Shown here one piece after another: positions 1 to 32,000 of a stretch of DNA of 32,000 nucleotides. A program made the position numbers and the translations under genes. The notes beneath the pieces are model-generated. The model was not told where the DNA came from. It saw nothing but the letters and a program-made list of their open reading frames with translations, and searched no databases. The number at the start of each line of letters is the position of its first letter. Position 1 is the first letter of the stretch. Source of the stretch: Mycoplasma mobile 163K (GTDB taxonomy: Bacteria > Bacillota_I > Bacilli_A > Mycoplasmatales > Metamycoplasmataceae); contig NC_006908.1 in assembly GCF_000008365.1 (NCBI RefSeq), forward strand, positions 745,080-777,079, given 5' to 3'.

Positions 1-8
1 TTTAATTT

Positions 9-221
9 TTATCTATCATCTTTTTCTATTTTTTTATCAAAGAACATAATTTTGTAAAAATTAGTTTCTCAGGGACAATATAAGCATTTTTTTAACCTAA
101 GAAGTAAATTTTGTATTGCTTTTTCTGATAGATAATCTTTTCTGTGATGATTGAAATATTCTGTGTTTTCTTTTTGTTTCAAATTCATATCATATGCTTT
201 TTTATTTGCAATTGAATCCAT
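9..221 (-). CDS. Hypothetical small protein (70 aa under code 4)
   Basis: ATG at 221, TAA at 9-11, one in-frame TGA read as Trp. Translation MDSIANKKAYDMNLKQKENTEYFNHHRKDYLSEKAIQNLLLRLKKCLYCPWETNFYKIMFFDKKIEKDDR. No family recognised. Absent from the ORF track because of the TGA. Confidence 0.3.
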
Positions 222-733
222 TTTTAACTAAAAATTATATAAAATTGTTTGGGGAGATGTTTTAACATAAAGTCGTTTTTACCTTTTAAAAATAAGCTTC
301 TTGTCATTTTTAGAATTATTATTTCCATTTTTAATTTTAAATCTTTTGAATGTTCATTTTTTTAAAATGAAAATATATAAAAATCTTTAAAAATTTCTAG
401 TATAGATTTTTTTAGTTTGTTTATTGATTTATTTAAATTTTCATTAGATGACTTGTTCAAAGATTAATATTTTCAACAAAAAAACAAATTTGTTTATTTA
501 GGAGTTTTTAATTGTTTCTTTTAAGAGTTTTCTCAAAAAATAGTCTCTTTGATTGTTTTTTGAGTTCTTCATGTATTTTATTTATTTTTTGATTTTAAAA
601 AAATCTTACTAAATTACAAAAGATATTTGTATTTTTAGTTATTAGTTTTAGAGGAATGAAATAAAAAATAAACAAGGAGACAAAGAAAATATTATTTTTC
701 TACAATTGAATAATATTATAAAATATAATAAAA

Positions 734-919
734 ATGATTAAAAAAACTCAAGAGGAATTAAAAAATTTAATGAATATTTCAAAAATTGAAGTTTACGAAA
801 TTTTACACAGTGGAAAGCAATGAGAATATAAAGTTAGTGGGGGAAATTATGGCTGAATCAAATACAACTTTAAAGAGCTTAGAAAAACTTATTTTGAGCA
901 TGAAAACTGATATAAGTAG
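734..919 (+). CDS. Hypothetical small protein, possible helix-turn-helix (61 aa under code 4)
   Basis: ATG 734, TAG 917-919, three in-frame TGA codons. MIKKTQEELKNLMNISKIEVYEILHSGKQWEYKVSGGNYGWIKYNFKELRKTYFEHENWYK. The segment NISKIEVYEILHSGK resembles an excisionase/MerR-type HTH. Overlaps the next ORF in a different frame. Confidence 0.3.
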
Positions 920-1055
920 CATTAAAGAAGATGTTAGTATTTTAAAATCAGATGTTAAATCTATTGATACTAGATTAAGTAATGTAGAAAAAGATGTTGC
1001 TTTAATAAAATCACTTCCTACAATTCAAAAAGAACTTAAAGTTAAAAATATTTAA
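849..1055 (+). CDS. Hypothetical small coiled-coil protein (68 aa)
   Basis: ATG 849 preceded by GGGGGA (SD-like), TAA stop at 1053-1055. MAESNTTLKSLEKLILSMKTDISSIKEDVSILKSDVKSIDTRLSNVEKDVALIKSLPTIQKELKVKNI has a heptad-like hydrophobic spacing. The track ORF 786..1055 uses an upstream TTG. Confidence 0.4.
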   Translation: MAESNTTLKSLEKLILSMKTDISSIKEDVSILKSDVKSIDTRLSNVEKDVALIKSLPTIQKELKVKNI

Positions 1056-1132
1056 TTTAAATACCTGTTGATATTTTGAGTATAAATAAATTGTAAATGT
1101 AAAAAAATTAAAATTAAATATTTATTATATTT

Positions 1133-1190
1133 CTTAAAAAATTTAAATAACAAATTAAAATCTTAAAAAATTTAAATAACAAATTAAAAT
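1133..1190. repeat. Perfect tandem duplication of a 29-bp unit (cttaaaaaatttaaataacaaattaaaat x2)
   Basis: Units 1133-1161 and 1162-1190 are identical when read directly from the sequence. Located in intergenic DNA. Confidence 0.85.
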
Positions 1191-1214
1191 CATATAAATT
1201 TTAATATTCAATAT

Positions 1215-1248
1215 AAAACCCACAACAAGAGTTTTTGTTGTGGGTTTT
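1215..1248. terminator. Bidirectional rho-independent terminator hairpin
   Basis: 14-bp perfect stem aaaacccacaacaa / ttgttgtgggtttt with loop gagttt. A/T runs on both sides. Sits between convergent genes ending at 1055 (+) and 1286 (-). Confidence 0.8.
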
Positions 1249-1285
1249 ATTTAAATTTTTATGACAATTAATGATATCTATTTAT

Positions 1286-2026
1286 CTAGTTTCTACCAGG
1301 AAATCCTGTAACTACAATAGTTTTTTCGAGTATTCTTCCGTTTTTAGAACCTATTAAGACAACACTTAATCTTCCTTCACCAAAATGCACACTACTCTGT
1401 ACATATCTTAATGAGAATTGAACTCCATTTTGAGGATTAGGAGTATTAACAATTTTATCAATACTTCATACATCATTTGATCAAGCTGGAGTTTTTCCAA
1501 AATCAGTTATACTTAGACTTGAAATTGTGTTTAATTCATTTTGAATATCTCTATCTACTGCAATATTAATTTGCTCTTGAATTTCTTCTGGACTAAGAAC
1601 TCTAAACCCATTTACAATAATTGTTTTTTCTTGAGTTAAATCACCAATAGAACCTACAAGAGTTACAACAACAAATCCACTTGTGTCACTACCACTAGCT
1701 GTTTCACTAATTTTTATAGAAAAACTTACACCATTAGAAGAAACTGGCACTTTAATAAAATCTGTAATATTTTGATTATTTACTTGTGAAGGTAAAGTAT
1801 TTTTTGCAACTTCAAAAATTTCTAAAGTATTAATTTTTTCAAGTTCATTTCCTAAAATATTTTTTTGTTGCTCAATTGTGATAATAGGATTAATTGGACC
1901 AACTGGACCTACTTCTTTAGGGGTTTTTGTTGCTACAATGCTTACTGGAACTATAATAACTGTGCTTCCTAAAACTGCTGCTGCTGTTCCTAAAAATAAA
2001 TTTGCTTTTTTCATAATAATGTACAC
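1286..2026 (-). CDS. Membrane-anchored surface protein, paralogue A (246 aa): N-terminal TM anchor, Pro-rich linker, one ~100-aa repeat module plus C-terminal module
   Basis: Track ORF 1481..2026 extended through TGA (1481-1483) to TAG at 1286-1288. N-terminus MKKANLFLGTAAAVLGSTVIIVPVSIVATK has no lipobox Cys. Modules carry TLPSxV ... NGVxF ... I(V/T)(N/D/T)GF, as I recall for the mycoplasma Lipoprotein_17-type domain. Confidence 0.8.
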
Positions 2027-2256
2027 TTTCTATATAAATAATTATATAATTACTAAAAATTTTTGCTTTTAAAATAATGTTTTTAACTATCCTTTAAAAG
2101 GATTTTAAAATTTAAGCTTATTTATATTGTCTAAATTTTAAAATTTTTATTTGTAATTAAAATAACAATAAAATTATAATTCTTTTATATTTAAATAGTT
2201 AAAATATTTATTTTTTTCTTATAAATTCACCTTTTAAGATTTGATACACTAAATAA

Positions 2257-2288
2257 AAAATTACAGCAAGAATTTTTGCTGTAATTTT
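2257..2288 (-). terminator. Rho-independent terminator downstream of paralogue B
   Basis: Stem aaaattacagcaa / ttgctgtaatttt with loop gaattt, flanked by A and T runs, about 20 nt past the stop at 2310. Confidence 0.7.
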
Positions 2289-2309
2289 TTAAATTAAGAT
2301 TTTGTGTTT

Positions 2310-3386
2310 TTAAACAGGGAATCCTGTAACTACAATAGTTTTACTAATTGTTCTTCCATTTTTAGAACCTGATAAAATAATACTAAATCTTCCTAAACCA
2401 AGATGAACACTACCATCTACATATTTTATTGAGAATTGAACTCCATTTTTACTTTGCGGAATATTAACAAGGCTTGTAGCGTTTCCTGATAAAACAGCAG
2501 TTTGTCAAGCAAGATTATTTGCAAGAGATGTTTTTTCTAAACTTGAAATTGAGTTTAATTCATTTTGAATATCTCTATCTGCTGCAATATTAATTTGTTC
2601 TTGAACTTCTTCTGGGCTAATAATTCTAAAACCATTTACAATAATTGTTTTTTCACTAGTTAAATCGCCAATAGAACCTGCAAGAGTTACAACAACAAAT
2701 CCACTTGTGTCACTACCACTAGCTGTTTCACTAATTTTTATAGAAAAACTTACACCATTAGAAGAAACTGGCACTTTGATAAAATCTGTAATATTTTGAT
2801 TATTTACTTGTGAAGGTAAAGTATTTTTTGCAACTTCAAAAGTTTCCAAAGTATTAATTTTTTCAAGTTCACTTCTTAAAATATTTTTTTGTTGTTCTTT
2901 AAGTTGAGCTCTTTCTTGCTCTGTTTGGAATCCATCAATAGTAATTTCTTTTTGAACAATAACATTTCCAATAGAACTAGTTACAATAATTACTAATTCT
3001 CCGGTAACATCATTTGCTCCATTTGGTTTTAAAGACACTTCAAAATTTACACCATTCACATTATCAATTTGAATAAAATCTTTAAGATTAGTTTCATTTA
3101 CTTCAGATGGTAAAGTATTAGGAATCTTATCTACATTAAGCATGATATTATTAGGTAAATTAGTTGTGCCAACAACTATAATACTTGGAATATTTCCTAA
3201 TTCTTTTTCTATTTGTTCTTTAATTTGTTGCTCAATTGGACTAATAGGATTAACTGGATCAACAGGACCTACTTCTTTAGGAGTTGTTTTTGTTGCTGCA
3301 ATACTAGCTGGAACTATAACAACTGTACTAACTAAAGTTGCTGCAGCCCCTGCTAAAAATAAATTTACTTTTTTCATATTTAACAC
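2310..3386 (-). CDS. Membrane-anchored surface protein, paralogue B (358 aa): two repeat modules plus C-terminal module
   Basis: Track ORF 2505..3386 extended through TGA (2505-2507) to TAA 2310-2312. SD-like agaaggtg and tataat (3400-3405, minus strand) lie upstream. Long stretches are near-identical to paralogues A and C. Confidence 0.85.
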
Positions 3387-3738
3387 CTTCTCTACTATTA
3401 TTATATCATTATTAATAAGAACTTTTTTTAATACAAGATTTTTAACAATGTTTTAAAATAGTTTTTAAATTTAGAATCTTTATACTAATAATCAAAATAT
3501 ATTTTTTGAATTAAATTATAAGAATATTTGCTTTTTGTTAAATTTATTATTTTCTTAAAATAAAATCTAAAAATTTTTATGTAATTAGAGCTACTCACAA
3601 AATTTCAATTAGTAATAATCAAGATATTTCTACTATTAGATTTACATAAAATCTTATTTAATAAGAAAAAATATATTAACTTTTTGAGTAAAAATTAAAA
3701 GTATTTTCAAGATCAAAAAAATTTGATATGTTCATTAA

Positions 3739-3768
3739 AAAATACAACAATAATTTTTGCTGTATTTT
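3739..3768 (-). terminator. Rho-independent terminator downstream of paralogue C (one stem mismatch)
   Basis: aatacaacaa / ttgctgtatt with loop taattt, then a T run. Homologous in position and sequence to the hairpin at 2257-2288. Confidence 0.6.
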
Positions 3769-3789
3769 TTAAATTAAGATTTTATGTTT

Positions 3790-5166
3790 TTAAACAGGAA
3801 ATCCTGTAATTTCAATAATTTTACTAATTGTTCTTCCGTTTTTAGAACCTATTAACTCAATTCTGAAATTTCCTAGACCAAAATGAACACTTCCATCTAC
3901 ATATCTCAATGAGAATTGAACTCCATTTTTGCTTTGTGGAATATTAACAAGGCTTGTAGCATTTCCTGATAAAACAGCAGTTTGTCAAGCAAGATTATTT
4001 GCAAGAGATGTTTTTTCTAAACTTGAAATTGAGTTTAATTCATTTTGAATATCTCTATCTGCTGCAATATTAATTTGTTCTTGAACTTCTTCTGGACTAA
4101 GAGCTCTAAACCCATTTACAATAATTGTTTTTCCTTGATTTAAATCACCAATAGAACCTACAAGAGTTACAACAACAAATCCATTTGTATCGCTACCGCT
4201 AGCTGTTTCACTAATTTTTATAGAAAAACTTACACCATTAGAAGAAACTGGCACTTTGATAAAATCTGTAATATTTTGATTATTTACTTGTGAAGGTAAA
4301 GTATTTTTTGCAACTTCAAAAATTTCTAAAGTATTAATTTTTTCAAGTTCACTTCTTAAAATGTTTTTTTGTTGTTCTTTTAATAATTGAGCTCTTTCTT
4401 GCTCTGTTTGGAATCCATCAATAGTAATTTCTTTTTGAACAATAACATTTCCAATAGAACTAGTTACAATAATTACTAATTCTCCAGTAACATCATTTGC
4501 TCCATTTGGTTTTAAAGATACTTCAAAATCTACACCATTAGAAGAAACTGGCACTTTGATAAAATCTGTAATATTTTGATTAGTTACTTCTGAAGGTAAA
4601 GTGTTTTTTGCAACTTCAAAAATTTCTAAAGTATTAATTTTTTCAAGTTCACTTTTTAAAATGTTTTCTTGTTGTTCTTTAAGTAATTGGGCTCTTTCTT
4701 GCTCTGTTTGGAATCCATCAATAGTAATTTCTTTTTGAACAATAACATTTCCAATAGAACTAGTTACAATAATTACTAATTCTCCGGTAACATCATTTGC
4801 TCCATTTGGCTTTAAAGATACTTCAAAATCTACACCATTTACATTATTAATTTGAATAAAATCTTTAAGGTTAGTTTCATTTACTTCAGATGGTAAAGTA
4901 TTAGGAAACTTATCTACATTAAGTATGATGTTATTAGGTAAATTAGTTGTACCAACAACTATAGTGCTTGGAATATTTTCTAGTTCTTTTTCTATTTGTT
5001 CTTTAATTTGTTGTTCAGTTGGATTAATAGGATTAACAGGCCCAACAGGATTAACAGGTCCTACTTCTTTAGTATTTTGGTTTGCTACAACACTAAGTGG
5101 AACTATAACAACTGTACTTGCTAAAGCTCCTGCTGTTACTCCTAAAAATAAATTTGCTTTTTTCAT
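3790..5166 (-). CDS. Membrane-anchored surface protein, paralogue C (458 aa): three repeat modules plus C-terminal module
   Basis: Track ORF 3985..5166 extended through TGA (3985-3987) to TAA 3790-3792. gagaaggtg SD and tataat upstream. Contains an internal 300-bp tandem repeat. Confidence 0.85.
4231..4839. repeat. Intragenic 300-bp (100-codon) tandem repeat, two units, inside paralogue C
   Basis: tacaccattagaagaaactggcactttgat... occurs at 4231 and 4531, and tacaccatt again at 4831. The units differ by only a few substitutions when read directly. Confidence 0.85.
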
Positions 5167-5488
5167 AATATTACACCTTCTCTAATATAATTATAGCATT
5201 ACTAAAAATTTTTTATGATTTAAAATTAGTTCTTGTTTGTTTTTAAAAATATAATATAACTTTTAAAAAACTTAGAAAATTTGATATTAATGTTTAATTT
5301 ATAGTTTGTCTTGCATGTATTTTTTCACAACAAAAACAATTAAAGTTTTTAAAAAATAGATAGCAAATTTCATCTAATTAAAATGTTAATTCATCTTAAT
5401 CTTATTTTGAATCAACTCAAATTTTAAATTTAGAGAATTAGAGAAAAAGGGACTAAAAGAATTCAAAAAAATATATAAAATTATAATT

Positions 5489-7225
5489 ATGAATCTTGAA
5501 GAAAAATATGAAAATAAAACAAAAGAAAAATTTCAAACAAAGAAAATTCAAATAAATGTACATTCTGAGGAAGAATATTTAAAAAAGCAAAAAGAATTTC
5601 TTGAAGAATTGGAACTTAATTGAGAAAAATTTGAAAAAGAGAACAAATTTCAATTTGATTATGACAACAAATATAAAGAAAAAATGAAAGATGAAAAATT
5701 AGGTTTTTATGAATTTGAGCTTAGTTTTAAAAGATCTCCATTGACAATTATTCATGCACCTTGAGGAACCGGAAAAACTTATTTTTTAGATTCTCTTGTA
5801 AAAAATTTTGTAGACAAAAAATTCGAAAATACAAAAATTGAAAGAATAATTTTTATCGATTTATGAAAATATTCTTATAGTGAATCTATAGATTTAGATA
5901 TTTCTAAGTCTTTTTACAAAAATGCTCCAATGTCTAGAAGAAAATTTAGGCAAAATGCCACAAAAGGGTTAGGATACGTTTCAAAATTCATTAATAATGC
6001 CTTGAATATTGTTGAAGCCACACCTGGTATTCCTAAACTAAACGGATTAAGTCAAGTACTAGATTTTAGTAAAATAGGTGATTATTTTTTGAAAGAAAAA
6101 GTTGTAAAACTTTTTTCTGTTGATGAAACAAGAAAATTAGTGATTCTTGACAATATTGAAAGACTAGGAGAAAATATTTGAGAAATATTTAAATTTATTT
6201 TTGAATTGCAAAGTTTAGAAAATAATATTTATCTATTACCAATGAATAAACAGTTTTTAATACACAAAAAAAATGAAAGTGGTGGAGAATATCAAATTCA
6301 AAAATTCATTGATATTTCTCCTTTTGAATTTAAACAAAACTATTTGGGTATTTTAACAAAATTTTTTCAAAGAGAAGGTAAACATTTTGAACATCTTAAA
6401 AATGACTTAAATAAGATATTAGAAATGGAAATAGAAGGACAAAAATTATCTATTAGAGAATTGGAACAAAATTTAAATTTAAACAAAGATTTATTGTTTA
6501 AGCAAGAAAGTAGATATAAATTTCTAAAAGCTTTTAACGAAACTATTTGAAATAATTGAAATTGGTTAAAAAAAATAATAAAAGAAGATTTTGAATTCAT
6601 TTTAAAAAATGAATTGGATTGAGCAAACAAAGTAGCTACAGTTAAAAATGAATACTTTTTAAATGATTTTTTTGTTTTTAATGATCACAATGATTTTTTT
6701 GCAAATTCATTTAATCGTTATTGTTTTGCAAATTCAAAAAATAATTTTTACAAAAAATTAGAAAAAGATATTTGTTCGCTTGACAATCTTAGATCTAATA
6801 ATTTCAATGAAGGGTTCAAAAAACTAGGAGAAATTTTAAATTCATATTTAGAACTATCAAATGAACAAGAAATTTCTATAAATGATTTTTTAGAAAGTAA
6901 ATGAAATGAAAATTTTAAATATGAAGAAATTATAATTAAAATCAATCATCTTACAATTTTAAAAAATAATTTCCAAGAAAAATGACAACAAAAAGATGAA
7001 GAAATTTCAAAAAGAAAATTTGAAATAGGAGAGTATTTTTTTGATGAAATTTTGAAGTATTTAAATAAATTGAAAATCCTTTTTGAAGAAAGAAATGAAA
7101 ATATTTCAAAAGAATTTGCTAATTCAAAATGAGAGAAAGACTTTTGAATAAAAAAAATTGAAGATAATAAAATAAAAGAAAAAATTACTGATAATGAGCT
7201 TTTTAGTATTTTAGAAAGTATTTAA
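5489..7225 (+). CDS. KAP-family-like P-loop NTPase (578 aa)
   Basis: Track ORFs 5930..6181 and 6206..6550 are in the same frame as ATG 5489. I translated codon by codon to TAA 7223-7225 and found only TGA interruptions. Walker A in KAP style IIHAPWGTGKTYF. Walker B-like KLVILDNIERL (compare DDLDR). Confidence 0.65.
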
Positions 7226-7321
7226 ATGTTAAAAATTAAATAAATTTAAATTATAGTTGCAATGAATTAAATTATATTAGATTCTATATATTAAAATACA
7301 TTTAATTAATGTAAAATAATA

Positions 7322-7441
7322 AAACTTTTTGAATTTTTTTCTGGAATTGGCGCAACTCATAAAGCTTTAATTAATAACAATCAAAAATTTTCTACTGTAG
7401 GAGTAAGTGAATGATTTACTGAAGCTATTATTGGCTATTAA
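7322..7441 (+). pseudogene. Remnant of a C5 DNA cytosine methyltransferase (N-terminal ~39 codons only)
   Basis: Translation KLFEFFSGIGATHKALINNNQKFSTVGVSEWFTEAIIGY* matches C5-MTase motif I (F-x-x-F-S-G-I-G-x) and the following sE-x-x motif region. TAA TAA lies immediately upstream. There is no start codon and no catalytic PC motif downstream. Confidence 0.6.
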
Positions 7442-7553
7442 CTTCATTGCCACTAAAATAATAATATAGAGGACAGTTTAAACAATCGTAAAGTAAAAAG
7501 TTCAGAGACTCTTAAAAGATCATGTTAAAAAATTTCATGGGAAACATTTAAAA

Positions 7554-8675
7554 TTATTTAATCAATAAATTATTATGAAATTTTAAATAAAATTTTGTTT
7601 CATCATTAAGTTTACTAATCGAAGGCTCATCTAATTTTAAATTATAAATTTCCAATTTATTATGAATTACTTTAGCAGAAATTAAAAATCCTTTTGAATT
7701 AAAAGATATATAGTGTTTATCAAATAGCGCATCGTGATTTGGGCATAGTAACAGACCATTGTTATAATTTCTAATTTCTTTATGTTTTTCAGATTTGCCT
7801 AATGATTTGTCTTTTACTATATTTTCAACTGATTTTATATGTGAAGCAACTAGTAATTCTTTTTCTGAAATATCGCAATATAAAATATCGCATTTTGAAG
7901 ATGCTTTTAAGAGACTATTTCTAAAATAAACTCTAATTGAATTTATATTTTGAAATTGTTTTAGTTTTAACTCTTCCATTTCATCTTCGTTATTATTTTC
8001 TTCTTCAGCTTCAAATAATTTATCAATTAATTTATCGAATTCTTCATTTTTATTATCATCAAAAAAATTTTGTGCTTCTTCTAAAAAAAATATATCTAAA
8101 TATTTAATCATGCTAGAATGAACAATATATGTGTTTTTTGTCCTGTTTAACTTTCAACTTTTATTATCTATTACTTCTTTTATATCTTTAAGAGATACCA
8201 TTCTAGAAGTGTTTTTCCTTCCTTTTGTCCTATTCTTGTAAGTTTTAATATTCGATCTTTTCACAATAAAATAAACGACATTTTTGACATCTAATTCAAT
8301 TGTTGAATCTAATTTTTTTAATAACGGAATGTATCCATTCATTACAATAAAATTTTCTTTTTCTTCAATAAACTTATTTTGTAGATATTTTCTACCAAGA
8401 GGAACTTCAATTTTTTGACTTTCTTTTCCTAATCCTCCATCATCTGAATGTTCAATAAAAATTTTATAATTTACATTTAAGAAAGAAATTGCGAAAAGTT
8501 TTGAAAATGAATTTTGAAAAATTTCTTTTTCAATTTTTGGATCTCTTTCTTTCAAAATATTAAAAAGATGATTGAAAAGTTCTTTTTCTCCTCCATATCC
8601 AAAAAAGGGGTGAACTTTATCGTCAAATAATTTCTCTATTTCAGAATTGATTATGTGATAGCGTACTTTAGACAT
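7554..8675 (-). CDS. HNH nuclease fusion protein (373 aa): unknown N-terminal domain plus C-terminal HNH_2-type domain
   Basis: Track ORFs 8154..8675 and 7554..8111 are in frame and joined by a single TGA (8154-8156), with a true TAA at 7554-7556. C-terminal motif ...SSKCDILYCDISEKELLVASHIKSV...NNGLLLCPNHDALFDKHYISF is the ASHI ... NG.LL ... H..FD pattern of HNH_2-type nucleases. Confidence 0.75.
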
Positions 8676-8802
8676 GATTATGCTCCTTTCTAATTTATAT
8701 TGTAAATTTTAATGAAGAAAATTATTTTATAACTATAAATAAAATTGTTTAATAACTTAAATGATTTTATTTATGTTAAGCTTTTTGAGAGGTTTTAACT
8801 AA

Positions 8803-10125
8803 GTGAATAATTTTAATAATGAAGACGACGATGAAAAATTAAATGAAAATTTTGTTCCTAAATCTCAAGGTCTAAAGGATTTTTTAGAACAGAAGAAGAA
8901 TTTTCAATTCGTAATTCCTATATATCAAAGAAACTACAATTGAGAAATTAGTAAACAAGTAAAAAAATTTATGGAAAGTTTTGAACATTTGTTTAAAGAA
9001 AAAAATGAAGAACATTTTTTAGGAACCCTAATTTTGATTTTAGGAAAAAAAGAGGAAATTCAAGAGTTATTTGTAATTGATGGTCAACAAAGATTAACAA
9101 CAACATTTCTTGCTTTTTTTGCAATTAGAAATCTTTTAAACGAAAATGCTAATGTTGAAAAATCTTTATTAAAAAAAATAAAAGAAGAATTGAATAAGAT
9201 TTTTTTCTCTAATAAAAAGAATCTCCTAAAAATTCATCCCGCAGTTGAGAGAGATAAGGTTTTTGAAAAAATTACTAGAAATTCTAAAAAAGAAGATTTT
9301 AACTCAGATGAAAAAACAACAAATATCTTTAAAGCATATGAATATTTCAAAAAGGAATTAAAAGGCTATATAAAAAATAATGAAGAAGAGTTGATGAAAA
9401 TTTTAAGAACTTTTAATAGAATGATTGTTGTTTCAATAGAAGTTAGAAAAAATGTAAATCAACAGAAACTTTTTGAAAGTATAAACTCAACTGGTGTTAA
9501 GCTTACAAATTTTGATTTAATAAAAAATTTTCTATTAATGAAACTTGAAACTAGAAAGGAGCAGGACCAAATATATAATGAGTATTGAAAAATATTGGAA
9601 AAAAACGTAACTATTTCGTCAGAAAAAAATCAAAGAAAATATAAATTAAACTTAAAAACTGATGAAATTGAATTAGAACATAAATTTAAAGGAAATGATT
9701 TTTTTAAATACTTTTTGTCAATTAAAGAGCATAAACATTATAGCGAAGAGAAATTTTATAATTCATTTAAAAAATGATTCGAAAATAAAGGAGAGGATTT
9801 CAATATTAAAAATGCTTTTGATGAATTAAAAAATTATTCTAATCTTTTCAACCAAATTTTTAAAAAAAGTAAAAATCCTAAAATTGAAGAAGAGTTAATA
9901 GAATATAGAAAAATGAATATTTATGCTGCTTCTCCTTTAATAATAGAAATGTTAAAATGGCATGATGATAAAGAAATATCGGCCAATTTATTTAATGATA
10001 TGTTAAAAGTTATAAATACTTATCTTGTAAGAAATGATATTTGTAATAATGGTGATAGATTAAAAAATATTTCCCAAACATTTCTTAAAATTTTAGAAGA
10101 ATTAGAAAATGTGAAAAAAATCTAA
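8803..10125 (+). CDS. DUF262 (GmrSD-like, ParB-type NTPase/nuclease) N-terminal part of a frameshifted gene
   Basis: GTG 8803 sits right after an in-frame TAA, with gagagg 12 nt upstream. Motifs FVIPIYQRNYNW and VIDGQQRLTT are the DUF262 signatures. TGAs at 8944, 9586 and 9775 read as Trp. The frame ends at TAA 10123-10125, immediately after an A7 run. Confidence 0.75.
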
Positions 10126-10163
10126 ATAATGTTTCTGGCGATAAAATTAAAATTTTACAAAAA

Positions 10164-10697
10164 TTGAAGAGTTTTTTAAATGGAAATGAAAGAATAAGTA
10201 AAAATTCTATTGCGGATATAAAATTACCTAATGATAGAGAATTAGAAACTATTATCCCGAAAATTAATGCTTATCATAAAGAAGGTAAAGTTACCAAGGT
10301 TATTTTGCAAAAAATTGAAAAAGATGTAGTTTTGAAAAGAAAAAATAAAGGTGTTTTGGATCTAATCTATATAGAATCGAAAACTTTAGAAATTGAGCAT
10401 ATATTTCCACAAAACCCACAGAAAATATCTGATACGGTCGAAAAAGAAAATGGAAATGAAAATAACCATATAAATCAAATTGGAAATTTAATATTAGTTG
10501 AATCAGAAATAAATCAAGAACTTTCAAATAATATTTTTGCAACTAAAAAGGAAACACTAAAAAAATTTAAAGAAAAAGGAAAATTATTTATCTCTAATAA
10601 TGAAATTTTAAATGAAAATGAATGAACAAAAAAACAAATTGAAAAAAGAACTAAAAATATCATAAAAAAAATAAAGAAACTTTATCCTTATTTTTAA
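10164..10697 (+). CDS. DUF1524 (His-Me finger nuclease) C-terminal part of the same frameshifted GmrSD-like gene
   Basis: This frame is open from 10089. Motifs LEIEHIFPQN ... INQIGNLILVESEINQELSN match the DUF1524 pattern (EHI.P ... GNL.L ... N). TGA at 10623 read through to TAA 10695-10697. The start given is the track TTG; the reading frame really continues from the upstream part. Confidence 0.7.
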
Positions 10698-11002
10698 AAA
10701 TTTTAAATTTCTTGATCAATGGCGAAAAATTATATTTTTATTCTCTAAAATTTAAAACTATTTTTTATTTTCTTTTGAAAAATGATTTGTATTTAAAATT
10801 GAATTTTTAAGATTTTGTCTTTTTTCAACATATATTGAATAAAGTTTGATTACTTTTCCATTTTTTGTATTCACATATTGCATAAAATTTTATTTTTTTT
10901 GGCTTGAATTAAAAAATCAATTTTATTAATATTTTTTTGTAGCTTGAAAATTTGATTTATTTGTTATATTGATTCAAAATAGAGATAATAAATTAAAATA
11001 AA

Positions 11003-12901
11003 TTACTTTTCAGGTTTAACAGTATGACTTTTTAAGTGATTAGATAAATTAATATCTTCTGCATAAACAAAAATTCCTTTTGTTCCTCTTGTTAAATTAA
11101 CAAATAACCTATTTAAAAAATAATGAAAATTAAGATTTTCTTTTTCTTTTTTTACAGAATCAGATTTACCTTTTAAAGACCAAACTTGAGATGACATTTC
11201 TCTCATTTCCAATTCGCCAATATTAACTTTCAAATTATTAGTTGTTTTGTCTCAATAAAACATTTTGGGAATGTGAACAAAAACATAATCGAATTCGACT
11301 CCTTGAACTGTATTAAAATAAGCTATATATTCACTTCCTTTTTTATCTAAATTGAAATTTTTAACAAGAGATAAATTTCTCAATTGAGTTGATATTTTTG
11401 TATGAGGACTATTTTTTTGAAATTTCTCTAATCATTCACTATTTGGATTTCATGCATATCTGTGATTTCCTATTTTTACAGATTTTATAGGCATTCCTCT
11501 TTCATCAAGTTCATCTAAATTTCATGTTTGAGTTCAAAAAGATAACATTCTAACGTTGAATTCTTCATACATGCTTTGATATTTACTATTGAATTCTTCA
11601 GATTCTAAAACTTCAAAAGAAAAATAATTCTGGATGAAAAAGTCTTGACCATTGTCTATTTTAAAAATTCAATTTTTTAATCACTCTGTGTATGTGGAAT
11701 CTCCACCATTTCTAAATTGTTCCTCCAAGTCAAAAATTTCAAAAGTAAAATTTGATTTCTTAGCTATTTGAATAATTTCTTCTCTCAAGATACCTTGTTT
11801 GTTTATAACTTGAAAGTCATCAATTAAACAAATAATAAAATTAGCATTTTTAAATAAAGTCTGATAAAAACCACCGGCTGTTATATTGCTTCTTGCTTTA
11901 TGAGCTTCATCAATAATTACAACATCATGTTTTGCGTGCATGTCAGCTCCACCTATGAATTCAACTAAATTGTTGTTTTTTAATTGTGATTTAGCTGCTG
12001 CTCTAAATTCAGGACCTGGAAGCATTAATTTAACACTTTTGTTATGATTTGACATAATATATCCAAGTAATTTAAATGCTATTACAGTTTTCCCAGAGCC
12101 TGCAGCACCTGAAATAAAAACAACATGCTTTTTTGTTTCAAATGATTTTAAAAAAGTTTCTTTTAAGGAGTAGAAAGCTAAACATTGTGAGCTAGATAAT
12201 TTGATATTTTTGAACTCTTCTTTTAAATGGGATATAAAATTTTGAGAAGGTTTGTACTCTAGTTTATCTAATTTTACTAAATCATCGTGCGAAATAGGCT
12301 TGTTAAAAATTGATTTTAAATAATCAACAAAAATATTTGAAGTGCTTGAAGTGTAAGTGGTTACGTTTTCATTAATTGATTTATATTTTATATCTTCGAG
12401 CGGATTTTTGTTTTCAAATTCAAAATTAGGTAAAAAAGCAACAGATTCTACATTAAATATTTTGTTTATATAATCATACTGATTGACTAAATCTCTTTTG
12501 TAATTTAGAGCTTCAAGTCCAGGATGCAAAGATTTTTTGTAAATTGTATAAATATTTAATAAATACGAATTTTCTATCAAAGAAATTTTGCTTCACCCTT
12601 TTAATTCTATTATTAAAATTGTCTTTCTTTCATTATTATTTCCTACGATAATTACATCAATTCTCTTTTTAGATGAAGGGACTTTGTATTCAAGCAAAAC
12701 ATATTGGCTGTTTTTATGTTCTAAGTCATTAAAATAATTAGAAACCTTTCTTAAAGTGCTTCTTCATGATTCTTTTTCCTTTTCAGAAACTGAATAACCT
12801 AATTTACTGCGCATTTCACTTTCAATTTTAATAACAATTGTTCCACTATTTTGGCTACAATCTTCTATAAAGCCTTTAATTGTATTTTCATATATAATCA
12901 T
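11003..12901 (-). CDS. DUF2075-type protein (632 aa): N-terminal PD-(D/E)xK-like nuclease module plus P-loop SF1 helicase-like ATPase
   Basis: ATG 12901 to TAA 11003-11005, hand-translated across eight TGA codons with no TAA or TAG. N-terminus LEYKVPSSKKRIDVIIVG...ILIIELKGW (E-x-K nuclease-like). Walker A ISGAAGSGKT. Walker B VVIIDEAHK. C-terminal LTRGTKGIFVY. Confidence 0.7.
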
Positions 12902-13141
12902 ATAATTTGACACATTTTACCATAAAGTGATTTTTATTTTAATAAAACAATAACTTTAAAATTAATAATTTACAAATAATCAATTATTTAATTAATATTA
13001 AAAATTTTATAATTGATAGATGAGAACAAATGGTTTGAAAAAAATAACAAAAAAGAAATATAACAAAGAACACAACGAATCATAAAAAAATTTTTCTAAA
13101 AAAAATACAAAATTCTAAAAAACTAAATTCAACATTTAAAC

Positions 13142-13318
13142 CTATTATTTTATACTATAATAAAAATGCTAATTTTCTGCTTAGGGGGCAAATATGTATC
13201 GTAAATACTCAGATGGAATAATTGAAGTAATTACAGGTCCTATGTATAGCGGTAAAATTGAAGAATTAATTAAGAGAATTAAAATTTTGCAATTTGCTAA
13301 TATTAAAACTTTAATTGT
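13142..13318. repeat. Direct repeat copy 1 (177 bp): duplicated tdk promoter, RBS and first 125 nt of tdk
   Basis: Identical to 14735-14911 except one substitution (t at 13258 versus g at 14851). The offset is exactly 1593 bp. Confidence 0.9.
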
Positions 13319-13340
13319 AAATAAAATTCTTGTAAGTTAA
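13194..13340 (+). pseudogene. Truncated thymidine kinase fragment (tdk-prime, 48 codons)
   Basis: MYRKYSDGIIEVITGPMYSGKIEELIKRIKILQFANIKTLIV then unrelated NKILVS*. The P-loop GKS is changed to GKI by the single repeat mismatch. Its TAA overlaps the stop of the convergent HNH gene within GTTAAC. Confidence 0.85.
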
Positions 13341-14665
13341 CTATTTTGTTTTCATTTTTTGAAAAAAGTTTCTTTGTGTATTTTAAGAAATGGTTTTATT
13401 GCTTCTAATTTTTTAAATGATGGTGTTTTGACATCTAAATTATAAATTTTTAGCTTTTTACTAAATTCTTTTGTAGTTATTAGCATATAATTTTCATCAA
13501 AAGAAATTATATGTTTGTCAAACAAAGCATCATGATTTGGACAAAGTAAAAAACCGTTATTAGAATTTGATATTTCATTTGATGCTTCTGTATGATTTAA
13601 ATTCTTGTCGTTTTTTATTTGATCAACAGATTTAATATGCGATGCGATTAGAATTTCTTTATCTTTAATTTTACAATACAAAATTTCGCATTTAGATGAT
13701 CTTTCTAGTAATTTTTTTCTAAAATCTAACCTCAATTTGTTTTCTTTTTCAAGTTTAATCACTGTTTGTTTTACAAATTCTGGTGCGATATTTTCGATTG
13801 AAATTTCTTCATTTTCTATTTTTTTATTTGTTTTAAGGTAGAGACTATTGATAATCTTTTTTTCTTGCTTTTGATAAGAAAGTTCTTCTTGATTTGTCAT
13901 TTTAATAAGAACACTGTTTTTAAAATTTAACAAATTATTGTACATTTTATCTATGATTTCCTCTAATGAAAAACTTTTTAAAATTAACTCACGAGAAACT
14001 TTGTAAGTTTTTATAAAATTAGCTCCAAATATATCTATATTTTTTATGTTTTTTTTCATTGGAAAATACTCATAAGAATTAAAAATGTCAAATCTTTCTT
14101 CAAATTTTTCTTCAAATCTTTCTTTTGTTTCATGTCTAAATAAGGATATGAACAATGAAAAACCTAAATTTTTTTGATATTTTGAAGACGAAATGGAAGA
14201 TTCTATCAAAAGATCTATTAAATAATTAGTGAATATGTTTCTATTTTCGACTAATTCAAAAAATTTAGAGGTAAATAAAAATGAAGAATCAGAAATGCCT
14301 TTTATTAAACCAAAGCTTATGAAAATATTTAAATATTGAGTTAAAGTTCAATTAGATGCTTCTTCATTTGATGATGGTGTAATATTATGAGAATAAACTT
14401 TGGCTCCATCTTTTAAAGATAATTCCAATTTAAGTTTATATTTTCCTGAAGGCTCACTATATTTTTTTAAATACATTTCTTCTTTATTAATTTCGATTTC
14501 TTTTATTTCCTCAAATTTTTTCAATAAAGTTTCGATTTTTATTTTTATATCTGAACCTAGTTGCCAAATTTTAGATTGCTGTTTTTGATAATTAGAATTA
14601 GAATGTAATTTTTTTTGCAAATAATAACTATTTAAAATAAATTCGATTTTTTCATATACTGACAT
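13337..14665 (-). CDS. HNH nuclease fusion protein, paralogue 2 (442 aa): unrelated N-terminal region plus HNH_2-type C-terminal domain
   Basis: Track ORFs 14348..14683 and 13352..14209 are joined in frame through TGA 14348-14350 (the 14209 TTG is an internal Leu codon). TGA 13352-13354 is read through to TAA 13337-13339. Likely start ATG 14665 after aaagagg. C-terminus ...SSKCEILYCKIKDKEILIASHIKSV...NNGFLLCPNHDALFDKHIISF aligns with 7554..8675. Confidence 0.75.
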
Positions 14666-14734
14666 ATTTTTTACCTCTTTCAAATAATTTATTCATAATA
14701 GATATTATCCCAAAAATCAAAACTACATCTAAAT

Positions 14735-14911
14735 CTATTATTTTATACTATAATAAAAATGCTAATTTTCTGCTTAGGGGGCAAATATGTATCGTAAATA
14801 CTCAGATGGAATAATTGAAGTAATTACAGGTCCTATGTATAGCGGTAAAAGTGAAGAATTAATTAAGAGAATTAAAATTTTGCAATTTGCTAATATTAAA
14901 ACTTTAATTGT
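14735..14911. repeat. Direct repeat copy 2 (177 bp), the functional tdk promoter and 5-prime end
   Basis: See copy 1. Contains tataat at 14749-14754, the SD-like agggggc, and ATG 14787. Confidence 0.9.
14749..14754 (+). promoter_or_regulatory. Putative -10 box (tataat) of tdk, duplicated at 13156-13161
   Basis: tactataat lies 33 nt upstream of ATG 14787, followed by the SD-like agggggc. No experimental support. Confidence 0.4.
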
Positions 14912-15389
14912 CAAGCAAAAATTTGACACAAGATTTTCTCATAATGAAATTGTGTCTCGTTCAGGAACTAAATTAAATACTATTGTTGCATCTAATGTTG
15001 AAGAGATTAAAAAAGTTTGGAATAATACTTATAAAGCAATTGCAATTGATGAAGTGCAATTCTTTGACAAAGATATTATTAACTATATTGACGAATTAGC
15101 CTCAAAAGGAATTAGAGTTATCATTTCAGGCTTAGACACAGATTTTGCTAGAAAACCTTTTGGTATTATGCCGGAACTTTTAGCAATAGCTGATGATGTT
15201 TTAAAACTTAAAGCTGTTTGTTTTAGTTGTAAAAATGCCGGAACTCATACTTTTAGAATAACTAATGATAAAGATCAAAAACTATTAGGAGATACTGAAT
15301 CATATCAAGCAAGATGCCGTAAATGTCATCTTGAAGGTGAAGAGCAAAAAATCCAAATGGATAATCTAAAATTAAATTTATCACTGTAA
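14787..15389 (+). CDS. tdk: Thymidine kinase
   Basis: GPMYSGKSEELI P-loop, AIDEVQFF Walker B, C-terminal Zn ribbon C-x-x-C ... C-x-x-C (CFSC...CRKC). 200 aa. Confidence 0.95.
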   Translation: MYRKYSDGIIEVITGPMYSGKSEELIKRIKILQFANIKTLIVKQKFDTRFSHNEIVSRSGTKLNTIVASNVEEIKKVWNNTYKAIAIDEVQFFDKDIINYIDELASKGIRVIISGLDTDFARKPFGIMPELLAIADDVLKLKAVCFSCKNAGTHTFRITNDKDQKLLGDTESYQARCRKCHLEGEEQKIQMDNLKLNLSL

Positions 15390-15454
15390 ATAGCAATTTA
15401 TATGATAAATTTTTTTGGTATAATATAATTTATTGTAGAAAATTAGGAGTTAAA

Positions 15455-16393
15455 TTGAATATAAATTATAACAATAAGAAAAGTTTAGGTTATAACAAAC
15501 GAAACAATCGTAGTAATTTTCATACTGAGCGTGCTTCTAATGATTGAAGTTGGTTTTCAGATGCAATAAATAATGAGATTAGCAAAAGAAAAAAACTTAA
15601 GAAACTTATTGTTTTATCTTTAGTTTTTTGAATATTAATTATTACAATAGTTTTTAGTCTAGCAATTACTTATATAATTAGCCCTTTGGGCATTCCTGGA
15701 ACAATTGAAAATACAGGAAATGAATTTGAAACTAATAATCTAAAATTTAATATTCAATTGGGTATTTCAATATTTTTAATTACTCTTTTATTTCTTTTTT
15801 GTTTTATTGTAGTTGTTTTAAATGTTATTTCAGGTATTACAATTTTAGCTTCTGATTGAATTCAAGAAAAAGCTCAATTGTCAAAAATCTTCTATGGATT
15901 TTTAACAATTTTTGTGGCTAGTTTAATTGCAACATCTTTATTTTTAAAATTGATACCAAAATATTATCAAAGAAATTATAAAAATCCATTGGCTCAAAAT
16001 AGTGATGTTAATATTATTAAAGCAAGACAAAAAATTAAAAATTTTGCAATTTTAACAGCTTTTTTGGACACAATATCTGTATTGTTGCTTATTGTAATTG
16101 TTTTACCTTTTACTTTTTTAATTTTAAATCAAAGAATGGTATTTAGTTTTTCTACAACTACTTTTATTATTTTGGGAACAATGCTAGGAAGTTTTGTTTT
16201 AATTTCAATTATTTTAAATATTATTGTGTCTTATTGAATTTTTACAACAAAATGAAATAGTGAAAAAATCAATAAACAAAAACTATTATGAGCTTTTGTT
16301 ACTCTTTTTCTATATGGACCAATTTCAGCTTTAATTTTTATTACTTATATTCCTAAATATAATTTTTCACCATATCTAAGAAAATTAAATTAA
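15455..16393 (+). CDS. Hypothetical polytopic membrane protein (312 aa)
   Basis: TTG 15455 lies 6 nt after aggag, with tggtataat upstream. Track ORF 15878..16237 extended in frame through six TGA codons to TAA 16391-16393. Several hydrophobic helices. Confidence 0.6.
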
Positions 16394-16449
16394 AATTTTC
16401 GTCAAGACTTTTTAAGTTTATTTAAAAATCTTAATATAATATAAAATAT

Positions 16450-17004
16450 ATGGAAAAATATGATGTTAAGTTGATCGAACTACCAAACAAAATTTTGCGT
16501 CAAAAATCTTTAGATATCAATTTACCTTTAAGTCACGAAGACATTGAACTTGCTAAAAAAATGATTTACCACATTAAAAATAGTCAAAGTAAAAATACTA
16601 TTTTTAGACCAGGTGTAGGAGTTGCGGCAGTTCAATATGGAATTTTAAAACAGATGTTTTATGTCTATATTACTGATGAAGACAATAAAGTGGTTTTTGA
16701 AGACTTGATGATAAATCCAAAGGTTTTGGCAAAATCTACTTCTAAAATAGCTTTAAGAACTGGTGAAGGTTGCTTAAGTGTTAATGAAGAACATCCAAAT
16801 CAAGAGGGATATGTTAAAAGAAGTAAAAGAATCGTTGTAAAAGGATATTCTTATTTTAAAAAAGAAGAAGTTACTCATGATTTAAATGGATATCCAGCGA
16901 TTGTTTTCCAGCATGAATTAGATCACCTAAATGGAAAATTGTTCATTGATCATATTGATAAAGAAAATAATTGATTTATAGAAAAAGATTTAGAGCTTTA
17001 TTAA
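16450..17004 (+). CDS. def: Peptide deformylase
   Basis: Motifs GVGVAAVQ, EGCLS and QHELDH. TGA 16972-16974 read through to TAA 17002-17004 (184 aa). Confidence 0.95.
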
Positions 17005-17037
17005 ATTCATATTCATATAAAGAAAAGAGAGTGTAAT

Positions 17038-18852
17038 ATGCAACCTACTAAACTATTTGGTCTTGGAGGAGTGCAAGAAATAGGTAAATCAACTTTTGTT
17101 TTAGAACATAACAAAAAGATTTTTATCATTGATGCAGGAATTAAATTCGCTGATAGCTTTACTACAGGAATTAAAGGAATTATTCCTGATTATTCTTATC
17201 TAAAAGCAAATCAAGATAACATTCAAGCCTTATTTATTACTCATGGTCATGAAGATCATATTGGTGGAATACCTTATTTAGTCGCAACTGTTAAAATTTC
17301 AAAAATTTTTGCTCCTAAAATTGCAATTCAATTTTTAAAATTGAAATTTCAAGAACACAACATTTTGCAAAAAATTGAATTTATTGAAATTGAAAAAGAT
17401 AGTATTCATAAATTCGGAGATGTTGTTGTTGATTTTTGAACAGCTCAACATTCAATTCCTGATGCTTTTGGAATAAGGTTTAAAACAAGTAATGGAACTG
17501 TATTATTTACAGGTGATTTTAGGTTTGACTATCGTCCAATTGGAAACTTTACAGATTTTAGTAAAATTGAGCAAATGGGAAAGGAAGGAGTTACTGTTTT
17601 ATTAAGTGATTCTACTAATGCTATGAGACCAATGCATTCACCAAGTGAAACTGATATTTTAAATGACATTAAAAAATATATTTTAGAAGCTAAAGGAAAA
17701 ACTATCATTACAGCTTTTGCTTCTAATTTAACAAGAATTACAGCAATTATTAAATTAGTGGCTGAAATTGGGAAAAAAGTTGTTGCTTTTGGAAGAAGTA
17801 TGGTCAATGGAATTGAAATAGGAAGAAAATTAGATTATATCGATGTCGAAGACTCTGTTTTTATTGATAAAAAACATTTAAAAAATTATGAAGACAATGA
17901 AATTGTTATTTTAACAACAGGTTCTCAAGGAGAGCAAATGGCTGCTTTATCAAGAATGGCCAACAAAAAACACCCTCAAATCGATATTAAAAGTGGAGAT
18001 ATGATTATTTTTAGTTCAAGTCCAATTCCGGGAAATAGAATTCAAATTGAACTCTTGATTAATAAATTGTATAAATTTGGGGCTGAGATTAAAGAAAATA
18101 AGATTGATGGATACTTGCATACTTCAGGCCACGCTTATAAAGAAGAACATATCAAAATTTTTAACTTAACTAAACCTAAATATTTTTTACCTTATCATGG
18201 TGAGTATCGTATGGCAATTGCTCATGGTAATACAGGAATTGAAACAGGAATTAAAGAAGAAAATGTCATGATTCCTGGAATTGGTGATGTTTATTATATG
18301 AAAAATAATGAGGTTTGGTTATCTGATGAAAAATTAGATTTAAATTCAACTTTTATTGATGGTCAAAATATTTTAACAATTAATAAAGAGGTTTTTAATG
18401 ATCGTTCTCAATTAGGAGAAAGTGGTTTTGTCGATGTTGTAATCGCAATTGATAAATCTAAAAATAATGTTACCTTTAAACCTAAAATTATTTCAAGAGG
18501 ATGTTTTTATGCAAGAAATTCAGTTGAATTACTTGAAGATGTAAGAAATTTGGTCAGAAGTTCGGTAGTTTACCTAATTAAAAATAAAAAAGATTGAACT
18601 GTTCCAGATATCAAGCAAATTGTTGAAGATAGATTGAAACCTTATTTTTACAAAGCAAAAAGAAGAAAACCTATTATTATTACTTCTGTTCTTTTTGTGG
18701 ATGAAATAAATGATTCAATTGAAAATACACAGCCAAAAAAATCTAATTTTAAAAAGAAAAATAAAACTTCTGATAAAAATCCAAACAAAAAGACAAAAGA
18801 TAAAACTTCTAATGAAGATGATTTAGATTTTGATTACGATGGATTAGATTAA
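17038..18852 (+). CDS. rnjA: Ribonuclease J (metallo-beta-lactamase/beta-CASP), 604 aa
   Basis: Three track ORFs (17038, 17575, 18634) are in one frame joined by TGA codons. Motif ITHGHEDHIGG, plus SDSTNA and HTSGHA. Lys/Asp-rich C-terminal tail. Confidence 0.9.
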
Positions 18853-18871
18853 TTGTATTACTTGTTTTATA

Positions 18872-18900
18872 AAAAAAGAAAGCATTATGCTTTCTTTTTT
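18872..18900. terminator. Bidirectional terminator between rnjA and mscL
   Basis: aaaaagaaagca tta tgctttcttttttt hairpin flanked by A and T runs. Confidence 0.7.
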
Positions 18901-18920
18901 TAAATTTGATTTTTTATTGA

Positions 18921-19376
18921 TTAAAGTCTTTTTGCTCTATTTAAAGTTCTTAATTCTTCTAAAATCAATTCATCAGTTGAAGGTTTTGGTGCTGCAACAA
19001 CATAACGTTCTGGGTATTTTTTCTTTAAATTGTCTAGTCTAATATTTCTTATTACAAAGTAAATAAATAGCGCAAAGAAAATAAATAAAGAAACAATAAT
19101 AAATGTTAATAAAGCTGAAATGAAATTTCCGTATCTAATTGTTTGAAATGATAAATCAGAAAAATTATTAATATTAATTCCTAAAGCATTAATTCCGATT
19201 CCAATTGCTCCTAATAAAATATCATTTGCAAATGAAGCAACTAAAGCTCCAAAAACTGTTCCTAATAATAATCCAACTGCTAGCATTAAAATGTTTCCAC
19301 GTTTTAATGCTGATTTTGCTTCATCATAAGATTTAGCTGGGATTGTGTCTTTTTTAAAGGGTTTTTTAATAGCCAT
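18921..19376 (-). CDS. mscL: Large-conductance mechanosensitive channel
   Basis: KRGNILMLAVGLLLGTVFGALVASFANDILL matches the MscL TM1 signature (RGNV.DLAVGV..G.AF). Two TM helices, 151 aa. Confidence 0.85.
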   Translation of the reverse strand: MAIKKPFKKDTIPAKSYDEAKSALKRGNILMLAVGLLLGTVFGALVASFANDILLGAIGIGINALGININNFSDLSFQTIRYGNFISALLTFIIVSLFIFFALFIYFVIRNIRLDNLKKKYPERYVVAAPKPSTDELILEELRTLNRAKRL

Positions 19377-19442
19377 ATTTTTTTCCTTTCTTTTTTGTTT
19401 TTATATTTTGAACTACTTAATTCTACCATAAAAAGAAAAAAA

Positions 19443-19466
19443 CAAAGAACACTTTTGTGTTCTTTG
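19443..19466 (-). terminator. Terminator downstream of nox
   Basis: caaagaacac tttt gtgttctttg, a perfect 10-bp stem followed on the minus strand by a T run. Confidence 0.7.
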
Positions 19467-19485
19467 AAAGTTTTGTTTTATTTAA

Positions 19486-20874
19486 TTATTTTTTTGAATA
19501 ATCAATTCCTAAAGCTTTTAAAATAGGAACTAACATAAAGTTAAATGGTTTGTTAAAGTGTGGTAAGAAATAAACATCCATTAAAGCAATTTCTGGTAAA
19601 GTCATTTGTTTTTGAATTGCAAGAGACATTGCATAAATAATTTCTGTATGAATTGTTTTATCTCATGAACCTACTTGTGCTCCGACTAATCTTAAAGTTT
19701 TTGGATCATAAACAATTTTGAATGCAACTTTTGAATGTGTTTTCATAAATTCAGGACGGTCATTATCTAAAATAAATTCTGATTTAAACTCAAATTCTTT
19801 TAATAAAGTTTTAGCTGCACTCATTGAATAACCTGTTGAAGCATAATGACATCCAAAAACGCTAATTGCATTTGTTCCTTGAACTCCTGGGAATGGAACT
19901 GGAATTCCTGCTGCATCTAAAGCAGCAACAAGACCTGTTTTAACAGCATTAGTTGCTAAAGCTACATGACGGAAATCTTTTGAAGCATTATGATGTAATG
20001 ATGCTGCATCTCCAATAATGTAAATGTTTTCATCGTTTAAAGATCTTTGGAATTGATCAACTTTAATTGAACCATTTTGGTATTTATCAAATAATTCAAA
20101 TCCTTTAATATTTGTAAGTGGTTTAAATCCAATACTTAAAATGACCATTTCTGCTGGATATTCACCTTTATCAGTTACAACTGAAGAAACATTTTTTCCA
20201 TCTTTAGATTTAAATTCAATTAATTTTTCGCCAAATTGTAATTTAACTCCTGCTTTACGCATTCTATTTTCCATTTCATCTGTGAATTCTTCATCAAAAT
20301 ATTTGTCAATTACTCTTGATGCCATATCTATTAGAGTAACTTTTTTTCCTTTTAAGTGAAAAGCTTCTACTAATTCTACTCCAATATAACCTGCACCTAC
20401 AACAACAACATTTTGAACTTTTGCTGAATTTGCTTTTTCATAAATTTTTTGAGCATGTTGGAATACTTTCGCAAGCATAATTCCTTCTAAATTAACTCCA
20501 GGTAGAGGTGGAACGATTGGTCATGTTCCTCCTCCAAAAACTAAAATGTCATATGAATCTTCGAATTCTTTTTTTGAATTATTATCTCTAATAATAACTT
20601 TTTTTTCTTTTGATTTTAATTCAACTAATTCATGTTCTAAATGTAACTTAACACCCATTTCTCTTAAAAGTTGAGGGTTTGAGTAAAATAGTCCATTCGC
20701 ATCATGGAATTCTCCTCCAACTCATAATGCTGTTCCACATCCCAAATAAGATGTATTTGTATTTCTATCGTATGCTACTACTTCATATTCTGGCTTTAAT
20801 TTTCTAATTGTTCTTAAAAAAGAAGTCCCAGCATGATTAGCTCCTACAACAATAATTTTTTTGGTTTTTTTCAT
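19486..20874 (-). CDS. nox: NADH oxidase (FAD-dependent pyridine nucleotide-disulfide oxidoreductase), 462 aa
   Basis: ATG 20874: MKKTKKIIVVGANHAGTSF (FAD fold), SYLGCGTALW redox Cys region, VVVVGAGYIGVE NAD fold, IYIIGDAA. Track ORF 19663..20478 extended through TGA codons on both sides to TAA 19486-19488. Confidence 0.85.
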
Positions 20875-21095
20875 TTTTTCCTTCCGAAATTAACTATATT
20901 TTTACCTTATAATTATAACCTTTATTTAATTGTATAAAGATAAAATTTCTTATTTCACGAAAATTTTGAAGAATTTAAAAATAAAAATACTAAAAATAAA
21001 CAATAAATATCAATTTGTTATAAAATATTATTTAATTAAAGAATACTTTCATTTAAGAAATCTACAATAATCTGATTAATTTAAAGCGAGGTCAA

Positions 21096-22751
21096 ATGGC
21101 TAAAGTCCAATTTTTTGCTCTAGGTGGGCAAGATGAAAATGGTAAAAATTGTTATGTTTTGGAAGTGGATAAATCTATTTATATCATAAACTCCGGAACA
21201 AAAACCCCTATTAAAAGTACATATGGAATTGATAATATCATTCCTGATTTTACTTATTTGGAAAAAAACAAAAACAGAATTAAAGGAATTTTTTTCACAG
21301 ATACAAAAAATAATTCATTTAGTGCATTACCTTGATTATTAATGAGGATTGATAATGTAAAAATATATTCTTCTGCTTTTAGTAAGGCAATTATTCTAGA
21401 TAGAATTAGTAAATACAAAATTGGACATAACAAATTTGAAGTAATTCCAATCGTTAATAAAACAAGAATTGACAATATAGATATAATTCCTTTTATCATT
21501 GGAAGTTCATTGCCTTTTTCTTTAGGGTTTAATTTCCAAACTTCTGATGGAGATTTTATTTTCTTAAGCAATGTTGTTTTAGGTGAAGTTGGAAAACAAA
21601 AAATGTTTGGAATAACAAATCTTACTGCTATAAAAAGCACAATTTCCAAAAAAGGATTAATTGGACTTATTTTGGATTCTGGTTTTAGTAATTTCAATGG
21701 AAATACAATTAATAAAATAAATTTAAGTCCAATTTTAGAAGAAACTTTTTCTAAAGCTAAAGAAAATGAAAGAATCATTGTGGGTTGCTATGATGAAGAA
21801 ATGGCAACAATGCAACAAATTTTAGATCTTGCAATTAAATATAACCGCCCTGTTGTTCCATACGGTAGAGCTTATAGTCAATTATTATCTTTATTAAAAA
21901 TTGCTTATTCAAATATGCAATTTCCTAAAATTGAAGATTATGAAAAGGCAGGAAATATTTTAAATGCAATTTATTTAGTAGCTGCAACAACTGAAAGACT
22001 TTATCAAAGATTTACTAGAATTACAGATAATAATGATGTGTATTTAAAATTAAAAAATACTGATCATGTAATAATGATTGCTCCTCCATTAAATGGATTA
22101 GAATCTTATGCTGCTTATACTTTAGATGAAATTGCAAGAATTACAAGAAATATTACAGATATTAGTGATAATGATTTTTATCAATATCGAGCAGCAAAGC
22201 AAGATGTCTATGACATAGTTAAAATGTTAAAGCCAAAATACTTTTTGCCAATTCAAGGACTTTATAGATATTTGGTTGTAGCTTCAAAAGAAGCTGAAAA
22301 AATTGGTTATGGTAATGATAAAATTATTATTTTACAAAATGGAAAAATTGCTGAATTTATAAACGGGACTCTTGCTTCAAGAAACAAGAAACTTCCTAAT
22401 TTAGAAGAAGTTATTATTGATGGTTTTGGAGTTGGGGATATTTCTAAAGAAGTAATTCACGAAAGAGAAATTTTAGCAAGAGAGGGTTTGGTTTCTATTT
22501 CTACTTTAATTAGTGATAAAACAAAAAAACAAGTGGGGAAAATTAATATTAATTATGTTGGATTATTTTCACAAGTTGAAAAAGATGAAGTTAATGAATG
22601 AATTGATGAAATTGTTAGGGATGAAATTAACGAAGTTGAATTTTTTGACCAAAATGAAATTTTAAATTCAATTAGAAAAAATGTAAGAAAGAAGATTTTC
22701 AAAAAAATTTTTAAAGAGCCTATTGTTGTAGTGTCTTTTTACATAATTTAA
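21096..22751 (+). CDS. rnjB: RNase J paralogue (551 aa) lacking the HxHxDH metal-binding motif
   Basis: Collinear with rnjA (MAKVQFFALGGQDENGKNCYVLE... versus MQPTKLFGLGGVQEIGKSTFVLE...). ITHGHEDHIGGIPYL is replaced by FTDTKNNSFSALPWL. Track ORFs 21096 and 21342 joined via TGA, with read-through of TGA 22599 to TAA 22749-22751. Confidence 0.8.
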
Positions 22752-22776
22752 AGAGGAATATAATATAATTTTTAAA

Positions 22777-24156
22777 ATGTTTAAAAATAAAAAAGATTCT
22801 TTAAGAAGAAATAGAAAAAACATTAAATTGACAAGTGAGTTTGTGTTTTGAAAGGGAAAAAAATTAATCGGAGCAGCAATTTTAATTACTTCTCTTGTTT
22901 TTTTAATTTTTGCTTTTTTACCTTTTCCTGTTCTTACAACTATCCATGCATATACTATTGGAGCTCTTTTTGGATTTTTCTCACCAATTTTTTATGTACT
23001 AACTTTTTTGTTTGGACTATTGTTTATTTTAGAAGGTGAAGTAAGTACATGAATTAGAATTAGATATTTATTCTTGTGATATTTATTCTTTTCGATTGCC
23101 ATATTTTTAATTGGTGGAACAATTTTTTACCTTATAATTATTAGTCCTGGTGGTTTTTTAGATTATGGAAATAATATTTGAATAAATAATTTTTCTAATT
23201 GGTGAACAACTTTTTCTTCTGTAAATAATGTTTCTAATGTGGTTTTACCTAATACTCTTAACTTAGGAATTATTGGTAATTTATTTTTTAGCATTTTTAC
23301 TTCAGCAGGAACAGTAATTTTTTCTGTAATATTTGCAACTTTAATTATTTCAACAGGAGTTTTTTATCTAATTTTTGGTTCTCCGATCTCAAGAATTCAA
23401 GAAAGAGCAAAAATTGCAAAAATTAAAAAAATTGACTTATTTAATTATGAAACAAATGTTTTAGATTTGGGGAAAGAAGATGTTTTAACAAATGAATATA
23501 TAAAAACAAATTTCATTGAATTTATTGATGATACAAAAGAGCTTAATTTATCAAAGAAAAAAAGAAGACAAAATATTAATGTGATTTCAAGAACTTTAAA
23601 TTTAGATGAAAGTGATAATTCTAAGATAAATAAAACTTCAAAAATTGAAAATAAACTTTTAATACCAAAAACAAGTAATACTGAGTTAGGGACTGTTGTT
23701 AATAACACAAAATCCCAGTCAACTACTTCTAAAACATTAGAAGTTGTAAAGAAAAATAGTTTTGAGTTTGAACTTGAAGAACCAAAAAATAAAACAATTG
23801 AAAAAACTAAAATACTAAGTAAAAAAGAAGAAGATTCAAATGAATTAGTTTTTTTTGGAAGTGACATTGATAAAGTTGAAAATATCAATGAAAAATTTCT
23901 ACCTAAAAGCAGTAAAAATAAAAATATAGATTCTGGATCTAAAATACCAAGAGATTCTTCTACTAAAAATTCAAAAGGGCCATTCCTTCAAGAAAAAGTT
24001 AATTTAGAAAAAATTGAAGAAATGTTCTCTTCAAATAATGAAAAAAATGTTTTAGACAAAAATGATTTTTCAAAAACAACAAATGCTGACATTACAAGCG
24101 AAAGCATTTTCCTTTTTGAAAACCCTTTTGACGAAGAAAAAAAAGAAGAAGAATAA
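22777..24156 (+). CDS. Hypothetical membrane protein (459 aa): N-terminal multi-TM domain plus long Lys/Glu/Asn/Ser-rich tail
   Basis: ATG 22777. In frame with track ORF 23239..24156 through five TGA codons. The track ORF 22848..23039 is in the wrong frame. Confidence 0.6.
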
Positions 24157-24166
24157 GGAGCTAAAA

Positions 24167-25757
<1,591 letters not shown>

Positions 25758-25780
<23 letters not shown>

Positions 25781-26375
25781 TTCATTATATGATTTTGATA
25801 AGCGGTTTTACAATGAATTTGAATCAATAATTGCTTGTGATGAAGTTGGAAGAGGATCTTTAGCAGGTCCAATTGTTGTAGCTTGTGTTAATTTAAAACC
25901 TAATTTTTTTAATGAAAAAGTAAGAGATAGCAAAAAATTAAATCCAAGGCAAAGAGAAGAATTATCAATTTTGATCAAAGAAAATGGAAGTTTTCATTTT
26001 TGCTACATTAACAGTAAAGAAATTGATTTATTAAACCCTTTAGAAGCAACTAAAAAAGCAACTACAAGTTGTTTGAATAAATTTGAAGAAAAAGGTAGCC
26101 AAATAATTCTTTTGGACTATTTGAGCAATTTTTCTTATTCAAAAAAATTTATTAATATCAAAAAAGGAGATAATACATCTTTTAGCATTGCTTCTGCTTC
26201 TATACTTGCAAAAGTAGAAAGAGATAATTTTATGATTAATCTTAATAATGATGAATTTGATATTTATGATTTTTTTAAAAACAAAGGATATGGGACAAAA
26301 AATCATTTAGAAGCAATTAAAATCTTTGGCCCTTCAAAAATACATAGATTATCTTATAAACCATTAAAAAAATAG
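25758..26375 (+). CDS. rnhB: Ribonuclease HII
   Basis: ACDEVGRGSLAGPIVVACV, SKKLN..QRE and DSFSIASASILAKVERD-like motifs. Overlaps the ABC-F stop by 23 nt. Confidence 0.9.
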
Positions 26376-26388
26376 TAATATAAACCTA

Positions 26389-26736
26389 CTATTTATTTTT
26401 ATTATGTGATTTTAAATTTAATTGATGACAAAATTGAGCTTCTGAAATATTTAATTTTTTAGCCTTATACATGTGTAATAATTTATAGGACAGCAAGACA
26501 AAAACAATAATACCTACAAAAGAATTTTGCCAAATTAAATTTATAGAAGCTCCTAAGCGCCCTTGAAGCATTAAAATTATTCCAAAACCTAATCAAAAAA
26601 CACTTCCTAAAAATGAAATAATAAATAAGAAAAGAGAAGTATCTGAAGTCATTTTTGTTCTGAAAGATTTGAATAGTTGAGGTAAAAACAAAATAGCAGA
26701 TGCAATTGCTGCGATTGTTGATAAAATTGTTAACAT
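26389..26736 (-). CDS. 3-TM PQ-loop (SemiSWEET-like) membrane protein, 115 aa
   Basis: ATG 26736. MLTILSTIAAIASAILFLPQLFKSFRTK carries the PQ motif after TM1, and there are three hydrophobic helices. Track ORF 26389..26571 extended upstream through TGA. Confidence 0.6.
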
Positions 26737-26755
26737 TAAATCTAATTGTGATGGA

Positions 26756-27259
26756 TTAAACATTATTCTTACTCTCTTCTTTAGGAATTGATGATTTAAT
26801 CATTTTTAAAACCATTTTACTAATTAAGGATTTTTTAGCTTTATTTTTTTTATAAACTTCAAGAATTTTTTTATTAGAATATTCTTCTTCGGTAAGATTT
26901 AATTTTTTAGCCTTAGATGTGTTTTGTAATTTTGAAATCAATAAAGCTAAGGATCAAATTAAAACAAGAGTATTTGTTCAAATAGGAGCTGCTGTTTGAG
27001 CAGCTTCAAATCCAGGACCAAGAGAGCTTGGTAAAACATTATTTGTTGCATTAATGCTTGGAATATAAATTGAACTCAAAATTCCTCATATGATTCATAT
27101 TGAAGAAGCAATAATTCCAAAACTTATTAAACCTATAGAAAGCCCAAAAGTGCTTTTAGAAACAATTGATTTTATTGTTTGAGGGATAAAAGCTATAGCT
27201 GAAAAAATTCCAGCTATAGTGCTTATAATTAAACCTAAAATTAATAGTTCTTGATCCAT
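26756..27259 (-). CDS. 3-TM PQ-loop (SemiSWEET-like) membrane protein with basic C-terminal tail, 167 aa
   Basis: ATG 27259. ...STIAGIFSAIAFIPQTIKSIVSK has the PQ motif, followed by three helices. Four TGA codons read as Trp within hydrophobic segments. TAA at 26756-26758. Confidence 0.6.
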
Positions 27260-27323
27260 AATACCTAACCACTAAATATAAATAAATTATAGTCCTTTAA
27301 GACTATAATTTACAATAATTATT

Positions 27324-27677
27324 TTATTTTAAATGTGATTTAACTTTTGTTAAAATTTTATCAAAAACTTTTGGTTGATGAATTGCAATTTCAGAAAGCA
27401 TTTTTCTATTGATTTGAATATTTGATTTTTTTAGACCATTAATAAAAAGTGAATAAGAAACTCCTTGAGCTCTTGTTGCGGCATTTATTCTAGCAATTCA
27501 TAATCTTCTAAAGTGTCTTTTTACTTGTTTACGATCTCTAAATGCATATGTTCATGATTTTACAACTTGCTGTTTTGCAACTTTAAAACCGATTGATTTA
27601 TGTCCAAAGTATCCTTTTGCAAGTTTTAATCATTTTTTACGTCTTTTTCTTGTGATTGGACCTGTTTTAACTCTCAT
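27324..27677 (-). CDS. rplT: 50S ribosomal protein L20
   Basis: [25 protein letters not shown]...[14 protein letters not shown]. The conserved Trp residues are encoded by TGA. Not in the ORF track. 117 aa. Confidence 0.95.
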
Positions 27678-27686
27678 TGCTTACCC

Positions 27687-27884
27687 CTACATTAAATCTT
27701 TCAGTCTTTTATAATCAGTTGGATGCATAAATGTTCCGTGTTTTGATTGTCTTTTTTGTTTTGTTGATTTGTTTTGTGCTAAGTGTGATCTAAAAGCATG
27801 ACCAAACTTAACTTTCCCTGTGCTTGAAATTTTAATTCTCTTCGCTAAAGCCTTCTTCGGCTTCATTTTGTTCTTTGCCATCAT
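27687..27884 (-). CDS. rpmI: 50S ribosomal protein L35
   Basis: MAKNKMKPKKALAKRIKISSTGKVKFGHAFRSHLA... is a typical L35. The exact start is ambiguous (ATG at 27884, 27881 or 27866). Overlaps the infC 3-prime end. Confidence 0.9.
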   Translation of the reverse strand: MMAKNKMKPKKALAKRIKISSTGKVKFGHAFRSHLAQNKSTKQKRQSKHGTFMHPTDYKRLKDLM

Positions 27885-28506
27885 TATCCTCTTCGTTGTC
27901 TAATTTGTTAATGTTTTTATTTTCTTTTAAAAACTTTGCTGCTTTTTTCTTATCTTGTTGTAAAAAAACATCCAAGAATTTTCCACCTGTGAAAGTAGCC
28001 TCTTTTGTAACTTGAGCAATATCATCTAATAAAGCAATGAATTTCTCTAAAGTTTCATGGCCTAATTCCTGTCTTGTCTTCTCTCTACCTCTGAATTTTA
28101 AAGAAATCTTTAATCTATCACCATTCATTAAAAATTCACGAGCTTTTTTAGCTTTAAATTTAATGTCATGATCGCCAATGTTTGGTGTTAAACGAATTTC
28201 TCTATTTTCAATGATAGTTTGCTTTTCTTTAAGTTCTTTTTGTTTTTTCTTACGGTCATATTTAAATAATCCATAATCTAAAATCCTTACAATTGGTCTT
28301 GGTTCACCTTTTTCACTTTTACCAACAGAAATAAGAACTAAATCCAAATTTTCTGCTTTAGCTTTATCAAGTGCTTCTTGTTTTGTAAGAACTCCTAGTT
28401 TTTCGTTGTTGCTATCTACAACAAAAACTTTTTTAAAAGGAATGTTCTCATTAATATAATGCTCTGGTTTAGGCATTCTACTTCTTGAATTTTTTATGTT
28501 TGAAAT
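27832..28506 (-). CDS. infC: Translation initiation factor IF-3, probable ATT start
   Basis: INENIPFKKVFVVDSNNEKLGVL...IRLTPNIGDHDIKFKAK...LKFRGRE. aaaggag sits 6 nt upstream of ATT 28506-28504. The track start (28548) lies upstream of the SD. Alternative start is ATG 28476. Acidic C-terminal extension. Confidence 0.85.
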   Translation of the reverse strand: MSNIKNSRSRMPKPEHYINENIPFKKVFVVDSNNEKLGVLTKQEALDKAKAENLDLVLISVGKSEKGEPRPIVRILDYGLFKYDRKKKQKELKEKQTIIENREIRLTPNIGDHDIKFKAKKAREFLMNGDRLKISLKFRGREKTRQELGHETLEKFIALLDDIAQVTKEATFTGGKFLDVFLQQDKKKAAKFLKENKNINKLDNEEDNDGKEQNEAEEGFSEEN

Positions 28507-28532
28507 AACTTTCTCCTTTATTTGAAAATAAA

Positions 28533-28625
28533 AAGTGGAAAAAACCACTTCTCGTCAATAATAAAATAATAATATATACAGTATTTTATTTTGCTACCCA
28601 AGGAAGAACCTTAGGGTGAGAAGTG
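28533..28625 (-). promoter_or_regulatory. infC-rpmI-rplT leader with terminator/antiterminator alternative (L20-leader-like attenuator)
   Basis: On the minus-strand RNA, CACTTCTC (28625-28618) can pair with GAGAAGTG (28553-28546). That pairing overlaps the 5-prime arm of hairpin AAGTGG-UUUUUU-CCACUU (28550-28533), which is followed by a U run. A conserved-looking hairpin ACCC-U-AAGG / CCUU-GGGU lies at 28617-28596. Confidence 0.5.
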
Positions 28626-28676
28626 AATCTACTTGTGCAATAATTTTGCTCTTTAATTATACATAATTTTAAAAAA

Positions 28677-28700
28677 TAAAACAAACATTTGTTTGTTTTA
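28677..28700 (-). terminator. Terminator immediately downstream of yidC
   Basis: aaacaaac attt gtttgttt hairpin next to the yidC TAG (28701-28703), followed on the minus strand by a T-rich run. Confidence 0.6.
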
Positions 28701-30671
28701 CTAAATATATTTTTTCAATTTGTTTTGGTAAAGTTTTGTGTTTTGGAAATAGTGAACAAAGACACTTTGAAGAATTGTAAATATACCACCAGCAATTCAA
28801 TAAATTTGAACACCTGCTGTTAATACTAAACCAAAGAATGCAAATACAAAAGAAACTATGTTCTGAGTACGATTTGCCTTTCTTAATGCTTCTCTTTCTA
28901 AAACATTTGTTCTTTCTTTGGTTCTTCTTTTTGTTAAAAATCTTGGAACAAATTGAGAAATTAATTGAACTACAAATACAACTATTAAAATTGGTAAATA
29001 AGCAAAATTAGCATTAAATAATAATTCTTGTCATGAAGTTGCAGAATAAGTAACTCCTAAAAATGTTGTAACCTTAATTGAAGGAATTCCTTGAATAATT
29101 TTAAACATCGCAAAGAAAATTGGCATAGAAACTAAAATAGATGTGAATTGAGAAGAAAGTTTAACATTATTCTTTTTATATAATTGTTGAACTTCTTGAG
29201 CTTTTCTTCTTTCCATTTCTTTATTCCCTTTAAAAGCAGCATATTTTGCATCTATTTTTGCTTTTTTAGGATTTAATTCTTGCATTTTCACTTGAGCAAA
29301 AACAGATTTTGAAGTTACTAAAAATGAAAATATCCTTACTAAAAATACTACAAAGAAAATTGCTGCGATTATTCCAAATGAAGCTAATTCTGAATTTCCA
29401 CCATTTGCAGCAACTTCTGCTGGATTTGGGAAACCATTAATAATAGCAACTGAAATAGCACTAATTGGATAAACAAATAAACCAAATCAAGGTCCTTGAG
29501 CTCATGCTTGTCCTCAATCAGTAATTGTAAATTGATTTGTATTACTTACTAGAGGAGTACTTGTGTTATTTTGAGAATCAAAAGTTGTTGAAATTGCTTG
29601 AGGTAAATTTTTATCAAAAACTATTGTATCCAAACTTGCCACTCTTGCGCTTTGTCTAAAATTTGAGATATTTAAATAGGATGAAATCGCTAAATTATAT
29701 GAAATTAAAAGATTTCTTTGAATTTCATTCAAAATTGCTCCTGAAGTTATTGTATTAATTCATTGTATAAAACTTGTATTTGCAGAAACCTCTGTAAAAC
29801 CTGCAGCTGTATTTTGAAAATTTTCACTTTGATAAGCATTTAATCCAAGTGTTTGAATATATAAAGCTTGTAAAATGTCTAAAGAAAAATTCAAATTAGA
29901 TCTTTGTTGAAATGTCAAATTATTGTTTGTTCCAACAGTATCTGAAAGTATTTTGGCTCTAGTTAAATTAGTTTTTTGTAAGTTATTTAGTCTAAAACCA
30001 GTAGTTGTAGTTCCATCAATGTTTTGAATTTGAATTTCTTCAATAAAAGGACCAAATGAAGCCACGCCTGATAAAGTATTATCTGCATTTGTTGAATCTG
30101 TTATAAAAAAAGGAATATCAAAATCACTTGAAAAAATAGATACATAATTATTTGTTGCAGAAGAACCTTGAGCTGTATTTTTTACTAATAAATTGTTTCC
30201 ATTTGCAAAAATTCCAGTATCTCTATTATTAGTATTTGCTCCTGTAATAATTCTTACAGCAGAAGTTCTTGTGTCAAAAGTTCCATAAATATTCGAATTT
30301 GATTGTGAATTTATTTGATTTCTAATACTTGCTACAGATACTTCATTTAAAACAATTTGATTATTTACATTATAAAAAAAACCAACTTCTTTTTGCTGTC
30401 CATTAATTGTTAAAGTTGTTTTTTCAAAACTTGCAACATTAGGAACTATTCCATTTCTATTTGCGGCAAATTCAGTTCCACTTCCTACTGCTGTTGAAGT
30501 TGGGAAAATAAATGTTTGGATCAAACCAGTTAAAGTAATTGCTCCTAAAAATACAAAAAATACTCTTTTTATTCATTTTCAAATATTTTTATTTCTTTGT
30601 TTTTTTTCAAGAACAGGATTAGTTGTTACACCTTGAAAGAAATCGTATTTATTTGATCTTTTCTTTGCCAT
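28701..30671 (-). CDS. yidC: Membrane protein insertase YidC with a very large Asn/Thr/Gln-rich extracytoplasmic insertion (656 aa)
   Basis: ATG 30671 (MAKKRSNKYDFF...NIWKWIKRVFFVFLGAITLTG). Track ORFs 29760..30524, 29514..29732 and 29031..29291 share one frame joined by TGA codons. Core region ...VFAQVKMQELNPKKAKIDAKY...MPIFFAMF...AGVQIYWIAGGIFTILQ. TAG at 28701-28703. Overlaps rnpA by 23 nt. Confidence 0.85.
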
Positions 30672-30987
30672 TACTAATCCTTTCTATAATTTTTTTGATT
30701 TCTTGTTGTTTTTGTAAAAAATTTAAGTTTAAATAATTCTTTCTAACAATAAGAATCATTTCGTAAGATAAATTATAAGGCCTTATCTGATCTAAAATAG
30801 ATTTTATTTGCCTTTTTAAGTAATTACGCTTGACAGCAATTGCAAACTTTTTTGGTATTGAAATACCTATTTGAAATGAATCTGATTTTTTATAATACAA
30901 AATTATAGTTGGGAAAATAAATTGTTTTTTTGAATCTATTATTTTTTGAAATTCTCAATTTTTTTTGAGAATATATTTTCTCTTCAT
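30649..30987 (-). CDS. rnpA: Ribonuclease P protein component
   Basis: ATG 30987: MKRKYILKKNWEFQKIIDSKKQF...ISIPKKFAIAVKRNYLKRQIK (RNase P protein RNR-like basic motif). Sits between rpmH and yidC as in most bacteria. 112 aa. Confidence 0.85.
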
Positions 30988-30999
30988 AATTTAAATTAA

Positions 31000-31143
31000 T
31001 TATTTATCAGAAACAGTTAATTGATATCTTCCTTTTAAACGTCTTAATTTTAAAACTTTTCTACCATTTTTAGTAGCCATTCTTGATCTAAAACCATGTG
31101 TTTTTGCATGTTTTCTTTTTTTAGGTTGATACGTTCTTTTCAT
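31000..31143 (-). CDS. rpmH: 50S ribosomal protein L34
   Basis: [47 protein letters not shown] with ggagaag SD upstream. The track start at 31197 is an unsupported upstream extension. Confidence 0.95.
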
Positions 31144-31568
31144 AGTTCTTCTCCATAAGATTAAATTTTGTAAAAAATAATAATTTAAGTATAACAAAAA
31201 ACAAAATATTTGAATAATAATTTTTAATATTATATTTGTTTTTTAGATAAAGGTTTTAAAGTGATTAAAATTAAATAAGGAATTTGAAAATATTGATTTT
31301 TGTATTTTAAAATAGCTAACAAATTAAAAATTTTAATTGATTGTTAATTATTATTTACTAGAAAAATAAAACACTTAACACTTTTGTTTAATAATTTAAT
31401 AATTTCAATCATTTAGTGAATAAAATTTATTTTAAATAATATTTAATGCTAATTTTTTTATTTCATTATTAGTTTTAAAAAGTGGAATAATTTTTTTATT
31501 GATTTTTTGGTTTTTCTAGCATAATAATTATATAAAAAGCATAACAAATATGAGCAAAAAAGGAAATT

Positions 31569-32000
31569 ATGAAATTAAAAAATAAAATTTTTATCTCATT
31601 AGCTTCGGTTGCAACAACATCACTTCCAATGATTGCAGTAGTTGCTTGCGGAACTACTACAACAACAGAGAAAAATATTGATCAAGTTATAACTGAAGAA
31701 CTTGCAAAACAAAATAAACATGAAGCAACTTTAGTTGGTTCTTTAACAACTTTAGCTTCAGAAGTAAATGCTCAAAATTTAAATAACTTTATTTTAAACC
31801 CAGTAACATCAAATGGAGTAAGTTTTAGATATATTTTTAAAGCAAATAGTGCTGATGATGTAAAAGGTGAATTAACAGCAACTTTACAAGCATATGTAGC
31901 AGGTAAAGAACCTGCAGATTTAGATGATCAAAATCAAGTGATTCAACCAAAATCAAAAGAAGTTATTATTACAGGTTTTAAAAAACAAACAAATAATTAG
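31569..32000 (+). CDS. Lipoprotein (143 aa) with one Lipoprotein_17-like module
   Basis: Signal peptide plus lipobox MKLKNKIFISLASVATTSLPMIAVVAC-G. Module ...TLASEVNAQNLNNFILNPVTSNGVSF...GELTATL...VIITGFKK is of the same type as in 1286-5166. aaaggaaatt SD. TAG ends at 32000. Confidence 0.8.
   Translation: MKLKNKIFISLASVATTSLPMIAVVACGTTTTTEKNIDQVITEELAKQNKHEATLVGSLTTLASEVNAQNLNNFILNPVTSNGVSFRYIFKANSADDVKGELTATLQAYVAGKEPADLDDQNQVIQPKSKEVIITGFKKQTNN

What the first reader, a model, noticed from the sequence alone, without database searches (positions are those of the whole stretch)
5186..14734. About 9.5-kb accessory island made almost entirely of nuclease/NTPase genes (candidate multi-system defence island)
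A block of five long ORFs lies between the surface-protein locus and tdk. None belongs to core metabolism, and each carries domains that recur in anti-phage or anti-plasmid loci.
- KAP-like P-loop NTPase (5489-7225)
- HNH_2 fusion (7554-8675)
- DUF262/DUF1524 GmrSD-like gene (8803-10697)
- DUF2075 nuclease-helicase (11003-12901)
- second HNH_2 fusion (13337-14665)
The block also holds a gutted C5-methyltransferase (7322-7441) and a duplicated tdk fragment. Gene orientations alternate, so these look like independent single-gene modules. Every gene uses TGA=Trp, so the cargo is adapted to code-4 hosts. I saw no integrase, transposase or tRNA at the borders, so how it was acquired is unclear. Defence systems in Mollicutes are poorly charted, and the N-terminal domains of both HNH proteins have no motif I can recognise. 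This is the most likely place in the window for an undescribed system.
Basis: partly seen in the sequence, partly recalled or inferred. Interest (0 to 1): 0.8.

Follow-up and report, generated by a model that had tools for sequence, protein, structure and literature searches.

The report
Decaying defence island in Mycoplasma mobile
A 9.5-kb stretch of the Mycoplasma mobile genome holds five separate anti-phage/anti-plasmid genes of already known kinds, two of them visibly damaged, so it is a real but fairly ordinary "defence island".

Summary
The window is Mycoplasma mobile 163K (exact protein matches). All five ORFs exist at the stated coordinates under code 4, and profile searches confirm every domain call. 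KAP shows only after the low-complexity C-terminus is trimmed.

All five modules belong to known kinds:
- g1: soluble KAP NTPase, a stand-alone gene in relatives.
- g2: HNH_2 restriction nuclease. Its relatives sit beside an intact ~427-aa C5 methyltransferase in 4 of 4 contexts. Here only a ~40-codon methylase stump remains.
- g3: GmrSD-type Type IV enzyme, broken by a -1 frameshift in an A7 run. An independent assembly shows the same frameshift.
- g4: Nhi-like nuclease plus DUF2075 helicase, intact.
- g5: second HNH_2 nuclease with a near-orphan 300-aa N-terminal domain.

New here: g5 is a one-gene cassette bracketed by a 177-bp direct repeat (176/177 identical) of the tdk promoter and its first 44 codons. 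This is the known "insertion with long target duplication" signature of mobile restriction genes.

None of the five genes lies near tdk in the three closest relatives with long flanks.

Verdict: the defence-island reading is supported. The "undescribed system" hope is mostly not. Novelty: new member of a known kind. Interest 0.35.

The parts
5489..7225 (+). g1: soluble KAP-family P-loop NTPase (578 aa) with about 280 aa of C-terminal helical region of unknown function. Walker A is APWGTGKT (90-97) and Walker B is LVILDN (217-222).
   Evidence: Pfam KAP_NTPase scores 38.9 bits (cutoff 20) on residues 1-339. Nine of the ten nearest relatives pass the KAP threshold. The family has 138 representative clusters, including Williamsoniiplasma and Hepatoplasma. 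No transmembrane segment is present (maximum Kyte-Doolittle score 0.64). UniProt names it 'Expressed protein'.
7319..7441 (+). Stump of a C5 DNA methyltransferase: about 40 codons carrying motif I (FFSGIGA) and motif II, followed by stop codons. It is convergent with g2.
   Evidence: NCBIfam DCM_methyl_Nterm E 4e-9 and dcm superfamily E 0.002. tblastn gives 41-45% identity to residues 4-47 of the four methylases linked to g2 relatives, and no other methylase remnant lies in any intergenic region.
7554..8675 (-). g2: HNH_2 restriction endonuclease (373 aa). The ORF is intact but its partner methylase is lost. The N-terminal domain (about 1-200) is specific to a small Mollicutes family.
   Evidence: Pfam HNH_2 E 4e-12. 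PADLOC Type II REase models match. Full-length relatives are 28-40% identical. C262, C267, H279, N306, C311, H314 and D315 are invariant. The AF2 model has pLDDT 76.6. Foldseek top hits are VcaM4I and TagI, and the N-terminal domain weakly resembles Hjc and HincII.
8803..10697 (+). g3: GmrSD-type (DUF262 + DUF1524) Type IV restriction gene, split by a -1 frameshift. It starts at GTG 8803, preceded by GAGAGG. The DGQQR and H..N..N motifs are intact.
   Evidence: Pfam GmrSD_N and GmrSD_C. The two ORFs match consecutive parts (6-378 and 398-541) of one 543-position PADLOC profile.
10114..10120 (+). A7 homopolymer holding the frameshift. A8 would restore the reading frame.
   Evidence: Sequence reading. 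The same A7 is present in the independent Logan assembly L034, which is 100% identical over 8031 bp. No run of 9 or more A or T exists in the window, so A8 is the longest class present.
11003..12901 (-). g4: Nhi-like nuclease-helicase (632 aa). It has an N-terminal PD-(D/E)xK/NERD-like domain (D82...E99-x-K101) and a DUF2075 SF1 helicase (Walker A GAAGSGKT at 265, DEAH-like VVIIDEAH at 327).
   Evidence: Pfam SLFN-g3_helicase E 6e-73. NERD scores 19.9 bits, just below the 22.1 cutoff. Motifs were found. Full-length collinear relatives occur on plasmids of bacteria and archaea and on 3 phage records.
13142..13318 (+). Left copy of the direct repeat: tdk promoter region, ribosome-binding site and first 44 codons. 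The looser repeat found by the tool spans 13119-13326.
   Evidence: the repeat finder family D1, alignment, and 176/177 identity at an offset of 1593. The independent contig L034 ends 30 nt into this repeat.
13337..14665 (-). g5: second HNH_2 nuclease (442 aa). Its C-terminal 125 aa are 54-56% identical to g2. The N-terminal ~300 aa are a near-orphan domain. The inserted cassette is 13319-14734.
   Evidence: Pfam HNH_2 E 2e-11. tblastn links it to g2. The only relative covering the N-terminus is P0010. The N-terminal domains of g5 and g2 are unrelated (hhalign probability 0.08%). AF2 gave pLDDT below 50 for residues 1-290.
14735..14911 (+). Right copy of the direct repeat, which is the 5' part of the intact tdk gene (14787-15389).
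   Evidence: tdk identity was established.

Best explanation
The segment is a small defence island in Mycoplasma mobile 163K. It was assembled piecemeal from five independent anti-foreign-DNA modules, and each module belongs to a known kind.

1. g1 is a soluble KAP P-loop NTPase. It is inferred to act as an NTP-driven switch coupled to its uncharacterised C-terminal region, like the single-gene KAP defences tmn and EF_KAP.
2. g2 plus the methylase stump is the wreck of a Type II system (C5 methylase protecting the host, HNH nuclease cutting unmethylated incoming DNA). An internal deletion removed all but about 40 codons of the methylase. The nuclease ORF survives.
3. g3 is a GmrSD/BrxU-type enzyme that cuts modified phage DNA. 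It was switched off, or split, by loss of one A in an A8 run.
4. g4 is an Nhi-like nuclease-helicase, inferred to unwind and degrade phage replication intermediates.
5. g5 is a second HNH nuclease with a different, unrecognised N-terminal domain. It arrived as a one-gene cassette that inserted into the 5' part of tdk while duplicating 177 bp of it. This left a dead tdk stub on one side and an intact tdk on the other.

Shown: the domain identities, the decay lesions, the repeat structure and the context of relatives. Inferred: the defence activities themselves.
For: - Source and ORFs.
- Domain confirmation.
- g2 relatives lie beside an intact ~427-aa C5 methylase in 4 of 4 independent contexts. 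Three are tandem M->R with gaps of 14-19 nt, and one is convergent with a 4-nt overlap, the same orientation as here. Those methylases are 64-70% identical to each other.
- g5's only full-length relative is followed 49 nt downstream by a probable C5 methylase.
- g3: the frameshift in A7 is repaired by A8 to a 631-aa ORF collinear with fused homologues. The lesion is present in an independent assembly.
- g4: same architecture as Nhi and Nhi-like, which are experimentally validated.
- g1: KAP single-gene defences have been validated experimentally. Its relatives are lone genes among housekeeping genes at three different sites.
- g5 cassette: a 177-bp direct repeat, 176/177 identical. This matches the repeat sizes of 46-423 bp reported for restriction genes inserted with long target duplication, including Type IV genes.
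- None of the five genes lies within 10 kb of tdk in M. moatsii or in two related MAGs.
- GC content is 0.19-0.23 in most of the island (g4 reaches 0.26) against 0.24-0.30 in the core genes to the right.
Against: - No activity has been tested for any of the genes.
- Two intact restriction-nuclease genes without a nearby methylase should be lethal if they were active Type II enzymes. They may therefore be inactive through missense changes, be protected by a methylase elsewhere in the genome (which I could not inspect), or not be Type II at all.
- Only one M. mobile genome is available, so no empty site proves the g5 insertion.
- Synteny with relatives is too eroded to show mvsp-tdk adjacency without the island. 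Only abcF is shared near tdk.
- PADLOC gave no hit to a named system for g1, and only an N-terminal hit to candidate PDC-S41 for g4.
Confidence: 0.75

Rival explanations
1. g2 and g5 are not orphaned Type II nucleases. They are modification-dependent (Type IV-like) or otherwise self-safe solitary nucleases, and their N-terminal domains sense modified or foreign DNA. On this reading they need no methylase and are fully functional here.
For: - HNH_2 is the catalytic domain of the modification-dependent enzymes VcaM4I and TagI, which are the best sequence and fold matches.
- Most HNH_2 homologues carry reader domains at the N-terminus, such as PF01878 (EVE), PF02182 (SRA) and PF14338 (Mrr_N).
- The repeat-bounded g5 cassette holds only g5 (18 nt + ORF + 69 nt), so g5 entered alone and was tolerated.
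- The catalytic residues of both proteins are intact.
Against: - The full-length relatives, which share the N-terminal domains, are tightly paired with a conserved C5 methylase in 5 of 5 contexts. This is the hallmark of cognate Type II systems.
- A methylase stump lies exactly where a partner of g2 would be.
- PADLOC's best models are Type II REase models.
Confidence: 0.2
2. The whole block is a graveyard. All five genes are non-functional relics awaiting deletion in a shrinking genome.
For: - The methylase is reduced to a stump and GmrSD is frameshifted.
- The orphan nucleases are most easily tolerated if they are dead.
- GC content is lower than in the flanks, as expected under relaxed selection.
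Against: - Four ORFs of 373-632 codons remain open in a 24% GC genome, where stop codons arise easily.
- All catalytic and NTP-binding motifs are intact.
- g1 carries the name 'Expressed protein'.
- The g5 repeat is 99.4% identical, so that acquisition is recent.
Confidence: 0.12
3. Some neighbours work together as multi-gene systems. Candidates are g4 (DUF2075 NTPase) with g5 (nuclease), or g1 (KAP) with the g2 restriction system.
For: - A published screen noted modification-dependent nucleases next to DUF2075 NTPases and suggested they may form a complex.
- A KAP NTPase lies 2.7 kb from the g2-type M+R pair in Mycoplasma sp. ATU-Cv-703.
- tmn-type KAP proteins synergise with other defence systems.
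Against: - g5 was inserted between g4 and tdk as a separate event, with the tdk stub lying between them.
- The ATU-Cv-703 KAP protein is a different subfamily, sharing only a 45-aa P-loop match.
- Relatives of g1 and g2 occur without each other.
- Orientations are divergent or convergent, so the genes are not operonic.
Confidence: 0.08

Closest known systems
Nhi (S. epidermidis SERP2475) and 'Nhi-like' single-gene defence
   Same: g4 has the same two-part architecture: an N-terminal PD-(D/E)xK-type nuclease plus a DUF2075 SF1 helicase in a single stand-alone gene.
   Different: No sequence comparison with Nhi itself was possible. PADLOC gave no Nhi hit, only the candidate PDC-S41 over the N-terminus. 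The published 'Nhi-like' protein also lacks sequence identity to Nhi.
GmrSD / BrxU / SspE family of Type IV restriction enzymes (DUF262 + DUF1524)
   Same: g3 has both domains with DGQQR and the HNH-like motif, and it hits PADLOC mREase_IV, HEC-06 and SspE models. Machnicka et al. 2015 already included the M. mobile genes in this family and inferred horizontal transfer, with a fused Streptococcus parauberis protein as nearest relative.
   Different: Here the gene is cut in two by a 1-nt deletion in a homopolymer, and the second ORF has no ATG. The published description as a 'heterodimeric' GmrS + GmrD system is therefore better read as a frameshifted fused gene.
Type II restriction-modification systems with a C5 methylase and an HNH nuclease (the Mollicutes family around P0006, P0007 and P0125; NCBIfam MAG4270 family nearby)
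   Same: g2 aligns end to end with nucleases that are always paired with a ~427-aa C5 methylase. The convergent layout seen in L006 matches the stump-g2 layout here.
   Different: The methylase is deleted apart from about 40 codons. g2 scores 35 bits against the 53-bit cutoff of MAG4270_fam, and only over the HNH half.
VcaM4I / TagI (HNH_2 modification-dependent nucleases)
   Same: They share the HNH_2 catalytic domain and are the best PDB matches by sequence and by fold.
   Different: Their N-terminal EVE/PUA-type reader domains are not found in g2 or g5. No Pfam hit covers either N-terminus.
Single-gene KAP NTPase defences (tmn, EF_KAP, PifA; also QatA)
   Same: g1 is a KAP P-loop domain followed by a long region of unknown function, encoded by a lone gene.
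   Different: g1 has no transmembrane helices, whereas tmn and EF_KAP have them inserted in or before the NTPase domain. There is no sequence-level link beyond the KAP domain.
Insertion of restriction genes with long target duplication (Nobusato 2000; Furuta, Abe and Kobayashi 2010)
   Same: A restriction gene is flanked by direct repeats of tens to hundreds of bp that are copies of the target locus, with no transposase or integrase.
   Different: The empty site has not been seen. The cassette carries a nuclease gene only, with no methylase. I know of no report of this signature in Mollicutes (from memory, not searched exhaustively).

Membership tests
KAP family P-loop NTPase (PF07693) | Profile match above the gathering score, with Walker A and Walker B motifs | tested here: met
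   38.9 bits against a cutoff of 20 on residues 1-339. The full-length scan missed it. Walker A is at 90-97 and Walker B at 217-222. Nine of ten nearest relatives pass the threshold.
KAP family P-loop NTPase (PF07693) | Transmembrane helices inserted in the NTPase domain (typical of many prokaryotic members such as tmn and EF_KAP) | tested here: not met
   The maximum 19-residue Kyte-Doolittle mean is 0.64, so no transmembrane segment is present. This feature is frequent in the family but not obligatory.
Type II restriction-modification system (C5 methylase + HNH nuclease) | Intact cognate methyltransferase gene next to the nuclease gene | tested here: not met
   Only a ~40-codon N-terminal stump remains at 7319-7441, and no other remnant exists in any intergenic region. 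No methylase lies in the g5 cassette. The rest of the genome was not inspected.
Type II restriction-modification system (C5 methylase + HNH nuclease) | Nuclease with an intact HNH catalytic core | tested here: met
   The invariant C, C, H, N, C, H and D columns are kept in g2 and g5. HNH-domain pLDDT is 85-95.
GmrSD Type IV restriction enzyme | DUF262 (DGQQR) and DUF1524 (HNH-like) domains | tested here: met
   Pfam E 2e-35 and 4e-21. The motifs are visible in the repaired translation.
GmrSD Type IV restriction enzyme | Uninterrupted reading frame, or two genes each with its own start | tested here: not met
   A -1 frameshift lies in the A7 run at 10114-10120. The second frame has no ATG, only weak alternative starts. 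The lesion was confirmed in an independent assembly.
Nhi / Nhi-like nuclease-helicase | N-terminal nuclease domain fused to DUF2075 in one protein | tested here: met
   DUF2075 scores 246.6 bits. NERD scores 19.9 bits (cutoff 22.1), with a D...ExK motif present.
Nhi / Nhi-like nuclease-helicase | Sequence homology to S. epidermidis Nhi, and anti-phage activity | not tested
PADLOC returned no Nhi model. Activity cannot be tested with these tools.
Restriction-gene insertion with long target duplication | Restriction gene flanked by direct repeats that are copies of one target sequence, with no mobility gene | tested here: met
   The 177-bp repeats are 176/177 identical, and the right copy is the 5' end of the working tdk gene. 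No transposase or integrase ORF is present.
Restriction-gene insertion with long target duplication | Empty site, with a single copy of the target, in a related genome | not testable with these tools
   Only one M. mobile genome is available. The independent Logan runs carry the same structure. The nearest species are only 55-62% identical in Tdk.
Defence island | Several unrelated defence genes clustered together, variable between relatives | tested here: met
   Five modules lie within 9.5 kb. None is near tdk in three relatives. Relatives of g1 and g2 are found at other sites.

The most novel reading that the evidence does not exclude
g5, and perhaps g2, may be a self-sufficient solitary HNH nuclease. 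On this reading it can move and persist without any methyltransferase. Its ~300-aa N-terminal domain, found in only two sequences worldwide, would be a new kind of foreign-DNA sensor. The cassette would spread by long target duplication, and in M. mobile it may be damped by convergent transcription from the duplicated tdk promoter that now points into its 3' end.
Probability: 0.12. Interest if true: 0.6.

Novelty: new member of a known kind. Interest (0 to 1): 0.35.

Why it matters
- Defence systems of Mollicutes are little charted. This locus gives a compact, code-4-adapted set of single-gene modules (KAP, Nhi-like, HNH_2) that could be tested in minimal-cell chassis.
- It documents how such genes enter and decay in a 777-kb genome. 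One is caught just after insertion (repeat 99.4% identical). One lost its methylase. One was hit by homopolymer slippage.
- It corrects a published reading of the M. mobile GmrSD genes as a natural two-subunit system.
- Two intact restriction-nuclease genes without methylases raise a concrete, testable question about how orphan nucleases are tolerated.

Tried and rejected
- The full-length Pfam scan of g1 missed KAP. It was recovered by trimming the C-terminus.
- AlphaFold of g5 from a 13-row alignment failed on residues 1-290 (pLDDT below 50). I ran no fold search on that model.
- A profile search with the g5 N-terminal domain found only g5 itself and P0010.
- A profile search of the g5 N-terminal domain against PDB gave only non-significant hits to a phage CI helix-turn-helix domain (E 0.14).
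- hhalign of the g5 and g2 N-terminal domains showed no relation.
- phmmer against PDB found nothing for g1, g4 or the repaired g3.
- The promoter/terminator scan around g5 was no better than shuffled sequence (21 sites against 19.3 expected). I make no promoter claim beyond the visible TATAAT in the repeat.
- The synteny test via tdk was only partly informative, because gene order around tdk is not conserved even among the relatives.
- The Jaffe et al. 2004 genome paper is not held. The 'expressed' status of g1 therefore rests on the database name alone.
- A homing-endonuclease origin for g5 was considered and rejected. Homing leaves no long target duplication, and relatives pair with methylases.
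- PHROGs gave no phage-family link for g2 or g5.

Full report
**Source and observation.**
Four of the five island proteins and Tdk match Mycoplasma mobile 163K proteins exactly: AAT28096, AAT28097, AAT28100, WP_041362991 and AAT28101, on a 777,079-bp contig. The genome uses code 4, so I translated with table 4 in Python.
- g1: 5489-7225 (+)
- g2: 7554-8675 (-)
- g3: 8803-10697 (+)
- g4: 11003-12901 (-)
- g5: 13337-14665 (-)
- tdk: 14787-15389 (+)

All five contain in-frame TGA codons. To the left lie three paralogous surface lipoprotein genes. To the right lie core genes: tdk, def, two RNase J genes, nox, abcF, rnhB, rplT, infC, yidC and rnpA, judged by reading the translations. No tRNA, Rfam family, or integrase- or transposase-sized ORF is present. 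GC content is 0.19-0.23 in most of the island (g4 reaches 0.26), against 0.24-0.30 in the core genes to the right.

**Domain checks.**
- Pfam confirms HNH_2 at the C-termini of g2 and g5, GmrSD_N and GmrSD_C in g3, and DUF2075 (now SLFN-g3_helicase, E 6e-73) in g4.
- g1 gave only a weak AAA_22 hit at full length. With residues 340-578 removed it matches KAP_NTPase at 38.9 bits against a cutoff of 20.
- An exhaustive HMMER search found 138 representative clusters related to g1. Nine of the ten best pass the KAP threshold, and two come from Williamsoniiplasma and Candidatus Hepatoplasma.
- g1 has Walker A and B motifs and no transmembrane segment.
- The 42-residue translation of 7319-7441 matches NCBIfam 'DCM methyltransferase N-terminal subunit' at E 4e-9.

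**g2 is the nuclease of a wrecked Type II system.**
- g2 aligns end to end (28-40% identity) with about nine proteins from mycoplasmas, a Spiroplasma and metagenomes.
- I fetched four independent genomic contexts. In every one the nuclease gene touches an intact C5 methylase of 426-432 aa. Three are tandem M->R with gaps of 14-19 nt. One is convergent with a 4-nt overlap.
- These methylases are 64-70% identical to each other.
- In M. mobile the methylase stump is convergent with g2, as in the fourth context, and ends about 110 nt from the g2 stop codon. No other methylase fragment survives in any intergenic region. An internal deletion of roughly 1.15 kb best explains this.
- g2 keeps every invariant HNH and zinc-ligand residue.
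- The AlphaFold model has mean pLDDT 76.6. Foldseek links it to VcaM4I and TagI. The N-terminal domain gives weak hits (E 0.08-2) to Hjc resolvases, HincII and I-Ssp6803I. This hints at a restriction-endonuclease-like fold, together with a conserved D78...S86-x-K88 pattern. That hint is a lead, not a finding.

**g5.**
- The last 125 residues are 54-56% identical to g2.
- The first ~300 residues have one relative, P0010, on a 1.6-kb metagenomic contig (30% identity). A profile of the two sequences finds nothing else among 5.8 billion clusters.
- P0010 is followed 49 nt downstream by a gene fragment with a PPCxxWS motif and a sub-threshold C5-methylase hit (17.7 bits).
- The g5 and g2 N-terminal domains are unrelated, and AlphaFold cannot model the g5 domain. 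It therefore remains unassigned.

**How g5 arrived.**
- The repeat finder reported a 208-nt direct repeat (13119-13326 and 14712-14919, 95% identical) that brackets g5.
- Base-by-base comparison shows a sharp core, 13142-13318 against 14735-14911. It is 177 nt long with one mismatch.
- The core contains a TATAAT box, the ribosome-binding site and the first 44 codons of tdk.
- The segment between the copies (13319-14734) is g5 plus 18 nt and 69 nt of flank, and nothing else.
- An independent Logan assembly of another sequencing run is 100% identical to window 5141-13171. It stops exactly 30 nt into the repeat core. This is what a 31-mer assembly graph would do at a repeat boundary (inference), so the duplication is not an assembly artefact of the 2004 genome.
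- Restriction genes flanked by 46-423-bp copies of their target, with no mobility genes, are a described class called 'insertion with long target duplication'. It has been reported for Types I-IV (Furuta et al. 2010).
- The near-identity of the copies suggests a recent event (or gene conversion between the copies). Keeping one intact tdk copy would be favoured if tdk is needed (inference).

**g3.**
- The two ORFs overlap at an A7 run (10114-10120). Adding one A gives a 631-aa ORF with DGQQR and the HNH-like motif intact.
- The two ORFs match consecutive parts of single PADLOC profiles. The repaired protein aligns in one piece to single-gene DUF262/DUF1524 proteins on plasmids.
- The same A7 is present in the independent assembly. 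A second run also has the gene called as 440 + 177 aa. This is therefore not a sequencing error.
- Machnicka et al. 2015 treated these genes as a heterodimeric GmrSD system whose nearest relative is a fused Streptococcus parauberis protein. The frameshift reading explains that oddity.
- A8 is the longest homopolymer class in the window, so slippage is the likely cause. Whether it switches reversibly is untested.

**g4.**
- It carries an N-terminal D...ExK nuclease motif (NERD at 19.9 bits, just under the cutoff) and a DUF2075 helicase with Walker A and DEAH-like motifs.
- Full-length collinear relatives at 21-25% identity occur on plasmids of bacteria and archaea and on three phage records.
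- This is the architecture of Nhi and of the 'Nhi-like' protein, both shown experimentally to protect against phages.

**Independence and accessory status.**
- Relatives of g1 are lone genes between housekeeping genes at three different sites.
- g2-type pairs sit in a glycerol operon, upstream of rplJ, and between a pseudouridine synthase gene and uvrA.
- The closest available Tdk relatives are M. moatsii (62% identical) and two MAGs. None of the five genes lies within 10 kb of tdk in them. Gene order there is poorly conserved, so this is weaker than a true empty-site comparison.

**Verdict.**
Every module belongs to a described kind, and two are degraded. The open points are:
- how two intact nuclease genes are tolerated without methylases;
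- what the g5 N-terminal domain is;
- whether the g3 homopolymer switches.

These points are modest. I rate novelty as 'new member of a known kind' and interest at 0.35.

Noticed in passing
window 1286-5185: Each of the three tandem surface-lipoprotein paralogues (1286-2014, 2310-3377, 3790-5166, minus strand) has an open reading frame of almost exactly the same span on the opposite strand (1290-2072, 2314-3456, 3794-5185). A further paralogue starts at 31545 (+).
   Followed up: no
L001 4688-11345 (Mycoplasma sp. ATU-Cv-703): A g2-type methylase + nuclease pair is inserted within a glycerol-utilisation cluster (glpF, glpK ... glpO). A KAP NTPase of a different subfamily lies 2.7 kb downstream, echoing the KAP-beside-restriction layout of the window.
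   Followed up: partly
[not shown]
   Followed up: no
L008 8707-9957 (Mesomycoplasma moatsii): A 416-aa gene with a weak NERD nuclease-related hit (19.6 bits) lies directly upstream of tdk, between abcF and tdk. The spot upstream of tdk may therefore attract accessory nuclease genes in more than one species.
   Followed up: partly
window 13194-13340: The left tdk copy keeps its start codon and could encode a 48-aa peptide (MYRKYSDG...VNKILVS). Its single mismatch changes the Walker A serine to isoleucine. Any transcript from it would run antisense into the 3' end of g5.
   Followed up: no
window 24062-24156: The abcF-like ORF (24062-25780) overlaps the preceding membrane-protein ORF (22777-24156) by about 95 nt. 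The true abcF start may be the internal MLEVRNL, as in the M. moatsii homologue.
   Followed up: no
window 13337-14665 (g5 residues ~190-245): A profile of the g5 N-terminal domain gives weak, non-significant hits (E 0.14) to the helix-turn-helix domain of phage TP901-1 CI repressor.
   Followed up: partly

What the first reader, a model, noticed from the sequence alone, without database searches (positions are those of the whole stretch)
7322..8675. Intact HNH_2 nuclease fusion lies convergent to a methyltransferase reduced to about 39 codons
The plus-strand fragment KLFEFFSGIGATHKAL...VGVSEWFTEAIIGY* is clearly the motif I/II region of a C5 DNA methyltransferase. It has no start codon and no catalytic domain. 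The convergent 373-aa ORF (one reading frame once TGA 8154 is read as Trp) keeps an apparently intact HNH_2 catalytic core (ASHIK...NNGLLLCPNHDALFDKH). A restriction nuclease that outlives its cognate methylase should be lethal. So one of four things holds: the nuclease is modification-dependent (Type IV-like), it is protected by a methylase elsewhere, it is inactive, or it acts in a different context. Its 250-aa N-terminal region has no motif I recognise.
Basis: partly seen in the sequence, partly recalled or inferred. Interest (0 to 1): 0.65.

Follow-up and report, generated by a model that had tools for sequence, protein, structure and literature searches.

The report
Orphaned restriction nuclease beside methylase stub
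A Mycoplasma defence island holds the wreck of a two-gene restriction-modification cassette: the protective DNA methylase is cut down to its first ~43 codons while the partner nuclease gene is still whole, which is a documented kind of decay and not a new system.

Summary
With TGA read as Trp, 7554-8675(-) is one 373-codon ORF with an HNH_2 domain above Pfam's cut-off. The plus-strand piece at 7309-7441 matches the first ~47 residues of C5 DNA methyltransferases, and nothing else in the 32 kb resembles one.

All nine relatives of the nuclease whose neighbourhoods I read have a full-length C5 methylase (388-434 aa) adjacent, or in one case a single gene away. One pair is convergent, as here. 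So this is a decayed Type II cassette. The methylase lost at least ~1.1 kb and carries a 1-nt frameshift right after its ATG. An independent read assembly is 100% identical, so this is not an assembly error.

The HNH signature residues are retained. Six of the eleven departures from family-conserved positions sit in residues 140-159 of the family-specific N-terminal domain, including Trp159->Met (Trp in 98% of relatives).

My best reading is a relic nuclease that no longer restricts its host. Protection by a distant methylase, or a genome without target sites, cannot be excluded. A Type IV reading is not supported.

[quoted passage not shown] is a published class: 74 cases (Ershova et al. 2012). 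Interest is modest.

The parts
7309..7444 (+). Stub of a C5 DNA methyltransferase gene. ATG at 7309-7311, one extra T at 7312 (+1 frameshift), codons 7313-7441 (motif I FxGxG and the motif II region), TAA at 7442-7444.
   Evidence: NCBIfam NF045953 E=8.1e-9 and TIGR00675 E=0.002. tblastn to the cognate-type methylases covers residues 4-47 at 45-48% identity. The repaired frame aligns to profile positions 1 to ~50 of 427. Sequence read directly.
7445..7553 (.). Spacer of 109 nt between the stub's stop codon and the nuclease's stop codon. It occupies the place where about 375 methylase codons should be. It has stops in all frames and no detectable similarity to methylase C-termini.
   Evidence: tblastn and hmmsearch with the methylase family find nothing significant here. 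Intact relatives are 388-434 aa.
7554..8675 (-). Intact 373-codon nuclease gene (P0001), with stop codon at 7554-7556 and TGA=Trp at 8154-8156.
   Evidence: Table-4 translation. It aligns over its full length with 20 to 48 relatives.
8085..8675 (-). Family-specific N-terminal domain (residues 1 to ~197). It is the presumed DNA-recognition domain, with a weak resemblance to the PD-(D/E)xK restriction-endonuclease fold. E75, D78 and K88 are conserved.
   Evidence: No Pfam family matches. A profile finds only 43 clusters among 1.84 billion representatives, and the 33 that are 333-407 aa long are full-length, so the domain comes fused to HNH_2 (the other ten are 71-242 aa, apparently partial sequences). 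AlphaFold model pLDDT 82.8, pTM 0.81. Foldseek best hits are SwaI (E=4.6e-3), Hjc, EcoRV, HincII and BglI, with TM only 0.27-0.37.
8199..8258 (-). Residues 140-159, the family's most conserved N-domain segment (consensus P-x-E-I-Y-S-S-K-V...N-x-S-S-R-W). In this protein it is degenerate: P140R, Y144K, S146Y, N154K, S156T, W159M.
   Evidence: Column-by-column comparison with 48 full-length relatives. Six of the 11 departures from positions at least 80% conserved fall here. Trp159 is present in 98% of the others.
7557..7895 (-). C-terminal HNH_2 (beta-beta-alpha-metal) nuclease domain, residues 261-373. The signature residues C262, C267, A277-S278-H279-I280, N306-G307, C311, H314-D315 and F318-D319 are retained. 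D303N is the only departure.
   Evidence: Pfam PF13391, 46.1 bits. Family alignment. A profile of the family matches the solved VcaM4I HNH domain, 6yex, E=2.5e-16, and Foldseek gives E=1.6e-7.
8683..8689 (-). Shine-Dalgarno-like AAAGGAG, 7 nt upstream of the nuclease's ATG.
   Evidence: Read directly from the sequence. No convincing promoter can be singled out in this A+T-rich DNA.

Best explanation
This is the remnant of a two-gene Type II restriction-modification cassette of a small family found mostly in Mollicutes. It sits in a defence island of what is almost certainly Mycoplasma mobile 163K.

In intact relatives, a ~390-430-aa C5 cytosine methyltransferase marks a specific site. The partner is a two-domain nuclease. 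Its ~190-aa family-specific N-terminal domain is presumed to read the site. Its C-terminal HNH_2 beta-beta-alpha-metal domain cuts unmethylated copies.

In this lineage the methylase gene was destroyed. There is a 1-nt insertion right after its ATG, and everything after about codon 43-50 is gone (at least ~1.1 kb). Only motifs I-II remain, still convergent to the nuclease gene as in one intact relative.

The cell is alive, so the nuclease can no longer be restricting its own chromosome. I think the most likely reason is that it lost productive recognition of the cognate site. The substitutions clustered in residues 140-159, including Trp159->Met, are the candidate cause. On that view the methylase became dispensable, and the nuclease gene is an open but functionless or much weakened relic that has not yet picked up a stop codon.

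Shown: the anatomy, the family's linkage to methylases, the deletion, the intact HNH signature and the degenerate N-domain segment. Inferred: the order of events, and that those substitutions, not lack of expression, disable the enzyme.
For: 1. All nine relatives with readable context have a full-length PF00145 methylase adjacent or one gene away: L001/L002, L003, L005, L008, L006/L007, L010, L080, L081. L006 has R-> <-M with a 4-bp overlap, the geometry seen in the window. Seven further nuclease/methylase pairs share contig lengths.
2. The stub is co-linear with residues 1-47 of those methylases, and no more of the gene exists.
3. The locus is 100% identical in an independent read assembly.
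4. The top 120 members of the cognate methylase family include none on a 777,079-bp contig.
5. Six of the 11 departures from conserved columns lie in residues 140-159, including W159M, while the HNH signature is intact.
6. An open 373-codon frame only requires less than about 5% neutral divergence since constraint was lost: P(no stop) is 0.07 at 5% and 0.34 at 2%.
7. Precedent: 74 full-length restriction genes with neighbouring methylase pseudogenes and intact orthologous systems elsewhere. There is also HindVP, which is about 40% identical to active enzymes yet inactive, and PaeR7I, whose methylase could be deleted without killing the cell (PMC3488263).
Against: No lesion proves inactivity. 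The ORF is open, the Shine-Dalgarno sequence is good, and the HNH and putative Zn-ligand residues are retained. N-domain residues E75, D78 and K88 are also retained.

Overall divergence from the family consensus (21% of conserved columns) is within the range of relatives that still have a methylase: P0008 is at 19% and P0007 at 43%.

In M. hominis, deletions in a methylase gene were always accompanied by loss of the restriction gene (PMC10305163), so retention here is not the usual outcome.

The stub scores better against the 'split methylase N-terminal subunit' model than the cognate-type N-terminus does (36 against 28 bits). Its exact ancestry is therefore uncertain.

The rest of the genome could not be searched for another C5 methylase.
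Confidence: 0.5

Rival explanations
1. The nuclease is still active, and the chromosome is protected by a methyltransferase encoded elsewhere in the genome with the same or a broader specificity. This would be a 'separated' R-M system.
For: Ershova et al. predicted 57 separated systems among 272 solitary restriction genes (PMC3488263). Mollicutes often carry several orphan C5 methylases (PMC9465063; PMC10305163). The open ORF, the Shine-Dalgarno sequence and the intact HNH signature fit an expressed, functional gene.
Against: None of the 120 best members of the cognate methylase family lies on a 777,079-bp contig. This is a weak test, because a dissimilar methylase would be missed. No methylase is present in the 32-kb window. 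The near-invariant Trp159 and its neighbours are altered.
Confidence: 0.17
2. The nuclease is active but harmless because this A+T-rich 777-kb genome contains no, or almost no, copies of its recognition site. It would be methylase-free restriction, as proposed for PacI.
For: At 25% G+C a 6-bp all-G/C site is expected only ~3 times in 777 kb, and an 8-bp one 0.05 times. PacI is a solitary HNH restriction enzyme whose host genome lacks its sites (PMC3488263). The target of a C5 methylase must contain C.
Against: The family's recognition sequence is unknown. Sites with any A/T content would occur tens to thousands of times. All sampled relatives keep their methylase even though they also live in genomes of 19-28% G+C, so site scarcity alone does not make the methylase dispensable in this family.
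Confidence: 0.1
3. The protein has become, or always was, a modification-dependent (Type IV-like) nuclease or has another new role. On that view the loss of the C5 methylase was required, not merely tolerated.
For: The closest solved relative of the HNH half is VcaM4I, a modification-dependent EVE-HNH enzyme. Many HNH_2 proteins carry reader domains for modified bases (Pfam columns). The gene sits beside a GmrSD-type Type IV system and a second orphan HNH_2 gene. The recognition-domain segment 140-159 has changed.
Against: The family is methylase-linked in all nine contexts examined (9/9), which is incompatible with ancestral dependence on that methylation. The N-terminal domain has no EVE, SRA, SBD or PUA signal in Pfam or in Foldseek, where the hits are PD-(D/E)xK nucleases. 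No relative of this lineage exists without a methylase to suggest an established new function.
Confidence: 0.07
4. The family is not a restriction enzyme at all. It would be a methylase-associated repair or accessory nuclease (functionally Vsr-like), so it is harmless without the methylase.
For: It is tightly coupled to C5 methylases, sometimes with overlapping genes, as dcm-vsr is (the dcm-vsr overlap is my own knowledge). The N-terminal domain has a nuclease-like fold.
Against: The two-gene cassettes are inserted at unrelated chromosomal positions in different Mollicutes, next to rplJ, divIVA/recA, rluD/uvrA and others, which is typical of mobile R-M units. PADLOC's Type II restriction-enzyme models hit the protein (E=4e-7 to 1.5e-6). 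NCBIfam's nearest model is a 'putative restriction endonuclease'. No Vsr structure appears among the fold hits.
Confidence: 0.05

Closest known systems
Solitary Type II restriction genes with a neighbouring methyltransferase pseudogene (Ershova et al., NAR 2012, PMC3488263)
   Same: A full-length restriction gene, a methylase fragment beside it, and orthologous complete R-M systems in other organisms. That is exactly the class of 74 cases they describe. The same list of explanations applies: inactive or unexpressed enzyme, distant methylase, absence of sites.
   Different: Many of their cases are single frameshifts that may be sequencing errors. Here at least ~1.1 kb of the methylase is gone and an independent assembly agrees. 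I could not check whether this locus is in their tables, because the supplements are not held.
The intact M+R cassettes of the same family (Mycoplasma sp. ATU-Cv-703 L010, Spiroplasma sp. MAG L001, Mycoplasma sp. MAG L006, Malacoplasma penetrans P0253/P0129)
   Same: The nuclease architecture is the same, N-terminal family domain plus HNH_2, with 28-41% identity over the full length. The convergent gene order matches L006.
   Different: Those systems have a 388-434-aa methylase, and the methylases of the sampled Mollicute loci are 64-73% identical to each other. The window keeps only codons 1 to ~43. The window's nuclease has no relative closer than 41% identity, and it alone (apart from the atypical P0007) lacks Trp159.
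MAG4270 family putative restriction endonuclease (NCBIfam NF045952) with the C5 methyltransferase N-terminal subunit (NF045953)
   Same: These are the best NCBIfam matches for the nuclease and for the stub respectively. Both are Mycoplasma systems that pair HNH_2 with a C5 methylase.
   Different: The nuclease matches only over its C-terminal half (residues 197-368 to profile positions 176-366), at 35 bits against a cut-off of 53. The stub scores 36 bits against a cut-off of 93. Neither is a member. The N-terminal domains differ.
VcaM4I (PDB 6YEX), an EVE-HNH modification-dependent restriction enzyme
   Same: The C-terminal HNH_2 domain is homologous: profile E=2.5e-16 and Foldseek E=1.6e-7.
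   Different: VcaM4I has an N-terminal EVE reader and needs modified DNA. This family has an unrelated N-terminal domain and lives next to a methylase.
R.PacI, a solitary rare-cutting HNH restriction enzyme
   Same: An HNH-type Type II enzyme that exists without a cognate methylase. The explanation given is that its host genome lacks its sites (PMC3488263).
   Different: PacI has no methylase remnant beside it. Here a methylase clearly existed and was lost, and the recognition site is unknown.

Membership tests
HNH_2 nuclease domain (Pfam PF13391) | Score above Pfam's gathering threshold | tested here: met
   46.1 bits against 21, E=4.3e-12, residues 267-326.
HNH_2 nuclease domain (Pfam PF13391) | Signature residues of the beta-beta-alpha-metal core and the Cys/His cluster retained | tested here: met
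   C262, C267, S278-H279, N306-G307, C311, H314-D315 and F318-D319 all match columns that are 81-100% conserved in 48 relatives. Only D303N departs.
Functional Type II R-M system (C5 methylase plus nuclease) | A full-length cognate methyltransferase with catalytic motifs (IV PCQ, VI ENV, target-recognition domain, and so on) | tested here: not met
   Only profile positions 1 to ~50 of 427 are present, after a +1 frameshift. Nothing else methylase-like exists in the 32 kb.
Functional Type II R-M system (C5 methylase plus nuclease) | The nuclease is orthologous to nucleases of complete R-M pairs | tested here: met
   All nine relatives with context have a full-length PF00145 gene adjacent or one gene away.
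Functional Type II R-M system (C5 methylase plus nuclease) | Sequence-specific cleavage that is blocked by the cognate methylation | not testable with these tools
   I found no biochemical data for any member of this family.
Solitary restriction gene with adjacent methylase pseudogene (class of Ershova et al. 2012) | Full-length restriction gene, methylase fragment nearby, and intact orthologous systems elsewhere | tested here: met
   The class is defined in PMC3488263.
Solitary restriction gene with adjacent methylase pseudogene (class of Ershova et al. 2012) | No other candidate cognate methylase anywhere in the genome | tested here: inconclusive
   None of the 120 best cognate-family methylases sits on a 777,079-bp contig. 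The full genome could not be scanned.
MAG4270 family putative restriction endonuclease (NCBIfam NF045952) | Score above the curated cut-off over the whole protein | tested here: not met
   35.2 bits against 53, covering only residues 197-368. The relatives behave the same way.
Type IV modification-dependent HNH_2 enzymes (VcaM4I, TagI, ScoMcrA type) | An N-terminal reader domain for modified DNA (EVE/PUA, SRA, SBD) | tested here: not met
   No such Pfam hit in any of 21 members. The N-domain model's fold hits are PD-(D/E)xK nucleases. The phosphorothioate-restriction model scores 14.9 bits against 180.
Type IV modification-dependent HNH_2 enzymes (VcaM4I, TagI, ScoMcrA type) | Stands alone, not paired with a methyltransferase | tested here: not met
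   The family is methylase-linked in all nine contexts examined (9/9). The window is the only exception, and it still carries the methylase remnant.
PD-(D/E)xK restriction-endonuclease fold (N-terminal domain only) | Significant structural match and a catalytic D...(D/E)xK constellation | tested here: inconclusive
   Best Foldseek E=4.6e-3 (SwaI), with TM 0.27-0.37. E75, D78 and K88 are conserved, but their geometry was not examined. A sequence profile finds no solved relative, only a chance-level ExoIII hit at E=0.09.

The most novel reading that the evidence does not exclude
The nuclease is still active and kept by selection as a methylase-free restriction enzyme. One route is that this 25% G+C minimal genome has purged, or never had, its G/C-containing site (PacI-like). 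The other is that the changes in residues 140-159 re-targeted it to sequences or modified bases found only in invaders. In either case a Type II enzyme would have been converted into a self-safe solitary defence nuclease within an island of Type IV-like systems.
Probability: 0.12. Interest if true: 0.6.

Novelty: new member of a known kind. Interest (0 to 1): 0.3.

Why it matters
Limited general importance. It is a clean example of how an R-M cassette decays with the 'wrong' gene surviving, and it cannot be put down to a sequencing error. It occurs in a well-studied minimal organism, apparently M. mobile 163K, where the explanation could be tested directly.

As a by-product, it defines a small, uncharacterised Type II nuclease family: a ~190-aa family-specific N-terminal domain fused to HNH_2, always next to a conserved C5 methylase, mostly in Mollicutes. 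Its specificity is unknown and could interest enzyme hunters.

If the nuclease turned out to be active, it would be a rare natural case of methylase-free restriction.

Tried and rejected
1. Pfam on the 41-aa fragment gave no hit. NCBIfam and direct comparison with cognate-type methylases were needed.
2. I searched the spacer 7445-7553 and all six frames of 7226-7560 for C-terminal methylase remnants and found none. A weak in-frame continuation to about residue 55-67 is not significant.
3. I looked for another family-type methylase in the same genome through the contig-length column of the protein search and found none in the top 120. This is a weak test.
4. The genome-contig scan did not return the window's own genome, so the rest of the chromosome could not be read.
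5. Sequence-based assignment of the N-terminal domain failed. Pfam on 21 members found only HNH_2, and a PDB sequence profile gave only a chance-level ExoIII hit. Fold searches gave consistent but weak PD-(D/E)xK hits, so I leave the fold unassigned.
6. The promoter scan cannot discriminate in this A+T-rich DNA: 21 hits against 13.9 expected. No terminators were found.
7. No repeats flank the nuclease or the stub that would explain the deletion.
9. The Jaffe et al. 2004 M. mobile genome and proteome paper is not held, so expression could not be checked. I found no M. mobile methylome paper.
10. I rejected overall divergence of the nuclease as evidence of inactivation, because relatives with an intact methylase are as divergent or more so.
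Full report
**Organism and genetic code.** The window is 20-28% G+C, and its long ORFs appear only when TGA is read as Trp, so it comes from a Mollicute. Every window protein I looked up sits on a 777,079-bp contig. That is exactly the published size of Mycoplasma mobile 163K, AE017308, at 25% G+C (table in PMC2697654). Even ribosomal protein L20 has no cluster-mate at 90% identity, which fits a species with a single sequenced strain.

**Observation check.** With table 4, 7554-8675(-) is one 373-codon ORF. Its single TGA (8154-8156, residue 174) aligns with Tyr in relatives. Pfam HNH_2 scores 46.1 bits against a cut-off of 21.

The plus-strand fragment is missed by Pfam. It is recognised by NCBIfam NF045953, a C5 methyltransferase N-terminal subunit model (E=8.1e-9), and by TIGR00675 dcm (E=0.002). 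A 373-codon open frame in DNA of this composition has a chance probability of about 1e-12. A Logan assembly of an independent run (SRR29904084) is 100% identical over 8,031 bp spanning the locus.

**The nuclease family is linked to methylases.** A search of 5.8 billion proteins found only a handful of full-length relatives, at 28-41% identity. Further searches raised the family to about 49 full-length sequences. I read the neighbourhoods of nine relatives:
- Spiroplasma sp. MAG (L001/L002)
- Two Logan contigs (L003, L005)
- An ENA contig that does not use code 4 (L008)
- Mycoplasma sp. MAG (L006/L007)
- Mycoplasma sp. ATU-Cv-703 (L010)
- L080 and L081

All nine have a full-length PF00145 C5 methyltransferase of 388-434 aa. 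Usually it lies immediately upstream, with a gap of 1-19 bp or an 11-bp overlap. In L081 one gene (MTaX1) lies between them. In L006 the two genes are convergent with a 4-bp overlap. That last geometry is the window's.

Seven more nuclease/methylase pairs share contig lengths, among them the Malacoplasma penetrans pair. The methylases of the sampled Mollicute loci are 64-73% identical to each other. The nucleases are only 30-60% identical. The cassettes sit at unrelated chromosomal positions, as mobile R-M units do.

**What is left of the methylase.** Those methylases align to window 7319-7438 over their residues 4-47, at 45-48% identity, and to nothing else in the 32 kb.

Reading the DNA directly shows ATG at 7309-7311 followed by one extra T (7312). 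Deleting it gives MKIIKLFEFFSGIGATHKAL...SEWFTEAIIGY*. This is co-linear with the family from residue 1. A family profile aligns positions 1 to ~50 of 427 and nothing beyond.

The gene therefore has at least two lesions: a +1 frameshift after the start codon, and the loss of about 375 codons (at least ~1.1 kb). A spacer of 109 nt lies between the stub's stop codon and the nuclease's stop codon.

The stub scores higher on the 'split methylase N-terminal subunit' model (36 bits) than the equivalent piece of a cognate-type methylase does (28 bits). It also differs at several positions that are invariant in the sampled methylases. I cannot say whether this reflects drift or a divergent ancestor.

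**State of the nuclease.** It aligns end to end with the family. All signature positions of the HNH_2 half are retained: C262, C267, ASHI 277-280, N306-G307, C311, H314-D315 and F318-D319. The one departure is D303N. A good Shine-Dalgarno sequence (AAAGGAG, 7 nt before the ATG) is present.

Against 48 full-length relatives, it departs at 11 of 53 columns that are at least 80% conserved. Six of those 11 lie in residues 140-159, the family's most conserved N-terminal segment (P-x-E-I-Y-S-S-K-V...N-x-S-S-R-W). One of them is Trp159->Met, where 98% of the others have Trp.

Its overall divergence (21%) is not exceptional. P0008 (19%) and P0007 (43%) still have methylases. Divergence alone therefore proves nothing.

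About 4.8% of single substitutions in this gene would create a stop codon. An intact frame is therefore compatible with neutral decay only up to a few per cent divergence: P(no stop) is 0.34 at 2%, 0.07 at 5% and 0.005 at 10%.

**The N-terminal domain.** No Pfam family matches it in any of 21 members. A profile of residues 1 to ~185 finds only 43 clusters among 1.84 billion representatives. The 33 that are 333-407 aa long are full-length, so the domain comes fused to HNH_2; the other ten are 71-242 aa and appear to be partial sequences.

AlphaFold gives a confident model (pLDDT 82.8, pTM 0.81). Foldseek hits are weak but consistent: SwaI (E=4.6e-3), Hjc resolvases, EcoRV, HincII, BglI, SPARDA DREN domains and viral resolvases. 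All of these have the PD-(D/E)xK fold. With TM scores of 0.27-0.37 I treat this as a lead and not an assignment.

The HNH half is homologous to the solved modification-dependent enzyme VcaM4I (6YEX), with profile E=2.5e-16.

**Interpretation.** Linkage to a methylase in all nine contexts examined makes the ancestral system a Type II R-M pair. The window shows that pair after loss of the methylase.

This category is published. Ershova et al. (PMC3488263) found 74 full-length restriction genes whose only neighbouring methylase is a pseudogene, each with intact orthologous systems elsewhere. They list the possible explanations:
- sequencing error
- an unexpressed or inactive enzyme (HindVP, PaeR7I)
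- a distant methylase
- a genome without sites (PacI)

Sequencing error is excluded here by the size of the deletion and by the independent assembly.

I favour an enzyme that no longer restricts the host (confidence about 0.5). The clustered changes in the presumed recognition domain are the candidate cause. The open frame is explained if the methylase was lost recently.

Two rivals remain open. One is a distant protective methylase (about 0.17). The only test I could run was weak: no family-type methylase from a 777,079-bp contig appears among the top 120 hits. The other is a site-free genome (about 0.10). At 25% G+C only all-G/C sites of 6 bp or longer would be rare enough, with ~3 expected, and relatives in equally A+T-rich genomes keep their methylases.

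The Type IV reading (about 0.07) conflicts with the family's methylase linkage and with the absence of any reader domain. A repair-nuclease reading (about 0.05) has no positive support.

**Context.** The locus lies in a defence island:
- a 578-aa P-loop protein (5489-7225)
- a GmrSD-type Type IV enzyme in two ORFs (8803-10125 and 10164-10697)
- a Schlafen-group-3/NERD helicase (11003-12913)
- a second orphan HNH_2 gene (13337-14683)

R-M erosion is common in mycoplasmas (PMC9465063). In M. hominis, however, methylase deletions were always accompanied by loss of the restriction gene (PMC10305163). The window's state is therefore the less usual outcome, but not a new one.

**Verdict.** The finding is a new member of a known kind, and interest is about 0.3.

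Noticed in passing
window 13119-13326 and 14712-14919, flanking 13337-14683(-): A second HNH_2 gene (442-448 aa) is bracketed by a 208-nt direct repeat that is 95% identical. The right copy is the promoter and first ~44 codons of the real thymidine kinase gene (14787-15389). The left copy is a duplicated tdk 5' fragment (MYRKYSDGIIEVITGPMYSGKIEEL...). This looks like the footprint of an insertion by recombination, perhaps of a circular intermediate carrying a tdk segment.
   Followed up: partly
window 13337-14683(-): The N-terminal ~310 residues of this second HNH_2 protein have no relative among 5.8 billion proteins. Only its C-terminal HNH domain matches, and the best matches are to the same methylase-linked nuclease family. 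No methylase or methylase remnant lies next to it.
   Followed up: partly
window 8803-10125(+) and 10164-10697(+): A GmrSD-type Type IV restriction enzyme is split into a GmrSD_N ORF (440 aa) and a GmrSD_C ORF (177 aa). The two are 38 nt apart and in different frames. It is either a frameshifted pseudogene or a natural two-gene version.
   Followed up: no
window 11003-12913(-): A 636-aa protein with a NERD-like N-terminus and a Schlafen group 3 helicase domain (Pfam E=5.9e-73). Its N-terminus hits the PADLOC candidate system PDC-S41 (E=3e-13).
   Followed up: no
window 5489-7225(+): A 578-aa P-loop protein (GTGKT Walker A; weak AAA_22 hit below the cut-off) with no family assignment lies immediately upstream of the methylase stub. 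It may be another defence gene.
   Followed up: no
window 1286-5166(-) and 31569-32000(+): Three tandem paralogous genes (246, 358 and 458 aa) begin with similar signal-peptide-like N-termini (MKKANLFLG...) and end in ...TGFP. The largest has internal repeats. A lipoprotein-like ORF lies at the window's right edge. They are probably variable surface proteins.
   Followed up: no
L001 635-4464; L080 2649-6400; L081 2039-3268: In some relatives the methylase-nuclease pair is accompanied by HATPase_c_3 and Z1-domain genes (L001, L080), or has an MTaX1 gene between nuclease and methylase (L081). The cassette therefore sometimes forms part of larger methylase-associated modules.
   Followed up: no
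Two 2024-era read sets (SRR29904083 and SRR29904084) carry the identical nuclease protein. For SRR29904084, the one with DNA available, the assembled locus is 100% identical to the window.
   Followed up: yes

What the first reader, a model, noticed from the sequence alone, without database searches (positions are those of the whole stretch)
10089..10125. GmrSD-like (DUF262+DUF1524) gene split exactly at an A7 homopolymer: phase-variable switch, frameshift site or recent decay
The DUF262 frame (IPIYQRNYNW, DGQQRLTT) runs from 8803 and ends ...ENVKKI-TAA at 10123-10125, directly after GTG AAAAAAA TC (A7 at 10114-10120). The DUF1524 frame (EIEHIFPQN...GNLILVESEIN) is open from 10089. One extra A would fuse it in phase, giving GTG AAA AAA AAT CTA AAT... 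= VKKNLNNVSGDK... The only lesion in a gene of about 630 codons therefore sits in a slippage-prone tract. That pattern is typical of contingency loci that switch restriction or defence genes on and off in small genomes. A -1 ribosomal slip on AAA AAA would produce the same fusion.
Basis: seen in the sequence. Interest (0 to 1): 0.65.

Follow-up and report, generated by a model that had tools for sequence, protein, structure and literature searches.

The report
Frameshifted restriction gene in Mycoplasma mobile
A GmrSD-type (Type IV restriction) defence gene of Mycoplasma mobile 163K is cut in two by a one-base loss, most likely in a run of A's; this is an ordinary, recent, possibly reversible slippage mutation, not a demonstrated genetic switch.

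Summary
Read with genetic code 4, frame 8803-10125 (440 codons, GmrSD_N) stops just after A7 (10114-10120). Frame 10089-10697 carries an intact GmrSD_C nuclease domain, and one extra A gives a collinear 631-aa protein. The window matches Mycoplasma mobile 163K. Two independent raw-read assemblies show the same A7, so it is not an assembly error.

The tract is not special. This gene alone has 11 A>=7 runs and the window has 96. The tract lies 69% into the gene, inside a lineage-specific, unconserved 6-residue insertion. There is no downstream RNA structure, and the run is shorter than the ~9 reported for efficient transcriptional slippage. The downstream half has no SD-like motif at its only canonical start. 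No A8 allele exists in a 15-billion-protein collection.

Best reading: an ancestral A8 (Lys-Lys-Asn), in the longest homopolymer class here, slipped to A7 in a mismatch-repair-less lineage. This left a young pseudogene or "OFF" allele with no second lesion. Reversion is mechanistically plausible (M. hominis vaa switches A8/A7 at 1e-3 to 1e-4), but nothing shows selection for switching. Frameshifted restriction genes at poly(A) tracts are already described in mycoplasmas. Interest is low.

The parts
8787..8792 (+). SD-like GAGAGG 10 nt upstream of the GTG start of the gene
   Evidence: Read directly. Comparable G-rich motifs precede most genes in the window.
8803..10125 (+). N-terminal reading frame, 440 codons plus TAA: DUF262/GmrSD_N domain (YQRNYNW, DGQQR motifs) plus most of the central helical region. 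It ends ...ELENVKKI*.
   Evidence: This exact 440-aa product is in public collections and on two Logan contigs.
10089..10122 (+). Interval in which both frames are open. The frameshift lesion must lie here.
   Evidence: Stop TAA at 10086-10088 in the C frame and TAA at 10123-10125 in the N frame.
10093..10110 (+). 9-nt tandem near-duplication TTAGAAGAA/TTAGAAAAT (LEE/LEN). It forms part of a 6-residue insertion specific to this lineage, which also holds the A-run.
   Evidence: Read directly. The insertion is seen as a 6-column gap in all 16 homologues.
10114..10120 (+). A7 homopolymer, the inferred site of an A8 to A7 slippage deletion (ancestral GTG AAA AAA AAT = V K K N).
   Evidence: It is identical in Logan contig L001.
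10119..10697 (+). C-terminal part in the -1 frame: the last helices of the central region plus the DUF1524/GmrSD_C His-Me nuclease domain (EIEHIFPQ, GNLILV, N571, N576). It has no second lesion.
10164..10166 (+). TTG, the first canonical start codon in the C frame (would give 177 aa). It has no SD-like motif upstream.
   Evidence: Gene callers annotate this 177-aa ORF.

Best explanation
This is a horizontally acquired, stand-alone GmrSD-family (DUF262 + DUF1524) Type IV restriction gene in a defence-gene cluster of Mycoplasma mobile 163K. It has been inactivated by a single-base replication-slippage deletion. The ancestral tract was most likely A8 (Val-Lys-Lys-Asn), which belongs to the longest homopolymer class in this genome. 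It lost one A, so translation from GTG 8803 now stops at 10123 and yields a 440-aa protein with the DUF262 domain but no nuclease. The nuclease half is probably not made in useful amounts, because its only canonical start (TTG 10164) lacks an SD-like motif.

The mutation is fixed in the sequenced lineage. It is young, or the gene is still intermittently under selection, because no second lesion has accumulated. It is not programmed. It is one slip among many equally slippery tracts in a lineage that has no MutS/MutL.

Since the tract can slip back, the allele is in principle revertible. The line between 'young pseudogene' and 'OFF phase' is open until reversion is measured.

Shown: the frames, the domains, collinearity, intact motifs, A7 in three data sets, and the tract statistics. 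Inferred: the A8 ancestor, slippage as the cause, poor expression of the C half, and recency.
For: Gene and lesion. The fusion matches full-length GmrSD-type profiles in one stretch. It is collinear with 16 homologues and keeps all invariant residues on both sides. The fold of a homologue matches the single-chain enzymes DndI, SspE and BrxU, and PDB profile hits span the junction.

Not an assembly artefact. The source genome matches M. mobile 163K by size (777,079 bp, and PMC2697654). Logan contig L001 from SRR29904084 is 100% identical over 8031 bp including A7. The SRR29904083 contig has the same 440 + 177 aa gene calls.

No A8 allele. The exact 631-aa and 575-aa fusion products are absent from the ~15-billion-protein collection, while both pieces are present.

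The tract is ordinary. This gene has 11 A>=7 runs, the window has 96 A/T>=7 runs, and nothing in 32 kb exceeds 8. The other A8 runs in the coding strand of the neighbouring defence genes are all in frame. The run density is explained by Lys content and AAA codon bias (852 AAA vs 98 AAG; the shuffle expects 7.8 against 11 observed).

Position. The tract lies at 69% of the gene, inside a 6-residue insertion absent from all homologues.

No recoding signals. The downstream RNA fold has z = +0.59 and there is no SD-like motif before TTG 10164.

Background. A group of 16 genomes represented by M. hyopneumoniae has no MutS or MutL homologue (PMC2190696 Table 2). M. agalactiae hsdR is truncated by an indel in a mid-gene poly(A) tract (PMC9465063).
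Against: The C-terminal 191 codons have no stop and no further indel, even though the gene has 13 other A/T>=7 runs. This also fits continued selection, as in a switch that is periodically ON or leaky expression.

Defence-cluster genes, unlike housekeeping genes, do not avoid A/T>=7 runs (32 observed vs 27.8 expected, against 27 vs 34.6 with P = 0.012). The GmrSD N part has the highest run density in the window (8.3 per kb; observed 11 vs 7.8 expected, P = 0.05). That is weakly compatible with tolerated or favoured mutability.

A8/A7 tracts are real phase switches in M. hominis vaa, and an A7 tract is one in M. fermentans p78 (PMC2831843).

Only consensus sequences of one strain are available. 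There are no read-level data and no orthologues.
Confidence: 0.68

Rival explanations
1. Contingency (phase-variable) locus. The A7/A8 tract is a selected, reversible ON/OFF switch for a Type IV restriction enzyme. It lets subpopulations of M. mobile alternate between restricting modified incoming DNA and tolerating it. The sequenced lineage happens to be OFF.
For: Mycoplasmas switch genes through A8/A7 coding tracts at 1e-3 to <1e-4 (vaa), and p78 uses an A7 tract (PMC2831843). Authors have suggested ON/OFF switching for a poly(A)-frameshifted hsdR in M. agalactiae (PMC9465063). The gene carries no second lesion and all catalytic residues are intact. Defence genes here do not avoid slippery runs, whereas housekeeping genes do.
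Against: The tract is no longer than the genomic background (96 A/T>=7 in 32 kb). It is one of 14 such runs in the same gene, so no single site is singled out. It is mid-gene (69%), whereas phase-variable homopolymers are 5'-biased (PMC2831843). It lies in an unconserved lineage-specific insertion. All three data sets show A7 and no A8 product is on record. Run density is explained by amino-acid and codon composition.
Confidence: 0.15
2. Expression-level rescue. The DNA is stably A7, but a fraction of full-length enzyme is made by -1 ribosomal slippage of tRNA-Lys on A AAA AAA, or by RNA-polymerase slippage that adds an A to the transcript.
For: A -1 shift, or one extra A in the mRNA, gives exactly the collinear product. 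A-runs are known slippery sites for both ribosomes and RNA polymerases. Endosymbionts rescue frameshifted genes in this way (PMC5009743). The intact C half is compatible with residual expression.
Against: The in-phase heptamer is G AAA AAA, not a canonical X XXY YYZ. There is no downstream stimulatory structure (MFE -9 kcal/mol, z = +0.59, 146 of 200 shuffles fold as well). There is no SD-like element upstream. Efficient transcriptional slippage is reported for runs of about 9 or more A/T and for 'long poly(A) runs' (PMC5009743), and this run is 7. The site is not conserved in any homologue. Any rescue would be unprogrammed background, probably around a percent or less (my estimate).
Confidence: 0.08
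3. Functional two-subunit enzyme. The 440-aa DUF262 protein and a separately initiated 177-aa DUF1524 protein assemble into an active nuclease, like the separately encoded GmrS and GmrD of E. coli CT596 (from my own knowledge, not checked here).
For: Gene callers annotate both ORFs. The C ORF contains the whole GmrSD_C domain. The stop and TTG 10164 are only 39 nt apart, so re-initiation is conceivable.
Against: TTG 10164 has no SD-like motif, unlike most genes in the window. The break is not at a domain boundary. It falls at the end of a helix of the central helical region, and two further helices of that region would be stranded on the nuclease piece or lost. All 120 best homologues other than the window's own N piece cover 96-99% of the fusion, so they are single chains, as are the solved relatives.
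Confidence: 0.06
4. Sequencing or assembly error. The true genome has A8 and an intact gene.
For: Homopolymer length errors are the commonest assembly errors, and the gene is otherwise perfect.
Against: Two assemblies made by a different pipeline from separate raw read sets (SRR29904084, SRR29904083) give the same A7 or the same split gene calls. L001 is 100% identical to the window over 8031 bp.
Confidence: 0.02

Closest known systems
GmrSD-family Type IV (modification-dependent or modification-sensing) nucleases: GmrSD, BrxU (PDB 7p9k), SspE (6jiv/7drs), DndI (9jfl)
   Same: It has the same two-domain architecture: an N-terminal DUF262 with the (I/V)PxYQRxYxW and DGQQR motifs, a central helical region, and a C-terminal DUF1524 His-Me finger (EH..PQ, GN, N, N). 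Sequence profiles and the fold of a 32%-identical homologue match these proteins.
   Different: Here the gene is split by a frameshift, so no single-chain enzyme is encoded. There are no BREX, Ssp or Dnd partner genes nearby. The protein lacks the C-terminal DUF4357 extension that many of its closest homologues carry. The closest homologues are only 30-35% identical and come from Firmicutes-type sources.
Poly(A)-tract frameshift in the restriction subunit gene hsdR of Mycoplasma agalactiae (PMC9465063)
   Same: [quoted passage not shown] The authors interpret it as erosion that might also allow ON/OFF variation.
   Different: It involves a different enzyme class (Type I HsdR against Type IV GmrSD-like) and a two-nucleotide insertion there. 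Strain comparisons exist for M. agalactiae but not for M. mobile.
Coding-region poly(A) phase switches of mycoplasma surface proteins (M. hominis vaa A8/A7; M. fermentans p78 A7 tract), as summarised in PMC2831843
   Same: The tract lengths are the same (A8 ON, A7 OFF), as is the slippage mechanism in organisms without mismatch repair.
   Different: Those tracts sit at the 5' end of surface-antigen genes, and switching was measured directly. Here the tract is at 69% of a cytoplasmic defence gene and no length variation has been seen.
Transcriptional-slippage rescue of frameshifted genes at long poly(A) runs in Buchnera and Blochmannia (reviewed in PMC5009743)
   Same: It also concerns an AT-rich reduced genome with a frameshift in a poly(A) run of an otherwise intact gene.
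   Different: The rescued genes there have long runs (bacterial slippage is reported on runs of 9 A/T). This run is 7 and is not conserved.

Membership tests
GmrSD family (DUF262 + DUF1524 Type IV restriction enzymes) | N-terminal DUF262/GmrSD_N domain with the QR..W and DGQQR motifs | tested here: met
   Pfam PF03235 E 5e-35, residues 24-245. Y41 Q42 R43 W47 and D93 G94 Q95 Q96 R97 fall in invariant alignment columns.
GmrSD family (DUF262 + DUF1524 Type IV restriction enzymes) | C-terminal DUF1524/GmrSD_C His-Me finger nuclease domain with catalytic His and Asn residues | tested here: met
   Pfam PF07510 E 9e-20, residues 476-622 of the fusion. E532 H533 P536 Q537 G561 N562 N571 N576 are invariant and present.
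GmrSD family (DUF262 + DUF1524 Type IV restriction enzymes) | Both domains on one polypeptide, as in BrxU, SspE, DndI and all close homologues | tested here: not met
   In the sequence as it stands the frames are separated by a -1 shift at 10089-10122, giving 440 aa plus an untethered C frame. The ancestral gene met this feature.
GmrSD family (DUF262 + DUF1524 Type IV restriction enzymes) | Overall fold like solved family members | tested here: met
   AlphaFold2 model of homologue P0026 (pLDDT 81) matches DndI 9jfl (E 5e-17, TM 0.55), SspE and BrxU 7p9k. This was tested on a 32%-identical homologue, not on the M. mobile protein itself.
GmrSD family (DUF262 + DUF1524 Type IV restriction enzymes) | NTP-dependent cleavage of modified DNA | not testable with these tools
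   Biochemical property.
Simple-sequence contingency locus (phase-variable gene) | Repeat tract whose length change toggles the reading frame | tested here: met
   A7 gives 440 aa and A8 gives 631 aa.
Simple-sequence contingency locus (phase-variable gene) | Tract longer or more mutable than the genomic background | tested here: not met
   The window has 96 A/T>=7 runs and this gene has 14. The density is explained by a synonymous-shuffle null.
Simple-sequence contingency locus (phase-variable gene) | Tract-length polymorphism within or between populations | tested here: inconclusive
   Three consensus data sets of one strain all show A7, and no A8 product is on record. No read-level data and no other strains are available.
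Simple-sequence contingency locus (phase-variable gene) | Tract near the 5' end and/or conserved among orthologues | tested here: not met
   The tract lies at 69% of the gene, in a 6-residue insertion absent from all 16 aligned homologues. No close orthologues exist in the databases searched.
Programmed -1 ribosomal frameshift site | In-phase slippery heptamer X XXY YYZ | tested here: not met
   The zero-frame context is GTG AAA AAA ATC, so the heptamer is G AAA AAA (the first position is not A). Only P-site slippage of a single tRNA-Lys re-pairs perfectly.
Programmed -1 ribosomal frameshift site | Downstream stimulatory hairpin or pseudoknot, or an upstream SD-like stimulator | tested here: not met
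   Folding 10105-10220 gives -9 kcal/mol against a shuffle mean of -10.5, z = +0.59. No G-rich motif lies upstream.
Transcriptional-slippage (RNA polymerase realignment) site | Homopolymer of about 9 or more A/T | tested here: not met
   The run is 7. The threshold is taken from PMC5009743.

The most novel reading that the evidence does not exclude
The A7/A8 tract is a working reversible switch of a Type IV (GmrSD-like) restriction enzyme in a minimal bacterium. The OFF state is not null: it produces a stable nuclease-less DUF262 protein with a function of its own, for example sensing or binding modified DNA. To my knowledge, this would be the first phase-variable GmrSD-family system.
Probability: 0.1. 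Interest if true: 0.45.

Novelty: new member of a known kind. Interest (0 to 1): 0.2.

Why it matters
It matters little beyond annotation. It shows that the two adjacent M. mobile ORFs (440 aa and 177 aa) are halves of one GmrSD-type Type IV restriction gene. They should be annotated as a frameshifted gene, not as two proteins.

It is also a clean example of how restriction and defence genes erode, or toggle, at short poly(A) runs in Mollicutes, which lack mismatch repair.

If reversion were shown, it would extend phase variation from Type I/III systems and methyltransferases to a Type IV enzyme. That could be relevant to the transformability of M. mobile, a model organism for gliding motility.

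Tried and rejected
Searches that found nothing or could not be run:
- Orthologue search in one-genome-per-species contigs, with the fusion protein and with a DNA pattern allowing 5-11 bases at the tract. Both found nothing, so no comparison with related strains or species was possible.
- phmmer of the fusion against PDB found nothing. The profile search succeeded.
- The M. mobile genome and proteome paper (Jaffe et al. 2004, PMC509254) is not held, so its proteomic evidence for either half could not be checked.
- No paper mentions SRR29904083 or SRR29904084, so the origin of those runs is unknown.
- I tried to use the intact flanking genes as exact-match anchors to find contigs with another allele. 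Cluster look-ups showed no extra contigs.

Ideas considered and rejected:
- A multi-gene known defence system (BREX, Ssp, Dnd). The neighbours give only HNH / Type II-like and SLFN-helicase hits.
- An RNA element at the site. Rfam and tRNA scans of the window are empty.
- A larger lesion than one base. The adjacent 9-nt tandem near-duplication is in frame and cannot cause the shift.

Full report
OBSERVATION

The window is AT-rich (24.4% GC) and uses genetic code 4. With table 4 the ORF map shows a 440-codon frame from GTG 8803 to TAA 10123-10125. A second frame, shifted by -1, is open from 10089 to 10697. The first frame ends GTG AAA AAA ATC TAA, with A7 at 10114-10120. Inserting one A gives a 631-aa product (...ELENVKKNLNNVSGDK...). 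Only tract lengths A5 or A8 restore the frame.

The use of code 4 is confirmed directly: four in-frame TGA codons align with invariant Trp columns of the family (W47, W262, W325, W608).

One qualification applies. The lesion can only be localised to the interval where both frames are open (10089-10122). The A7 is the only run longer than 4 in that interval, so it is by far the likeliest site, but this is an inference.

ONE GENE, ONE LESION

The hypothetical fusion has Pfam GmrSD_N (residues 24-245, E 5e-35) and GmrSD_C (476-622, E 9e-20). It matches a full-length GmrSD-type PADLOC model in a single stretch covering positions 6-541 of 543 (E 6e-69).

Aligned with 16 full-length homologues (31-35% identity), it is collinear across the junction. 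It keeps every invariant residue on both sides, including the DGQQR motif and the nuclease residues E532-H533, P536-Q537, G561-N562, N571 and N576.

A profile of this alignment hits solved DUF262/SspE structures, with one aligned stretch spanning the junction. An AlphaFold2 model of the homologue P0026 (pLDDT 81) matches DndI (9jfl, E 5e-17), SspE and BrxU, the 'GmrSD-family Type IV restriction enzyme'.

The ancestral gene was therefore a single-chain GmrSD-family enzyme, and the frameshift is its only lesion.

The junction maps to the C-terminal end of a helix in the central helical region, about 30 residues before the nuclease domain. It lies inside a 6-residue insertion that none of the homologues has. 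Part of that insertion is a 9-nt tandem near-duplication (10093-10110).

SOURCE, AND THE ASSEMBLY-ERROR QUESTION

The exact proteins of the window occur on an NCBI contig of 777,079 bp. That is the published size of Mycoplasma mobile 163K, AE017308 (PMC2697654). PMC3575796 gives 777 kb and 635 CDS.

Two contigs assembled by the Logan project from separate raw read sets carry the same gene pair of 440 aa plus 177 aa. These are SRR29904084 (8031 bp) and SRR29904083 (5722 bp). The first is 100% identical to window 5141-13171, A7 included. An assembly error is therefore very unlikely.

The exact A8 fusion product (631 aa, or 575 aa from the second ATG) is absent from a collection of about 15 billion proteins, while both pieces are present. 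The flanking genes occur on no further contigs and have no relatives at 90% identity or above. No other strain or allele is available for comparison. The two scans of one-genome-per-species contigs also found nothing.

IS THE TRACT SPECIAL?

It is not.
- The gene alone has 11 runs of A>=7 (14 A/T>=7 when both pieces are counted). The window has 96 A/T>=7 runs and 17 of length 8. Nothing in 32 kb exceeds 8.
- Lys is encoded by AAA 852 times against 98 AAG, so any Lys-Lys followed by an A-initial codon makes such a run.
- A synonymous-codon shuffle predicts 7.8 runs in the N part against 11 observed (P = 0.05).
- By my arithmetic, a random 34-nt interval in this gene would touch a >=7 run about 30% of the time.
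- The tract lies at 69% of the gene. Homopolymers associated with reversible inactivation are 5'-biased (PMC2831843).
- The other A8 runs in the coding strand of the neighbouring defence genes are all in frame. The inferred ancestral A8 was one of several equally slippery sites, and one of them slipped.

There is one pattern in the other direction. Pooled housekeeping genes in the window avoid A/T>=7 runs (27 observed against 34.6 expected, P = 0.012). The six defence-cluster ORFs do not (32 against 27.8). This fits relaxed selection against mutability in dispensable genes. It is only weakly suggestive of favoured mutability.

RECODING

- Ribosomal frameshifting. The in-phase context is G AAA AAA ATC, not a canonical X XXY YYZ. 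The 116 nt from the tract onward fold no better than shuffles (-9 kcal/mol, z = +0.59). No SD-like stimulator lies upstream.
- Transcriptional slippage. Efficient slippage is documented for runs of about 9 A/T and for the long poly(A) runs of endosymbionts (PMC5009743). This run is 7.
- Independent translation of the C half. It would have to start at TTG 10164, which lacks the G-rich SD-like motif found before most genes of the window, including this gene's own GTG start.

Low-level, unprogrammed rescue cannot be excluded, but nothing marks the site as programmed.

MECHANISM AND AGE

A group of 16 genomes represented by M. hyopneumoniae has no MutS or MutL homologue (PMC2190696). Poly(A) tracts in mycoplasmas are known indel hotspots. 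In M. agalactiae, hsdR is truncated by an indel in a mid-gene poly(A) run, and the authors note that this could give ON/OFF variation (PMC9465063).

Measured rates for comparable tracts, all from PMC2831843:
- M. hominis vaa: 1e-3 to <1e-4 (A8 ON, A7 OFF).
- C. coli flhA: 3e-4 for T8 to T7, and 7e-6 for T7 to T8.

The simplest history is therefore an A8 to A7 slip that became fixed in the 163K lineage.

The C half (191 codons) has acquired no stop. About 5% of its possible point substitutions would create one. P(no stop) is 0.24 at 5% neutral divergence and 0.06 at 10%. None of the other 13 runs has slipped either. So either the lesion is young or the gene is still intermittently selected.

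Reversion to A8 is mechanistically plausible. 'Young pseudogene' and 'OFF allele' cannot be separated without read-level or experimental data.

CONTEXT

The gene sits in a cluster of defence-type genes between three Lipoprotein_17 surface-protein genes and tdk. The cluster holds:
- a P-loop protein (5489-7225)
- an HNH_2 protein (7554-8675, minus strand)
- the split GmrSD gene
- a NERD/SLFN-g3 helicase (11003-12901, minus strand)
- a second HNH_2 paralogue (13337-14665, minus strand)

No BREX, Ssp or Dnd partners are present. The closest homologues of the GmrSD gene are 30-35% identical proteins from Firmicutes-type sources, which is consistent with horizontal acquisition.

VERDICT

A selected phase switch (about 0.15), leaky recoding (about 0.08) and a functional two-piece enzyme (about 0.06) remain possible but lack positive evidence. 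Assembly error is essentially excluded.

The phenomenon, a restriction gene frameshifted at a short poly(A) run in a mycoplasma, is already known, so this is a new instance of a known kind and interest is low. The practical outcome is an annotation correction: one frameshifted GmrSD-type gene, not two proteins. The report also gives a concrete read-level and proteomic test that would settle whether the allele switches.

Noticed in passing
window 13119-13326 and 14712-14919: There is a direct repeat of about 208 nt (95% overall; a core of about 178 nt has a single mismatch). It duplicates the tdk upstream region plus the first ~41 codons. The upstream copy is a 48-codon tdk fragment (13194-13340, GKS changed to GKI). 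The repeats flank the second HNH_2 gene (13337-14665, minus strand), which looks like a recent insertion or duplication event at tdk.
   Followed up: partly
window 5489-14665: A cluster of defence-type genes: a P-loop protein (weak AAA_22 hit), two paralogous HNH_2 proteins with near-identical C-terminal motifs, the split GmrSD gene, and a NERD + SLFN-g3 helicase protein. None matches a complete known multi-gene system in PADLOC. All are orphans at 90% identity.
   Followed up: partly
whole window (coding regions): Housekeeping genes have significantly fewer A/T>=7 runs than synonymous shuffles predict (27 vs 34.6, P = 0.012; yidC 3 vs 7.8, RNase J 1 vs 3.6). Defence-cluster genes show no avoidance (32 vs 27.8). 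No homopolymer in 32 kb exceeds 8. This suggests selection against slippery runs in essential genes of this organism, which lacks mismatch repair.
   Followed up: partly
window 1286-5166 (minus strand): Three tandem paralogous lipoprotein genes (242, 355 and 458 aa) with 2-4 Lipoprotein_17 repeats and long internal near-identical repeats. They are probably members of the M. mobile Mvsp variable surface protein family, though that name was not verified here. The Logan contig L001 starts at window position 5141, inside the 5' end of the third gene (3790-5166).
   Followed up: no
window 10093-10110: A 9-nt tandem near-duplication TTAGAAGAA/TTAGAAAAT lies immediately upstream of the A7. Together with the A-run it forms a 6-residue insertion absent from all homologues, so this spot has a history of local slippage.
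   Followed up: partly
window 734-1055 (plus strand): Two small overlapping ORFs in different frames (734-919, 61 aa; 849-1055, 68 aa) with a G5 run at 839-843 in the overlap. This could be another frameshifted small gene or two genuine small genes.
   Followed up: no
window 15455-16393 (plus strand): A ~312-aa multi-pass membrane protein appears to start at a TTG preceded by AGGAG. ATG-based calling finds only its last 85 codons. This is an example of non-ATG starts that simple callers miss here.
   Followed up: no

What the first reader, a model, noticed from the sequence alone, without database searches (positions are those of the whole stretch)
13142..14911. 177-bp direct repeat duplicating the tdk promoter and 5-prime end brackets the second HNH gene (1593-bp unit)
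Segment 13142-13318 equals 14735-14911 apart from one base. The repeat contains the tdk -10 box, the RBS and codons 1-42. The left copy yields a dead tdk fragment (P-loop GKS changed to GKI, then 6 foreign codons). The repeats enclose the 442-aa HNH gene on the opposite strand. The right boundary of homology is sharp, and the left boundary decays gradually over about 25 nt. This architecture is what a single-crossover (Campbell-type) integration of a circular molecule carrying a tdk fragment would leave. It would also result from a nuclease-gene insertion into tdk repaired by duplication. It also predicts precise excision by recombination between the repeats. The duplicated promoter now fires toward the 3-prime end of the HNH gene, and the two stop codons overlap in the palindrome GTTAAC at 13336-13341. 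This could generate antisense transcription across the nuclease gene.
Basis: seen in the sequence. Interest (0 to 1): 0.7.

Follow-up and report, generated by a model that had tools for sequence, protein, structure and literature searches.

The report
Nuclease gene insertion duplicating tdk start
In Mycoplasma mobile, a 1.4-kb restriction-type nuclease gene sits between two near-identical 177-bp copies of the thymidine kinase promoter and gene start; this matches a known kind of scar ("insertion with long target duplication"), it leaves the kinase gene intact, and it is real but not a new kind of system.

Summary
Window 13142-13318 and 14735-14911 are identical at 176 of 177 bases and lie 1593 bp apart. 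Each copy carries the tdk -10 box, the ribosome-binding site and codons 1-42. The left copy is a dead 48-codon stub with the P-loop changed from GKS to GKI. The right copy heads an intact 200-aa thymidine kinase gene.

Between the copies lie 1416 unique bp. They hold one self-contained gene on the minus strand, which is 442 aa when TGA is read as Trp. Its C-terminus is a restriction-type HNH_2 nuclease domain, and the first ~300 residues are nearly orphan.

The window is Mycoplasma mobile 163K. Two independent Logan contigs end exactly 30 nt inside the repeat copies, so the junctions are not a 2004 assembly artefact.

The left edge of the repeat decays (16 of 23 flanking bases match in register; empirical p about 5e-4). 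The right edge is sharp. This asymmetry fits one homologous exchange plus one illegitimate join, by a circular or a linear intermediate. A tandem duplication followed by a deletion is not excluded.

The closest known kind is "insertion with long target duplication" of restriction genes (Nobusato 2000; Furuta 2010). No empty-site genome was found. Excision, a circular form and antisense transcription remain untested.

Verdict: a new member of a known kind, of modest interest.

The parts
13119..13141 (.). Left flank of the left repeat copy, with decayed similarity to 14712-14734
   Evidence: 16/23 in-register identity, empirical p about 5e-4. The repeat finder extends the family to 13119-13326 at 95%.
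13142..13318 (+). Left repeat copy (R1): tdk -10 box (13156-13161), ribosome-binding site (13182-13188), ATG 13194 and codons 1-42
   Evidence: 176/177 identical to 14735-14911.
13194..13340 (+). Dead tdk fragment: 48 codons, P-loop GKS changed to GKI (13258 T), then 6 foreign codons and a stop
   Evidence: Translation. Pfam TK profile positions 1-36 only.
13319..14734 (.). Unique 1416-bp insert (21.6% GC) holding only the nuclease gene and its expression signals
   Evidence: No terminal inverted repeats. No tRNA or Rfam match. The independent contig L024 equals 13289-14764.
13337..14665 (-). HNH2: a 442-aa restriction-type HNH_2 nuclease (P0001, annotated HNH endonuclease of Mycoplasma mobile). 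The N-terminal ~300 aa are nearly orphan.
   Evidence: PF13391, E 2e-11. 100% identical to P0001. Active-site columns conserved. C-terminus matches VcaM4I and TagI. Only one full-length homologue among 1.8 billion representatives.
14674..14733 (-). Candidate HNH2 expression signals inside the insert: TTTAGA (14733-14728), 18 nt, TG-n-GATAAT (14712-14704), and ribosome-binding site AAGAGG (14679-14674)
   Evidence: Consensus scan and pattern positions. These are consensus matches only.
14735..14911 (+). Right repeat copy (R2): promoter -10 box (14749-14754), ribosome-binding site and codons 1-42 of the working tdk
14787..15389 (+). Intact thymidine kinase gene (200 aa)
   Evidence: PF00265, E 6e-52, profile 2-176 of 176. 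100% identical to M. mobile thymidine kinase P0121.

Best explanation
This is the scar of one recombination event. The event placed a self-contained, restriction-type HNH nuclease gene cassette (1416 bp) at the 5' end of the thymidine kinase gene, at the edge of a defence-gene island in Mycoplasma mobile 163K.

The incoming DNA most likely came from a genome in which this nuclease gene lay divergently upstream of tdk, so it carried the tdk promoter and first 42 codons. One side joined by homologous exchange within that tdk segment. The natural end of homology upstream of the promoter gives the fuzzy left edge. The other side joined illegitimately, linking tdk codon 42 to a point 18 nt beyond the nuclease stop codon. 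This gives the sharp right edge.

The intermediate could have been a 1593-bp circle (Campbell-type integration). It could equally have been a linear fragment (homology-facilitated illegitimate recombination). Both give L-R-insert-R-tdk.

The outcome is a promoter-bearing but dead tdk stub on the left and an intact tdk with its own promoter on the right, so the salvage enzyme survives the insertion.

Shown: the anatomy, the intact tdk, the restriction-type nuclease domain, the asymmetric edges, and the independent read support. Inferred: the direction (insertion rather than internal duplication), the donor arrangement, and the defence role of the nuclease.
For: - Repeat of 176/177 bases flanking a single gene.
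- The insert has its own promoter-like site and ribosome-binding site and nothing else.
- Asymmetric edges: left flank 16/23, p about 5e-4; right flank not significant.
- Intact tdk and a dead stub.
- Independent contigs break exactly at the repeat edges.
- Restriction-type nuclease: HNH_2 domain, VcaM4I/TagI fold, PADLOC REase_II.
- Defence-island setting: a GmrS/GmrD pair, a NERD plus SLFN-g3-helicase protein, and a second HNH_2 gene.
- The closest relative found has a single tdk with no stub in the 415 bp upstream.
- The same architecture is documented for restriction genes, including a solitary HNH mcrA. In those cases the repeats often span a start codon so that the target gene stays intact (PMC2853133).
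Against: - No empty-site or donor-type genome was found, so the direction of the event is inferred.
- No HNH_2 gene lies next to tdk in any relative examined.
- The 16/23 flank similarity could instead be microhomology used by a deletion.
- The insert's GC content (21.6%) is not clearly foreign.
- A restriction nuclease arriving without a methyltransferase needs a special explanation: it may be modification-dependent, inactive or silenced.
Confidence: 0.55

Rival explanations
1. Purely intragenomic origin. HNH2 already lay upstream of tdk. An unequal exchange made a 1593-bp tandem duplication of [HNH2 + tdk start], with its joint at 13318|13319. A later deletion between the similar 23-mers (13119-13141-like and 14712-14734) removed the upstream nuclease copy.
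For: Tandem duplications are the commonest spontaneous rearrangement (general knowledge). The 16/23 similarity lies exactly where such a deletion joint would be. The insert's composition is like its surroundings.
Against: It needs two events where one suffices. The deletion would have had to end precisely at the repeat edge. No relative shows HNH2 beside tdk.
Confidence: 0.22
2. Nuclease-driven self-insertion. The restriction gene behaves as a selfish element, as in Kobayashi's proposed life cycle. A double-strand break or long staggered cut in tdk was repaired with the cassette, and fill-in created the 177-bp target duplication.
For: Restriction genes are flanked by long direct repeats more often than average genes, and breakage was proposed as the common cause (PMC2853133). 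The insert carries no other mobility gene.
Against: A staggered-cut model predicts two sharp edges and no similarity between 13119-13141 and 14712-14734, yet 16/23 bases match. No activity or target-site data exist. The nuclease domain is not of the homing type.
Confidence: 0.1
3. The stub is retained because it is useful. Its promoter reads into the 3' end of the nuclease gene, and convergent or antisense transcription restrains a potentially toxic orphan nuclease. This concerns maintenance, not origin, and it can coexist with the other explanations.
For: The -10 box and ribosome-binding site are intact in the stub, and no terminator-like site lies in 12700-15600. Antisense and convergent promoters regulate EcoRI and Eco29kI (PMC3874152). 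The only full-length homologue sits beside a probable C5-methyltransferase, which HNH2 lacks. The other HNH_2 gene in the window also has a ~42-codon stub (a probable methyltransferase N-terminus) pointing at its 3' end.
Against: There are no expression data. One mismatch in 177 bp is equally explained by a recent event. Promoter-like matches in this AT-rich DNA are no more frequent than in shuffled sequence.
Confidence: 0.1
4. Assembly artefact, or a free 1593-bp circle wrongly placed in the chromosome.
For: A k-mer graph cannot tell L-R-I-R-T from L-R-T plus a circle made of I and R.
Against: The finished genome places both copies, and they differ at one base. Two independent contigs reproduce the L|R, I|R and R|I junctions, and contig L024 was seen in two samples. 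The 1.6-kb unit has no replication function.
Confidence: 0.03

Closest known systems
Insertion with long target duplication of restriction(-modification) genes (Nobusato et al. 2000, Gene 259:99; Furuta, Abe and Kobayashi 2010, NAR 38:2428, PMC2853133)
   Same: A restriction-type gene unit with no transposase or integrase is flanked by long direct repeats of host sequence (30 to about 420 bp in the published cases). The repeats span a translation start so the target gene stays intact. The published set includes a solitary HNH (mcrA) gene with 384/412 repeats.
   Different: This case is in a Mollicute, which is not among the taxa listed there. The insert is a single R-type gene of the HNH_2 family. 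No empty-site genome is available. One edge of the repeat shows decayed homology that hints at the mechanism.
Campbell-type single-crossover integration, and homology-facilitated illegitimate recombination (for example PMC3240628)
   Same: One homologous exchange plus one non-homologous joint yields an insert bracketed by a duplicated homologous segment. If the carried fragment includes the promoter and 5' end, one truncated gene copy and one intact copy result.
   Different: No vector backbone, replication function or site-specific recombinase is present. Neither the circular form nor the donor has been observed.
Modification-dependent HNH restriction endonucleases VcaM4I (6yex) and TagI (6ghs)
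   Same: The C-terminal HNH_2 nuclease domain matches (phmmer E 2e-6; Foldseek E 1e-5 and probability 0.91). Like them, HNH2 is a solitary gene without an adjacent methyltransferase.
   Different: No SRA, EVE or other known reader domain was detected. The N-terminal ~300 aa have essentially no relatives and were modelled poorly. The one full-length homologue is linked to a probable C5-methyltransferase, which suggests a Type II origin instead.
Antisense or convergent-promoter control of restriction genes (EcoRI, Eco29kI; review PMC3874152)
   Same: A promoter faces into the restriction gene from its 3' side.
   Different: Here the promoter is a duplicated housekeeping promoter (tdk), and nothing has been measured.

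Membership tests
Insertion with long target duplication (restriction-gene linked) | The insert contains a restriction and/or modification gene homologue | tested here: met
   HNH_2 PF13391, E 2e-11. PADLOC REase_II, E 2e-8. Annotated HNH endonuclease.
Insertion with long target duplication (restriction-gene linked) | Flanking direct repeats longer than 30 bp, of high identity, unique in the genome | tested here: met
   177 bp at 176/177 identity. There are only two copies in the 32-kb window. The rest of the genome was not available.
Insertion with long target duplication (restriction-gene linked) | Insert shorter than 20 kb with no transposase, integrase or phage genes | tested here: met
   The 1416-bp insert holds one gene. 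There are no terminal inverted repeats, no tRNA, and no phage match.
Insertion with long target duplication (restriction-gene linked) | A related genome has an empty site with a single copy of the repeated sequence | not testable with these tools
   No second M. mobile genome was found. The best tdk relatives are 62% (genome set) and 78% identical (Logan contig L025). L025 has a single tdk and no stub in the 415 bp upstream, but its neighbouring genes differ. An exact-pattern metagenome scan found nothing.
Campbell-type integration of a circular molecule | The duplicated homologous segment brackets the integrated DNA | tested here: met
Campbell-type integration of a circular molecule | A circular form exists, or a replicon or recombinase is carried | not testable with these tools
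   The insert has no replication or recombinase gene. A circle cannot be told apart from the integrated form in a k-mer graph.
Homing endonuclease gene | Homing-type nuclease, sitting in an intron or intein or free-standing in a phage, inserted precisely without a long duplication | tested here: not met
   The domain is restriction-type HNH_2. The only structural matches are restriction enzymes VcaM4I and TagI. The insert is flanked by a 177-bp duplication, and there is no intron-like RNA.
Insertion sequence or transposon | Transposase, terminal inverted repeats, short target duplication | tested here: not met
   There is no transposase domain and no inverted repeat at the insert ends. The duplication is 177 bp.
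Type II restriction-modification system | A cognate methyltransferase gene lies next to the nuclease gene | tested here: not met
   No methyltransferase lies next to HNH2. Homologue P0007 does have a probable C5-methyltransferase 48 bp downstream. That methyltransferase has no detectable M. mobile relative.
Type IV (modification-dependent) HNH restriction enzyme | HNH nuclease fused to a modified-base reader domain, with cleavage dependent on modification | tested here: inconclusive
   The nuclease domain matches. The N-terminus has no family match and a low-confidence model, with pLDDT mostly 30-70. Activity cannot be tested here.

The most novel reading that the evidence does not exclude
The 1593-bp unit is a minimal, recombinase-free mobile restriction cassette. 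It carries a piece of an essential host gene (the tdk promoter plus 42 codons) as its integration handle. It can therefore pop out as a circle and re-enter by host recombination without killing the host. The leftover tdk promoter also supplies antisense restraint, which lets an orphan nuclease persist without a methyltransferase.
Probability: 0.06. Interest if true: 0.7.

Novelty: new member of a known kind. Interest (0 to 1): 0.3.

Why it matters
This is a clean, very recent-looking example of a defence nuclease gene being added next to an essential gene without disrupting it. It comes from a minimal-genome bacterium that has no obvious mobile-element machinery at the site. The unequal edges of the repeat give a rare mechanistic hint for "insertion with long target duplication", whose mechanism is still unsettled: they point to one homologous exchange plus one illegitimate join. 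The 177-bp repeats also predict a simple, testable instability, namely loss or amplification of the nuclease gene. For M. mobile genetics, this is a locus where the host's own recombination has demonstrably acted.

Tried and rejected
- **Default ORF calls (table 11):** these split the nuclease gene into 285-aa and 111-aa pieces. Re-calling with genetic code 4 gave the 442-aa gene.
- **Phage origin:** there is no DNA match in the phage set and no relative in viral contigs.
- **Empty-site search:**
  - The genome-collection scan with tdk gave at best 62% identity.
  - The exact-protein look-up of tdk and of the stub found nothing.
  - The closest tdk relative (78%, L025/L026) has different neighbours, as does the next one (L027).
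  - An exact 34-nt pattern from the repeat gave 0 hits in metagenome contigs.
- **Defence genes next to tdk in relatives:** tblastn of the island proteins against all fetched loci found none beside tdk.
- **Gapped local alignment of the repeat flanks:** not significant. Only the in-register, ungapped comparison at the left edge is significant.
- **N-terminal domain of HNH2:** the full HMMER scan of 1.8 billion representatives found only one full-length relative. The AlphaFold model is poor in the N-terminus, and Foldseek matched only the C-terminus.
- **Methyltransferase partner:**
  - The partial methyltransferase gene next to P0007 has 5 homologues, none from M. mobile.
  - tblastn of three methyltransferases against the window found nothing near HNH2; it found only a stub near the other HNH gene.
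- **RNA elements, tRNA and terminators in the region:** none found.
- **Look-up of the DUF2075 protein:** The contig was reached through P0002 instead.
- **Other repeat-flanked genes in the island:** none found.

Full report
**Identity of the window.**

The window is 24% GC and uses TGA as a sense codon. The nuclease protein between the repeats is 100% identical to an "HNH endonuclease" of Mycoplasma mobile carried on a 777,079-bp contig (P0001). The thymidine kinase is 100% identical to M. mobile thymidine kinase (P0121). The window is therefore from M. mobile 163K. All gene calls below use genetic code 4.

**The observation.**

- Segments 13142-13318 and 14735-14911 match at 176 of 177 positions and lie 1593 bp apart. 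The only difference is 13258 T versus 14851 G, which leaves perfect blocks of 116 and 60 bp.
- Each copy carries TATAAT (13156/14749), TAGGGGG (13182/14775), the ATG, and codons 1-42 of tdk.
- The right copy continues into a 200-aa protein that matches Pfam TK end to end (E 6e-52).
- The left copy continues for six unrelated codons to a stop at 13338-13340, and its P-loop reads GKI instead of GKS. It still matches the first 36 positions of the TK profile.
- The stub's stop codon overlaps the stop codon of the minus-strand gene within GTTAAC at 13336.

**Is it an assembly artefact?**

Two contigs assembled independently by Logan from run SRR29904084 match the window exactly.

- One contig covers 5141-13171 (L032). 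The other covers 13289-14764 (L024), and it was seen in two samples.
- Each ends exactly 30 nt inside a repeat copy. This is what a k=31 graph does at a repeat.
- Together they reproduce the left-flank-to-repeat, insert-to-repeat and repeat-to-insert junctions.
- A k-mer graph cannot by itself exclude a chromosome with one copy plus a free 1593-bp circle. However, the finished genome places two copies that differ at one base, and the unit has no replication function.

I put the artefact reading at about 3%.

**What lies between the copies.**

- The 1416 unique bases (21.6% GC) hold one gene, 13337-14665 on the minus strand. It has a ribosome-binding site (AAGAGG, 14679-14674). It also has a promoter-like site with an extended -10 (TTTAGA, 18 nt, TG-n-GATAAT; 14733-14704), all inside the insert.
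- There are no terminal inverted repeats. No transposase or integrase domain, tRNA or Rfam family is present.
- Residues 327-390 are an HNH_2 domain (PF13391). The invariant columns of an alignment of 40 family members (H343, N370, H378, D379 and others) are all present.
- The only solved structure found by sequence is VcaM4I. The AlphaFold model is confident only from about residue 300 onward. Foldseek matches only VcaM4I and TagI there. Both are modification-dependent restriction enzymes.
- The first ~300 residues are nearly orphan. A full HMMER scan of 1.8 billion representatives found nothing below 1e-30 other than the protein itself, and found one full-length relative (P0007, 30% identity).
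- P0007 comes from the same sample as the closest tdk relative. It is followed 48 bp downstream by a probable C5-methyltransferase gene with an SPPCESWSG motif (PF00145, E 0.0025 on a 95-aa fragment).
- No methyltransferase lies next to HNH2. That methyltransferase has no detectable M. mobile relative.
- HNH2 is therefore a restriction-type nuclease, not a homing-type one. Whether it behaves as a Type II orphan, as a Type IV enzyme, or is inactive is open.

**Setting.**

Upstream of the locus lies a run of defence-type genes:

- a P-loop protein (5489-7225);
- a second HNH_2 gene (7554-8675, minus strand), 54% identical to HNH2 over the nuclease domain;
- a GmrS/GmrD pair (8803-10125 and 10164-10697);
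- a NERD plus SLFN-g3-helicase protein (11003-12913, minus strand).

Downstream of tdk lie housekeeping genes. So tdk marks the edge of a defence island, and HNH2 is its outermost gene. None of the other island genes is flanked by comparable repeats.

**The edges.**

- To the left of the repeat, 13119-13141 and 14712-14734 match at 16 of 23 positions in register. Random pairs of 23-mers from the window reach this in about 5 per 10,000 trials. Allowing for my choice of length, p is roughly 0.005.
- Identity falls to background by about 40 nt. Gapped local alignment of the wider flanks is not significant.
- To the right, 5 of 8 bases match, which is not significant.

**Mechanism.**

Write the locus as L-R1-I-R2-T. 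R2|T is simply tdk, and I|R2 is the nuclease gene's upstream region meeting the tdk promoter.

The simplest history needs one homologous exchange and one illegitimate join.

- DNA from a genome with the order I-R-T (nuclease divergently upstream of tdk) recombined with a genome of order L-R-T.
- The homologous side ends where L-type and I-type sequences cease to be alike, just upstream of the tdk promoter. This gives the fuzzy edge.
- The illegitimate side joined tdk codon 42 to a point 18 nt past the nuclease stop codon. This gives the sharp edge.
- A 1593-bp circle integrating by a Campbell crossover and a linear fragment integrating by homology-facilitated illegitimate recombination give the same product. 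I cannot tell them apart.
- Because the carried tdk segment includes the promoter and the start codon, the event leaves one intact tdk. This would be required if tdk is essential in this organism, which is an inference I did not test.

I give this family of explanations 0.55.

The main rival is internal, at 0.22. It proposes a 1593-bp tandem duplication of I+R, followed by deletion of the first nuclease copy using the 16/23 similarity.

A staggered-break or nuclease-driven insertion (0.10) predicts two sharp edges and fits less well.

**Comparison with known systems.**

Restriction and modification genes flanked by long direct repeats of host sequence, with no other mobility gene, were described as "insertion with long target duplication" (Nobusato 2000; Furuta, Abe and Kobayashi 2010, PMC2853133).

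- Published repeats run from about 45 to 420 bp. The published set includes a solitary HNH mcrA gene.
- Those authors note that the repeats often span a start or stop codon, so the target gene stays intact.
- Three of the four defining features are met here.
- The fourth, an empty site in a related genome, could not be tested. The best relatives are 62% identical and 78% identical. The 78% relative has a single tdk with no stub in the 415 bp upstream, but its neighbouring genes differ. An exact-pattern metagenome scan found nothing.
- That paper does not mention M. mobile or any Mollicute case.

I therefore class this as a new member of a known kind.

**Consequences.**

- Recombination between 116-bp and 60-bp perfect blocks should delete the nuclease gene and restore a plain tdk locus. 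It could also amplify the unit. This follows from general knowledge of RecA-dependent recombination and was not observed here.
- The stub keeps its -10 box and ribosome-binding site, and no terminator-like site lies in 12700-15600. Transcription into the 3' end of the nuclease gene is therefore plausible.
- Antisense and convergent promoters do regulate EcoRI and Eco29kI (PMC3874152).
- Promoter-like matches in this AT-rich DNA are no commoner than in shuffled sequence, and there are no expression data.
- With only one mismatch in 177 bp, the event is either recent or the copies are being homogenised.

**A parallel noticed in passing.**

The other HNH_2 gene in the window also has a ~42-codon stub of another gene pointing at its 3' end. 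Window 7313-7438 (+) encodes a probable C5-methyltransferase N-terminus (motif I, FSGIG). The support is tblastn E 0.003-0.05 and a Pfam match below threshold. Its full-length relatives sit beside intact methyltransferase genes. That gene looks like the survivor of a decayed restriction-modification pair. Whether the resemblance to the tdk stub means anything is unknown.

**Verdict.**

The kind of event is already known, but this instance is apparently undescribed. Interest is modest at 0.3.

Noticed in passing
window 7313-7438 (+), between 7225 and 7554: A probable C5-DNA-methyltransferase N-terminal stub (KLFEFFSGIGATHKAL...VGVSEW...) with no start codon and a stop after about 42 codons. It is convergent with the first HNH_2 gene (7554-8675, minus strand). 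That gene's full-length relatives P0003 and P0004 sit beside intact PF00145 methyltransferases, so this looks like a decayed restriction-modification pair whose nuclease gene survived. Support is weak: tblastn E 0.003-0.05 and Pfam E 0.12.
   Followed up: partly
window 8803-10125 (+) and 10164-10697 (+): GmrSD_N and GmrSD_C are encoded as two separate ORFs in different frames. The literature treats this M. mobile pair as a heterodimeric GmrSD that was probably acquired horizontally (PMC4619093).
   Followed up: partly
window 11003-12913 (-): A 636-aa protein with a weak NERD match at the N-terminus and a strong SLFN-g3/DUF2075 helicase domain (E 6e-73). PADLOC gives a PDC-S41 hit to the N-terminus. 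It is a candidate defence gene immediately left of the tdk stub.
   Followed up: no
window 1286-5228: Three paralogous minus-strand genes with signal-peptide-like N-termini (246, 358 and 458 aa) share 160-300-bp repeat blocks at 69-97% identity. They look like a variable surface lipoprotein family and were not examined further.
   Followed up: no
L031 (Logan SRR26596557), 62-1300 and 1349-1633: The only full-length relative of HNH2 (P0007, 30% identity) is followed by a probable C5-methyltransferase gene. It comes from the same sample as the closest tdk relative (L025, 78% aa). An uncultured relative of M. mobile therefore seems to carry the complete restriction-modification version.
   Followed up: partly
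window 13140-13112 (-) and 14733-14704 (-): Minus-strand promoter-like sites sit at equivalent positions just left of both repeat copies: TTTAAA-17-TAGAAT and TTTAGA-18-GATAAT. This suggests the decayed 23-nt similarity may be part of a shared divergent promoter region. These are consensus matches only.
   Followed up: no
window 5489-7225 (+): A 578-aa P-loop protein (weak AAA_22 match, no PADLOC hit) lies at the far end of the defence-gene run. A KAP-type NTPase lies near the HNH_2 homologue in locus L029. Any relationship between the two was not tested.
   Followed up: no
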